Origin: Chlorokybus atmophyticus
Lineage: Eukaryota; Plantae; Mesostigma and Chlorokybus algae
NCBI GenBank assembly: GCA_009103225.1
Contig: RHPI01002910.1
Span: 376,579 to 440,578 of the forward strand
Reading direction: 5' to 3'
DNA: 64,000 bases
The number at the start of each line of letters is the position of its first letter. Positions within the stretch are counted from its first letter, which is position 1. This document shows, piece after piece, positions 1 through 64,000 of the stretch. Below the pieces are notes generated by a model that ran no database searches, had not been told where the DNA came from, and was given only the letters and a program-made list of their open reading frames with translations. A program made the position numbers and the translations under genes.

Positions 1-514
1 GTTGCACACCGGCAGTGTGTGGGTGCACACTGCAAACAGCGCTTTTGTCAGTGTGTGGGTGCAGCTCAGTCATCATGTGTGCTTTCTCCGGCACCATCAC
101 TCTGTCACATGCTCAATGTAAGACAACAGTTCCTGTGCCAAGCGGGCAAGGAGAACAAGATACTTTGACCTGCTGTAGTGTATTTGCAGGTGTTTCGGGA
201 TGTTTGTGCTTGGTTGTTTATCACGTTTATATTCCTGGGTACAGGCCTTGAAGGGTTTTCTTGTTTACTTTGTGTAGTTTGGTTGGATGAAGCATTTTGG
301 CAACCTCCACTTTTCATAATAACCAGCACAGACCAGCACAGGCACACCCGAGTGTCCACACGTTTTACAACAGTGTATTACTACAGCAAAAGGAATCCAT
401 TTACAGGTTTCTTTTGCGCTTAACAACGGGGGGAAATAACGTGGTTCCGACAACAACTTACACCGTTTCGTACCATCCTACTTATTACGCACTACAGTAA
501 GTGGCAGGCCGCGT

Positions 515-2985
515 CTACTTAGGGTCAATGGACAAAACAACGCGGAAACGGGCCTCATTGGACATCATTTTGTTATACGCATCCTCACACTTGTCCAACG
601 GAAACACCTGCACGTGAGATACACTTGTCATTGAGAGCAAGCACACACGTGCAGCTCACACAATGCAACATGCCAACAGACAAAAATATCAATGGCTTCA
701 CCTCAATCATGGGCTTAACGCCAGCTAACGCGGCAAAGCTGAGGCAATCCTCTGAATCGGTGGCCTTGCCAGAGGGGTGGCCCACGATGCTGCGGCGGCC
801 GCTGATCAGATGAATGGGACTCACTTCAATGGGCTCCATGGAAGCACCCACCTGCGCACCAGTCTTTTGTCAACACTGGTGCTGGCAAAATGCACATGCA
901 TGCACGCAATGGTAGTAGCTCAGCACATCCTCTTTAGCAATTCATCTAAATTGACACAATAGCAAGACTTGATACATGCCAATCCTGTAATATGCATGTG
1001 AGTGAAGTGGTTTGTTGAGGTACGCAGTTGGGACTTACGATGACACACTGGCCATTGACACCGAGTGCGGGTAGTATCTCGCTCATGGCCTTTGCATTCG
1101 TGACGGTGGTGATGATGACACGAGCACCGCCCAGCTTCTGCAAAACATAAGCACAATGAGCACAACAACCAATGCAGGGTTTGTCTTCAGATATCAAGAC
1201 AAGCATGACAACTGTCTCCCATGAACAAGCAGCACAGGTCCACAAGTGACTTGCACAACATCAAAAAAAGCACAGCAGAGATGAAGTGTTCGTGCCTGCA
1301 GCTCTTCAACAACATTCTCCTTGTTGGAGTCCAGGTAGCGATGCGCACCGAGCTTGAGCGCGAGCTCCTTCTTAGAGTCCCCGCGTGCAACAGCAATGGT
1401 GTGGAATCCCATCGCGCGGGCAAACTGGACGCCAAGATGACCGAGGCCACCGATACCCTGAAATAAATAAAAGTGAACAAACATGCATTGACGTGAGCAC
1501 AAGTGCTGCACCCATTGTGGGATTGTGTGATTATGTGAAGGTGGTGTTATACAAGCAGCAAGTAGTCACCTGCACAACGACTATGTCGCCAGCCACCGCC
1601 TTGCTTTGACGCAAACCATTGTACACAGTAACACCTGCATTAAGCAAGCGCGATGTAACGACTGATACTGAAGGCTGATTAATAAACAATGCCATGTGTG
1701 CAATGCAAGAACAAAGAAAGACACACCTGCGCACATCAACGGGCCCGCTTCTTCAAAAGACAGCGCATCCGGAATCCGCGCAAGGGCAGACTCTTTGGCA
1801 ATTGCATACTCTCCATAACTGCAGCAGCAGCAGTGTTAGTGTTAGCATCATCAGCAAAGCCTTCACAAAATGCTTAGTTGAAGTAGTGTTTCGCAAGCGC
1901 AAGCTTACCCTCCGTCAAGGTGGATGCCAGTAACTTTAAGCGATGTGCAGCAGACGGAATCGCCTTCTCTGCACGAGCGACACTCGCCGCACTCCTCACC
2001 GAGCCAGCCGACACCGACACGGTCTCCCGCCTTGAAGACAGTTACACCTGAACGACACAAAGCATGTTGGGATTCTGAAACGGGAAAACGAAGATTGCTT
2101 GGCAACATGTGACGTGCAGCATGAGTGCCACCACCAACCAGTGAGCCATCACACCAACTTCTTCTCTCACACTAGCATACTGCCACAACTGCCTCTCCCC
2201 AGAGCCTGCCAATCTCCTCTCTCGTTAATTTTTCTCAGCTCCTCGAGAGTGTCACTAAACAGCAGTGTGCCCGCGAGTCAACACCGCTGCTGCTGGCGTG
2301 GCACAATTCTCCCTTTCTTTCAAGGCCATCTCCCCATCAACCACCAGCTCACTCGCAAAACCTCTCCCGCATTCATCCTCAAGAATGTCACGACACAGCA
2401 GCATACGCATATATGTGTGCGCGTGCACACATGAGCACATGCACATCTCCACGCGTGCGTGCGTCAGCAAAAGTGCAACATGCTGACTGGTCGCCAGCGA
2501 CACACACGCAGGCACACGCGTGCAGACACATACACACGCGCACACACGCACGCATACAGCAGTAAGCAACCAGCAAGCATTCTGCAACATGGTTGCAAAC
2601 CTTCGCCAACGGACTCAATCACGCCAGCAATCTCATGCCCTGGTATGCGCGGCAGCGACATGCCCGGGTAAGCCCCGTACTTGGTGAAGCTGTCCGAATG
2701 GCAGATGCCGCATGCTTTCACCTTGATCAACACTTTGCCTGTTACAAAACACAACAGCAAGCTGAGCAGCAAGCTGGCTAAAAGCATCAACACTATTTGC
2801 CGAGCTCACGACAGTCGTTCTGTATACAAGTGCAATATGCTGCTTTGAGGTGTGCACAGCGTAACAAAACCCTGGAACAAGACACGTGTCTTACCAGGGG
2901 GTGGTTGCTCAAGCGGTTTCTCCACCTTTTGGAAGCTCGCGTTGGCCTCTGGAATATTGTATGCCTTGTATGTTGCCGGCGCCAT
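515..2985 (-). CDS. Zinc-dependent medium-chain alcohol dehydrogenase (CAD-like/AdhP-like), 9 exons
   Basis: Manual splicing gives MAPATYKAYNIPE...GICHSD...PGHEIAG...GVGWLGEECGECRSCREGDSVCC...LMCAGVTVY...GIGGLGHLGVQFA...EARFRVVLSIDPK*. Catalytic Zn ligands (C, GHE, C), the four-Cys structural Zn site and the GxGxxG Rossmann motif are present. One intron (1138-1295) has a GC donor. Confidence 0.93.
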
Positions 2986-3556
2986 CTTTGCTGACTGCAG
3001 ACACAAACACACCATGACAAAATGCACAGCATGAAAGCGCTCCAGCAACTAGACAGAAGTCGAGCGACACTTTGACCTCGCATGCATGCTGGTGGGGTGG
3101 CCCCCACCAGCATGCATGCCAGCTAGCCACAAAACAACTGACGGCAAGGATGCTTGCAAGAGGGCATTACAACTTAACCAGCACAAATCAAACACGGGTG
3201 CCAACCACGCCACTCACCTCACCACCGTCGCCGCTGACAATGGCAACCACGACAACAACTGCAGTTGCAGGCAACTTGCAGCACTGAGTGCGACAACAAA
3301 ACGTACAAGGTGGACAAGTGCTCAGTGCCATCATTGCGAGTGCCATGTCATGTGTGTACTGTGCAGTACAGGCTGTACTGTAACATACGGAAGATCTCTC
3401 TAGAAGGCAGATCATCTGTGAACCAAAGTTGAACACGCTTATCGTGCGGATCAGTGCTTTAGTGAGTTGTTGAGTCAATGTCGGTGCAAGGATTGTCGTA
3501 GTGTCAGCGTTTCAAACCTTAAGCGTCGGCGCAAAGCAGGCTTGTCATTGCTGTGC

Positions 3557-6500
3557 ATGGCGGCGTTGGCGGCGGCGTTGGCGGCGGCGGGACTGCGTCG
3601 GTCGTTTGCTCAGCAGCTAAAGCCTGGGTTGAATCAAATTGTCCGACAGTTTGCCAAGAGTGTGGATACGGAGCTTGCAGGTTGGCCTATGACAGAGTGC
3701 TGAGCGTGCACTGCGCATGCTTGGCTGCTGGGACATGTGTTGGGTTGGGAGCGCCAATGCTTGTTGTCTTTATGCTGTATGTGAGATCGAGATGCACCTC
3801 GAACAGCGCTTTGTACTGCTCGCAGTCAACAGGTCTGTCGCAATTGTTGGAAGGCCCAACGTGGGCAAGTCGGCGCTGTTCAACCGCTTGTTGCGACGCC
3901 GTGAAGCGTTAGTAAGTCGCAGCTTGCCATCAGACTTGACAATATTATTCACATTTGCAACTTGAAGTCCGGAGCATTACCTGAAGCTTAATGGTTTTGG
4001 GACCACTCGCAGGTGCTGAACACGCCAGACGGGCACCTTACACGCGACTACCGGGAGGTGAGAATTTACTGAACCACACAAGGCACACACAGACGTCTTT
4101 AATAAACCTTAACACAGTCGCACACACGCGCGCGCGCAAGCACCTGCAAACATGCACGCACACACGTGCAGATGCACATGCACATTTCGCACGAACCCTT
4201 GTGCATGCGCATTGGCAGACATTGTATGGGGCCATCAGCTCGTATGCACGCATGCAGACTCACCTGCACGTGGGTGCGCGCGTGCGTGCATGTGCTTCTG
4301 CATGCCAATACGCAAGTGTGCGTGCATACAGTATCTGCCAAGATTATATGTACGACCTCTCATGAGCAGTTGTTCTTCCTGGAGTGTTACTGTGTGGACA
4401 GATGACAGCAACATCGCACGTGTGTTAGGGCATTGCAAAGCTTGGCGATCTGCGATTCACTGCTATTGACACGGCGGGTTTGGAGTTTGGCAGCGGTGAC
4501 GACAGCATCCAGGTACCCACACAGTTATTCAGATGTCCTCAGGCAAGACCGTTTTGGCTCTGCTCACAACAACAGGCTGCTGACTAGTTGCCTGTGAAGG
4601 GCCGAACGCTAGAGCTCACCTCCAAGGTGATCGGACGAAGTGCAGCTGCCTTGTTTGTACTCGATGCTCGCTCTGGGGTGAGCCATCGATCAAACGCAAT
4701 GCAGCTTATCTTGACATGGCCGGTGAGAGAGTGTGTTGCCAAAGCAAGCTAAACTGCATAAATCTGCATGCATCCGTGCAGGTGGTTGCTGCCGACAGAG
4801 ACGCCGCCAAGTGGCTTCGTGCACAAAGCCCGTCTGGGACTGTCATCCCCGTGCTGAACAAGTGCGAGGGCGGCGGCTTGCCCGATGAGTCGATTCTTTC
4901 CGCTGTCGGCGAAACGTTCAGTCTGGGCTTTGGTGAACCTTTAACCCTTTCAGCAGAAAGTGGAGAGGTGAGTAGTAGCAAACATGCTGGGAAAGGTGTT
5001 GACGCATGCACAGTGTGTTGTGACACGTATGCACACGTACACCTGACGGGCACCGCTGCACGTGGTGATTATAATGTAGGGTCTCGCAGAGTTGTATGAG
5101 AGGTTACAACCGGTGTTGGAGCGGGAAGTAGATACGCAGCAAGCAGAAACCACTAAAGTGGCTCATCAAGATGGTCAATTACAAGCGGCCATCACCGATG
5201 TCGAGCCTGAACGACAAGAAGCTCTGCAACTCGCCATTGTCGGCAGGCCCAATGTCGGCAAGTCGATGCTGGTAAGCATTCTGTTGCCACACTGCAATGC
5301 TTGAGTTTTGCTCGTGTGTGAAACAACACCTTCGTGACCATTTGCTCTGATGAACAGGTCAATAGGCTGCTTGGTGAACAGAGGGTGGTGACAGGCCCTG
5401 AAGCAGGGCTCACAAGAGATGCCGTGCGCACGCGCTTTGAATTTAAAGGTACAAATACAATGCACACACAGCAATCAGTGGAAACTGATACTGTCGATGT
5501 CCTGTTGCAGGCCAAGCTGTATGGGTGGTGGACACTGCCGGCTGGATGCACCGCAAAAACCTAATGACACAGCCGGAAGCAGCTTTGAGCGCAACTCAAG
5601 CGCGCAGGAAGCTCGGCCTCTCGCATGTGGTTGCCCTCATCCTCGATGCTGAAGAGGTGCTGACTCTTATCAACATTGTCCACACAGTACACTTTGGATG
5701 ATTTGCATGCATGCAAGCTTGTCACTGATGCAGTGCGTTGCTTTTGCAGTGCATTGCACTTGAGAAGGTGAAGAAGACGGAGATAGCTCTGGCAAGACAG
5801 GTCACAGAGGAAGGCAGAGCGCTTGTGGTATGTGTGCGGCAATGCCATGGGGCGATGATAGCAAACTGATATATGCATCACGCCATGCGTTGGTGACACT
5901 GGTTTGATACAGGTTGTGGTTAACAAGCTGGATGCGCTATCGGACGAAGATCAGAAGAGAGTGCTGAAGGGAGTTGCGTATGAGATTGACAATGCACTGC
6001 CACAGGTATCTTTCTGTTCTGCGCAATTGTTTTTTCTTTGCAGAGAACAACCACATGAGTCGGGTAATGCCTTGATTTGATGAAGGTTGCTGGTGTGCCG
6101 TGTGTTGGAGTGTCCGCCTTGAACGGTGTCAACTTTGGGAAGCTCATGCCAACGGTACGGCCATCAGCTCATACATCCGCTACATGCTATTGTCGTTAGC
6201 ATGTTGCTTGACCAAAAGCAATGCAGGTGCTCGCTGCTTATCAGCGCTGGACCAAACGGGTTCCCACGCACACGCTGAACAATTGGCTTGATGAGGTAGG
6301 TCAGCTCGCTCAGTTGTGTTGTTTTGCATTCTGTTCGCATAGGATCGGCACTGCACATATGATGCAACTGTGTGGCGCACCACAGATGTGCATTTGTGTA
6401 TGATGTGTTCTGCAGTTGAGCATATACGGGAAGGTCGGCAGCGGGGGTGGAGAGGTGCGAGTGCGCTACCTAACGCAAATCAAAGCGCGACCGCCAACGT

Positions 6501-6637
6501 TCATGGCGTCGGTCAGCGGCAAGAAGCCCCTTTCGCAAGCGGACCTTCGCAGCCTTGCGACTCAAATAAGGAAGGCGTTCGGCTTCCAGGGTGTCCCTAT
6601 CAGGCAAGTTATGACAAACCCGTTTATCTACGCATAA
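3557..6637 (+). CDS. engA: Double-GTPase ribosome biogenesis factor Der/EngA, probably organelle-targeted, ~14 exons
   Basis: Two tandem G domains: GRPNVGKS..DTAG..NKCE and GRPNVGKS..DTAG..NKLD. KH-like C-terminus YLTQIKARPPTF...FGFQGVPIR. N-terminus is Ala/Arg-rich and lacks acidic residues, like a transit peptide. The last exon is ambiguous: read-through to a stop at 6637, or a GC-AG intron at 6604-6658. Confidence 0.9.
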
Positions 6638-7963
6638 TTGGTTGTTCGCGTGTGGCAGGTGCAAGCCAATGCCAGCTGTGAAACAGTTCTGAGGGCTGCA
6701 TGCTGTTAGCTTATCCTGAAAGTGTTGCAAATTGGTGTCTTTGCTGTTGGGGTGTTTGCGTTGCCCAGCCATGGCTTGTTACAGGGTGGTCGCGAAGCCC
6801 ACTCGCGGTCGTGTTGCGGCAGCACCACCACAAGCTATGCGGACAGTTTGACATGCGTGCATCAACATGGACAAGCGCATCAACAAAGTTAAGTTATGGG
6901 ATTTTTGCTTGAGGCTCCCATGGAGTCTGTGTGCATGCCGATCACTCCTAGTGCAGCGTGTGTGAACTGATCAGATGTTGGCTGTGTGCCGTGTAAACGT
7001 ACAACGAACATGCTTGCATTAGGTCACGAGAACAGAAAGTGCACAACAGCCACACACTGACCATTGCGCACATTCTATGCTGCACCCAAGTGTAGAGTAT
7101 ATGCAATGCTGTGCATGTGTAATGTATGTACAAGGCGAATAGTCGCGAATGATGATGGGGTGATGATGACAATCATCAGTACCCCTTTTACTAACATCTC
7201 CAATTACTATTGAGGATGTCGCAATTAAGCTTAGCTATTATGTGCATAATTGCTAAATTACATAACCGTACAGCTTGCCAACTACGTATGTCAACATAAT
7301 GAGAATGGTGATCGGGATCAAATTCAATTCACACCGCACGTGTGCGCATCATGTAGTAGAGTGAAAGTTGAAGGTTTCATTTTTAAACCCCTTTCACGAT
7401 CATTAATTACAATCATTATTACTAATAAGCTTGCATATTTGAAGTTCGCTATAAAAAGTAGTAAAAAGCTTTGGTCCATGCCATCACGCTCAAGCTTTCG
7501 CAATATGTATTAGCACAATGTCTACTCAAGTGTGAAAATAAATCGTAAAATAGCGACAAAACAAGTATGCAAATCAACAAGCAAAAGCGCTGTTGGGAAG
7601 ATGGAAGCCTTCCGTTCTTCAAGCGGAACTTCCACTCCTTCCCACCAGTAACGGCATAGCACGTTAGGTCACGGTAGTGAGCGGCGGCATCCCCCTGCGT
7701 GAAGGCGCTGTTGGGCAAGGAGCGGGCGGCCGCTGGAGGGTGTGTGTGTGTTAGGCCAGGCCTAGGCGGGGAGGGTCTACGCCAGCAAACTTTTGCTAAC
7801 CTGTCTCCTTCCTTGTGTTGGGTTTGGAACGGAGCAAAGCTGGCTAGCTTTCAGCCGTCAGCCAGCCATGCTGGCGCTGCCCGCCTAGCGGCGTAGTACG
7901 CTGCTTGACTGCATACTCTTCACCAGCCTTCACTTCATTGGCTCACAGCAGTAGGCTGCAAGG

Positions 7964-10900
7964 ATGTCTGGGGCGGACGGCCTCACCGACGAGAAGGTAC
8001 TGCATTGGCCTTTTTGGTGGTTGTTGCTGCGAGCATTGCCTTCGGTTATTGTTGACAGCGTTCACATTCCTAAACCAACAGGACTGAATGATGTTGTGGA
8101 TGGATATTCTTTTTAGAAAGCACCTACTGTTGAGAGCTTGCTTTGTGTGTGCTGAGTTTTTGTCTGTTCGCTTGTTTGTTTGAGCTCATGGTACAAGCAG
8201 TTGTGATGTTTGGTAAGCCGCTCCATCACAACAGACAGGTGCAAGTCTTCTTGATGATCGGGATCATGCTGGGTTCCTGACACAGCTGGTTATTTGACAT
8301 GACGTTGCTATTCAGTACTGATCAGTGTCAAGCAAGCTACGAATGCGCACATTGGGTAGCATAGAAGCTACGCAATCGCAGTCACGATCTTAGTGCTCTC
8401 CTTTTCATGCATGCTTGCAACAGAAGGCCGAACATTCTAAACACTGCTTAAACAGTCCCATTGGGTGAACTGATGCTTGTACACTGCAATCATTTTGTAC
8501 ACTCACACACACAATGTCATTCCACAAACAGGTGTTGTCGCGGGAGATCCCGTGGGAGACGTACGCCACAGCAAAGCACATCTCAGAGAAGGACCTGCAG
8601 CTTCTACGGAGGTTTGACAAGGCCGGCAAAGATGTTCAGGCGTCCCTCCTTGGCACGGTGCGCATTGTGGGAGGTAGTAATTTAGCGATTCAACTCTTCA
8701 AGCGCATATACCGGAATGAGTGCATCAACAAATGACTGAATGCATGAAGTGCAGCAGCACACAATCTGTGAAATGATGGACTAATTTAGTCCACAGAAGT
8801 AACAGTCAATTCCAGGCTGTGAGGTAGTTAAGAAGGCAAGTGTGGATAGATTTATATCAACAGACGTAAGTAGTGAAGTGACTGAACAGTGACATGCATG
8901 CAATGTCCGAAAAACTGCTCAATTCTTTGTGAATACATCCAGGTGACTATCTCTAACCTCTTATAATCAGAATGAGTATGCTCGTGACTGTTACTGGCAG
9001 GATGGTGCTGGGGTGTTTGAGGCTCTTCTCAACATGTTGAAGACGGTCACAAAGGACGACACGGTGCAATACGTCCTCGCCCTCCTTGATGATATCCTTA
9101 CAGGTGTTCGTCTATAGTCATGATCAACCCATGCAACAGCCTGAGGGTTGGAAAGCTCTGCTGACTGCTGCTTGCCTATCTTACAGATGACCCGGCTCGA
9201 GCTCAGATATTCCACCAGATGGCACAGAAGCTTGAAGAAGGCAGGGCTTACGCTCCAATTGTCAAGTAAGTACGCGTGAGTTGTGGTTGAGACCGCAATT
9301 GCCGCTCGTACTATGCACACATCTTGTTGATTGGCAAGATGTACTCAGTAGACAATCAGATCAACGAATTCTATGGCTTTTGTTGCAGGTTGCTGGATAG
9401 GGGAAACTGGTACATACTGGAAAAGACCTGCAAAGTGTTGTCGAGGTTGCTTAGGCAAGTTGATTGTCGTTGTTGTTGCTGTTGCTGTTGTTGGGCCACT
9501 TCGTCTCTAGCAAAGCCTGAACGAAAGCGTTGATGTCTGATGCAACAGCACGCGGCCGAACAAGTCTGCTACATGGCAATCGCTGGTGGGAAGCGTGGAC
9601 GCCTCGGCACCCTCTTCTTCAAACGGCTCCGCACCACCCTACACCCAACAAGTTGTCCTTACGCTCATCGACTGGTGCTGTGGCCAGGTTGGTGATGCCT
9701 ACTTGTATATCTGCATGAGTATGTTGCTGTGTATGGCATGTAAACATGTTGTGTCTGTGCCATGATTACATGTTACGGTTGGTACATGCACGCGCGCACG
9801 CGTGTATGCATGTGTTCAAGGGTTCGTGCATGCTCACATATATGCACTCAGTTAGATGCCTTGCAGTATTGTTGTTACTAGGTACATGTGCATCGACATT
9901 GCTTGTGTATGTGTGTTTGGATGCCGCAGCTGCGCAGTGGTAACGGTGTAACCACTGCGCAGCTGCGGCATCCATCGGATCCCAATAGGGCAGTGGCGAC
10001 GGCCGTGTCGGGGCTGTCATTGCTGCTGCAGGAGCCGTCAGCACGCATTGTCTTTATCCACAATGGCGGCCTCACCCTCCTGGTGCCCATCCTCAAGCCC
10101 AGCAACTCGCCCAACACCGTGCAGGTTTGTTGATACGCCTCTCACACAATCATACATACACATAGAGGTCGCCTGTTGTAGTGATGAATATACCATGCAA
10201 CTTTACCAACTTGTTGTTGCTGGGATTGTTTTTGTGTGACAGATTCTTTATGAGGCGGCGCTTTGCGTGTGGCTTTTGTCCTTTCAACAGCAGGCGGCAG
10301 AAGCCATGCCCAAAACCGGCGTGTTGGCCGCTCTTGTCGACGTGAGGACCCGCGCACACACATGCGAGCATTTTCCACTCACACGCTGTAGCAATGCTGA
10401 CGAGTTTGCACACATCCCAACTCAGGTGGCGAGAACGGTGAGCAAGGAGAAGGTGCTGCGTGTGGCGGCGCTGGCGCTGAGGAATATGCTGGAAAAGGCG
10501 GACTGCAGCGCGGATGCCGTTGATATCGGCCTACCGCACGTTGTGCGCAACATGCAGCAGCAGGTGGGGGATTATGCAGTTCAGTCTACGGTATACACGT
10601 GTCATGCGTGTTGCGCGTGCAGTTGACGTGCAATGCACCTTGCTACAAGCGAATGATATCGTGCATTCACGCGTCTGCAGCACAACCATGTCAAAGGCTT
10701 ACATAGCTCTCAGTGTGGGTAGCTATGGTCTTGACTCTTGCATGCACACACACTCGAGGGTGCGAAACAGTGTGCAGGTGTGCTGCTTCTAGATGATAAT
10801 AGATGCGTGCTTACGCCTAAACGCAGATAGTACACAAGCTTGCTGCAATAGTCGTGTATAGCAAGCGTGCGCCAATGTGGCACAGCCTTTGCACCAGTCT

Positions 10901-12218
10901 AGCTTTGGCTTCATTGTTGCAGGCCAACTTATGTGCATACATCACCTGTTGCCGGCTGCAAGTGCATGTGTGTGCACGGCCTGGTGCATGCACACACAGC
11001 ACAAAAGCTTCGTCACATCATGCTTATGCTACAAGTCTCTAGCATGGTCTTGCCACCTGTCAGTGTCACCTTGTGTTTGCCATGGGCTTTCGACATGCAC
11101 GCACACACATTACACATGCATCCGCAGCGCTGCTTGTTATCGGCCACTGACACGCGCAAACAACTACAATCCACCTCCGCTACATGCAGGCATGGGGCGA
11201 CGAGGACCTTGTCACGGCGCTTGAACAGCTGAGCGAGAAGCTGCAGGAGGCCGTGCGCGAGCTGACCTCGTTCGAGCGGTACCGACGCGAGGTGGTGTCG
11301 GGCACGCTCACGTGGAAGAACTCCGCGCACAAGGACCCCAACTTCTGGCAGGAGAACATTGCCAACCTCGCCAAAGAAGACTACCAGGTACAGGCGTTTG
11401 CAATTTGCAACGGCCTCTGTACAGCTGCAGGCGCATGCACATTCAGCATGTATCAGTTGTAAGGTTGTGTTCGTGCACGTGAGTGGGTATGTGTGCATGC
11501 ATGTCTATGTGCGCGCCAGCTTGCTTGCACATGCATGCGTCTGTCAATGTGCATATTGTGCGTGTTTGGTTGCTTGGTACTATGACTGCTTGGCTGATTG
11601 CAGTTACACTTACATGATACTCCACATGTTCTGACCTACTCGCATGGCTACGCTTCTTTCTCCAAACCATACTACCTCGCTCCTGACTCTCTCCCCTTGT
11701 TGGTCGCACAGGTCATCCGTGTGTTAATAAAGCTCCTGGAGTCCTCGCGTGACCCCGTCACGCTGGCCATCGCCGCGCATGACATTGGCGAGTTCGTGAA
11801 CTACCACCCAGATGGCCGCCAGATCGTTGTGCAGGTACGGGCAAGCGTGCGTGTGCGTGTGCGTGTGCGTGCATGTGTGCATGCGTGTGTGTGTATCACA
11901 ACAAACTGCAACTGCAAGTGGACCTAGTTGTAACAAACGTTATGTCACATATACATGCAACACACAGCAACATAGGCGTGTCCATCTGTGCATATATGGA
12001 CTGTTGCCTGGCCTCACGTTTGTCAGCTTGGCGCATGGGGTGACGTGTTTATTTTACTTTTTGTGTTGTTGACGTGTATGGTGCATGTCCACGTGCAGGA
12101 CCTGAAGGGTAAGGAGCCCGTCCTGAAGCTGATGACATACAACGACCCCGCCGTCCAAAAGGAGGCCCTGTTTGCCACGCAGAAAATTATGCTGCGGTCC
12201 AAGATTGTGAGCGCTTAA
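7964..12218 (+). CDS. VHA-H: Vacuolar H+-ATPase subunit H, 12 exons
   Basis: Spliced product MSGADGLTDEKVLSREIPWETY...WYILEKTCK...ILYEAALCVWLLSF...KEKVLRV...WGDEDL...LTSFERYRREV...HKDPNFWQEN...AAHDIGEFVNYHPDGR...VQKEALFATQKIM. Contains a GC-AG intron at 9455-9548. Confidence 0.95.
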
Positions 12219-13514
12219 GGGGCCTGCATTGGTTTTGTGATTGTTTGGAGGGTTGGAGGATTGCACAACAAGGCAACCGCACTGTTGAGGTGTGGTTTAT
12301 CTGGCTTGGCTTGGTTTGGATGGCTGGCTTTCGCTATATTGGAAACTGCAAAAGGAAAGGAAATTCTGTTGCATACTGTGGCATATACCTGAGTGCAGAT
12401 AGGTTGGATTGGGTCAGTTGACGAGAAACAATACTGACATTGGCATTGTCCATCTGTCGCGATGTGCGCGCAGTGTATTGACGTTATGTTGGGTAAGGAT
12501 CTCTCCTGCGCAGTATGCTTTCATGACAAGGGCGCGAGCCTGCTTGGTCCAGCAAAACACAACATAAAAAGAACAATGAAACATGCAACCTAAGCCTCAA
12601 GAACATTGTCAAAGTAGCCACATCAGCCAGCGGAGCTGTCGACATGAAAATTCAATTCTTCATGCTTATCAACTGGATAACGCAGGAAGGCAATGCGATC
12701 AATGCTGAGACTAACATGTCTCCGAAATGCTACGCGTTGCCGGCACGGCGTGATTAAAGCGCGCCTCCAAGTCCCTATTTGTTAAAACGTGCGGCGCTCG
12801 TGCGCATTGCAGCAATAGACACAAACAGCTCGCCCAACGCGTCTCCACCGCCAATGAGACATACGTATCAGTCGGGTGGCAATCATGGCACATTGTGTGC
12901 TTTTGCTCTGCCGCCCGAGTGCCGGAACCAACATCAGACCGAAGGTTGATGACAGCGGCGTCGAGTATTAGCCAAGTGTCGCGCTCAGCCATAGCAGCGT
13001 CAGTGTTGTGTACTCATGTGCGGTGGGCCTCCCACATGCAGTAACTAACATTCGTAAGCCCCTCCACATGTCCAGTAGCTGCTCGCAGCAACCTCAACAG
13101 CGCACGCCGTGTGAGCAGCGGGTGCGGTAGCCCAAGGAGAGATGGCGTATGGCAACACTCGGCATCCCGGTGCACGGGTACACAACCACGCTCCTGCTCT
13201 CGTGTCCCGCTGCCGACTAAAGGCAGCGTACATCGCGATGATGCGTACGAAGCAATGATGCTGACGCCTGCACATCATTCACAGCTCGCCCAAAGGAACA
13301 TGTGTACATGTGTGCCACCACGCAAGCCGCTACATCTGGTGCACTGGTCTCTTTGACAGCCCTCCCAAGGCATGCAGAACACGACGTACCACAACGCAAT
13401 GTTGCACAGGAGACTCACCCTGAAGTGAGCCTTGCATACTCCCGACAACACGTGGTGTCACGTGCGTGCATGTCACTGCATTGTGGTAGTGCATAAATGC
13501 AGCTATACATGCTG

Positions 13515-14952
13515 CTAGCTTGTTGGATAAGGTGGTGGAGGCTCTTGTGGAGGCGGCGGTGATGCAAACATGTGTTGATGTGGCACGGATGCGTGTTGAT
13601 ACGGCTGGCTTGCGTGATGATGGTGATAGTGGTACTGTGCTGGGGTCGGGTACACGCCTGTTGCATGTTACACATAATTAGCCACCCATCTAATACACAT
13701 GCACGTGTGCATCCGCGTGCGCATGGACATCGCATGTGCTGTGTGTCCACCTGCTTGCTGTGGGTATGCTGCTGGACTGCCAAACTGGCCGTAGCCGTGC
13801 TGGTCTTGAGGAGGCAAAGGATGGCAAGGATGGTTTGGGTGGGACATCTGCTCTGGCTGCTGAGGCATGAAGGCGTTACTGTAGTGCTGCTGTTGTTGTT
13901 GTTGTTGTTGCTGCTGTTGTTGCAGCAGAGGCGTGTTGTGTTGCTGTGAGCTGCTGCCCGCCAGGCTGCGCATCTCACTATCGGCCCACTGCAGTGAAGG
14001 CGTAGACATGAGTACGCCAGTGAGGAGACACAAATTATACACTATATACACGTACACGTACACGTACACGTACACACATGCACACATGAACTCCTCCTCA
14101 CCCCCAACTTCAATGGCCTTCCGTACAGCGCGATGCCCTGCAAGAGGCGCATCGCGTACGCAGCGCCGCTCTCGCGCACAAACTTCACAAAGGCGTAATT
14201 CCTGTCCAATCAGAAGTGGTCGGTACACATGAGATAGATGTGGGAACTGGAATGACTGTGCAACTTGCCTTGGGCGATCGGTCGTTTTGTCGCGGGGGAT
14301 GGAGATGGAGTCTATGAGGCCAGCTTGGATGAACAGCTCGTACAGAAGCCTGTGCAGGTGGGCGGGTGGGCGGGTGCGTACACGCGTGCGCACACGCATG
14401 TGCAGTTCAGCGTGTGTAGGTTTGTGCGCATGCATGTGTGCATGTGCACTTGCATATACATGTGCACACGTGTACGTACACGCCCAAGTCTGCTTGTGTG
14501 CAGGCACATGCGAGGACGCTTTTGCACATGTGCATATGCGTTCAGCCGATGTGCATAGTCTTGACGCGTAGGTGCGTGCCTACTACGATGATGCAGATTG
14601 CGCATTCGAGACTTTGGGCACATTGTGTGCGTGTGAAATATGGCTGCGCATCAACCGCTGCCCATGCAATACACACACAGCTACATTGTCTGTCACTCTT
14701 ACCTCTCGTCCACGCGCTCGTCCAAGTTGCCTGCACCACACATTCGCACAACTTAACGTGCGCACGAGTATACGTGCGTGTGCCATGCGTGGGGGTGGGG
14801 GTGGAGTGTGTGGTGGGGGTGGGGTGTGGGGGTGGGTGTACACGCCGAGTAGTTGAGATTGCACCGGTATGCACGATGCGTATGCTAGCACACGTGGCAC
14901 GCACGCACGCAACGACCATAATCAAGTAAGAGATTGCGAGACACACATGTCA

Positions 14953-14996
<44 letters not shown>

Positions 14997-15468
14997 NGAG
15001 AGAGAGAGAGAGAGATTCATACGCATCAGTACACGCGAACACATGCATCCAGAACATCATATACAAGCACGGCGTATGCAATGTGCTACTATACGTACCT
15101 GTTCCCACCTAACCCCCACTCCTACCATGCCACACACAATGCCACCGAATGCCAATGTAGGAATCAAAATGACACACCTAATTTTAAGGCAGAAGTGTGT
15201 GTGTGTGTGTGTGTGGTATGTGTGTTGGGAGGGAGGGAGGGGTGGGGTGGGGGGTGTCAGCATGCACATACACAAGCATGTCCTCAACAACAGCACGCTC
15301 ACAGTGTCCACCCGCCAGTGTATATGTGCCCAAGCCAGCCAGTTCACATCAGGGGTCTGAAGCTGCAACACAATGATGCATGCCATGCCATGGATGGGTT
15401 CCCACTTGTTTGTCGTTCATACCCGCATGCAGAGTCATCAGCGCCCTCTCCGCCTCCTCGGGGGACAT
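13515..15468 (-). CDS. Single-RRM RNA-binding protein (RBM7/RBM11/SF3B4-like) with Gln/Pro/His-rich tail, 6 exons
   Basis: Exons 15468-15423, 14730-14703 (28 nt), 14349-14269, 14201-14102, then two tail exons. They give TLHAGNLDERVDERLLYELFIQAGLIDSISIPRDKTTDRPRNYAFVKF...GIALYGRPLKLG, with RNP2- and RNP1-like motifs. Confidence 0.8.
14955..15015. repeat. (AG)n microsatellite in RRM gene intron 1
   Basis: About 30 AG units with one N, seen directly. Confidence 0.97.
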
Positions 15469-15803
15469 CTCATGGACATCACCGCCCAGGGCGGAACACA
15501 CACACACACACAACCCCAACCGACACAAGGCAAAGAGAAAGTAAGAATACAAAGGTTTGAACAGGGGGCGGACAAAGACCAGTAAAACAAACAAAACTTA
15601 CTCACTCCGCCAGGCACTAACACAACAACAATCAAACTACACTCAGTAAGCTGAAGCTCTGAAGCCACATGCATTAAACCATCAGACACTTGACCTAATC
15701 GAGTGGCCCAGCACATCAGGGCGGCGGCGACGGCGACGGCGGCGTGCTTGGCAAGGGGGATCAGGGGGGTGACTTGCGGCCTCGGCCAGCACCGCCTGAC
15801 GCC

Positions 15804-18800
15804 ATGCAGCAGCAGCCGGCGGCGGCGGTGTGTCTCATGCGCTTCGACGGCGGGTCCAGGGGCAACCCTGGCCCAGCTGGGGCAGGGGCTGTGCTCACGA
15901 TCGGCGACAGGATTGTCGGTGAAGCCGCCGTCTTCATAGGCCGGTGAGGCCATCAGCATGCCGAGCTATCTCCATCTCCATCTGTTCATTGTCAAGCTGA
16001 TGGTGTTGGTCCGGCTGAGCAGATCTGCCAGTGATCTAGCATTGAGCTTGCATGCGTGGCATGCATTGCCGTCATTGTCGGAGAAAGAGAGTGTATTCGC
16101 ATATTTGGGTTTGACTACTGAAGGTGCCTTTCTTCTCCTCACATCCAGCGTCAGCCAGCTGGCTGCTTGCTCTTACAGTTGAGCATCCCCTCGTTTTATG
16201 TTGCGGATGAAGGCCTGATGATGTCATCCGGCAGGCAGTGTGTTGCATGTTTGATGGTGTACTTCAATGCTTGCGCTTGTTGCAACCGACACGTCTTTTC
16301 GTTGACGAGTTTGACGTCAATGCCAGACCGCATGCAATGTGCCTTGCTCGTTTAGTTCCATCAAGTTTCTTGTCATGGCTCAGTGTGCTGTTTGTTGGTT
16401 CAGTGTGCAAAATCTGTTGACAGTCTCAGCGCATGCAGCAGCCCGTGCCAAAGTGCGCGGCTACAGACAGGTTGAATGCATTGAAGCTGAGTTTGTTGGG
16501 CTGTCTGCGTGCATGCAGTGCCACGAACAACGAGGCAGAGTACACCGGTCTCATTGTCGGTTTGGAGATGGCGCAGCAGCTGGAGATCCAGGAGCTGAGG
16601 GTGGAAGGAGACTCTCAGGTCAGTGCACACAATTACATACACGCATGCACAAACCCACACACTCGCGCACATACATACATACCTGAGTTGCACGCACCCC
16701 TGCACGCGTATACACTTGTGCATGCGCATGTACCAGTGCATGCGCACATGCATGCCTACTGTTGTACCCAGCCACTCGTTGCTTCTGACCTGCTGTGTGT
16801 ATCATCTCGCTCAGTTGATAGTGAGGCAAATGAACGGCGAGTACCAAGTTAAGCAGCCTCACCTTCAACTGCTTCATCAGCGCGCGCGATCCCTTGCACG
16901 CTTCCACAACAGGAAATGCACCATTTCATACATCCCGCGCGCGCAGAACTCAAAAGTGAGCTTCTTGTACATTTGCATATTGATTGTTGATGTATTGCTT
17001 TGCATGTGACTTGATGTTGTTATTGATGTGGCAGGCAGACTCTTTGGCCAACGAAGCCATGGACACGCAAAAGTCCCGCACTTTCGTCCAGGACCCTGGC
17101 TTGCAGCTGGGGCAGCGCGTGGTTGATGATGCACGCAATGGCCAAGAAGCCACTTGCATGGCGGCAGCGAGCAACGTTGCCACAAGGTGAATGGCGCTTG
17201 TTGTGTCGGTCACACAAAGCCAACAGTACGTTAAGTAGATAGGTAGGCTCTGCAATTACAGCCTGAAGAGTGGGGCTCAGTTCAGTCCTTTTTCTGCTGG
17301 CCGCACAGCAGCAACGGCGGAGCTTCCACAATGAGGACGCCGCAGCAAGCAACTCCCATCGAAGCCCAAGCACAACAATACCAACATCCACAACAACAAC
17401 AACAACAACATGCACAACAGAGACACGTGTCCTCTTCTTCTGCTCTGCAGGCGGCTGTTCAGGCCGGCACATCTGAGCAGCAGCAGCCTGGCGCTGGGAG
17501 GCCTGCTGCTGGCGGGGTTGAGAGTGTGGGCTTTGCGTTGCCTGGCCCAACATCAACCACAACAACTTTCCCAACATCCCCAACACCCTCTACAACAACA
17601 ACATCATCAGCGCAGAGGCAACAAGAGGTACTCTGCCGCTGCGGCGTGCCCGCTTCCGTGCACGACGTGGCCGGCAAGTTGGGACCGAACACTGGCCGGC
17701 GGATACTCGCTTGCGCGGCCGCACGCTGCGAGTTCATCGTGTGGCAAGGCACAACATCCCCACCACCACCACCACAACAACAACAACACAACAATAACCC
17801 GGTTCCAGCTGCCCCTGACTGCACTCACGTCCCAACGCACACCTTTGAGATTAGGTATGTGGCTCTGGTGTGAACGTGTGTTGTCTGGAGCAGTGTTGTT
17901 GTGTAGTGCTCACGCTCATGTTGTTATCTGTCAGCCCCAAAGAGCCAGCTGGCAGGGGTCATACACGCTCGGCGTATCGCGTCGACGATGTGTCCGGCGC
18001 CTTGCAAGTGGCTGTCCCGTTCGCTTCAGCTGCTGTCAAGGCTGCGATAGAGAGTCAGATGCACAGCGCTGCGGTGGCCGACACGCAGCAGACCGTCGTG
18101 TACACCGTGCCGCCGGCCAACATCTCGCAGGTGATGCTGTTGTGCCATGTTATGTCTGACTTGTGTATAATTTGTATTAGACCACACACATATTATGGTT
18201 GTCCTGTCCGAGTGTCCTGGCCAAGTGTTGATTACAATGTTATTCATGCTACAAGTTGGGATGCGTATATGAGTGTCAACCCAAGTGGACTTGGACAACT
18301 GTTGTGCGCGCAGGCCGTGCGGGTTCTGAGCCAGTTTGAAGTCGTGCCGGAGGACATCATCCGCATGGGCCACAAGCGCAAGTAAGCCTTTTTGTCAAGT
18401 GAATGTTATATCCCCCCACTCGCGGTGTCAGTCAAGCACACAGCACGGTGTCTCTTACACACGCATGCGTGCACACACACACACACATACAACATGCGCC
18501 TTCCCCGGCCGCAGAGTGGAACCTCTGGCGGACGGGGAGTATGGTGCCATCCGTGTCACGGTCGTTGGGCAGCTGGCTGATATTGAGCTACCGCGTGCCG
18601 GGCACTTGGTACATGCGCGCGATAAGCATCATGCATCCCACCCAACAGATATACACAAGTCTGCCTAAGGGTTACTACTGTTAACTCATGAGCGCGCAGT
18701 GTGTAGCAGCAGTCCTGTGTGACATGCAAATGCAGAGTGTGACATGCACAACCTGTGTGGCGCAACCTCACTGCAACCGACTACTTCCATATTTGTGTGA

Positions 18801-19541
18801 TTGTGTGGTGGTTTGGTCTTGATATTGTTGCTACTGCTGCTCACTTGCAACTGCGTGCAGGACGCCCTCGTGAGGTCCCTTGATGTTGACTCGCGCCAGT
18901 GGCACGAGCGGGGCAAAGTGTGGACAGTTATGGCCAACACGTTGCCGAGTCTCGCGCGGCGGTGGAGAGACCTGGGCTACGCTTCTAACGACAATTTCCA
19001 GGACTACCTTTCAACACTATGCGGGAAACAGTTTGCTGCCACGTCACGCAACATCCCAGTATTGCGTCCGACGGCGTCGCCATTGAGTAGCGTTGTGAAG
19101 CCGGAAGATGTTGTGTACGTTACGGGCAGCATGGGCCGGCGCGGGTCGCCATGGTGGAGAGCGAAAGTTAGTATTTTCAACACTTCACCAGGTCACGTGG
19201 ACAGCTTGTCTCAGGAAAAGTGTTGACACTTACACTGCTTACCCCCAACTGTATCAGTGTTGTGTAAATTATACCTGTTGAGCAATGTCTGCAGTTGGTG
19301 CGGTGTGCAATTTTGGGATGACGATGATGACGGTGATGATGATGATGTTATTGGTTGTGACTATTTCGTTGTTGACTCTCTGGAGGTGGCAGCACCCTTA
19401 GGTCGTGACCCCGAACAGGGCTTCTGTACAAGCGAGCTACAGCGGGCTTTGTGTCTTGTGCAGCAAGCTGCGATGTCTCCTTGTTACTTGTCAAAATGTA
19501 TCATCTCCCTCTGCGGGCCCAGCAGTATCATGGCAGTATAA
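15804..19541 (+). CDS. RNase HI (archaeal/plant-like) fused to Q-rich linker, GRF-type Zn finger and two HARP-like repeats; 3' end uncertain
   Basis: FDGGSRGNPGPAGAG...ATNNEAEY...VEGDSQLIVRQM...YIPRAQNSKADSLANEAMD carries all four acidic catalytic residues. It is followed by CRCG...GPNTGRRILAC...CEFIVW (GRF) and ...LVRSLDVDSRQWHERGKVWTV. Nine exons join in frame with GT-AG junctions up to ~19170; the last exon is ambiguous (stop ~19320 or 19541). Confidence 0.8.
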
Positions 19542-20151
19542 GTAGCTCGCCTCATCTATGAGCCACTGCCCACACACAACCCCTCACATGTGAGGGTTGG
19601 TTGTCCAGATCATGGTCGCTGTCCTGGTCGTCCTGGTCGCGGTCTAACCTCTCCCTCTCCCTCTCCCCCTCTGTGCTTCTTTGTGCACTTCTGCAGGTAC
19701 TTGCTGCAGCCCTGTCCTGGCCGTTCTGCTGCTGCCCAACCTACCCACGGTCCAGCATTTGCACATAAATCCCAGCCCCCGTAGTTGTATATAAGGGGTA
19801 TGGTACGGTGGCAGCATGCATGGTGTGGACAACTAAGTTGCTTGCAGTTGCTGTGTTGCAGCTTGAAATCCTATGTGTTCGCTTGATTGTTTGCCTACGC
19901 AAACTGGCCCCTTTCTCTGCACTACCCTATGTGACAGGCATTGACTTCTTTTACTGCCGAGTTGCACACCAGTGGCTTGCACACGTGGTTAAGAAGTACG
20001 TTGTCTCTCGTGAGTAATTCAATCAACATGCAGACACACCAGCAACAGAGCGCAACAACGTGCAGCAGTCAGTTCTGCACAGCAATTGCCATCAACGAGT
20101 CAACCAATTCAACGCATTCAATACTACACACTCGCTACAAGCAACCAGCAT

Positions 20152-22097
20152 TCAATGTTGCTTTGCAAACACTGTCTGCAGCCGTTCCTCCTCGGGCAAG
20201 ACCTCCCAATTCGGGCTCTGCATGGCCCTCAGCCACCTGAAGTCATCCACCTGTTGCCACAACTCATTCTCCCCATCCAGCTGCGCAGCCGCCAAATCAC
20301 TCTCCACACCCTCATACTGATACACATACGGTGCGAATCGCACGGCACACGTGTGTTCGACAATTGGCCTGCTCCTAACTCTGAGATAGAAATCACTCCA
20401 ACTTGTGTTGTGTATGCGTATCTGATGCGAGGCCAACACGAGCACGCTGTCTGTCACGTCTTCTATGAGTACAGCACCGGAGACGGGCCCGCAGTACACG
20501 CGGCAATTGGTCAATTTGTTGATGAAGAGGGCAGCCAGCTGGCCGCACACGTACACCGTGCAGTCGGTGAGGTTGGAAAGAGTCAAGTCCTGGCCCTGGA
20601 TCTCTGATCTGTTCTTCACAATGGTGATGTTTGTTTCATTGCGGATGCTGCAGCCATCAGACAAGTACGAGCAGCTGGTAGCAGCAGACTCCAGTTGTGT
20701 TGTACTGGCACCGTTACTGTTGTCATTGTCATTGTTATTGTTGTTGTTGTTGTTGTTGTGTGCTGCCTGTTGTGTTGTTGACGAGGAGGAAGGAGACTTT
20801 TTACTCTTGCCGGCGAATGCGAACTTGCGTTTGGGCGCTGCTTCTGCTCGTAGTGACGCGATGGTTTCTCTCAGGGCTGTTATGGCGGCTTGGCAGGTCC
20901 GCACGTCGTAGGCTGGCAGGTAGTACGCCGCGTCCGCCACTTCCCTTTCCAACTCAGCAACCTGCAAACATGAAGCAAGCAAACCATTTTCAGCTCGGTT
21001 TCCAACTTTGCCAGGAGAATAGAACACGTCGTCGTATATCAGTACTGGATGTGATGAGTGTGAGTGTTGCGATGCTTGTTGTCGCATCCAAGTGACACCA
21101 CCCTGACCCTGCCCAAGCGCATGAGCGCGTGTGCATGCGTGCATGCGTGCGTGTGTATGCGCGCAGGTGTGAGCACGCGCGTGCACATGTTCGTGTGTGC
21201 GATCGTTTGCATGGGCATACGCACATACGTGTGCGATCGTTTGCATGCGTCCATCCGCATGTATTACAGTGCATCCACCTGCGTGGCGACCTCATCCACC
21301 CGCCTTCTCCTCTCCACCTCCGTCTCCGCGTCCACACTCACGCTCGCGAAGCTGTCCCTGACTGCCTCCTCGCGCGAGCGGAACCGCTGCCAGAAGCGCG
21401 ACGCGTCCTCGGACGGGGCGGAGGAGGCGGACAGAGCCTCGCGGCGACGGTGGATGTCGGCCTTACTGCAAATTGAGTGGTATGAAATTTGGATACTGAT
21501 AGTGAGAGACGGTGACGTGGACTTGTAGGCGAGTATGTGAGGTGTTGGTGTGTGCACGCATGCACGCGCATGTGCATGCCCTTGCAGCTGTGGTACGTGT
21601 GCATGCTCGCGTTCGCATGGGTGCGTGCATGCGGACTTCGCACAAACACACAACACAACACCACGAACGGTCAAACACCTTGGTAGACCACCAGCCACTG
21701 ACAATCACAAGTACACGCAACAAAACGAACACTCTTCACACACATGAGCAGAAAAATTATGGTTGCATATGCAAAACGAGTCAGGTTTATCTGGCGAGCA
21801 CGGACTTTTGGTTTGAAAAATTGTCGAGGGGAATACCGTGGCATGCACTGCATGTGCACACCCAATCACTGTCAAACAACATGTATATATCGTGAAGTTG
21901 CTACAACATGTGTATATATTGTAGAACTCAGCACCAAGCAAGCAAACAAACAATCCATCAATCAAGCAGCTCACTGACTTGACTTACCGTGCAGCGTCGC
22001 TGGCAGCTAGACGGTCGGCCACCCCGGACTCCCGCGCCGCCAGAGCAACATCCACGCCGGTGTCAATAGCTGCGTCTGACTCCTCCACAGCCACCAT
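20152..22097 (-). CDS. TBCC: Tubulin-folding cofactor C, 3 exons
   Basis: YYLPAYDVRTCQ...PKRKFAF followed by the beta-helix LSNLTDCTVYVCG...GPVSGAVLIED...ASHQIRIH...DFYLRVRSRPIVEH...RFAPY...VDDFRWLRAMQSPNW. Confidence 0.92.
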
Positions 22098-22806
22098 CTT
22101 CCCCTCCTGCTCCTCCTCCACTGTCTCCTGCTCCTCCTCCTCCTGCTCCGCCGCCGCCAGACTGCCCAGTACGGTTAATTTGGCTAACCAGGCCTCGACG
22201 CAGTTACAACGTAGCCGCCCTTTGCCGTATCGAAGGCGCTGTATCGCGTGAGAAAGATACCCGACGTGTACGCGTTACGTCTACCAGCCACACGACGAAT
22301 CAACGTAACCCGCAGCCCAATGGAGTCAGGTCGCGTTGTAAGACAGGACATCCTGCTTGCCTTCACATGTAAGTTACAGCGAACCTTTTCCCCGCAGCAA
22401 ACCGACCTCCATCTGCGGACGCTTGTGACATGACGAATCCAATACTTCCTTAGATAATCGTCAAGGCGTTGGGCACAGCCTGCAACTTAGTAAGTAAGAT
22501 GACAGATCGCAGGGTCTCTTTACATCCAGGGTCGTCAACGCAACTACAGTGGATAAAAGGGTCTCCCCTACGCGATCTCTGATTGGCTTCCTTACTGCAA
22601 GCGCAGGCCAGTCTTTGATCGAGACGCGACGCGCGCTGCTAGTTAGCAGTTTTCAGCCGCGGCGGGGCATCGCGGGCTGGGCTAGGGTTTCGTTCAACTT
22701 TGTGCATTTGGTGAAGGGTGCTGTGCGCGTGGTTGGTGTGGTCGGTGTCATCAGTAAAGGCGGCGAAGGAGTCGAGGGTGTGGTTGCCAGTGTGATCTTT
22801 TGCGAA

Positions 22807-23795
22807 ATGGCGTCCGCTGTCGCTGCCCAGACCGCTGTGTCCCTGCGGCGGGAGGTCCAGGGCCTCCGCCTGCGCCCCACCCCCCAGCCCCAGGCTGGCG
22901 CTGTGGTGAGTTCTTGCTATGCTTGGATGGTGCGTTGCAGCTTCCATCTGCACAGTATTTCCGTTTGCGAAAGCTATACGGAGGAAGGAACATGTGCATG
23001 ACCTGAACTGGCACATGGCACGCCCTGGCTGCTGGAGCTTTTGTCTTCAGTGCGTGTGCTCTCCATAATACATCGAATGTAGTGCACAGCAAGTCTCAAC
23101 CCTACAACATGGGTGGTTGCAAGGTGTGTCAAGTCAAGCAGTGGTATGCTTGATGGTGTCAAGGTGCTGACTTGCATGCTTGTGCAGCGCATGGTCGTTA
23201 GGAGCAAGCGCACCATTCCCGAGGGCGCCCGCTGCGACTACCTGGGCTCCCCCACCAACCTGGTGAGTTTAAAGGCAGGATGACCATAGATCGCACAATG
23301 CATTCCACCTGGCGATTGCAGGATGACTCGTTGGCATGAGTGCATGCGCAAGCGTTCCAAGGACCAAACAAACGTCTGGGGCTTGTTTGCGTATGCGCTT
23401 AGATTATGTCCTAAGCTTTGTTCCTGGCTGATAGCTTGTTAGCTCTGTGTGAGGTATTAGGGGGTTGTATGAGCTGTTATGGCTGTGGGTAATATCACCT
23501 GAAGTACGTCGGACCAATCATTAGCATCTAAATACTAACCTCTCCTCCCTCCCCTTCCCTTTCCCAGATCATGATCGCCTCCACCACGATCATGCTCTTC
23601 GCCGGCCGCTTCGGCCTGGCCCCCGCCGCCAACAAGCGCACGACGGCGGGTCTGAAGCTGTACGACGCCCCGATCGGTCAGAGCACCGGCGACCCCGCGG
23701 GCTACACCGGCACCGACGTCCTGACGCACGGGAGCATCGGACACCTGCTCGGAGTGGGCATCGTCCTGGGACTCAGGGCCATCGGAAACCTGTAG
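22807..23795 (+). CDS. psaK: Photosystem I subunit PsaK with chloroplast transit peptide, 3 exons
   Basis: Exons 22807-22905, 23188-23262 and 23568-23795 give [32 protein letters not shown]...TGDPAG...[15 protein letters not shown]. Strong GC3 codon bias. Confidence 0.97.
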
Positions 23796-24539
23796 AGTGG
23801 CGGTCATGACTCGACAGAAGCCTAGTCCTTGGCGTCGTCGTAGGTCTGACTGGTGATGATGCATCTTTGAACTCTGGACACACACACACATCTCTGTATA
23901 TTGATATAAACCACATTATCTCTTCGTATTGGGGATTGGTGGTGCACATGCGCTTGGTGCTTGGCTTGTGCGTCTTATGATGGAGTGCTTGCTCGAAGTA
24001 GACAGCGAATGTTGTGTGAAATTGGTATGCGCATGGTTGCTTGATCTTGGCATGTACTATGGACACAGTGTCACGAGCTTGTGTAGAACATGTTTGTGTC
24101 GCGAGATGCATGCCAACTGCACCTAATACGAGGAATGCATAACCAAGAACTGGCTTGAATGCCGAATGTTGACAAGCTCTTCTGTAGTCACATTGCATGC
24201 AACATCAAACACACATGGCACCACCTTGAGTGTGTGTGCCTCGCTCACAAACCCCGGTATGTATTTCCTACGGATATTGGTGCAAAAAGCAAGAGCTGCC
24301 CCGATAACGGCATCAACAACACAAGTTGACACCGGAAGGAAGTTAAGGACAATTGTGATCTACATTAGCCCTGCATGCTGCAGGTTGCATCGCACAAGGG
24401 TCACTATGGTATTTCAATCAAGTGACTGTCATCCTGGCCAGCTCGGGACACAGTAGAGCATAACTGGTCTCACTCACACACACTGTGCAACACAACGCGC
24501 ACTGCACGCATCTGATAAGCTCTGTGCGTGTTGCTTAGG

Positions 24540-24603
24540 CCAGGACTATGGCACGTGTCGTGCCATAGTCCTGGTAGCCATGGTCGTGTCGGCCATGGAT
24601 ACC
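24540..24603. repeat. Twin adjacent hairpins with identical CG-TGT-CG loops
   Basis: CCAGGACTATGGCACG-TGT-CGTGCCATAGTCCTGG is a perfect 16-bp stem. It is followed by GGTAGCCATGGTCG-TGT-CGGCCATGGATACC, a 14-bp stem with 2 mismatches. Confidence 0.9.
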
Positions 24604-25017
24604 GATGCCAACAAGCTCAACAAACGCAAGACAATGCACAAGTTGCAAGTTAGTTGTAAGTCATAGGCAAGGCAAAGCGTTGGCAAAAGCAAGTCGTGTG
24701 CTGGGGCCCCACAGCAGCACGCTCAACAAGGTCGGAAAGGCAGCAACAGGTAGCAACAGCGCCTCGCACGAAGCAACACGCCACAGTGAGCAAGCTGCCA
24801 AAAGGGATCGCAGACACGCTGAAGACTCTATCTAGTTGTGCCTTGACGACGCACACCAGCTTCCACATCGTGGCAAGCTCCGGCTAACCCCATGCAGCAA
24901 CCACCACGTGCAGCAGAGTCGCATATTTAGCGTTGCAACGCACAAAACTCTCTCACAAGCACTCTTACACAAGCACACAAAAGACAATGACTTGCCACTT
25001 GGTCTGCCCTTTTGTCA

Positions 25018-27037
25018 ATGTTGTCAACGATGTTGTCGCCGTCGGCGGCGCCGGCGTGCATGTCGCCGGCATTGTCCCTGTCACTGTCGTCGTCATCGCT
25101 TCGCTCCTTCCCCGGCGCCGCTCCTCCTGTTCTCCTCCTCCCGCGCCTGGCGACATTGACCAGGCGGCGGCGGCGGCAGCCGCCCGCCTGCTGCTGCTTG
25201 CCGTCAGGCCAGCAGCAGCGGCAGGCAGGCCGCCTGCTGGGCCTGGCCGCTGCCTCACCTGCCCTTGTTCGCAAACATCAGGCCGCGGAGGTCACAGAGG
25301 AGGCGGCGGGGGCAGCTAACAGCGTTTTTCTGGCTGCTGCGCTGCAACTGTTGTGCACAGCAGGTGGGCACGCAATGCACGCATGGGCGTGTGAAACATG
25401 CATATGCATACAGAAATGCATGCGTGCAAAGCTTGCATGCAATAAGCATGCATGCGTGTTGCGCAACGCAGGATTCATTCTACTGAATGTTTACACTTGC
25501 CGCAATGCAATGACGAAGGTCACGTAAACTGCACTCACAAGTTGGTCGTTGATGCACCTTGCAAACAGCTGCTTGATCTCAGTTACTCAGCACAAACAAC
25601 CAAGCAATGCTTGACACATGTCATTGTGACACATTGAATTGTTTGGTTGGTTGTGTTGGGTTGACCGAGACGTTTCTTGCCTGCAGCTTGGCACGGAAAC
25701 ATACAACCATTTTGAAACAGTGGCGTTGAGTGGTAGCAGCTGCATGCAGTAAAGCAATCACAAGTCCACGCAGCATCAATGCTTACTACATGCGCAACTT
25801 GTATGCCTCTTGTGAATATCACTGACATGCACAAGCCAATCTTGATGGTTAAATGATGCTATTGCTGTTGCTGTTGCTTGACGCAAACGGTGGTTCTGCA
25901 GACGCCAAGGCTGTCGAGTACGGTGAGGACTTGTGGACGGTCCCAGAAGTGTCTCCAGGTAAGTAATCCTCTCCATCCCTTTCGTTGCAGTGCACTGTTT
26001 GGCATTGCATTTATAGTGTGACCCTTTGACTCATTACAAGCTGTGCTTGGTAGCCATTCCTGCATTCACATGCTGGTATAAGGAGAATAGATGGGATGCG
26101 CGCAATACTGCATGCATTGCTGTATACATGTATGCACCACTGTGACTTATTGTGGATTGTTCTCCTTGGACCGTTCGTTGGATCGTTCACTCGCTCACCC
26201 ACGCAATTGTTTCATTTCAACCAACCTCTCACACCCAACACCCAACAGGTCATACACATGCACATGCACCTAGGCGGCACATGCACGCACACACACCTTC
26301 TCAACTCCCTCTTCTCTCGCAGCCCAGACAGTAGCCGGCTCCCTCCTCGTCCTCGCGATCGGATTCCTCCTCTTCCGCAGTCTCCGTCGTCGCGCCCAGC
26401 GCGCGACAAGCGTGAAGTACACTTCCGGCGCTGACAAGACCGCGGAGGAGATCGCACTCGAAGTCCAAAAAGCCAAGGAGTTGGACATTAAGGCGCCGCC
26501 CACCGTGCTCGGCACGCTCTCGGGCGCACTCGTTGCGGGAGCCATTGCGCTCGTGTGCTGGAGGTTCACGCAGACGGTCGAGGCCACGTTTGCTGGACAG
26601 AACGTGTCCAGCGAGTACACGGTGAGTTGGGGTGGGTTGTTGGCAATGTTGGGTTGTGTTGTCACAGGGTTGTCATTTCTGCTGTACTGATTGCAAGGCT
26701 CACACTGTTGCCTCCTTGTGTGACGTTGCAGGTACGCAACATAACTATTACGATCAGGTGAGTCATGGTTGGGGATGAAGCGGAGAGCACTTGGTAGTGG
26801 CGTGCGTTTGTGACATTTGCCTGTGTGCGCAGGACGATTATTGTGGGCACGCTGTACCTCGGCACGTTTGTTTTTGGGTTCAATGCATTCGGCTTGTTCC
26901 TATACGGCATGCAGCTGCTTATCAACGGGCCCCCACCGTCATCGCCCGGCACTCCCGACAGCAATAAGCTGCCCGCAACCTCAGATACACGCACTTCATT
27001 GACGCCAGACAAAACCACGGAGAAAAAGTCTGATTGA
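25018..27037 (+). CDS. Plastid-targeted membrane protein, DUF3082-like, 5 exons
   Basis: Ser/Ala/Arg-rich transit peptide, hydrophobic helices, and ...YTVRNITITIRTIIVGTLYLGTFVFGFNAFGL, which resembles the cyanobacterial/plant DUF3082 core. GT-AG junctions keep frame. Confidence 0.75.
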
Positions 27038-27953
27038 GTTTACTTTTAGGGCAATCAGAATCTTTGGTTGCCCCCACCTTATGACCACCAAGTTTTTACT
27101 TTTACTACTTGAGGTACATTGAATTGCTCTGAGCAGCAGAGAGCTGAGGGGCTAGTCATCTCTGCTTATGGCGCTCAGTTGCGGGTTGTATATGTAAGGT
27201 GAGCACAGCCAACCATTGCTGATGCTTAAAAAGTTTTGTATTGCATGCATTGTGCGATCATGGCACTTTCATCGCGCAATGGTCATGGGTGGCGCGCATG
27301 GTAATGCTGTAGCCATAGTACAGTCATAATTGCGCAAGACATCTGCATCCAAATAAAACTCTGAGCACAGCCAAGGATTGGCTTCAACATACACATGAGC
27401 ATAGTATGCATTGCACAGAGAGGCAGATTTTGATTTGCATGTACGGCACTGGTTGTACTCTGACCCGGATATGCGCGTGCGTGCGCATTTGTGTGCGTGC
27501 ATGTGCAGCTGCGGGTTGCTAGGGTTAATAGTGCATATTATTCAAGAAAACGCGCTGCGCAGCGAGATTGCGCGGTACAAGCTAGCAGGATCCCGGGTCC
27601 CCAGCATCAACAGCATTGTACATTTATACCACAGGGTTGGTGGCCTACTCTGTCCTTCTCTGTGCATGTACCGCATGCATCTGTCACATGCACCGAGACG
27701 CCACCAACACAGTGGCATGTGTCAGGAATGCTGTTGATGCCTGGAAGGCTGCATGTGCAATTATGTTGGTTACCTTGCATGCCGGAGGCGGTTAAGGTAA
27801 ACAGGCTGGGGGGATGGCCTAACAGGGCCGCATGGAAAGGGTGTTGTTATGAAATGTGCGCATTTGCAGGAGCCTCGGTGACCTCGCATGTGCTTGCCAG
27901 CAATTGGAGCAACTGCAAGCGATGGATTTGTCACAGACTTACATGGCCTTAGG

Positions 27954-29837
27954 CTAGTGTCTTAGCAGCTGCAGATAAACGCACGGAGCTACAATGCGCA
28001 CACGCAGATCAGCAATATCAACATCGTGCCCGCCTTCGACAAAGCCCCATTCTTTGGTCTGCAAAGCACACCGACGCAGTGTTTAGGGCGAGTCAAGCAT
28101 ACCAGTCAGGTGATGCACATAGCTGTTTCACACCTGATAGTCCTCTTCGCAGCGAATGACTTGCAACGCTTCATCCATGCTCAGCCGCCCTTTCACAACA
28201 GCCAGTGCGATGACTACCGAGCGCGCCGCACCAGCAAGAGACTCTATGGCAGATATCTCCCAACTTGTCATTGGCCGCAGCATTTGTGCAATACTGTCTG
28301 CGTAGAAAGTGTCACAGTGTTACACAGTTTACAAAAAAAAAGGGCCACTTACAACCCAACCAGGTCTAGTAAATGTGTGGAATGCACATGTATGCTGCTG
28401 ACAACACCAGTAGTGCCCACCTAGCGCTGCTTTTGGCTGTCGTACGCCAAAAATGCTATCAGAAACCGCCAACTCCACACCCAAATCCTCCCGTGACCAC
28501 TGCACGAGCGGGTCCCAGAGCTGGACAGTCATGCCAAAAGGAAAGTTGAACACGGGCAATGATGCTGTCACTGCATCGCATCTTGCAATTCCACCATAAC
28601 TTGGACAGCTTCTGCTGGTATATCCATGCCAGAAGTACTTATGACCATCGTGCTCAGGGGCGAGCAGGCAAACATGACTTGGATACTCGCGCTTACTTCT
28701 TTTTGTCGTTCTGCAAGTGGCCCCGACTCGGCTCTGCAACAGATGGCGTCATCATCCGCGTACTCTACCACTTGGGAGATCACATTCTCTACATCCTGCA
28801 CAAACACGGCTCACTTTAGCAATGCGCAACACATTTGCTCAACACAGTGCAACGCACAAGTCTAACCATCAGATTGTACGGCTCACAGGTGCAACTTGGT
28901 CAATGGCTGTGGTAGCAAGCTTCATCAATGGCATGGTGAAAGGCCGCACGTGTGTTGCGCTCTGCCACTCCCACTCAGCTGCCACAGCCAGTGCAAGCGC
29001 CCTTGTCGGCACACAAAGCGGTCGCCTGCCAGCACGCACACATAAACAACGAGCCACTACCACTGACGACATGAACATGCTAACGACTCTGCGGCCTGCC
29101 AACCCTCAGTGCTGCGAGGTACCATGTGTAACCTTCAATCACTATGTTTTGGTAGCGTTAACCAGCAGCCAGCAAGCACTTGCCAGTGGCAAATCCTTGT
29201 TGGCAAATTGACAACGCTAAGCAAACGTCTACTGCTAAACGTCATCAAACCAAGCAGTAGCAGTAGTGTACTGCTGAGAACTGATCTAAGCAGTAATCCA
29301 CTGCTACTGCTTACTTTGCTGCTTAGCATGGCTTTGTGGCGAGCTTGTGACAACATGCAGGCTTCTCAGCATTGATCTAAGCAGCAAATCCACGCTACTG
29401 CTTGGCTGCTTAGCTGGGCTTTACAACGAGCTTATCACAAGATGCAAGCCTCACTTGCGGGGGGTCTGCAGCGCCCTGCCGTCCAGCGTCACTGTGAAGC
29501 CATCTCCAAGGGGCTGAATGTCAACATGCTTGTAGATGCGCTGGATGGTACCGTCCATGCGTGCACGAGAAGGCGCAGCAAGCGCTTCGTCTTCGTCTGT
29601 AGAAGAAGGAGACGAAGAGGCAGGGGAAACTGTGCCCTGTGCAGCCGCCGCAGAGTGGTTACTGGCAGCTCTCTCCAACAGTTCTCTGTGGGAGAAAGGC
29701 AAACCAGAAGTGCTGGTGGCCATGCCAGCAGCTGCATGTCGCCACAGCCATGATGACGACGACCAAAATAATTCAAACGACACGGCTGCTTTAGACGACC
29801 TGATCAGCAACACCCTCACCGCCGCCGCCGCCGCCAT
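27954..29837 (-). CDS. ATP12: Mitochondrial F1-ATPase assembly chaperone ATP12/ATPAF2
   Basis: RIYKHVDI...FTVTLDGRALQTP...LAVAAEWEWQ...RPFTMPLMKLATTAID...DDDAIC...LWDPLVQW...ARSVVIALAVV...IRCEEDYQTKEWGFVEGGHDVD. Confidence 0.92.
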
Positions 29838-30372
29838 GTCGACAGTAGTTGCACAGTCCAAAGCCTGCACTCAGCAGCTGTACCGTGTCCAGTCGTGTGT
29901 CTCAGAAGGGGACACGACTTTGCATGTACACTTCTCGTACACGCTTGCTACCGTGTGTTGCGTGCCCCAGACACGACTTCAAACTAGAGTTTCATCATAG
30001 GCCGCACACAGCTGGCGAGGGCGGCGGAGAATCCACGGCGCAAGTGGGCGGCGCTTGGGGGCCTCGGAGGAGGCGGGGTTTAAGGGGCTGGAGGAGAAGC
30101 AGGTGTACGAGGTGCAGGAGGCAAGGGAGCGCGGTTTGTTGCTTTCCTGGCCTGGTGTGCACAGTCAGCGGCAGTCGGTTCAGCCCTAACGTCCCCCGCC
30201 TTGGTGAAAGTGCTGCTGGTACTGCTGCCTCAGCTAGAGGATTTGCTTGTTCAGGGTTTGAAGCATTGTGCGCACTGCCAACGCTGTTAGATCGCTGCTG
30301 GGCGAGCGGGGCAGCAGCAGCAGCTTGCTGCTGGATGATGGTGACCTGAAGGACGGTGTCAGCTGGTGTGCT

Positions 30373-33300
30373 ATGGAGAATGGCAGCCGCAACGGAAGTA
30401 GCAACGGGCCGTTAGTAGCAGAGGAGCCGAGTATTTCTGCTTCGTTGCAGCAGCAGCGCAGCAATGGCGAAGCAGGGAGACACGCGGACGGCCCAGCCGC
30501 TGCGTCCAAGGACTGGCACCGGACCATGCCGCACAAGGACCTCGCCGCCAACGGCCATGTTGTGTCTCCCCCCGAAGCTCGTCCCAAGGTGCGTGCATTG
30601 CGCCACGCTGCAGCGTTGCCATCGCATCATTTTGCATGCATTGAAACACAGTGCACGCTGTTTCTTTGCAGTTAGCTGCAGCTGTAGGTTGCTCCGTTAT
30701 GTGTCGCCTGGTTTCACTCCGAGTTTAGAGCTCTGACTTTGAGCAAAGCTTGCCCCTTACAATGGTGACGGCTGAGTGCATGTCTTGGTTGACGAGTGTT
30801 GTACATGTTGACAGTGTTGCAGCCAAGTCACAGTTATGGTCCATGTGCATGTGTTCACGTCGTCTGGCGTTGTGGCCATGCCCCAATGTCATGCCTACCA
30901 TCGCAACAAGTGGTGATGATGCTAGCAGCCGACAAGATGCCCATTGCTTTCTGCTTGTGTGCAAGTTGTCCAGTGCAATATCATAAAGCTGCCGTTGACG
31001 GCTGCAGGACATTGTGAATGAAGCCGAAATGATGGATAACGGCGATCACAAAGACATGTTGTACACACTTTCATCTTCATATAAGCCCCGAGATATTGCG
31101 AGCATACAAAGATCTGTTGTGAACCATGTTGAGTATACCCTTGCGCGACGGCGCTACAAGTTTGACGCCTCAAATTTTTACTTGGCCACTGCCCATTCTC
31201 TGCGCGATCGCCTCATTGAGCGCTGGACTGACACTCACCAGTATCTCACGAAGCAGGTTTGCATATTGTGCGATGACACAAGACACATTGGCTATGTAAT
31301 ATGACTTGATATGTGTATGCTTAGCTGGTTTGTGCTCATGTTGCAACAACGGCCCACCAGGATGCGAAGCGTGTATATTACCTCTCGCTGGAGTTTCTTG
31401 TGGGAAGGTCGCTGCAGAATGCTATGTACAATCTCGGATTGCAGCAAAGCTATGCAGAGGCACTCCTGCAGTTGGGATACGATCTTGAGAATCTGGTGAG
31501 CAACCTGGGTCGCATGTTGTGCAAGTGTGATGGTGTATGTGGCGCGTTTTTATGTCTCTGATTGCTTTGCGGGTGCCTGATAACAACAGGTTCAAGAAGA
31601 GAAAGACCCTGCTCTTGGCAATGGCGGACTCGGCCGGCTAGCTTCGTGCTTCCTGGACTCGATGGCAACACTCAGCTACCCATGCTGGGGGTACAGCTAT
31701 ACATGCTACAAGCATTGGTGTCATTGTTTTGGGCGACCTCCGCTGACACCTCTTTTTCATTGTGGGATCAGGTATGGCATACGGTACAAGTATGGCATGT
31801 TTGAGCAGCGCATCGTAAGCGGGAAGCAAGTAGAGTTTCCGGACTACTGGCTCACACGCGGCAACCCTTGGGAAGTTGAAAGGCTGGATGTGCAGTATCC
31901 GGTCAGGTTCTACGGCTACGTTCGCACCTTCGACGACAATGGGCGCACCCGTTTTACATGGGAGGGTGGAGAGCTCACGCTTGCCGTTGCGTATGACACC
32001 CCCATTCCTGGCTATGACACATACAACACCAATAACATGCGACTCTGGAGCAGGTAAGCCGAGCTGCATCTTCGCACGGAGCTGTTGGATTGCCTGTGAT
32101 TACTGTCTAGTTCATGCTGCTGATTGGTGCAATTCACAGCAAGCCATATTCTGAGTTCGACCTGGCCAGCTTCAATGCTGGTCACTATTATGCTGCTATC
32201 GAGGCAAAAGAGCGCAGTGAGAGCATTAGCAGTGTGCTCTATCCCAATGACAACAATGAAGGTGGCAAAGAGTTGCGGCTCAAGCAGCAGTTTTTCTTTG
32301 TGTCAGCCACCCTGCAGGTTGTCAAGACGATGTCTGCCATGATGTGCTATGTCATTATCACGAGCTGGCATTAATGGTGTGGATTGTTTTGTACAGGATA
32401 TCCTCAAGCGGTACAAGAAACGAGAGAGGCCCCTCACAGAGTTTTCTGACAAGATTGCCATTCAATTGAACGACACCCACCCTACAATCGGCATACCAGA
32501 GCTGATGCGCTTGTTGCTTGATGAAGAGGTACCGGTGGCCTGCGTGCACATATTTGTTGCATGGCAGGGACACTACTAGGGAACCTTCACATTGCGCAAC
32601 TCTTGTGGGCATGGTTGCTCACACGGTGTTGCAGGGCCTGGAATGGGATGATGCCTGGAACATTGTAACGAACACATATGCCTACACAAACCATACCATC
32701 ATGCCAGAGGCTTTGGAACGGTGGCCAGTCCCTCTTGTAGAGAACTTATTGCCGCGACACATGCAGATTATATATGAGATCAACCATCGGCACTTGCAGG
32801 TCAGGCCTTCAACTGTTGTTGGAGACACATGCCATGCTTTGGTAGTTGGCTCAGGCAGGCTGTTCATATATTCTCATCACATGTCACGTGTGCACCTCAG
32901 GAGGTTGCCAGGAGGTACCCAGGTGATGTCTCCAGACTACAAGTCATGTCTATCATTGAGGAAAGCTCTCCAAAGATGGTGCGAATGGCGGTTCTGGCGA
33001 CAGTCGCTTGCCATACTGTGAATGGTGTTGCTGAGATCCACACAGGCCTTGTTAAGTCACACCTGCTCCCAGAGTTTTACGAGATGTATCCAAACAAGTT
33101 CATCAACATTACAAATGGTGTGACATCGCGGCGATGGATGCTGTGTGCAAACCCCTCTCTCAGCAAGGTATGCGCTTGCTAGGTAAAAACCTGATCATTG
33201 TCGATGAGGTGTGGCAACGTGCCATGAACACACATGTTTGTGTCACAAGCTTTCGGCTGTATCGTTGCCTATAACGTGGGTGCATGCCTCAACCCAGTAT

Positions 33301-35447
33301 GCTAATAAGTCATTGACAGGTTATCACCAAGTGGTTGGGCAGTGATGCTTGGACTACAGATCTGGATCGCCTGCGGGTACGTTGGGGCGTTACTCTACTG
33401 CATGCAAGGGCATGGTGCAGATGCTCGTACCAATGCATTGCGTACAACAAAGTCATTGGCAGTGGTTCCACACGAGCTCACATTGCAATGGCTGTCTTGC
33501 TCTGTCATTTTCAGGGCTTGCTCACGCATGTTGACAACCTGGAGTTCCGCCAAGAATGGGCAGCTTCCAAGCACCAGAACAAGTTGAGACTAAGAGACTA
33601 CATTTTGCGGGAATGCGGCATTGAGGTACGTCAAGTGTAATGTTCGAGCAACTCTTGTGTAGCGGAGTTTGCTCTGAAGTCAGGTTGCACCTTTGTGTCT
33701 ATTTTACTGCGTTTCCAACATATTGATGGCACTGCAGGTGGATCCACACGCCCTCTTTGACATGCACATCAAGCGCATACATGAGTATAAGCGCCAGCTG
33801 CTCAATGTGCTCGCCATCATTCACAGATATCACATGATCAAGGTCTGTTTGCAGGCCATTAAGTAGAGCTGTGCAAGTCTGTACAGGCAGATTGCTAAAC
33901 ACTGCTAGCATGACACATGCAGGTGGCTACAGCAGAAGAGAAGCGCAGGCTGGTGCCACATGTGTCAATTTTCGCTGGCAAGGCTGCACCAGGCTACTAT
34001 ATGGCCAAGAAAGTCATTCACTTTGTCAACAGGTCTGAGCGATTGGGTGTTATCATGCTTATGTGGACTTCTGTGGGCTTCATTATGTGTAGCTCCAAGC
34101 ATCATGCATACATCTGTGTCAACCTGAGCAGAGTTATCTTGGCTGCAGTGTGGCTTCTGTCGTCAATGAGGACCCAGACATGGAGAACTTGTTGAAAGTG
34201 GTGTTCATACCCAACTACAACGTCTCCAACGCTGAGGTATGTGTGTGCTGTGTTGATCTATAGACAATGCCCTACATGCAGATGTAACGTGGATTGCAGT
34301 GATGTGGATGAACCATTCAGCTTGATGTTGCAGTGTTGTCTTCTACGACTTGCCGCCGTGCATGTTGCCAAGCGCATACAAACACTGATGCTCAACTTTT
34401 GTATGCATTACTGCTGTTCCCATATCTGTTGCCTTGCATTCTTAGGTCATTATTCCCGCTAGTGATATATCGCAGCATATTAGCACGGCTGGTATGGAGG
34501 CCAGCGGAACCTCCAACATGAAGTTTGTTATGAATGGCGGGTTGATTCTGGGAACAATGGATGGCGCCAACATTGAGATCATGGAGGAGATTGGTGAAAA
34601 GAACATGTTCATCTTTGGCGCCTTAGCCTCCGAGACGGACGAGTTGCGACGCAGCGCTCGCTTTCGCGAGCCCATACTGGATGAGCGCTTGCAGCAGGTA
34701 TTGTGAGCCTAAGTGTGTTGAAAACCTTCCTCTACCTTTCAGAGTATGTTTACAGGCATGTTGAAAACCTTCCACAAGGCGATGTCCCTGTTTTGACCCT
34801 AAGCTAAGACCACCATGCATGCTGGCAGGTATTCCAGATGATACACATAGGACTCTTTGGACCATATACGGAGTTCCAACCTCTTATTGAGGCACTGCTG
34901 CATGGCAACGATTACTACTTATTGTGCCATGATTTCCCTGCATACCTGGAAGCCCATGTAAGTAACTGCATGCAGTTGGTGTCCAGTCTGCCTCATGGGC
35001 CTTGTGGATCTGATCTCATTTCTGTGATTTGCACAGGAGAGGGTGGACAGGGCATTCTTACAGAAAGACGATTGGATTCGCAGTACCATTGTAAGTTGCG
35101 TAGAATGTTGTATGTGTTTGCTCGCACATTGCAGTTGCAGTCAGTGTTTGGTTTTGGCTTTCTTATTGTGGTTGCATGTCTCATCATGAAGCTTTGTGCT
35201 GGTGCAGGAAAGCACAGCAAAGATGGGACGATTCAGTAGCGACAGAACCATCCGCGAGTATGCAGAATCGATATGGCATGTGAAGGTGAAGCGCTCGCTA
35301 ATCTATGCAGTTGTATATGGACCAATGCTTGAGTGAGCGTCACATGTCTACAATTGGCACTGATAGTGAATGCCTCATGTGCAGCCATACCCATACTCCC
35401 CAGAGATGGTCACTGGTGCTGATGGCGATGACAGCGAGGCACCTTGA
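30373..35447 (+). CDS. Alpha-1,4-glucan (starch/glycogen) phosphorylase, no L78 insertion; N-terminal exons uncertain
   Basis: [87 protein letters not shown] (PLP lysine), [12 protein letters not shown]. About 18 exons, GT-AG. Confidence 0.95.
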
Positions 35448-36243
35448 GCTCATTGCATGTGCAGTTGGAGCATTGTTGCGCCCGCGAGCGTCAATGGCCT
35501 TGACTTCGGTACTACAAAGCGACGTAAAGCTTTCACAGATTGGCATCATCCGTGCTGCGTTTGGCTGGGACCAGTCTGTCAGTTCAATGACCTGGGGCGC
35601 AAGGTTGCCCAGGCATTGTAGACATGACCCCAAGCATTGCACCCATTCTTGGAGATGGTAAATCGAGTTGTCCTTTACATGGCTTTGCAGTCATGCCACT
35701 TGCGTCTTTCTATCATAAACCGCAACGTCTTTTGATGCGTGGTTGCTGGTAGTGCTATGTAATAATGACTGAATTGTTGCATTGCAGTAGTTTGTCATGG
35801 TTCTAATGGTGCTTTCATCCTATATGCGCTGTTGCGACGCGACATATGAGGGTGGTAGTGAGTGCTGAGCTACTGCGTAATAAGGGTGGATCGGTGCGTA
35901 GTTGTTTGCTTCCTAAGATGTTCCAGCAGCACCTTGGCCTAAGTACAGCAACATTGAGAAGTTGTACCACTTCCCATGGGCTGTGCGCGCCGCGTGGTCC
36001 ACCACAGGGAGCTTGCTAACCGCATGTTGGGCTTCATGTTCATGCGCAGGCAGCGACGTGCCTTCCATGCACTACAGTGCACTCAGGGTGAGGCACTTTG
36101 AAAGGGCAACTACCGCCACATGCACTGTTTCGGGCCGGTTGGCCTCTATGGCTGTCTTATCTGACATTGCAATGCTTTAGGCGCAAGCCTTGCGTGGCAC
36201 ACTTGGTTTCATGCGAGACGTGATAAGTGGTAGGAATTATCCG

Positions 36244-36315
36244 ATAAGCTTTGTCACACATGGGAAATGCATGCGCATGTTTGCGCATGCATTTCCCATG
36301 TGTGACAAAGCTTAT
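36244..36315. repeat. Perfect 34-bp inverted repeat with 4-nt loop
   Basis: ATAAGCTTTGTCACACATGGGAAATGCATGCGCA-TGTT-exact reverse complement. Confidence 0.95.
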
Positions 36316-36600
36316 TTCCTTTGGAACCTAGCCAGTTAACCAGCAAGTCATATATAAATAAGAGAGATGATTAATTGCATAATGCAAAGTATGTGCAAGC
36401 AGCGTTAGCAGGTTTGACGTTAACTTACAGACGGACCGCAACAACAACGGCTCAGCATACGATGTGATGTATGTTTGTATTGTTGATGTTGCTTATGTAG
36501 CGCAATACATTGTGCAGTTCTATTATAACACTCGTATCTCGATGTTTTTACTATCCCGCAATGAAACCGTTTCGGACACGTAAGTCAATAGTGTTAATAC

Positions 36601-36602
<2 letters not shown>

Positions 36603-36648
<46 letters not shown>
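36603..36648. repeat. (GA)n microsatellite
   Basis: About 23 GA units, seen directly. Confidence 0.97.
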
Positions 36649-36651
<3 letters not shown>

Positions 36652-37286
36652 AAGTTAATATCTTTGTGACTTATATGATGAAATACAACTTCAACACAGC
36701 TACGGTATGTTTTTAATTTACTTCAACCCCTTGCTATTACATTTGACCCTTTCCTACTGTTCCTTTGAAGGAGCAATTATACGAATTCGTATAGTCGTTT
36801 TATGGTTGTTATTGGAAAAGCTACCATAACCCAAGAAGTTTGGCAATGGATGGATGCCTGCAACGATCAGATGCTTGTACACATGCTTGTACACGCGTGA
36901 ATGCGTATGCTTACAGCCGGGCTCGTGAACGCTTTGCTGCATGGACTCGGCCAATGAGGCACGCTCCAGCTGGCAGCTCGTGATAGGGTTTGCTGCTGAG
37001 CCGGCGGTGGTGGAGGAGAAGGCGGCGGCGGGCGGCGGTGGTGGTCGGCATCATCGCGCAGGTCATCTGCCGACTGTGGTTGACGCCGCATGGCGCGTGT
37101 TTGAAACGGGAGCCGTAGAGGGAGGAAGCGAGCGAGGCAGAGTGTGTTGCTGTGCTACCGTGGACTTGGTGGTGGACTCTTGTCGGCCTGGCCGCCACCG
37201 CCCTCCCCGTCTGAGGGCCCGTCCGGGCCCTCGTCCTTGGCGACAAGGGTTTGCTGCTTGAGGATTTTGCCGCTTTGGGTGACAAG

Positions 37287-38896
37287 ATGGAGCAGGTGAG
37301 CACCAGCTGTCGCCACATGGCTTGGTGTTCAGGTGTTGGTGTCAGGCAATCGCCCTGTTGCTCACATTCAAGCAACGTCATGCAATGCGAGTCATAGTTT
37401 TGCCTGAATAACCGCGGTGACGGTCAGCTGCGTTGCTGTTTCGCCAACGTACACGCCTAGCGTTGGCATGCGTAGCAGCGAATTTCATTCGAGTTTGCAT
37501 TGTCACTTGCGCATGTTCAGTAGTTGACTGTAACTGCAAGATCGTCTCAGGCGGACAGCTTTATGGTGACGCTGCAGGTTAGACTTGTAACCTGTATATG
37601 CCGAGACTGGCTGTGATACATTGCGATTTGGCGATGATGTGCTTGCTCGCATGCAGCAGTGATGATGCAACCCAACCGCATTTTGTAAACCGTGCTCGTA
37701 AAATGTCCAGTATGCATATGGGCTGAGTATCTGCAGGATATGCAGATGCAGCAGTACAATGCGTTGCCAGGAATGGCAACGCCCCAGCAGCAACAGCAGC
37801 ATCGCCAGCAAATGCAGCTGTTCTGGCAGCGCCAAGCACAGGAGATTGCAACGGTGACAGGTGGGGCAAAACCGCATGATGCCATCCTTCAAGCTGTGTT
37901 GTGCATGGTGGCATTGGCTTGCGTATGTTGAGCTATCAATTCAGTGCTGTGACCATGCTGCACTGCAGACTTCAAAAACCACCAGTTGCCTTTGGCAAGG
38001 ATAAAGAAGATTATGAAGTCGGATGAGGACGTGCGGGTAAGCAGCTTGGCACCCTCAGTGCTGTGGAGCTGCAGATGTCTAAATATAGTTGACACTGGTC
38101 ACCGCAGATGATCAGTGCAGAAGCACCTGCGCTTTTTGCAAAGGCGTGTGAATTGTTCATACTCGAACTCACATTGCAATCGTGGATTCACACGGAAGAC
38201 AACAAGCGACGGACATTGCAAAAGAACGACATTGCTGCTGCCATTACCAAGACGGATATCTTTGACTTCCTAGTAGATATCGTGCCAAGGGACGAGATCA
38301 AGGTACCTAGTGCAGGAATTGTAATGCACTGGCAGCACCACCCATTTGGGCAAGGTGTGGTGCAAGTTCTGAGGTTTAATGCTGTCGCAGGAAGAGGGTG
38401 CGACTATGGGAAGGCAGGCAACTCCCACCGGTGCACCAGCAGACCCACTATACCAGGGCATGTACTACTTGCAGCAGGGTCAACAGACAATGATGCCGGT
38501 ATGCTGCGACAGCGCGGTCTCTAGTGTCTCCTGTGTCTTTGGTTGATCTTAATGCACTGTGACGCTTGTTGACAACATTTACGAGTCCGGGGCATGCTTG
38601 GCAGGGCACGCAGCAACCCATGATGATGCAGCCTGCCATGCAAATGGATCCCATGATGTACCACCAGCAGGCGCAGGTGAGCAAGGCAGACAGCTGCATG
38701 CTTGCCTGCTGGAGTTTGCTTCACCGTCTTGTTTGTAAGCCGCTTGACATGGTGTCCTTTGCTCAAGCAGTATATGCCTCAAGCTCAGCACATGCAGTAC
38801 ATGCCACAGCAGCAGCCACCGCCAACCGTACAAGGGCAAGCATCCTCGCAGATGGAAAACTCGGGAGGTCAGCCTGGCCAGAACCAGAGTCGGTGA
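37287..38896 (+). CDS. NF-YC: Nuclear factor Y subunit C (HAP5-type histone fold)
   Basis: FWQRQAQEI...[86 protein letters not shown], with a Q/M-rich tail. The first mini-exon (ATG GAG CAG at 37287) is tentative. Confidence 0.93.
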
Positions 38897-39610
38897 TGCA
38901 CTCAGGCAACAGCAGCGCCATGTCCGTCCCCGCGGTAATATCAATGTAAGCAGCAGGACGGTCCTAGTAGAACACTGCACTTTTGCACTGACCTTGGAGT
39001 GGGTCATGACGGCACTGCTAGCCAGCGAGCAGTAGATTATTTTCTGAAGTGAAGATGTCATTCCTACCAACTACTGTACTCAAACTGTCGTCAGATATGA
39101 CTTGTTGCACACTCTGAGCTTGCATTGTTCCCAATGACGCAAATGCTGTGAGGGCCTCTGCTGTCGGGTTGTTTTGAATCAGCTGCTTGCTGGTACAGGA
39201 GGGTAGTGTCCAGTAGCATCATGACATCTGACCATTGGCATGTGTACGTCATTGCTTACAGTGCCTGGCTTCTACTCTTGCTCTTGCGCGTAGCATCCTG
39301 CACTTCAGCATGTTGATTTATATTACCAGCAGCATTGCACGACAGCAAATAAACGTACCACTACTATGGGCACAGTCACGTCCATGGCCACAACATTATA
39401 GCGAAAGTGTCCTGCTCTTCTGTATACACAGGCAGCCTGTGTGGACAGGTGATTACTTCATGCATGCTTGTACGACCAATCAGGAAGGGTAATAGTGGTA
39501 GCATAGAAGGTAGACATAGCAGTAGCTTGGTGGTGAATCATATGATGTGAATGGCGCTTGAATGTGTTTGCCGGTTGCTAGCACATTCAAGCACTATATA
39601 TAATAGGGCG

Positions 39611-39939
39611 CCGCTACCGGAGTCCAATGTGCCTCGGAGCGTCAAGTTGGGAGTGGTGGAATCGCAGTACGTGTGGTTCATCCGCGTGTGCACGTATCGC
39701 ACTCAATTTATCAACGCTATGACGGACCTGCTCACAGCGATGCAGTCGGAGGGCCTCTTTGAAACGGATGTTGGCGACGCATGATGCGCAACAACACGTA
39801 TGCGTACTGCACCCCCCCGGCATTGTTGTACAAGATGGTGTACCTCGCTTTGCAGAAACACCGGCGCGCAAAGGCGACTATCGCAGACACCACGTCAGCG
39901 GGACCAGACAACGTGCGCGGGGAGCAGGCTGCTTGGTAA
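39611..39939 (+). mobile_element. Probable 5'-truncated Penelope-like (or other TPRT) retroelement 3' fragment
   Basis: With one frameshift it reads PESNVPRSVKLGVVESQYVWFIRVCTYRTQFINAMTDLLTAMQSEGLF...WRRMMRN...LLYKMV. This resembles the post-RT helical segment of PLEs (S.hP...k.gvv.sq..R..RiCs...F). No RT core is present upstream. Confidence 0.45.
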
Positions 39940-40905
39940 CGCAGCCTGCCCGTGCTAAGAACACAGCCGTCCAACCCCACCACCCAACCCCACCAGCACC
40001 ACCTAACTGCCAGCGCTACACAGTGCAGTGCCCTAGTGCCACAGTGCAACACTGCATGCCAGCCTGCAGAACGAGAGGCTGGGCAGAGGGGCGGGGCAGA
40101 GGGGCCTTGCCAGATCAGCGGCGACAAGGGTTTGCAGTTGAGGCGACGGCACAATGACAGCAAGAGGAGGAGGGGGAGGCGGAGGAGAGAGAACAGGCGG
40201 AGCGGGGGACGAAGAAGTAGGGAAGCAGGGGAAGGACAGACAGAGAGGGAGAGAGGGAGGGAGACTGTGGGAGAGGGGGAGAGAGGGAGGGAGAGGGAGT
40301 GTGCTGCATGCTGCCTGCTGCTGTTACGCTGCACCTGGACTACCGTGGTTGACGCTGCTGCTCGTGTGTTGCACAGGTAATCAACCAACAATACGCATGT
40401 ATGCATGCCTAACGGGGAGGTCTAGAGTAGGGTAGTGTGGTAGGTAAACAGGCAGTCATTATAGCCCGGTGGTGGTGTATGTGACTGTGTTTGCATGCTG
40501 GTTGGTATGCTATGCTGTTGTGACGTCATGCATGTCGCCAATTGTCTCGCGCATATCCTGTACACCATGCATGCTCGAATAATTGCCACTTGCATTGCAG
40601 CACACCACTTCTTGTACAGCCATCTATGAAATCATAGTCAATACTGTATGTCCACATGTACATGGCATCATGATTGTATGGTACTACCAATGCACGCTAG
40701 TTAATTACAAATGAAAGTGTATTGGGCAAGTGAGGCCACATGCTTCACCAAGCTTAGCAACCACTATGGATGGACTTGATCAGTGCATGCTGCCCTTGCC
40801 AAAAGTGCAAGAGCGTATGCGCGCTGTCGGAACACACGCAATTTGTTACACAACCAATCATTTGAACAATTGTTGCCGCAAGTTTAGTATCAAGATGACA
40901 CGCCC

Positions 40906-40972
40906 ATAGCATGTATAAGTACCACCTGCCGAGCGCCTCCTGCGCTCGGCAGGTGGTACCTATACATGCTAT
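40906..40972. repeat. 31-bp inverted repeat (1 mismatch) with 5-nt loop
   Basis: ATAGCATGTATAAGTACCACCTGCCGAGCGC-CTCCT-GCGCTCGGCAGGTGGTACCTATACATGCTAT. Confidence 0.9.
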
Positions 40973-41829
40973 CCTCACGCCCCTTGCGCGCTACCATACC
41001 CCGTTGCTGCTTAAGAGTCTATCTAGGTCCAAAGTTGTAGTCTAATAAGACTGCTATGATGGGACGCTAATTACATTTTAGAGTTGAACTCTGCCTTGGC
41101 TCTCGTTGAGATTGTGTGCTTGTGTCACACCAGTGGTCTAGAAGGGGCCAACTTTCTCGTTGCTGCTTACAGCCAGGCACCACTCCCGCGCTACCAGCAT
41201 CAGCAGACACTACACTGGGCTATGCCTACAGCCAGGCATCGACCCCGGCTATCAGCATGGGTCCCGCGCGACACTGAGCAGGTGTGAGACAGTTCTCGTA
41301 GGTACCTAGGACAAGTCATAGCTGTGCTATGATCCGTTGTGAGTTCACTTTGGCCCTATCTAGGTCATTTCATAAACTAGTCATTGTTCTAGAGCTGCGC
41401 AGCTATCATTGAAATATAAAGGCATAAGATTTTCTTCACACGTTAATGGTACTTTAAGTGAGAACTGGGAATTTAGTATTGAGACATACGTAAGCTGATC
41501 TTCGGAGTGCTCTGAACCGAGTCTTAAAGCTTGTGGCTTGATGTGACTGCAGCACCTCACCGCCCCGGTTACCAAGACACATCTACACGTGAGAGAGCAG
41601 CGTATTCATACGATCATTGTTAATCACTTAATGTGACTGTGGCTGCGTGGGCGCATGTTGTGCAGTCCGCATTTGATTGTGTGATATCCACGTGTTGCCG
41701 CATTCATACACCTCACTTAACAGTGGAACTAATTTTGACCTCATGCAAGGAATTATAAAAGCAGCACTACCTCTAGTAGTGGCTTGTTAACTTACAGTAC
41801 CATCCTTCTTGTACAAGCGAGTGTCGTGC

Positions 41830-42071
41830 ATCTGTCGTGCCTGCCATGGTCGAGGGTCACGCCGTCTCGAACACACTACAGACAATCGCTCATGTCGTGG
41901 GCATGCTGGGCATGGTGCTGCGAGCAGCATTTAAGCAGCACAAACAAAGACAACCCCCCAGACATAGGCATAAGCTCGGGGATGAACCGATGTGAGGATC
42001 TGATGAGTAGTAGAGCTGGTGACGCTCTCCCCCTTACTGTACCTATTGTGCGGTAGTACACACAGTAAACA
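41830..42071 (-). repeat. Diverged second copy of the Gypsy 3' LTR-like sequence
   Basis: Aligns with 42715-42937 (for example GTAGTAGAGCTGGTGACGCTCTCCCCCTTACTGT and CAACCCCCCAGACATAGGCAT). Same orientation. A further inverted fragment of the same family lies at ~41215-41275. Confidence 0.75.
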
Positions 42072-43019
42072 AGCCACAACGATATGTAGTGCTGTATACA
42101 CAGTTCTTTGCATGAGTGGTTGATGTATTACACTGTTAAGTGAGGTGAATGAAACAAGCAACTCAGAGAGAGTGCTATGTCTTGACTAGTGCAGCAAACA
42201 CACCACCGCCAAGCTCACAGCAATGACAAGCACAGCGCACAAGAGCATACACCGTATCTCACGTGGTAAGGCTGTCCTTGGCAATCAGGACGGTGTGCTT
42301 CCAGTTCAAGTCGTTTCACAAGCTCTTAAAGTCAGAGTCTCTACTCTTAGTACTCGCTCATAGTGTCACCAGCGAGTTTAGTGACATGACTTCCTACTTA
42401 TACATGTAAAATCATGGCTGTGCAGTGCTACGCGAGTACTAGGCCAACGGTCACATCGAGGCCCTATGCTATTACGGAAATATCCTAAGACTTGATATAG
42501 CACATGAGCTGATAATAGATTCCTAACTGATCAGCTACGCGCGGTTCCTACAGAGAGGTCTATGAAGTAGCCCTAGCTACATGCTACATGGAGTACGAAG
42601 TAGCTAGCAGTAGAATGGGGCGCGCGCGGTCTTCATGCTGATAGCTCGGGCTTGTGGCTGGATGTAGGCATGCTCGAGGAGGACTGGCATGCGAGGGTAG
42701 TTGGCATGACAGCTGTCGTGCCTGCTATCGTTGAGGGTCACCCCGTCTCAAACACACTACAAACGAGCGCTCATGCCGGTGGCATGCTGGTGCTGCGCGC
42801 AGCATTAGAGCAATACAATCAGAAACAACCCCCCAGACATAGGCATAGGCTTGGGGATGAACCTATGTGAGGATCTGATTAGTAGTAGAGCTGGTGACGC
42901 TCTCCCCCTTACTGTGCGGTAGTACACACAGTCAACAAGCCACCCCCCATTGAAGTTCTGGGGTAGCCTTCTGCTCCAGAACTCAGCTTTTACCAACTGT
43001 GTTGGGGATCGTCGATGCG

Positions 43020-43157
43020 GCAGTCATCGCACCAATATTCCCACAGCGGCACCTTGTCAAATGGAGGGTCAATGCAGTAACAGTGCATGCCTTGGTTGCA
43101 GCCTTCGCATAACAGCATCACCGGGTTGTTGTCGGCACTGCCACATCTCTCGCAGCA
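43020..43157 (-). pseudogene. PHD finger at the C-terminus of the Gypsy integrase
   Basis: CERCGSADNNPVMLLCEGCNQGMHCYCIDPPFDKVPLWEYWCDDC is a canonical C4HC3 pattern. One frameshift separates it from the upstream VNCAPCHLP segment. Confidence 0.88.
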
Positions 43158-43825
43158 ATCGCGGGTGCTGGATCTTGCAAAAGCCAGCGACGTGGGGAAG
43201 ATGACAGGGCGCGCAGTTCACCATGTTGTCCTTCATGCGTTTGCCTTGTTGTCCCAGCAGGTCCAGTACCCCTGTGGGATACACCTTCAATACCTTATGG
43301 ACAACGCACCCGACGGAGGTGTCGAGGGTGTCGTATGTGGCTGCCATGTGGTAGACGAAGTCTTCTGGCCATGGTCACAAGGTACGCGACTTTTAGACCA
43401 ATAGTACGCGTTTGGACGCGTACAGAGACCCCGCGTACCTAATACGCAGTCTGTACGCAGTCTGTACGCCAGTGTAACTGGGTTACGCTCCAGTTACGCT
43501 GAGATACAGCTTAGCACTGTATCTCAACCGTAACTGGTCAGTCTAGTGTAACTAGGCGGCGGTGCAGGCAACATAGTTGGCGGCAGCGGCGGCGTTAGCG
43601 GCGGCAGGCAGGTGGGAACGGCGCTCCTTTAGCTGCAAGCTTCATCTCTCAAGCTACTGTAGCTGCGCCTGATAGCCATTAGCTACAAGGTGTGTGCGTG
43701 GGTATGCACTGGTTGCCTGCATGCTTGGCTATGCGCCCATCATACATCATGCAGCCTGCAAGTCATACCATCAACGTGCTATATGTGATTTGCATGTGTT
43801 CATAATAGTGTTTGTTTATGTTAGA

Positions 43826-46344
43826 ATGACGCAAAGTGCGCTGTGGAAGCACGTCGACATAATAGAGAGAAAGCCTCATGGCAACTTTCGTGTGAGGTGT
43901 GTTTATTGCGAGCACGAGTGGACAGGAAGTGTTTCACGTATTGGTGCCCATCTGAGTGGTGAACGTGGAGTCACCAAGTGCACAACCCCTCCCGAGGAGA
44001 TCGTCTTGCAACTTACACAAGCCAAGAAAGACAAGGAGAAAGAGGGTGAGAAGAGGAGGAGGTTGGACTTGCTAGATCAACTCACATCCGCCATTGGGGA
44101 TGCTGGTGCAGGTACTTGAATGCATGCGTGCATGCATTGAAGCTTGGCAAGCAGTGGTGCTGCTCATCACGCATCAAATCAATCACATTGTGCTATAGAT
44201 TCAAGCGCCACCGTTCCTTCTAGTCAACAACAAACTCTTGATGCAACTTTCAAGCGTGGGGATAAAGCGCATGTGGATGAAGCCATTGCTCGGTTTTTCT
44301 TCAGCAATGGCATCCCCTTCAACGTGGCAAGGTCCCCTTACTTTATCGCAGCAATGAAAGCGGTTGGCAAGTTTGGCGCTTCATATACCCCTCCCTCATC
44401 CGAGGCGCTTCGCACAACCTTGTTGGAAAAGGAGTATGCTAGGGTGAATGGCGAACTTGCAGTCATCAAGGACTCAACACGAGAAACCTCATGCACAATT
44501 GCTAGCGATGGATGGTCGGACACGTCCAACCGTCCATTGTTGAATGTGCTCATGGTGAGTCCTAAAGGAGAAGTTTTTCTTCAAGCAATCAACACGGAAG
44601 GGAAGGAGAAGACGGCGGAGTATGTATCCGAGCAGCTGATCTCCACCATTGATGAAGTAAGTGGTGCACTCGTTCATTGCCATTATAGATTGTGTACACA
44701 ACCATGCTAAGTAACACATGCAAGCACTGACTGGCAGCACTTTATGAGCACATGCATCACACGCGCATGCTCATGCTCGCACCCGACACAAGTACGCATG
44801 CGTGTGACACATGCATGCACTGACTGGCAGCACTTTGTGAGCACATGCATTACACGCGCATGCTCATGCTCGCACACAACACAAGTACTTATGCGTGTGA
44901 CACATGCACGCACTGACTGGCAGCACTTTGTGAGCACATGCATCACACACGCATGCTCATACACGCACACAACACAAGTACTTATGTGTGTAACTTGCAG
45001 GTGGGGTCCGCGAATGTGATACAAGTTGTCATGGACAATGCAAGCGTGTGCGTAGCTGCTGCACGTCTGATCACTAGCGAATACCCGCACATCACATGGA
45101 CGCCGTGCACCGCGCATTGCTTGGACTTATTGCTTGAGGATATAGGCAAGTTGGAGTGGGTTAAAAGCGTGGTGGCTGATGGCAAACGCATAGTGAAGTT
45201 CATTACCAACCACCATCGTTCCTTGGCCATCTTCCGCTCCAAAGCCAAGCTAGAGCTGCTCAAGCCAGGTGAAATAGCATGCGTGCATGTGTGTAGTTAG
45301 AGATCAACTTAGTACAAGCGCAAGATTAATGGTAGACAGCAACCATGTGAAATTGCAGCTGATTGCCCGCGCATGCATGCATGCTCATGTCATGCGCGTG
45401 CTTGTTTGCTCATAGCTACTTGTTGTGCAGGAGATACTCGCTTCGCAACGTCATTCATAACTCTTGCAAGGCTAGTCGAGGTCAAAGACGCTCTCGACGA
45501 GGTGGTGGTGAGCAGGGACTGGAAGGCTTGGGCCGACAAGGGTGTGCATAAGCAAGAAGCTGCTGCAGTCAGAGCGTTGATCTTGGCACCAGATTTCTGG
45601 TCACAAGTGGCATTAGTGAATGCGGTGTCGGCCCCCATCGTGGATCTGCTGCGTTTGGTTGATGGGAACTTGCCCACCATAGGCAAAGTGTACGCCAAGA
45701 TGTTTCGTGTTGGCGACCAGCTCAAGCATCTGAAGGGCATGACTGAACAACAACGACTTGATGTGCGCGCCTGTTGGAGGGACAGGTGGATCATGCTGCA
45801 TAGTGACATGCATGCAGCAGGCTATGTGCTGGATCCCGAATATTGGGGTCATGAGCAGCACACCAATGAGGAAGTTATGGAAGGCTTTGCAACGATGGTG
45901 GAGAGGGTCCTGCAGTCCCATGACAAGGTTGACTTGGCGTTGCAACAGCTACACATGTACCGAAGTAAGATGGGGCTGTTCGGCAAAGAGGCAGTGCAAC
46001 GAGCGGCTCTCACAATGCCCGCGCATGCTTGGTGGCACATGTATGGTGGTAGTGTACCCGAGTTGCAGCAGCTAGCGATGCGCGTGTTGGCTCAACCATC
46101 ATCAGCTTGTAGCTGTGAGAGATCCTGGAGCACGTACGACTTCATCCACTCAAAGAGAAGGAATCGGCTGCAAGCACGCAGGGCAGAGAAGTTGGTGTTT
46201 GTCTTCACCAACTTGAGGCAGCTGAAGAAGATCCACAACCCACATTATGTGCAGGAGTTTGTTGAGTGGGAGGCAGACTCTGATGTGGACGTGTTGTCTA
46301 GTAATGATGATGAGGGGGGCGAGTCTGATGATTACTCGGTGTAA
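43826..46344 (+). CDS. hAT transposase (BED finger, DUF659-type DDE core, hATC dimerisation domain), 4 exons, 641 aa, apparently intact
   Basis: Exons 43826-44111, 44199-44656, 45001-45268 and 45431-46344 total 1926 nt with no internal stop. Motifs: CVYC..H..C, SDGW, MDNA, CTAHCLDL, TRFA, WW..YG, SCERSWS. Confidence 0.92.
44716..44994. repeat. Three tandem 93-bp units in hAT intron 2
   Basis: ACATGCA(A/T/C)GCACTGACTGGCAGCACTTT... recurs at 44716, 44809 and 44902. Confidence 0.93.
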
Positions 46345-49300
46345 CTAGGCAGACACATGTGATGGGCTATGTCTGCACACATGCTTCGCTGTAACATAGT
46401 GTTCTCTGCTCATTGTTTACTGTTGTGCACATGTACGCAAGTAGCATGCTTGATGCTCGTGAAGCAACACGACAAAACTGCCACTGTAGCGTACTGCCAC
46501 GTACTGGCATAAATGGGTACATGTATGTACGCGTACACCACCGCTCACGTACTAAACGCGTACTGTGTACCATGTGACCATGCTTCTGGCTAGAAGCGGC
46601 GTTCTCGCTCCTTGTCGAACCGCTGCGCTCGTAGCGAAGCGTGTCGCGGTGCTGAACAATGCGCGTGTTGTTTAATGCCATGGGGACAATGTGTTCGAAC
46701 AGCGCGCTGCGCACTGTTAGATCATACAGCATCGTCGGGGTTGTTAAGATTGTCCACCACTCTGTCGACCTCCTGCTGTGCGCAGAATGGGAGCAATGGC
46801 TGCCTTCCAAACAGAAAATAGTACGGGCTGTACTCCCGCAGTGCTGCCTGCTCGGATAGCCGGTACCCAAGTGCTACCCATGGAAGGTGGTCATCCCATG
46901 TGGTTTTCTCGTAGTCGAGGACGCACTTGCGCAAAGCCTTCTTGATGGTCTGCATAGTTCGCTCAGCGAGACCATTGGCTTGTGGATGGTCGCGTGAAGT
47001 GCGGCGATAATCGATAAAGCATCTATCCATGAGTTTGTCGAGGGCTACTCTAAACTCCGTACCTTGGTCGGTGATGACTTCAGCACAGCTGCCGAAGCGT
47101 CCGAGTACGTGGAGAGGAAAGCCGAGGCTACTCCCTCGCTGCTCTTGTCGGGTAGGGGCACCAGCTCCACCCACTTGAAGAAGTGCTCGATCATGACGAG
47201 GGTGTAGTGGTTGCCTTGTGCTGAGGGCGATAAGTGCCCGAGGATGCCCAGTCCCAGCGGTAGAACAGTTCCGAAGGGGAGGGGATGCAAGGTGGCGTTG
47301 CGCGTGTTCAGGCTCGCGCGGACCATGTCGCACTGCTGGCAGTTGCTGACAAACTCGCGCACCTGTTTGTGCACCTCATACCACCAGATTCGAGTCCTGA
47401 CAAGGCTGGCCGTACGCTTAACACTGAAGTGTGCGAGCTCTGTGTGAAGGGCAGCAATAATGCCTTCTCGCGCAGTTGGTGTTGGGACCTCCTTGTCCTC
47501 ATTCTGTATCCGTCGATGCAGCTTGTGGTCGGCCCAGCGATAGCGCTGAGAGCGTTAACCAACGCGGTCCTTCTCGTGCGCGCTCGTGCCCGCTTAAAAT
47601 TGACCAGGCCGGAGCAGTGCGAGGGATAACTTGTCCAGCCACATGTCATGTCGCGTGTCGGTGGGTGCCAACTTCTCATCGTCCACCTCATGGCCGGCGG
47701 CGAGCGCTTCTTCTGATAAGGGATCGGTAATAATGACAGTGACGATGGGCCCGAGAGAAGGCACGTCCTCGTTTGCTGTTGCCTCAATGGTTTGGGTCTT
47801 GCGTCTTAAACGTAGCGCAGCGACAGCGAACATGGTCGCTACACGTGAAGGTGCGGCTGCAGGACCCAACTCGTGTCGGGCTCCTGTCGCATCGTTGGTG
47901 CTGCGGTGGGGGTTGCGATTAAGGCCGTCTGCGTTGTGGTTGGACAGGCCTGCCCAATGCTCCACCTCAAAGTTATACTCCTGCAGTAGTAGCACCCACC
48001 GTGCTAGCTTGCCTATCAAATGCTGGTTGGTCATCAGCCACATCAGTGGTTGGTGGTCGGTGATCAGTTAGACCTGCCGTCCAAACAGAAAGGGGCGGAA
48101 GAACGAGATGGCCCATACTGCGGCGAAACACTCCCCCTTGCAGCTGCTGTAGTTGGCCTCAGCACTGTTGTTGCTGCAGCTGGCATACGATACTACGCGC
48201 TCCGTTTTGTTGTCATTATGCTGCACAAGCACAGCGCCCATGCCGAGCTTGCTTCAATTTATGTGCAGCTAGAATGAATTGTTGTAGTAAGGTCGCTAAA
48301 GAGTGGGAGCTGTGGTGAGTCAGAGCGTCAATTCCTTAAAGGCCTCTTGTTGTGCCTCCTTCCACAGGAACTTCGTGTCCTTCCTTAGCAGCTCGTTGAG
48401 TGGCCGCGATCTTCGCAAAGTCCTTGAAGAAGCGTCTGCAGTAGTTGGTAAAGCCGAGGAAAGCACGCAGTCGCGTGAGATCCGTGGGGGCAGGTATGGC
48501 CACCAGTGCCTCCACCTTAACCTGATGTACATACACACCGTGGGGCACAATCGTGTGCCCTAGGTACGGTACCTTGTGGGTAAAGAAGGCGCACTTGTCG
48601 GGGTGCACCGTCATCCCTACTTCCTTCAGTCTGTGTAGCACCTCCCCGATGTGCCTGAGATGCTCCTCATTGCTGCGACTGAAGATGAGGATGTCGTCGA
48701 TGTAGCAACGTGCAAAGTCCAATCCCTTGAGGGCTTTGTCCATGACGCGCTGAAACTTGGCAGGAGCATTCTTTAGTCCGAAGGGCATGACCTTCCACTG
48801 GTACAGCTGCCGGTTGTCTCAAAAAGAGGTCTTGTGCTTATCCTCCTCCTTGATGGCAATCTGGTTGTACCCTTAGCGCATGTCCAGGATATGAAGATTG
48901 TACAGTCTCCTACATCATTAAAGATACCTTCTGCAGTAGGCATCGGATACCTGTCTTGCTTAATCTTGGTGTTGAGGGGGCGGTAGTCACCGCACATACG
49001 CCGGTATGTCCAATTGCCTGCTGAATCCTTCTTCAAGGCATGACGATTGCGGCCGCAAAGTCCAATGTGAACTCTTCAATTAGGCCTGCAGCTAACAGAG
49101 CCTTGCACCTCTGCTCCACCAAGTCTTCTTCCAACTTGGAGACTCGGTACTGTTGTCGGAACACCGGTTCGGCGTTCATCAACTCGATGTCCATCTGGTA
49201 AACTGAGCAGATGCTCAGTTCCTTCACGCTAAAGCCGGACTGACTCCTCCGCTTGTTGAGGAGAGCCCCGAGTTGTTCCCGCGTCTGGCCTGTAGCCATT

Positions 49301-49499
49301 GGTCCAATGGCATGGGACCAAGAGGTAGCATTGGCGACTACTGAAATGTCCTCCACAATGACTGCTGCCTGCTCCTTTATGCGGGTGGTTTCGAAGGCGG
49401 TGTGTGCCGCATCGGTCTCTCGAACGCGATCAACCCACCCCCCCGCCCAGTGTTCGAGCTCCTGAAAGGACACGTAACGGTCCTGGAGAGCAAAGCATT

Positions 49500-50469
49500 T
49501 CTCCAACAACCACACTATGCTGTTCTGGTCCATTGCGCGTCCCAACAACTGACATTGCTGACTGTCGGTCAGCATAGAACCTGTGATACTACCTGAAGAG
49601 AATCCCATGGCGCGTTCGCGCTCACGGGCGCTGGGTTCCTCCAGTCGGCCTGTCTTGGAATCCAACACCATGCCTTCGCCTTGGTTGCGGAAGGCGTATA
49701 ATCTTGGGTAAGACACGAGAGTGGGGAGCGCACGACGTGGTTGACCAGGCTGGTTGCATTTGTAGAAGTGCTGGTGACCGTGTCACGTGACCGGTTGTGC
49801 TGCGCGCCCAGGGTCTAGGATAGCGTTGACGGTGAGGTCGCGCGGACAACTGCAGTGCAGATTTTCAGCAGCAAAGAGATCTTCGACTGTAGCCAGGTTG
49901 GTCCACTTGGCGCGGACGCGATAAGCACGACATCCATGACGCGCTGCATTGATTATAAGAGGATGCCCCATCAAGGAATACACCTGTCAAATGATGCTGG
50001 CCATGTGATGACGTTTATCGTCCGCAGAGTGCACGATTGTTATGATGTACCCCAGAGGCCCGGACAGCTGATTGCTCTGCAGGAGTTTAGTGACGTGCAT
50101 CAGTTCCCAAAACAGTCGCGAGCAACCAGAGAGTCCTTGGCCTCTGCCTGCTCTGGAGTGTCCTTGACACTCCCATCTTGCTATCAGCAGGTCGATGTTG
50201 CCCACTGCCAGGAGGTTATCCGCAGTGATTAATTGGATATCCTGTGGCAGTGCCTTCAGACTGCCTTGCAGTGCCGATAGTGGCAGCTGCTGCGGGTAGC
50301 ATTTGTGTACGTGGCGAAAGTGGTGGCTAAGGGCAATCTGTGCGTTTGGACTAAGGTCACAGTAAAAGTACTTGGTGACCGTCGCGCCGGTGTTGAGGAT
50401 AGCGGTGAGGCCACTACCTATACCTCCAAACAGTTCCAACACGGTGATGCCTTGTTGTCGGCAAAACAC
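49500..50469 (-). pseudogene. C5-cytosine DNA methyltransferase domain inside Gypsy pol
   Basis: Motif I VLELFGGIGSG; motif IV DLLIARWECQGHSRAG (Cys kept); degenerate VI YIITIV; VIII AARHGCRAYRVRAKWTN; IX ERERAMGF; X QLLGRAMD. All in one frame with two TGA stops. Confidence 0.87.
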
Positions 50470-51249
50470 ATGAAACTCGCGACGAGGCCACTTGAGTAGT
50501 CTCCACTACACAAGTGGCCACCTGATGTTGCTCCTAGATTGCAGCTTGGTTCTTGTAGAGAGGGAACCATGCAGTCAGCCGTGGTCTGGTCAGCAGTAGA
50601 TGTGTGACCACTTGTGCGCGGCAGCGCTGTTCAGATGGTTTCTGTTGGGCCACTTCTTTAGTGGTTCATTCTTCTGGGACTCCTCGTATGGGATAGGAGA
50701 GTTTTGGTCAGAGTTGTGGGTGACTACCGTTGCTGACCTGTCAGTGGTTGTCGAAACCGACCTGTAAGTGGCTGTTGCAGCTGACCTTTGGTGAGAGCAA
50801 GTGTGAGCCACCAGCTCGAGAGGCAGGTATCCTTGAACCTCTCCATCCTCCTCATCCCGATGGGGACGAAGTCATGCCTATTCTGTCCAGCAGTCCAGCC
50901 CCATGCCAACAGGAGAGGTAGAATCCTGTCCCAGCAACAGGTCGAGGGATCCGTATCGGTGACAGCACACTTCTGTATGACCTCAGTGATGTGGGAAGGG
51001 TCCAACCCTGTCAAGCGAATGCAGAGGGCCTGCTTGATGATGCCCATCATCTTGTCATGGCTGCCGGTTGCTGTGTCGAGCACGTATTATTATTCGGAAG
51101 CTAGTGCACACATGCAATGTCCGTGTGGCTATATACTCTACCAGACTGCACACTTCTACTCTATAAGGTCCTTTTCCATCTACACGCGTCTATATCGGAC
51201 GCTTTAAGTTGCACCGCGTAGCTAACTTCAAGAGCTTTTTCAACAAGCT

Positions 51250-53760
51250 ATGCCACGTCTCTAGCAACTAAGTAGTCAGAAAGTTCTACTACTTCTACCG
51301 GAGCTCTGGACTGTTCCTCAGACTGTTCAAGAGCTCCAAGTCCGGAGTCTTCGAGCGTCCGTCATTGGACTATGCAGATATCGAGCCTCAGACTCACAAC
51401 TGCTCAATATCAGTCTTCTTACTGCAACTGCAACGTGCTCAAGGACTTAAGCATTTTTAGCACTCGATGCCTTTGTCTGTCGAGGTTGAGCTGACTGGAC
51501 GTCACTCCGTAATACTGCCCCGCAGGCAGCTTGACCCAAGCTCCTACTTAAACACAAATGCCAAGACTAGCACAGCATGCCTTGTACTTCACTGGTGATA
51601 GTGCCTTTGTCATGAAATCCGCGAGCATGTCTTTAGTCTTGCAATACGAGAAGGCAACCTCCTTTCTCATGACTCTGTCTTGCACAAAATGATGCATGAC
51701 ATCAATGTGCTTTGTGCGTGAAGAAGCGATTGGGTGCTTCAGCATGACATCAATGTGCTTTGACGGCGCCTTGATTGTCGCAGTTGATTGTGATGCAATC
51801 CATGGGATGCTCCATATCCGCCATTAGCTTACGAAACCATAATGCTTCCTTTACCGATGCCGCTGCTGCCATGTACCCCGCTTCAGATGTGGATGCCGCT
51901 GTAGTTGGCTGCAGCCTGCTGTTCCAGCTCACAACTCTTCCGTTGAGTATGAACACATAGCCAGTAGTAGACTTTCTGCTGTCCAGGTCTCCAGCAAAGT
52001 TCTAGTCGCAATAGCCTTACAGCTCAGTGTCGCCGCGACCATACTTGATGCCAACAATAGCGTTTCCCGCCACATAGCGTAGTACCCCCTTTGCAGCCCT
52101 CCAGTGCTTAATCGACGGTGCAGACATGTAGCGAGCAAGGACTCCAACAGCATGTGCAATGTCTGGACGCGTGCACACTGCCAAATAGAGCATGCTGCCT
52201 ACCAGCTCACCGAAAGGGTATTGAGCCTTGTTAAGTACCTCTCCCTCCTTCACCTTTACGAGGTTGGTACCGACCGCCAGTGGTGTAGACTTGGTCTTTG
52301 CCTCAGTTAATCCAAATTTGGCAACCAGTCTCTTTACCATCTGCGCCTAGCTGATCTTGATAATGCGCGCCATTCTGTTGCGCTCAACCACCATTCCAAG
52401 AAAGAACTTGTGTTGAAGATATTCCTACATCTAGGCGGATGGTCAGCTTGCCCTCTGAATAGGAATGGCCGCGAGAAGGTCCTAGGCGAGGACTCGAGTC
52501 GAAAGTTCCTGGCGCGTGAAGGTTCTAGGCGCGGACTCGAGTCCGGAGTCTGGCGACTTCCAGGCCTGCACGAGAATCGTCATAACTCGGTGGTTGCTGC
52601 ACCGATTTGGGCGTTCTAGTGCTCAGTAGATAGCCCTTAGAAATAGCTGCAAGATGCTTCTTGTAACGCAGCATTTCAATAAGAGTAGCGAACGTGGTGG
52701 TTTCTAGAGTAGACAGGTGTATTCCTAACGGGTATAAAACCCGCGGACATGATGGCAATAGATGGTCTTAGTCTTGTTGTTGCAGCCTCTTGGCGTTGGT
52801 GTTGGGTGGCGTGCACACATGTGCATGTGTAGGTTTGTCAACGCATCTCATTAACTTGGCCTCTCCAAGATCACGCACTGAGAATGCTTGCTTCTTTGCC
52901 TTGTAAAAGAAGAGCTCAGGGTCAGCGGTTGATGCCTTGAAGCCCAACAACTCCAACTCTTTTGTAAGCCGAATGTGCCACATACAAGGTGCTTGCCGTA
53001 GCCCATATAATGCCTTGATCAGCTTGCAGGCCATACCGCGCTCTCCTTCTTCATAGCCAGGTGGTTGCTCAATGTAGATCTCTTCCTCCAACTTTTCATA
53101 AAGGAAGGCAGTCTTCACATCGAGGTGATGCATCTCTAGGTCCTCCGCAGCAACCATAGCCAACAATGCACGAAAGGTGACATGCTTACTTGCGGGAGCA
53201 AAAACCTCTGTAAAGTCAACGCCCTCTGTTGCAGGAAGCCCTTTGCCACCAGCCTTGCCTTGTACCGCTCAATTTTGCCTCGACCATCACGCTTCACCTT
53301 GAAGACCCACTTGACAGGAATGGGCTTAGCACCTTCAGGCACCTTTTGAAGCACCCAAGTATTGTTGGCGTGAAGTGACGCAATCTCCTCGTCCATAGCC
53401 CGCTGCCACTGCTCCGCGTCAAGTGCGCGCAGCGCCTCCACATAGGTGCTTGGCTCCTTCATATCCTTTCGCACATTCGCCATGTGTGCCTTATAAAAGT
53501 TAGGTGCGCTTCTCTCCCTCTCTGGATACCTGCGAGTTGACTGGTGCTGATGTTGCTCCACATTGCTAGCCTCAGTCAAGTCGTGCTCATCCAGAATGAC
53601 TGCCGCGCCTTTTGTTGACATACACACGTGCAAGTGACACGCCAACAACAGCAACACAAGAGCATGACTGCTACTGCCATTAATGCCATACAAGTCCAGG
53701 GGTTTATACCCCGCCAGTTTCTACACACGTCTACATTTGCAAGCACCGCGTGCACAATAC
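51250..53760 (-). mobile_element. Decayed Ty1/Copia remnant (RT-RNase H, PPT, 3' LTR-like)
   Basis: WQRAMDEEIASL..NNTW..KWVFKVK...YKARLVAKGF; LDVKTAFL; LYGLRQAP; GSMLYLAVCTRPDIAHAV; STSEAGY; CDNQGA; RTKHIDV; LADFMTKAL* (stop 51548). Purine-rich tract then LTR-like sequence below ~51513. Confidence 0.9.
52411..52853 (+). mobile_element. 443-bp solo-LTR-like insertion in the Copia RT
   Basis: Starts TGTTG and ends ...CATTA. Flanked by direct repeat ACTTG (52406-52410 and 52854-52858). Excision restores DLGEAKFFLGM. Confidence 0.8.
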
Positions 53761-53794
53761 TCAGCCTTTCAACGCGCTCTAAGTTGCGCTGTTT

Positions 53795-54003
53795 AGCTCA
53801 CGACCAGAGATTTCCAACAAGTTAAGCCACGCCTGCTAAGCTTACGTATCCACAAAGCTACGCGATTTCTCCCAACGCTCTACTCAGCATCTGGTCCGGA
53901 GTCCGTCTTGGCTCGACCGTCTTGCTAAGTCCGGAGTCCACGTGCTCAGCCCATACCTTCGACTCTCGACTCCTGTGTGGAGGGCAAGCTGACCGGTTAC
54001 AAG
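53795..54003 (-). mobile_element. LTR-like segment followed by a possible half-tRNA-Met primer-binding site
   Basis: On the minus strand it starts TGTAACCGGTCAGCTTGCCCTC, sharing GGTCAGCTTGCCCTC and GGACTCCGGAC motifs with the 52.4-kb insertion. It is followed by GGTCGTGAGC, similar to the GGTTATG(A/G)GC PBS of some Copia elements. Confidence 0.45.
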
Positions 54004-54005
54004 CA

Positions 54006-54600
54006 TCACCCATGTGATACCTTCAACACTCCCACGCGGGCAGCTTGGTCTTCAACACCTCCAACATATTCGCAATCCTTGCTTCTCTTCTTCTTCCGAA
54101 CGATGGCATAGAAGCTCTTTACCTCCTCTTGCTCCAGCTCCTCCACGCTTCCCATCAAAGCTTGAAACTTGTTTGTAGAGAACACCTTGTCTTTCACAGC
54201 AACTCGGGCCCCTTGGTTGGCCTTCAACTTCTTGCCCTTGTCTCTGTGATGCTCTTGATGCACATGCTCCTTGCTAACCTTCACTTGCTGCACCTTGCTC
54301 GCCAGCACTTCCTTGTAGCTCTTTGAAGCTCCCACGGGCTTCGAGCTTCTTGTGACAGCAACCTTTTGTGCCTCCCCGTCGTTGCCATGACCTTGTGGTG
54401 TCTTTAACGCTGTCTTCTCGACCACCCTTGTCTTTGCAACACCTTGTGCGCACCGTCCTCCTCCACATAGTAGAGTCCACCCCTGTTGATGCCTACTACA
54501 TGCGTGACACCGCCAAGCTCTATACGAGCCTTGTCCGCATCAAACACAGCCCTTGCACCAACTATTGTGGCTCTACGTACTGAGAACAAACTAGCACAGG
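54006..54600 (-). pseudogene. Copia polyprotein fragment (post-protease / pre-integrase region)
   Basis: SLFSVRRATIVGARAVFDADKARIELGGVTHVVGINRGGLYYV resembles the Copia NLFSV...GGLY segment; a K/Q-rich linker follows. Confidence 0.55.
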
Positions 54601-54608
54601 GCTTTTTA

Positions 54609-54922
54609 CGTGCGGACCAGTCGTACGCGGCTCGCAGACCATGTCTGGTACGTCGTTGCGTACCAGTGCCGCAACTGGTCCGGCGTAACCGGACCACCGG
54701 TGGTCCGGCCCCTGAGCCTGCCGGCATGGTCCGATTGACCGGACCAGGGCTGGTCGCACGCCTCTCGGTCTGCGAACCACTGGTGAACCACTGGTGCAGC
54801 ACGGAGTCCGTACGGCAGGACCAGGGCTGGTCGCGGCCCCCGCGGCTTGCGAATCAGAGCAGCACCGGTCCGGTACCATGGCGGTCGCTAGCGCATCAAG
54901 TATGGTACGGTAACCGGGCACG
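54609..54922. repeat. GC-rich palindrome- and GGWCC-rich element interrupting the Copia fragment
   Basis: Perfect palindrome CCGGACCACCGGTGGTCCGG, duplicated GACCAGGGCTGGTCGC, many GGACC/GGTCC and CGTAC motifs. Confidence 0.6.
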
Positions 54923-55845
54923 GCATATTGCAGCTCACTACATACTGCACCGCTGACTCAGATTGGATCGAGCGTACGTCAGCAGAGTGCGCAACAGTCG
55001 GAAAGCCGTGGAGGCGGGCTCGGGCGATTATTAACCAACGACCTGGATGGAAATATCGAGGTGGTGCTCTTTTGGGCCGTTGATCCTCGTTGTGCGAGGA
55101 TGTGCTTGGTTGTGCCCTGTTGTGCCGCGGGGTGATGCGTTTGATGTGACTTGGTGTGATGTTGTGTGAAATGTGTGGCTTGGCGCATGCCAAGCGCAGT
55201 GCTGTGCTGTAAGAGTGTGTGAGATTCTGTGCTGCCTGTGATGTGTGTCAGGCTGTGCTGTCCAGTGTCAGAGTGTGACTCTGCGTGAGTAGGCGTGTGG
55301 TTTAGGGTTTGCCTGCTCAAGGCCATTTTCAAACTTGCAGCGCCCGACCGAGCCGTCATAGCAGCAGAGGTTGTGGGCGGCGGCGGCGGCGGCGGCAGGG
55401 TTGTGGGTGTTGTTGGTGTGATGGAGGCGCGGGGTGAGCAACAGGGGTTGCTGGGGCGGCCGGACATAAACTCGGAAAGTTACAAGCAGGTGTTTTTAGA
55501 CGGCAGCACGTTTATATCGTATGTGGACGACGGCACTGGGCGTGTGGAGGAGGTAGAGACGGCGGGGGGGCAGAGGGAGCGGGATGTTGCTGGTGATGAT
55601 GGTGGTGTCACCCAGCGGGGTATCCGGTTTTCTGGCGGCATGGAAGTGCTGGTGTCCAGCTGGTTCGACTCTCGTGCATGGTTGCCTCAGGATCCGAGGG
55701 ATTCCCCTCTGAAGTGCTATTCCCCTGTGATGTCTGTGGATGTGATGACGTATGCGGACATTGTATTCTGTTGTATTCTGAGTCTGGCTGTACATGCAAC
55801 GCATGCATGGTGCTGTTTGCCAGTCAGTAGCTAAGCGTGTTTGTT

Positions 55846-58800
55846 TCAGGTGTCCAAGTCTCCAAGCTCCATTTGTGTAACTAGCTCCACCCAGTCTTGT
55901 GCGTTTCTTTCTGCGTCCAGTTCCCATGCTGCTTGTGTGTCTGGGTCTTCGTCTTGTTGATCTTCCATTTCTATGCTCTCGTGGTCACTGTCTTCCTCCT
56001 CTTGGATGTCCTCTTCTGCGTCGCTGTCGCTGGAAGAGGTGCTTGGATCCATTTCGAAGTCAACGTGCATTGGTTGGGTGTTGTCTGGGGCAGGCTGGGT
56101 GAGTGTGGGGATAACGGGGGTGGACATAGATGCAGCATTGGGGTGAGCGGCACCTCTGTTGGTGCAATTGCTGCACTTGCAGCTATTGGTGCATGGGATG
56201 CCAGCACGTCTGCACCTGCATTGCTTGTTTTGGCATGTTGTCTTGGCGCATCCACAGCCTTTCAGCAGCAGAAGCCGGCGACCTCGAGCTTGCTGCATAT
56301 TCTCTGGCGTGTCCATCGTGGCGGACCATACCCCGTCTGCTTCACTGAAGCCATGCTCCCCCAGAGGTGTAGTCTGCAGTTGTTGCTTAGGTGCTTGCAG
56401 CCACATGTTCACCACCCACATTACACGTTTGCAATGCAACGTCATGGCTTCAACTGTTGGCACACGGTCTTCCTCTTTCCATATTGTGTGCCATGTGGCA
56501 TTGTGGATGGCGCCAAGCCACTGGCGTAGGTGTGCCAAGTCTTGTTTGTCTGCTGCGTTGCCACACGTGTCATGGAACAGAGCGGCTGGGCTCGGGCTGT
56601 CGAAGCACCGTGCGTGCTTTCTGTAATATGCACACCCAAGCAGGCGCAGCAGCATGATCACTGGGTCACTGAGGCTGGCTTCCTGTGTGATAAATTCAGC
56701 GTCCGTGCCCGCCACTGCCTGCCACAACCACACTTTGCCCATTCCGGCCAGGTAACTTGTGTAGTCACTGCCTGTAACCGCGAAAATCAGCTGTATGTAG
56801 TGCCCAGTCTGTTCTGGGTGTATGAAGCTGAGTTGTGGCTGCACTCGCAGGTCTCTCAGCAGCTGGTGGAGTTGGATGAAGTGAGGTCGAGATGAGGATG
56901 CACGCTCTAAGCTGGTCTGGACTGACACAGACTTGGCAGCCAGCATGCCACGCTGCATGGCAGCGAGGCCGACTACAGTGATGTCTGTATCAGGTGAGTA
57001 GATGCACACTTTGTGCGCTGCAGTTGTTTCTGCATGCCACCAAACTCTACTGTCCGCCTCGCAATGGTTGCAGTCTAGAGAGTTGTCTTGTGTGATGCTG
57101 ATGCCATCTGCGGTACGCTCTAACACGCGAGCACCCCTACTCCAGACAGGGTGATCACTTCCTCCAGCAATGAGGAGACGCTGTCCTACCCTCAGAATGG
57201 CGCAACAAACTCTGGCAGGTACTGGGTTAGAAAACTGCAGAGTTCCCTTTTCTTGGTTCTGCTATTGAGTAGCAGACGCCAGCGGCCAGGCAGCAGCTTG
57301 TCAAGGCCTATGTTGACGCACTCACCTTCTGTGTGCAGATACATCTCTTCTGGCTTGCAAGCTTGACTTCACGCCAGTGGCATGGCGTGGGTCGTCAAAA
57401 ACGATGTGCACCTCAATGAGGTTGGGAGAAGCAAGGCGTGGTCTCAGGTGGGTCCGCACTAGCTGTGATAGGTAGTCTCTGAAGGTGATGATGGTGTCTG
57501 CTGGGGATTGCTGAATCAGAAACATACCTTCTGAAATGTAACACTGTATGTCTGCAGGGAAACGCTCTGAGCAAGCAGCTGGACTGCATTCAGCTAGCTT
57601 GGCAAGAAAAGGTGCCTTGCTGCCTTTGCGCATATGGCCTTCCACATCAAACAGGGCTTGCGGGATCTCCAGGTAACGTGCTGTTAGGTGCGCTGCTGGC
57701 AGGTCGTTGCTCGCAAGTTTCCGCGTCACCATGGCACTGTCTTTGGCAACGCGCCTCAAGGATGTCGCATACGTTTTCTTTTTCGCATTGGCAGCCATTG
57801 TACGCAGGTTGTTGCGCTTGACTTTCACCACAGCCATGTTGCTGCAGTATTTGTCTAGCACGTATTGTGTAAACCCTTGCATGCCAACGCTGTGATGCCT
57901 GGCAAGATCTGCAGCACTGCCCGGTTCTGCTTGGATATCACGCACTAGGTGACCCAGATCCTGCCCCCCTCTCCTATCCAGCTGCCCACCCTCCGAGATG
58001 GTGTTAGCCATGTGTGCAACAGTCTGCATCGTCCTCTTGTAGTCGAACTCTGCTGCTGGCCTGGGTGGAGGCAGCACCTGATGGTCCAGATTCTTCATTG
58101 ACTCCGCCCTGGTTGTGAGATGCAGTGTTTTGTTGCGCAAGTACTCAACGCTGGGACGACTGATTGTCTGCTTGAGGTCACGATTGATGACCATCTCGTG
58201 TGCCTCATCGCAGGCCACACTGGCTGCACACCGCCCAGTCAGCGATACAGTGAAGTTGCCTGCTTGCAACTTCTCCATAACATCATCAGGCCAGGTATGC
58301 AGGTCTGCCAGGTGATTGGAGAATAGGCGCTGGTAATGAGGCCGGTCCCAAGCGAATGCCAAGGGTGCAAGCTGCTTGAGCGAGGCTGTGCGCAGATGCC
58401 AGTCACTCGTCCGTGTTGCTATGTAAAGAGTTATATATGGCAGCACGTCACGTTGTGTGAAGTGCCACCACAGCGCCCAGGTAGGGTCATGCTCTGCACG
58501 TGCATTGCCATATGACAGAAACTCCTCATAGTATTCAGGGTTCTCCCAGGGGGCCACCCTGCTCATATCGTGTGCTGGTAGCCTAATCCGTTCCAGGAAA
58601 GAGCGATAGTGCGCAGAACCTTCGTAAGCCTCCACCTGTGTGCGATACACCCCTTCGAAGCCTTGCATCATGAAGCCATGTATCCTCTTCCAATTCCGGC
58701 CATCCACTAACGCATTGCGTGCAGTGCTGGTTGCGAAGCCAGCACTTGGAGCCAGGCAGTCCAACCCAGCATCCCAGAATGCCTTCATTGCCACTGGCTG

Positions 58801-60764
58801 CATATTGTATAGCACATGCCAGTCCCCTGGCATTGGCAAGACCCAGTCCCAGTACCCAGGTTCCAAGGCCTTGATCTCCAACAGCAATGCATACGTCTTC
58901 TAGTCGCCTGCCACCACCATGAACGACAACCCTGAAGGCTCTAACACTTTGGCTTTCAGTTCTGAAAGTGCCAGCTTAAGATGATCCCTCTTGTCAGGAT
59001 TGAGAGGGAGGAGAGGTAGGAAGTGGATGCTAGAGCGTGGCTTGGCACTTGTCTCCGCCAGCAAGCTGTAGTAGTCCTTGAGTGTGCTAGACCTGGCATC
59101 TACCTGATGAATGCGTTGCTGAATGGCTGTGTGTAATGTGCGCATGCACTTGTCCATTGCCTCACGCTCGTGACTGGTCAGGTGTGTCACCATGTCAGGA
59201 CTGTGCAGAGTTAAATGGCGCCTTGGGGCCGACGGCATCAGCTGCACTGTCTCCAGCTCCAGTCGAACTGGCATGCCACCTTCTCTCAAGGTACGGTGAC
59301 GCACAGGCTGCATGTCCACTCAGACCATAAGTATGCGTGCATGGATGGGGCATGCATTGCTTGGCACTTGCATCGCATGCATGGCCGGCTGTCTACTACC
59401 ACTCACCTTACGCATTGTCACATCTGGCTGCATATCCCTTGTCACCTCAGGTGACGTGATCACACTTGTGTGGTGGTGCAGTGCAGTCCATGGCTAGACT
59501 CTTTGCCATGGTACATCAGGGTATGAGACTGCTGGAAGTCTAGATTGTCCACGCTACACACTAACAGCTCGTTGCCATGCAGATCGAACTGCATGGGAGA
59601 AGACATGAGAGCCCCAGTTCTGCTAGTCACATGCCTGCATGGCACTACATCATCAGCCTGCAGGCAAGTTGTGTACTTCTCTCATAGCCGCGTTGGGAAC
59701 TTCAGGCACTTGCACAACCCCGACACAATCCTACGTGTTACCTGTACAGAGTGCAGCGGCTGACGCAACAACCAAGTCTGTTCAGCATCTGGAGGAGCTT
59801 TGGCTTGGCGCAATACCCCTCGACATAGTCCGCCAGCACCAGGTGCAAACACGAATAGGCACGAGGATTGCGTGCATATAGTGCATTCTGATATAGGGCA
59901 ACAGTTTGCACCCTCAACACACGCATCCTGTCACTCACAGCCTCGTCCTCTATAGCATCATGCTTGGCTGCCCGCTCAGCCATCCACAACCCAGTTATCG
60001 CCTTCAACACCAACAGGACGTCCCCCTCTGCTCGCTCCAGCTCTGCTACAAGGTCAAGTGATCTCCAATCTGCTGTGATATCAGAATTCTCTTTCTCCTG
60101 TTTGGCTGAAGCCCTAGTCATGCATCTAGCTAGATGTCTCAGCAGCTGATCATTAACCAACGGCTCCGACAGTGCAGGTCTCCCAGTATCCTTGAGCTTC
60201 CTCATCACCCAGCCTCCAAACACAGATTTGACTAGAGCGCGGTCATGATCACTGCCTCGCGCCATCAACACTGTGCCCAACCTGGGAGACCCAGACACTG
60301 TCTCCAACGCACTCCCAAACCTCCTCTGCAGTGCAGGCCCAAGCACTCTGCTTGATAGTCCCCAACGACCGGCTAGGTCCTGCAATAACACAACCGCATC
60401 CTCCTCCTGCAATGACTTAGCCAAGGCACGGCATGCTTGGCCAGTACTTGCATCATCTTCGAACTGCCCTGCACGTTCTTGTAGCGCAGCGCAAGACTGG
60501 CGCCACAGGATTGCATTACTAGCAACTTGGCCTGCATTGTGTGCTGCAGTCTTACGCTGCAACTCCAGTAGCTGTTGCAGATACTGGGTCGCCATGCTGC
60601 TTGCCGCACCCAGGTCCTTAGTCAAGCCAGCAATTTGTGTGTTTTCACTTGCCAGTTGGGCACGCAGAGAACAAGCCTCCGCACTTAATCTGCCCATATT
60701 GCCATTGACACCTGCACATCACTTGCGTTTCTGCCAGTCTGATGCGCTGCCCTTACGCTGTACG

Positions 60765-60808
<44 letters not shown>

Positions 60809-62237
60809 NNNNNNNNNNNNNNNNNNNNNNNNNNNNNNNNNNNNNNNNNNNNNNNNNNNNNNNNNNNNNNNNNNNNNNNNNNNNNNNNNNNNNNNNNNNN
60901 NNNNNNNNNNNNNNNNNNNNNNNNNNNNNNNNNNNNNCCCCCCCCCCCCCCCCCCCCCCCGCCTCGTTCACAACACATGCACCATATTGCACATCTGCAA
61001 CACACCTGATGCTGCACAGTCAGGTCATTAAAGCTGCGTTGCAACCCATCATGCCTTCCAGCCAGGTCAAGTCCTTGGGCACACAAGGCCCCATTCTCCG
61101 CATGCATGCGCTCCAAGTCACCACGCAAAAGCTGCGTGATGATAGTGTGCATGAAGCGGCAGCACAATTGTCATAGGCTCAAGCGAACAGCATTGCACTT
61201 CAGAGCACTGCAGCAAAGGGCAGCACCTGCAACTGTTCATGTGCTGAGGCGTAATTCTGCTGCACCTCTTCCTTCTCACCAACACACTCCATGTACATCA
61301 TATTCAACCGATCACACATGGCGCAGTCATTCACACCCTCATTGCCTGCACCATGGAGCACACCTACTCAATATCTCCACCATGCACAATATCTCACTAA
61401 ATACACGCGGTGCAACTGCAACTGGCTAGTGACCTGGGGGCCAATAACCACTAGAGGTTTGCTGTGAGGACTGAGAGGGCACGTGAAAGTTGGTGCGGTC
61501 ACCCATGGCAGTGCGTGGGGTGAATGCTGCAGCAGCTCCTCGGTCAGGAGTGAAGCCAGCATTGCCACGATCAGGGGTAAAGCCCACAACACCCGGAGGC
61601 AACGACACCTCCACCAGCTGACCCTAATCAGATCCACACACACGCGTTCAGCCGACAAGCTCACACACAACCAGCACAGCACATCTCTTCCCCACCCACC
61701 TCAGCATTGCGCACCAAAGCCTTCTGGTAATGCGGTGGACGTCCTGTATCACTTTGAGATGGGGTCGCTGTAGGGCCACCAGAACTGCCAGGCGGTGCCA
61801 CATGCGCTTGCACACGCTCAACAAACTCGCCCTGCAGCACACATCCATATCACAATCCACATCCTTCTCATACATAATCAAAACACATGCAGAAGGGCAC
61901 ACACCTCCAACTGCAGGAAGGTGTCATTCTCTGCTACGTATCGCCACTTCTTACCAGAAGTGATGGCGTTGAACACGACATGATACGGCACACAAGACTC
62001 GTGCAGGTTACAGTCACGACGCAGTGCAACCCACATCCTCTCCTCTTTCGCCTTATTCTTATCCCTGGCGGCCTTCTGCGCCTCTGCATGCTTACGCTTC
62101 TTATTCTTCGCCTCAGTACCCGGGGAGCTGCTGGCTTCAGTGCCAGCGTCATGCTGCGCAGCATGCTGGGCTCGAGTGCACTGCACCATGCCCGGCGCAG
62201 CGCCATCAGCCACAGCCCCCACCTCCCCCTCCACCAT
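55846..62237 (-). mobile_element. Decayed intron-containing Academ-type (AcademX-like) DNA transposon ORF: DDE transposase + XPG-like nuclease + Cys-rich finger
   Basis: VDNLDF; VAGD*KTY...PMPGDWHVLYN; AWDRPHYQRL; CDEAHEMVINRD; KGSKA; IVFDD; WRLLLNSRTKKREL; CEADSRVWWHA...SPDTDI; GSDYTS..AGMGK; GCGCAKTTCQNKQCRCRRAGIPCTNSCKCSNC. One premature stop (58900) and about 3 frameshifts. 5' exons are tentative. Confidence 0.75.
60809..60937. other. Assembly gap (129 N) flanked by poly-C runs
   Basis: N run between 44 C and 23 C, apparently in an intron of the Academ ORF. Confidence 0.99.
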
Positions 62238-64000
62238 GAGGTCGCCGCCGGCGCCAGGGTGTGCCAATTTTTAAAAAAAATGCGCGTCCCGCCGCCAACA
62301 GCATCACCAGAGTCACGCACGTCTCGCCAGATAACAGAAAATCACACATCGTCACATGCCGCGTAGCACACGGCACATCACACAAATTCACATCGAAGCA
62401 CATATGCCCTGCGGCCATGATAGATAGCGCAGCACTCGAAATCACACGAGTTCACCCGTGAATATCACACAGTGGCACATATATGCACATCAGTATCCAC
62501 GCCACACAACGGTCCAAACGTCATCCACACCATCCAAAGGCCAAAACACAGCAACGGCGGATGCCTAATGACCCCTCCACACGCGTCCGGGGCGATTCAG
62601 CTGGCAAGCAGCTTGCATTGTAGTTATCCGCGCTTGCGGACATACCAATGGAATTTGATGAGCTGTCGTTGTTGGTGCTGCGGTCCAGCTAGGGGCGGCG
62701 GCGGCGGCGGCGGTGGTGCGGGCGAGAGCGGTGGGTTGTTTGTTGAGGCCTAATGCGCTGCTTCTAGCAGCCAAAGCGATTATGAAAACGTAGCATTGCT
62801 GCTGTAGTCTTTCTGCAAGCATGCGCAGTGTTGCAGCGGCCGCTGCTACTGCTGGCTCTGTTGTTGATGTTGCGGCTGTTTTGGCTTGCTAACAGTGAGG
62901 TTGAAATGGGTGAAGCTCTTGTTTGACATCTCTTGTGTGACTGTCAGCAACTGTTCTTGCTGTTGTAAGTGCTGCTTCTTCAGGTGTCCCGTGCATGAGG
63001 TGTTGCTTTGGCATGCGTTTGCTTTGGCATGCGTTTGCTTTGTAAATAATTGATGAATTTGCTGGTGTACTACTATGGTTGTGGTTGTGAAGCATACATG
63101 TCTTTCAGCTTGTACAGCTAGACCAAGTCAGTAGCTAGTCGCTGCTAGTTTGGTCACGAGTTCTTAGTTAGTGCAACCGCGCATGCATGTTAACTTACAA
63201 GCAGAAGCTGCGTGCCTTGTGCTCGCAGCTGTGCATTGCCCAAATCAACTGGTCCTTGCCGCATTTTTGAAGTCTTGCATGATCACTACAGTGCAAGCTG
63301 ATATGCAAATTCATGCAAATGGTTGCTCAAGTGAAGTGCTGCCAACCAGAAGCTGCTTGGTGGAGAAAGCGTGGATGGTGCCTTCACCGAGCAGCTGGCA
63401 TGCAACGCCTGCTTGAAGGTGCCGTGAGAGTAAGCATGTGTGCTTGAAATACACCCACACAAAGCTTGCTGTCGTGCATGTGTGTGCGCATGGTTATACG
63501 TGTGTATGCATGTATGCTTGGTTCGTTCATGTGTGTGCATGCGCGTGCCTATGCGTGTGTACACATGACTGTTTGAGCACGTACACACACATGTGGTTAA
63601 GACAGTCACAGGTGATCCGGAGCGTTACTGTTGGCGGGTGGAGCCCAATGCTGCTCTACTCAGGGCGCGGGACTGGGGGCGCTGCAAGTAGGTGCACCTG
63701 CTGGACCTAAGGTGAGCGGAGGGGGGGGGGAGCCATCCCTGCCCTTTAGGATACGCTCCACCTGCGTAGTTTACAGGCATGTTGTAGTGGCATCAGAAGC
63801 CACTATTCACGGCAGCGCGTCTGCAAGCCTGTAGTTTGGGGCTACAGCATTCTTAATTTGCTAGTACTTGAATTCAGAGTGCTCACCGTAAGCAACAAGG
63901 TATGCGAGGCGGTTAACTGCACTGTCAGCTGCCGGCGATCAGGTGTAGTGACAGCGTAAGACCAACATTGCACGATCAATTGCCAGAATATGGGATTGCC

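Follow-up and report, generated by a model that had tools for sequence, protein, structure and literature searches.

A predicted fusion of an RNase HI domain and a GRF zinc finger in a host gene of Chlorokybus atmophyticus

The locus and its splice model

On the + strand of scaffold Chrsp76 of Chlorokybus atmophyticus, the host locus studied here has its exons between positions 15804 and 19226 of the window (the whole stretch of DNA that was analysed, 64 kb in length), with the gene of an RRM protein on one side and that of tubulin cofactor C (TBCC) on the other. Nine open exon pieces and eight introns can be read from the sequence (Table 1); every border is a canonical GT..AG site and the phases agree with one another, and the exons sum to 1803 nt, i.e. 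600 codons and a stop in one reading frame, which bears out the in-frame spliced exons of the original prediction.

Table 1. Exons and other features of the gene model, in positions of the window
Feature	Position	Strand	Content
Exon 1	15804-15943	+	start codon, first RNase HI strand, first catalytic Asp (FDGG)
Exon 2	16519-16618	+	RNase HI core, catalytic Glu (NNEAEY), second Asp (EGDSQ)
Exon 3	16815-16955	+	RNase HI core, colinear continuation of exon 2
Exon 4	17035-17186	+	ADSLAN (last catalytic Asp) at the very start, then a linker of ~40 residues
In-frame TGA in intron 4	17188-17190	+	closes ORF 16984-17190
Exon 5	17309-17854	+	Gln/Thr/Ser/Pro-rich low-complexity linkers (CAA/ACA runs) on both sides of the GRF finger
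GRF zinc finger inside exon 5	17628-17747	+	CxC ... GPNTGRR ... C ... C.F.VW
Exon 6	17935-18130	+	beginning of the C-terminal tail, for which no relatives are found; first part of the proposed 'HARP-like 1'
Exon 7	18314-18381	+	22 codons; predicted helix, then basic patch HKRK
Exon 8	18515-18608	+	31 codons; first strands of the proposed 'HARP-like 2'
Exon 9	18861-19226	+	remainder of 'HARP-like 2', linker, VKPEDVVYVT..PWWRAKV hairpin, TGA 19224-19226

The donor of exon 4 is AAG/GTGAAT (the slash marks the exon border), and retention of intron 4 would lead to the TGA just after it and to an RNase H-only protein of ~178 residues, which is a point against the fusion in that such a product could be made. 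The donor of exon 5, AG/GTATGT, is a good one, and when exon 5 is left unspliced the frame closes 6 codons later. An arrangement as two tandem genes, which the original prediction had raised against itself, is unlikely because just ~140 nt lie between the alternative stop in intron 4 and the next ATG at 17331; for comparison, the start of the divergent neighbour is ~320 nt away and the stop of the convergent neighbour ~930 nt.

The composition of the exons sets them apart from the introns, with GC3 across the exons of 0.65-0.86 against an intron G+C of 0.37-0.54. For each of exons 5-9 the codon score is highest in the proposed one of the six frames, and it is negative for all introns, in a test that favours open frames by construction. 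The scores are 0.10 for exon 5, 0.37 for exon 6 (coding-like, with GC1/2/3 of 0.68/0.52/0.72), 0.30 for exon 7 (GC3 0.86) and only about 0 bits per codon for exons 8 and 9. Moreover, read in the proposed frame, exons 6-9 all four have GC2 as their lowest value and a high GC3, and the G+C of the introns that separate them is lower.

The gene had been predicted to run to 19541. The TGA in exon 9 closes the frame, GC3 drops from 0.69 to 0.47 past 19166, and the stretch 19296-19538 lacks a coding-like composition (GC3 0.48; codon score of -0.11). The extension to 19541 is rejected on this composition, and 19226 is taken as the most likely end of the reading frame. A TGTAA motif, a possible poly(A) signal, occurs once, at 19263, and is missing from intron 4; it is uninformative here because both neighbouring genes lack it too.

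The neighbouring TBCC is 100% identical to Chlat1 Chrsp76S07641 in the protein collection that was searched, from which it follows that the annotated proteome of this alga is in the collection. No protein in it includes exon 9 and none of 114-364 residues includes exon 5, and thus the published annotation does not back the full model. Word searches with the GRF region and with the open stretch around exon 5 gave no match, their span being proteins of 0.55-1.75 times the query length, which a 365- or 600-residue model would escape, and an exact look-up of six raw ORFs found none of them. The opposite-strand ORFs beneath the gene have no family match, and the Rfam and tRNA scans of 13-22 kb gave low-complexity noise only.

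The RNase HI domain and the GRF finger

The family and structure-sequence searches, which were run exon by exon, gave RNase HI matches across exons 1-3. Exon 1 matches the NCBIfam RNase HI models (1.6e-6), while exons 2 and 3 match Pfam RVT_3 (1.4e-7 at profile positions 39-70 and 2.1e-5 at positions 71-114) and the NCBIfam archaeal RNase HI model (2.3e-7 at positions 46-78 and 1.9e-8 at positions 79-123), the best NCBIfam matches being cellular archaeal and bacterial RNase HI equivalogs. Among solved structures, PDB 3HST is matched colinearly by exon 1 (residues 5-30, E 1.7e-5), exon 2 (44-75) and exon 3 (77-121), and the further RNase HI chains 2EHG/3ALY and 4E19 are matched as well, with exon 2 reaching 4E19, 3HST and 2EHG. 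The D-E-D-D motifs are all present, namely FDGG in exon 1, AEY and GDSQ in exon 2, and K/ADSLAN across the junction of exons 3 and 4. The fourth carboxylate, that of ADSLAN, is placed by the motif and by its position directly after model position 123 of 143, exon 4 alone giving no family or PDB match. Judged from these matches, the RNase HI domain, of archaeal type (RVT_3) and with the four acidic residues, is real, in agreement with the catalytically complete enzyme that had been predicted, and its predicted activity would be the cleavage of RNA in RNA:DNA hybrids.

Only ~10 residues precede the catalytic domain and they contain no obvious presequence. A hybrid-binding domain (Pfam Cauli_VI type) is absent, as had been claimed, and the ORFs in the ~320 nt upstream have no family match.

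The GRF finger predicted in exon 5 is recovered by Pfam Zn_ribbon_GRF (PF06839), with 28.6 bits on a 50-residue cut-out (17610-17760) against a gathering score of 25.9 and with 25.1 bits over the whole exon. It aligns to both NEIL3 GRF fingers (7JL5, 7OMK) with E of about 1e-4, and weakly to APE2 5U6Z; the NEIL3 alignment contains the four zinc ligands in the pattern CxC...GPNxGR...C...C..F.W. On this profile and alignment evidence the finger, too, is considered real. Because the family and structure-sequence matches are joined by a phase-consistent splice model, a fusion of RNase HI and GRF finger in one Chlorokybus gene is very probable.

The C-terminal half and alternative readings

The C-terminal ~250 residues are coding-like and have no detectable relatives. 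Searches of exons 6-9 against Pfam, PHROG, NCBIfam and PDB sequences found no match. The HMMER search of exon 9 against 1.84 billion representative proteins reached no relative and no SMARCAL1-like protein, its three matches being rejected as repeat-protein artefacts. No related locus was found in metagenome contigs scanned with exon 9 or in viral contigs scanned with exons 6 and 9, and tblastn of exon 9 against phage genomes gave chance matches only.

It was originally proposed that this half consists of two HARP-like repeats and a final SH3/BAH-like barrel, i.e. that the nuclease is aimed at R-loop or fork junctions by a pair of HARP-type domains for junction recognition together with a small barrel. 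The strings on which the proposal was built are present in the sequence at their proposed places, and vertebrate SMARCAL1 has two tandem HARP copies. By eye, the pattern R.W....K.W......L..L in exon 9 resembles what we take to be the HARP consensus. The AF2 secondary structure of exon 6, of low confidence, is strand-strand-helix-strand-strand-helix, and this order is consistent with the HARP fold, for which five strands and two helices are described (PMC4666394). In addition, two of the 30 language-model (Atlas) neighbours of exon 9 are HARP-labelled clusters, with weak scores of 0.78 and 0.77 in a range (<0.9) that a third of shuffled proteins also reach; by contrast, exon 6 has no HARP cluster among its neighbours. 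Against the proposal stands that the HARP profile (PF07443) has no match at E<=10 in exons 6, 7, 8 or 9 or in the halves of exon 9, these exons having been searched singly, with an intron inside each proposed repeat. Moreover, the proposed repeats have no significant similarity to each other in exon-wise Smith-Waterman alignment against 2000 shuffles (z of -1.6 for exon 6 with exon 9 and 0.7 for exon 6 with exon 8). In the suggested check with AlphaFold and Foldseek, single-sequence AlphaFold gave unusable models, with pLDDT of 41.3 for exon 9 and 40.5 for exon 6 plus the in-frame intron 6 plus exon 7, and Foldseek on the latter gave a best E of 0.49 with no SMARCAL1 or UvsW entry among the matches listed, a result that carries no weight because of the pLDDT of 41 and 40.5. 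As for the barrel, its string is there, but PWWP, Tudor and SH3 families have no match in 19011-19223, 19068-19190, 19257-19538 or 19296-19538, and a five-strand barrel would lack room if the protein stops at 19226, only ~45 residues being left before that stop. We regard the full HARP proposal, barrel included, as unlikely. That the spliced protein is real and its tail is made of two divergent HARP-like modules, giving a motor-less RNase HI/GRF/fork-junction reader of a design not described so far, we regard as quite unlikely. If the HARP proposal were true, the protein would be a dedicated nuclease for the removal of RNA at R-loops or stalled forks.

It is also conceivable, and somewhat unlikely in our estimate, that the gene is shorter, encoding either RNase H alone (with intron 4 kept and the stop at 17190) or RNase H with the GRF finger, and that exons 6-9 are chance frames or what is left of a different, decaying gene. 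This would be consistent with the missing exon 9 protein in the collected annotated proteome, with the lack of relatives and family matches of exons 6-9 and with the near-zero codon scores of exons 8 and 9, and, by estimate, ORFs of 120-170 codons that arise by chance are no rarity in a 64-kb stretch with 53% G+C. However, four further exons with canonical sites would then keep phase down to a stop, and all four have the GC2 and GC3 pattern given above, with G+C-poorer introns between them; besides, an RNase H-GRF protein ending in unspliced exon 5 would leave the good donor of that exon unused. A mobile-element origin, in which a retroelement or DNA transposon supplied the RVT_3-type RNase H and the GRF finger and the locus is now a copy, domesticated or dead, rather than a gene dedicated to repair, is very unlikely. 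Plant non-LTR elements commonly carry an RNase H of the Pfam RVT_3 type, which speaks for such an origin, but no reverse transcriptase, integrase or transposase is found in or beside the gene, the RNase H domain is interrupted by three introns with its catalytic residues intact, and its best matches are the cellular equivalogs. A search for similar stretches among the other scanned sequences gave none, a blank of little weight. No terminal or long direct repeats were found flanking the gene, and since such repeats are lacking and the neighbours are housekeeping genes, the locus is not an obvious mobile element.

The proposed protein and its relation to known systems

To the reading of the locus as a host gene that the annotation leaves out or models differently, with one product of ~600 residues, comprising RNase HI, linkers, GRF finger and a tail without relatives, we assign about an even chance. 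It is noted that the C-terminal half, having no relatives, also fits mis-modelled or fast-decaying sequence, which is a counterpoint to the full gene model. The most likely architecture of the product is the RNase HI domain followed by disordered Gln/Thr/Pro linkers, one GRF finger and the tail of ~250 residues.

Based on this gene model, the RNase H domain would act on RNA:DNA hybrids by cutting their RNA strand, and targeting would fall to the GRF finger in place of the usual hybrid-binding domain. The GRF fingers of APE2, NEIL3 and TOP3A bind single-stranded DNA, and it is for this reason that the finger is predicted to tether the enzyme to single-stranded DNA beside the hybrid, for example in a gap near an RNA primer or on the strand that an R-loop displaces. 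This would be a mechanism acting at R-loops or junctions, with the C-terminal region probably adding a further contact with nucleic acid or a partner.

The RNase H1 enzymes known from cells are led to their substrate by a domain recognising the hybrid duplex. If the present proposal is true, a GRF-steered RNase H would choose hybrids by their context (a displaced strand or a gap) rather than by the hybrid itself, which would provide a natural case for testing how R-loops are distinguished from other hybrids and a possible basis for a more R-loop-specific nuclease tool. The value of this is limited for now because the architecture is predicted from the sequence of one alga only, and the C-terminal half has neither relatives nor a usable fold model. 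A search of a full-text library found no paper describing the pairing of RNase H and GRF; in the original proposal, too, the architecture is said not to be known from characterised proteins.

Compared with SMARCAL1/HARP and the N-terminal domain of T4 UvsW, the likeness is limited to a possible order of secondary structure and the two weak language-model neighbours, and the Chlorokybus protein differs in having no sequence-family match to them and no SNF2 motor. The closest catalytic likeness is to archaeal-type RNase HI, i.e. that of Sulfolobus tokodaii (2EHG/3ALY), of Halobacterium (4E19/4NYN) and of the N-terminal domain of M. tuberculosis Rv2228c (3HST); these have the same catalytic domain with D-E-D-D and no hybrid-binding domain, and in Rv2228c the RNase HI is likewise fused to another module, an acid phosphatase. 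These enzymes are, however, prokaryotic and either single-domain or fused to a CobC-type phosphatase, whereas the Chlorokybus gene would add a eukaryotic GRF finger and ~250 residues without relatives and has eight introns.

With eukaryotic RNase H1 (human RNASEH1; Arabidopsis RNH1A/B/C) the predicted protein shares a type 1 RNase H, a flexible linker and a separate targeting domain that binds nucleic acid, and the expected role would likewise be the removal of R-loops and primers. By contrast, the N-terminal hybrid-binding domain of RNase H1 reads the RNA:DNA duplex, while in the Chlorokybus protein no domain stands before the catalytic one and the extra domain follows on its C-terminal side and belongs to a kind that binds single-stranded DNA. 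Finally, we note that APE2, NEIL3, TOP3A and ZGRF1 have the same layout of a DNA-processing catalytic domain, a disordered linker and a C-terminal GRF finger, with the difference that in Chlorokybus the catalytic partner of the finger would be an RNase H.

RNase HI domain and GRF finger

In the gene model that we read from the sequence as nine plus-strand pieces (E1-E9), a GRF finger shares one predicted reading frame with a complete RNase HI domain; all eight introns (79-575 nt each) have GT..AG borders, the phases are consistent throughout and the exons sum to 1803 nt, i.e. 600 codons plus TGA. The database searches took one exon at a time, as separate queries.

Exons of the RNase HI-GRF gene model and the adjoining genes (window positions)
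Feature	Position	Strand	Remark
E1	15804-15943	+	read from sequence
E2	16519-16618	+	read from sequence
E3	16815-16955	+	read from sequence
E4	17035-17186	+	read from sequence
E5	17309-17854	+	read from sequence
E6	17935-18130	+	read from sequence
E7	18314-18381	+	read from sequence
E8	18515-18608	+	read from sequence
E9	18861-19226	+	read from sequence
Tubulin-folding cofactor C gene	20155-22431	-	four exons; adjoins the RNase H gene downstream
RRM-type gene with poly-Gln stretch	13668-15500	-	probable ATG ~15481

The RNase HI with all its catalytic motifs is as originally predicted. Against Pfam RVT_3, E2 matches profile positions 39-70 (1.4e-7) and E3 positions 71-114 (2.1e-5), while in the NCBIfam archaeal RNase HI model (143 positions) they cover 46-78 and 79-123, respectively. 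Moreover, in the PDB sequence search E1, E2 and E3 each separately match the identical set of solved RNase H enzymes in colinear order, with E1 covering residues 5-30, E2 residues 44-75 and E3 residues 77-121 of the Rv2228c RNase H domain (3HST), the other solved matches being the RNases HI of Sulfolobus tokodaii (2EHG/3ALY) and Halobacterium (4E19/4NYN), and 3U3G/4H8K. The motifs FDGG, AEY, GDSQ and ADSLAN are present (4/4), where ADSLAN opens E4, right at the point at which the RNase HI model matches end; E4 as a lone query is too short and gives no family or PDB match. Eukaryotic RNase H1 has a hybrid-binding domain; here, as had been stated, there is none, because nothing precedes the catalytic domain and no family match was found for the short ORFs upstream.

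The GRF finger also holds. The entire E5 scores 25.1 bits with the Pfam GRF profile, slightly below the cut-off of 25.9, and a 50-residue cut-out scores 28.6 bits. The finger, which is surrounded by Gln/Thr/Ser/Pro linkers built of CAA/ACA runs, aligns with both NEIL3 fingers (7JL5, 7OMK; E ~1e-4) and weakly with the APE2 finger (5U6Z), with the cysteines and the GPNxGR core matching up.

One gene or two, and its neighbours

It could be supposed that the RNase HI and the finger belong to two genes, since an in-frame TGA (17188-17190) immediately follows the E4 donor and the GRF frame has its next ATG at 17331. This would leave only ~140 nt for the preceding 3' end and the promoter and 5' leader of the second gene, far below the spacing to either neighbour gene. 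This spacing points to a single gene, which may also have a short isoform: with intron 4 (122 nt) retained, the product would be an RNase HI alone, of ~178 residues, possibly regulated. The published annotation lends the single-gene model no support and is mildly against it: the cofactor C gene matches EukProt/JGI protein Chlat1 Chrsp76S07641 (89-100% identity by piece; 97-100% in the last three exons), so that the annotated Chlat1 proteome is in the collection, yet no protein with E9 was found among its 1.84 billion representatives, all read, and none with E5 in the 114-364 residue range. The RNase H gene is thus either unannotated or differently modelled there.

No terminal or long direct repeats were found flanking the locus, which lies between two minus-strand genes of the streptophyte alga Chlorokybus atmophyticus, and so it has the look of an ordinary host gene rather than a mobile element. 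Since its ATG is only ~320 nt from the probable start of the RRM-type gene, the two may have a bidirectional promoter in common. At ~14930-15010 there is a (GA)n, Glu-Arg-coding microsatellite in which one base is ambiguous (translated as X); (CA)n/(TG)n runs close by give spurious weak miRNA-family matches in Rfam. Plus-strand exon pieces at 10267-12218 (e.g. the ...DIGEFVNYHPDGR... piece) we take, by eye, to resemble V-ATPase subunit H.

The C-terminal half

By composition E6-E9 look coding-like, with GC3 of 0.65-0.86 and GC2 lowest, compared with an intron G+C of 0.37-0.54. In a codon-score test that is biased towards open frames, the proposed frame is the best of six in every exon scored and the introns are all negative, with E8 and E9 scoring only ~0. 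Intron 6 (183 nt; within 17936-18379) is in frame and stop-free, and with its retention the reading would continue from E6 to E7 with a 61-residue insert.

The two HARP-like repeats proposed here, and with them a junction nuclease, are improbable, and we keep them as a minor reading. Queried exon by exon, E6-E9 match no Pfam family even at E<=10; PHROGs, NCBIfam and PDB sequences give only chance-level rows (E 0.17-1), and no relatives were found in metagenome contigs, viral contigs or phage genomes. The two repeats are not significantly alike, AlphaFold without alignment gives pLDDT of 41.3 and 40.5 for the C-terminal pieces, and the best Foldseek hit of the second model (E 0.49) is meaningless. 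Two observations still leave room for HARP. HARP-labelled clusters make up 2 of the 30 weak language-model neighbours of E9, with scores of 0.77-0.78 that are a lead only by the tool's own rating, and none of those of E6. The low-confidence order predicted for E6, strand-strand-helix-strand-strand-helix, also does not conflict with the HARP fold of five strands against two helices (PMC4666394).

The gene had been extended to 19541 with a possible terminal barrel, and neither that end nor the barrel is supported: the frame closes at 19224-19226, GC3 falls to 0.47 past 19166, no coding-like frame was found downstream of 19226, and the gene end has no match to PWWP, Tudor or SH3 families. As only ~45 residues remain before the stop, the VVYVT..PWWRAKV string is probably merely a terminal hairpin.

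Possible role of the finger

Full-text searches of the literature turned up no protein described as joining GRF to an RNase H or to HARP. The GRF fingers of APE2 and NEIL3 are known to bind single-stranded DNA. By analogy, the finger would tether the enzyme to single-stranded DNA beside a hybrid, for instance the displaced strand of an R-loop or the gap next to an RNA primer, and it may in this way stand in for the hybrid-binding domain.

What the first reader, a model, noticed from the sequence alone, without database searches (positions are those of the whole stretch)
46600..51100. Ty3/Gypsy retrotransposon carrying its own cytosine DNA methyltransferase in frame with reverse transcriptase
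Seen in sequence: between protease and RT lies a C5-MTase with motifs I, IV (WECQ, catalytic Cys kept), VIII, IX and X. The uninterrupted ORF 49033-49716 contains both MTase motifs IX/X and the RT N-terminus (PVFRQQYRVSKLEEDLVEQRCKALLAAGLIEE), so the fusion is direct. The two in-frame stops are TGA, plausibly CGA deamination. Established: DNMT-bearing retrotransposons have been reported in the charophyte Klebsormidium and in dinoflagellates, so the concept is known but rare and poorly characterised. Inference: the element methylates its own cDNA to mimic host CpG methylation or to regulate itself. The order PR-DNMT-RT-RH-INT-PHD suggests an epigenetically self-managing element. This copy is dead (motif VI ENV is degenerate).
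Basis: partly seen in the sequence, partly recalled or inferred. Interest (0 to 1): 0.85.

Follow-up and report, generated by a model that had tools for sequence, protein, structure and literature searches.

The report
Dead algal retrotransposon carrying DNMT3 methyltransferase
A decayed jumping gene in a green alga (likely Chlorokybus) carries a DNMT3-type DNA-methylating domain inside its replication polyprotein, a design already described in Klebsormidium that likely lets live copies methylate their own new DNA, and its relatives occur in both halves of the green-plant tree.

Summary
Real, and of a known kind. The minus strand holds a dead, 5'-truncated Ty3/Gypsy pol: protease half, C5-methyltransferase, RT, RNase H, integrase. 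The PHD finger lies 3.2 kb further on, beyond a hAT insertion. The methyltransferase is DNMT3-like by profile and fold, and runs in frame into RT. A host gene matches JGI Chlat1 (Chlorokybus) at 100%. A Klebsormidium nitens Gag-protease-DNMT protein is 32% identical, so this is a new member of KnitGypsy-Dnmt3 (de Mendoza 2018). The scan had already noted this kind in mosses. The family is far larger than published: 534 clusters at E<=1e-10, with catalytic Cys and Glu in 157 of 157 domains. Named streptophyte members place the DNMT before RT; named chlorophyte members place it after RNase H. Both form one RT lineage against 10-16 outgroups, which suggests one capture and a later move within Pol. 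Self-methylation of cDNA remains inferred: no CpG depletion, no CpG-biased decay, and the Klebsormidium enzyme was inactive in yeast.

The parts
50791..51092 (-). C-terminal two thirds of the aspartic protease and its downstream segment, in two frames; catalytic motif missing (5' truncation near 51092)
   Evidence: family protease profile positions 44-90 (E 7e-4) and 92-142 (E 8e-10) of 146; tblastn
49480..50460 (-). DNMT3-type C5 cytosine methyltransferase domain (327 codons), broken by two TGA stops and a degenerate motif VI
50167..50169 (-). catalytic Cys codon of motif IV (WECQ)
   Evidence: sequence; Cys in 157 of 157 homologues
50035..50040 (-). motif VI position, reads Thr-Ile
   Evidence: Glu in 157 of 157 and Asn in 150 of 157 homologues
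49033..49782 (-). stop-free ORF joining DNMT motifs IX/X, a linker and the RT N-terminus
   Evidence: one tblastn HSP of P0081 residues 886-1386 over 50460-49036
48405..49140 (-). reverse transcriptase (YIDD), in three frames
   Evidence: Pfam RVT_1 E 4e-26
47960..48403 (-). RNase H, with several stops
   Evidence: Pfam RT_RNaseH E 3e-6
46591..47500 (-). integrase zinc finger and core, frameshifted
   Evidence: Pfam Integrase_H2C2 E 4e-13, rve_3 E 0.04
43370..46582 (+). hAT DNA transposon inserted into the integrase C-terminal region (BED finger, DUF659, hAT dimerisation domain; terminal inverted repeats; 8-bp target duplication at 43362-43369 and 46583-46590); not part of the retroelement
   Evidence: in run X1 a contig of depth 74 joins 43367 to 46626
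43189..43362 (-). continuation of the integrase C-terminal region beyond the hAT
   Evidence: P0005 1366-1423, P0081 2178-2237 and P0075 2691-2748 align here
43020..43154 (-). PHD finger ending Pol (stop 42992-42990)
   Evidence: Pfam PHD E 1e-7; PDB hits UHRF2/1, BAZ2A/B, ATXR5, KDM5
42710..42943 (-). first copy of a 3' direct repeat (B1), preceded on the minus strand by a G6 run
   Evidence: 84% identical to 41829-42077 over 249 columns
42078..42709 (-). multi-copy spacer between the two repeats (candidate 'A2' of a B-A-B end)
   Evidence: summed contig depth 157 against about 29 on the hAT; no second full copy in the window
41829..42077 (-). second copy of the 3' direct repeat (B2); probable 3' end of the element
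   Evidence: depth falls to 7-8 left of 41734

Best explanation
This is a dead, 5'-truncated copy of a multi-copy Ty3/Gypsy retrotransposon whose Pol carries a DNMT3-type cytosine methyltransferase between protease and reverse transcriptase, and in live members that enzyme likely methylates the element's own new cDNA before it integrates. Shown: the domain order, the in-frame fusion, the DNMT3 fold, invariant catalytic residues across the family, kinship with the Klebsormidium element, and that this copy is broken. Inferred: Pol is packaged with its RNA, so the DNMT meets the cDNA first and acts in cis. The context is probably CpG, by analogy with DNMT3A and SymbioDIRS-Dnmt3. In K. nitens CG marks active gene bodies while CHG/CHH marks silent elements, so a CG-marked copy would look like host gene DNA. 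The integrase PHD likely reads an unmethylated H3 tail and steers integration.
For: Family profile ranks DNMT3A/B/C first (E 2e-21 to 5e-17), then M.HhaI (2e-8), DRM (4e-8 to 5e-6) and DNMT2 (3e-3). Model pLDDT 85; best fold match DNMT3B, TM 0.71. K. nitens GAQ93235 is zf-CCHC-PR-DNMT and 32% identical over 330 columns, E 7e-41. P0081 and P0075 are single PR-DNMT-RT-RH-INT-PHD ORFs collinear with the window. Cys and motif VI Glu are kept in 157 of 157 domains; motif VIII Arg residues in 154 and 155 of 157. RT and DNMT trees agree broadly (Mantel rho 0.62, 67 rows; 14 of 18 starred DNMT splits in the RT tree). The DNMT stays on the replication polyprotein in both positions. In L070 it ends the Gag ORF at TAG-CAA-TCA in frame with RT, a leaky-stop motif (recalled) that would give Gag-level amounts in the particle. 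SymbioDIRS-Dnmt3 domains methylate CG de novo in yeast (PMC5890265). PHD is present in 57 of 60 long-enough proteins; Trp two residues before the His in only 1 of 59.
Against: No activity is shown for any Gypsy-DNMT3; the K. nitens domain gave no methylation in yeast, though DNMT3B also failed there. No CpG depletion: element 0.78 against window 0.72; DNMT part 0.79, integrase part 0.99. Of 67 printed differences from sister copies, 35 look like C-to-T decay: 9 CG, 7 CHG, 19 CHH, against a background of 20/22/58%. That is all-context decay with no CpG signature; the sample is small and was chosen by the tool. 6 of 26 starred RT splits conflict with a starred DNMT split. Homologues were found by similarity to the query, which favours conserved ones. 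Expression was not tested.
Confidence: 0.6

Rival explanations
1. The DNMT is active but works in the nucleus at or after integration. Carried with the integrase-PHD, it methylates the insertion site or the integrated copy, seeding silencing that limits harm to the host.
For: In the largest group the DNMT sits directly before INT-PHD (58 proteins RH-DNMT-INT, 20 more DNMT-INT). The PHD resembles readers of unmethylated H3 (ligand classes recalled), as does the ADD domain of animal DNMT3 (recalled). The authors raise host benefit by slowed transposition.
Against: In this element and its group the DNMT lies before RT, far from INT, and in L070 it is on the Gag ORF. Nothing links it physically to integrase after processing.
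Confidence: 0.22
2. The domain is kept for binding or shielding nucleic acid, or methylates the RNA genome, and does not methylate cDNA.
For: No activity of the K. nitens domain in yeast. No CpG depletion. About 17 extra residues between motifs II and III relative to DNMT3B show divergence.
Against: Catalytic Cys and Glu in 157 of 157 is hard to explain without catalysis. The closest fold is a DNA enzyme; DNMT2 ranks last.
Confidence: 0.13
3. A one-off chimera: a host or foreign DNMT fragment landed in this copy, or the assembly joined unrelated pieces.
For: The region is a nest of elements (hAT inside, Copia-type next door). No listed contig of X1 spans the whole element.
Against: Same order in intact relatives. 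Stop-free DNMT-RT junction. Sister copies cover the DNMT. Klebsormidium has the same PR-DNMT order.
Confidence: 0.02

Closest known systems
KnitGypsy-Dnmt3 of Klebsormidium nitens (de Mendoza et al. 2018, PMC5890265; read parts 1-4 of 7 and passages of the peer-review file; Fig. 4c and the main supplement not seen)
   Same: Gypsy Pol with an intronless, non-rearranged DNMT3-type domain in the RT ORF. K. nitens GAQ93235 has the same PR-then-DNMT order and 32% identity. The B-spacer-B 3' end fits half of the DIRS-like repeat layout described for it.
   Different: Different host class. This copy is dead and 5'-truncated. A PHD finger is not mentioned in the paper's main text (0 occurrences). The paper places the capture 'in the K. 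nitens lineage', whereas relatives span streptophytes and chlorophytes. That GAQ93235 is one of the paper's copies is my inference.
SymbioDIRS-Dnmt3 of Symbiodinium (same paper)
   Same: DNMT3-type domain in Pol, found in two positions; shown to methylate CG de novo in yeast; no CpG depletion.
   Different: DIRS element with tyrosine recombinase, no DDE integrase or PHD; reported as an independent capture. Not compared by sequence here.
EpiLTRs and DAM-LTRs (bioRxiv 10.64898/2026.05.21.726589; read parts 1-2 of 5 and passages; supplements closed)
   Same: LTR retrotransposons joining a methyltransferase with a histone reader.
   Different: They carry DAM plus a DNMT4-sister enzyme plus a chromodomain, and the preprint sets them apart from streptophyte Gypsy-DNMT3. 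The window has a DNMT3 type, a PHD and no adenine-methyltransferase-like tail.
Mammalian DNMT3A/3B catalytic domain
   Same: Best profile and fold match (E 2e-21; TM 0.71).
   Different: About 20% identity, an insert between motifs II and III, no PWWP or ADD, embedded in a polyprotein.

Membership tests
Ty3/Gypsy retrotransposon | Pol order PR-RT-RH-INT with DDE integrase after RNase H | tested here: met
Ty3/Gypsy retrotransposon | gag, paired terminal repeats, PBS, target-site duplication | tested here: inconclusive
   5' part missing; 0 of 37 gag queries hit; only 3' repeats seen; no genome held
Gypsy-DNMT3 (KnitGypsy-Dnmt3 kind) | DNMT in the same ORF as RT | tested here: met
   ORF 49033-49782; HSP 50460-49036 with two stops and no frameshift
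Gypsy-DNMT3 (KnitGypsy-Dnmt3 kind) | DNMT3-related, not rearranged (motif order I to X), intronless | tested here: met
Gypsy-DNMT3 (KnitGypsy-Dnmt3 kind) | homology to the Klebsormidium retrotransposon DNMT | tested here: met
   GAQ93235 32% over 330 columns, E 7e-41; inside the 114-row retroelement group, at its base
Gypsy-DNMT3 (KnitGypsy-Dnmt3 kind) | DIRS-like repeat layout A-coding-B-A-B | tested here: inconclusive
   B-spacer-B present at the 3' end; the 5' A cannot be checked; a tandem LTR fits too
Gypsy-DNMT3 (KnitGypsy-Dnmt3 kind) | tree position against host DNMT3, DRM and SymbioDIRS DNMTs | not tested
   no host DNMT3 sequence was among the fetched proteins; outgroups were 6 phage and bacterial enzymes
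Gypsy-DNMT3 (KnitGypsy-Dnmt3 kind) | purifying selection on the DNMT (Ka/Ks) | not tested
   no set of copies as DNA; residue invariance is indirect support
active C5 DNA methyltransferase (this copy) | open frame, motif IV Cys and motif VI Glu | tested here: not met
   Cys kept, Glu lost, two stops
active C5 DNA methyltransferase (family) | methyl transfer to DNA | not testable with these tools
   needs an assay; the K. nitens domain was negative in yeast
EpiLTR | DAM plus DNMT4-sister DNMT plus chromodomain | tested here: not met
   PHD, DNMT3 type, no tail domain in 40500-43400

The most novel reading that the evidence does not exclude
Gypsy-DNMT3 is not a Klebsormidium oddity but one ancient, PHD-bearing Ty3/Gypsy lineage of the whole green-plant clade with hundreds of families. 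It captured a DNMT3 once, kept it catalytically intact, and moved it within Pol (before RT in streptophytes, after RNase H in chlorophytes). In one branch the DNMT was tied to Gag by a leaky stop, and in another a second, amino-methyltransferase-like tail was added. The Chlorokybus copy places the lineage at the base of streptophytes.
Probability: 0.55. Interest if true: 0.7.

Novelty: new member of a known kind. Interest (0 to 1): 0.45.

Why it matters
The copy itself is a dead member of a kind published in 2018. Its value is as an entry to a much larger family. Why a transposon would carry the enzyme class that hosts use to silence it has been open since that paper, partly because the one Gypsy enzyme tested was inactive. 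Intact, named relatives in culturable algae (Scenedesmus, Chlamydomonas eustigma, Closterium), two DNMT positions and a PHD reader make the cis-methylation idea testable. A single origin across chlorophytes and streptophytes would revise the published lineage-specific capture.

Tried and rejected
No genome is held, so full-length copies, the 5' repeat and copy number were not examined. No RNA holder was listed. IMG/VR gave no retroelement relative: 0 of 14 candidates, and 5 of 201 were weak, partial C5-methyltransferase matches on viral contigs, E 6e-9 or worse. The RT search in metagenome contigs gave 64 loci, of which only L001 showed a DNMT. X2 and X3 gave only short, low-identity pieces. 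The reading of 'VLDTATGS' at 51086 as the protease active site was rejected: it aligns to mid-protease. A CpG-specific decay signature was looked for and not found. The window's 3' non-coding part does not match L001 or L070-L072, whose repeats did not settle the terminal layout. The three 'bacterial' hits L070-L072 are read as algal or plant retroelement contigs binned into MAGs (inference from content). Pfam does not name the tail domain: best MethyltransfD12 E 0.035 in 1 of 13 proteins, of which 8 have the tail. Careful trees timed out; finished. Searches are quick LG+G4 trees. Paper searches 35 (0 hits), 36 and 80 and passages of PMC11982613 gave nothing on this family.
Full report
Observation. 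On the minus strand, frame 50505-49036 translates to a C5-methyltransferase followed by the start of an RT, with two TGA stops. The last 249 codons are stop-free and join motifs IX/X to the RT N-terminus. Pfam finds RT, RNase H, the integrase zinc finger and a PHD. It finds the methylase only weakly (E 0.0025, below cut-off), and not at all at E<=0.001 on the read-through. Intact homologues align in order from 51027 to 46610 and resume at 43362. Between lies a hAT transposon, 43370-46582, with terminal inverted repeats and an 8-bp duplication. In run X1 a contig of depth 74 skips it, so other copies lack it. The protease is cut off at about 51092 without its catalytic third, and no gag is in the window (0 of 37 queries). 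The copy is dead: P0081 alone meets 13 stops and several frame changes, and motif VI has lost its Glu.

Host and copies. A tubulin-cofactor C gene in the window is 100% identical to jgi/Chlat1/8204; Chlat1 is Chlorokybus atmophyticus (name recalled). In X1, summed contig depth is about 29 on the hAT and 51-300 over the retroelement, with 663 contigs laid on 41000-52000. This is no copy number but shows a multi-copy family; 111 contigs lie on the DNMT part. High depth continues to about 41830. There, two 84%-identical repeats (42943-42710, 42077-41829) flank a 630-bp spacer. That fits the 3' half of the DIRS-like layout given for the Klebsormidium element (legend of Fig. 4c; peer-review file), but the 5' end is missing and a tandem LTR fits as well.

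What the domain is. A 16-sequence family profile ranks DNMT3A/B/C first among 54 PDB sequences (E 2e-21 to 5e-17), ahead of M.HhaI, DRM and DNMT2. The model (pLDDT 85) matches DNMT3B with TM 0.71. K. nitens GAQ93235 is a zf-CCHC-protease-DNMT protein, 32% identical over 330 columns.

The family. The domain finds 1025, 534 and 160 clusters at 50% identity with E up to 1e-3, 1e-10 and 1e-30; I saw the best 150. Of 288 fetched proteins (near-duplicates included), 281 had a domain hit. In 24 the DNMT is followed by RT. In 41 it follows the protease and the protein ends. In 83 it follows RNase H, and in 20 more it opens the protein before integrase. 102 are DNMT-only fragments, 8 lack it and 3 are irregular. 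Named members of the first two groups are streptophytes: Closterium, Mesostigma, Klebsormidium. Named members with the DNMT after RT/RNase H are chlorophytes: Scenedesmus, Chlamydomonas eustigma, and a partial Haematococcus hit. Most members are unnamed, so this split rests on few names. Among 157 domains covering over 70% of the profile, catalytic Cys and motif VI Glu are invariant. The motif II-III spacing is 38-41 residues in 150 of 155 domains of both types, about 17 more than DNMT3B. A PHD follows integrase in 57 of 60 long-enough proteins.

Trees. In RT-RNase H trees, DNMT bearers fall on one side against DNMT-less Gypsy loci: 72 against 16 rows, SH-aLRT 96, quick; 28 against 10 rows, 100/99, careful, after thinning and dropping one long row. 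The after-RNase H type is one group (100/99). The before-RT type is not (one group in 9% of bootstraps), because two of its members lean to the other type (91/85). The DNMT tree joins the same two to that type (99). RT and DNMT distances correlate (rho 0.62, 67 rows); 14 of 18 starred DNMT splits and 15 of 26 starred RT splits recur, and 6 conflict. The simplest reading is one capture and one move within Pol. Limits: few and unclassified outgroups, midpoint roots, no host DNMT3 in the tree, and ascertainment through the DNMT. Two captures into sister lineages, or horizontal spread, are not excluded.

How it likely works. Shown: fusion, fold and conservation. Inferred: the DNMT is packaged with Pol and methylates the new cDNA in cis, probably at CG. 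PMC5890265 proposes this, shows CG activity for SymbioDIRS-Dnmt3, and reports CG on active gene bodies and CHG/CHH on silent elements in K. nitens. In L070 the Gag-protease-DNMT frame ends at TAG-CAA-TCA, in frame with RT. This fits the TAG-CAR-YYA leaky stop (recalled) and would put the DNMT in the particle at Gag levels; it is one locus. The PHD's best solved relatives are UHRF2/1, BAZ2A/B, ATXR5 and KDM5 fingers, which I recall as readers of unmethylated H3, and only 1 of 59 has the cage Trp. Against: the K. nitens domain was inactive in yeast (inconclusive). CpG o/e is 0.78 against 0.72 for the window. Of 67 printed differences, the 35 deamination-type ones are 9 CG, 7 CHG, 19 CHH, close to background. 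This looks like host all-context methylation of a silent copy. It does not refute cis methylation, since active SymbioDIRS-Dnmt3 also lacks CpG depletion.

Comparison and novelty. It works like, and by the testable features is, a Gypsy-DNMT3 element. I read parts 1-4 of 7 of PMC5890265 and passages of its peer-review file; its figure and main supplement, which may show domain order and a PHD, could not be seen. PMC12344493 (passages; 1 supplement searched, no hits) and the 2026 preprint (parts 1-2 of 5 and passages; supplements closed) cite the kind for streptophytes only; their trees may hold more members. Eight searches found no report of it in Chlorokybus, Mesostigma, Closterium or chlorophytes, nor of the after-RNase H position; most subscription papers are not in the library. 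Earlier scan notes report the kind in mosses; I did not check their DNA.

Verdict. Observation confirmed; interpretation partly supported; new member of a known kind; interest 0.45. The family-wide reading (probability 0.55) would deserve 0.7.

Noticed in passing
L070:3489-3497: Gag-protease-DNMT ORF ends in TAG-CAA-TCA in frame with the RT-RH-INT-PHD ORF, a match to the TAG-CAR-YYA read-through motif (recalled). 24 related PR-DNMT proteins form one clade with it and most end 74-134 residues after the DNMT.
   Followed up: partly
L072:3061-9519; P0025, P0033 and others: Many relatives with the DNMT after RNase H end in a further domain that looks like a degenerate amino-methyltransferase (DPW/F-x-G-x-G, NDIN, SPW/F motifs by eye; 38 tails aligned). 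Pfam gives only MethyltransfD12 at E 0.035. If real, a DNMT3 + PHD + second-methyltransferase design distinct from the published EpiLTRs. Absent from the window.
   Followed up: partly
L070, L071, L072: Eukaryote-type retrotransposon contigs filed in GTDB genomes of Synechococcales, Cyanobium and Minisyncoccia; probably binning contamination.
   Followed up: partly
window:43370-46582: hAT transposon that looks young and complete: terminal inverted repeats, perfect target duplication, transposase in apparent exons, and a 93-bp three-copy tandem repeat at 44711-44994 in an apparent intron; flat depth of about 29 in X1.
   Followed up: partly
window:51100-54900: Decayed Copia-type element (RVT_2 at E 1e-28 and 1e-11) abutting the truncated protease, with an LTR-like piece at about 52400-52760 inside its RT.
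   Followed up: no
window:55846-60718: Three long minus-strand ORFs (471, 525, 326 aa) with DUF6589 and a CXC domain; possibly a KDZ/Zisupton-like transposon or viral remnant (recalled).
   Followed up: no
window:41222-41792: Short inverted, diverged pieces of the element's 3' spacer (41703-41792, 41222-41270) and a 31-bp-arm hairpin at 40906-40972.
   Followed up: no
P0325, P0224, P0315, P0310: Some relatives add a G-patch or a Tudor-like domain to Pol.
   Followed up: no
window:20152-21291, 31584-35239, 38000-38900: Host genes: tubulin cofactor C, and by eye a starch phosphorylase and an NF-YC-like gene.
   Followed up: partly
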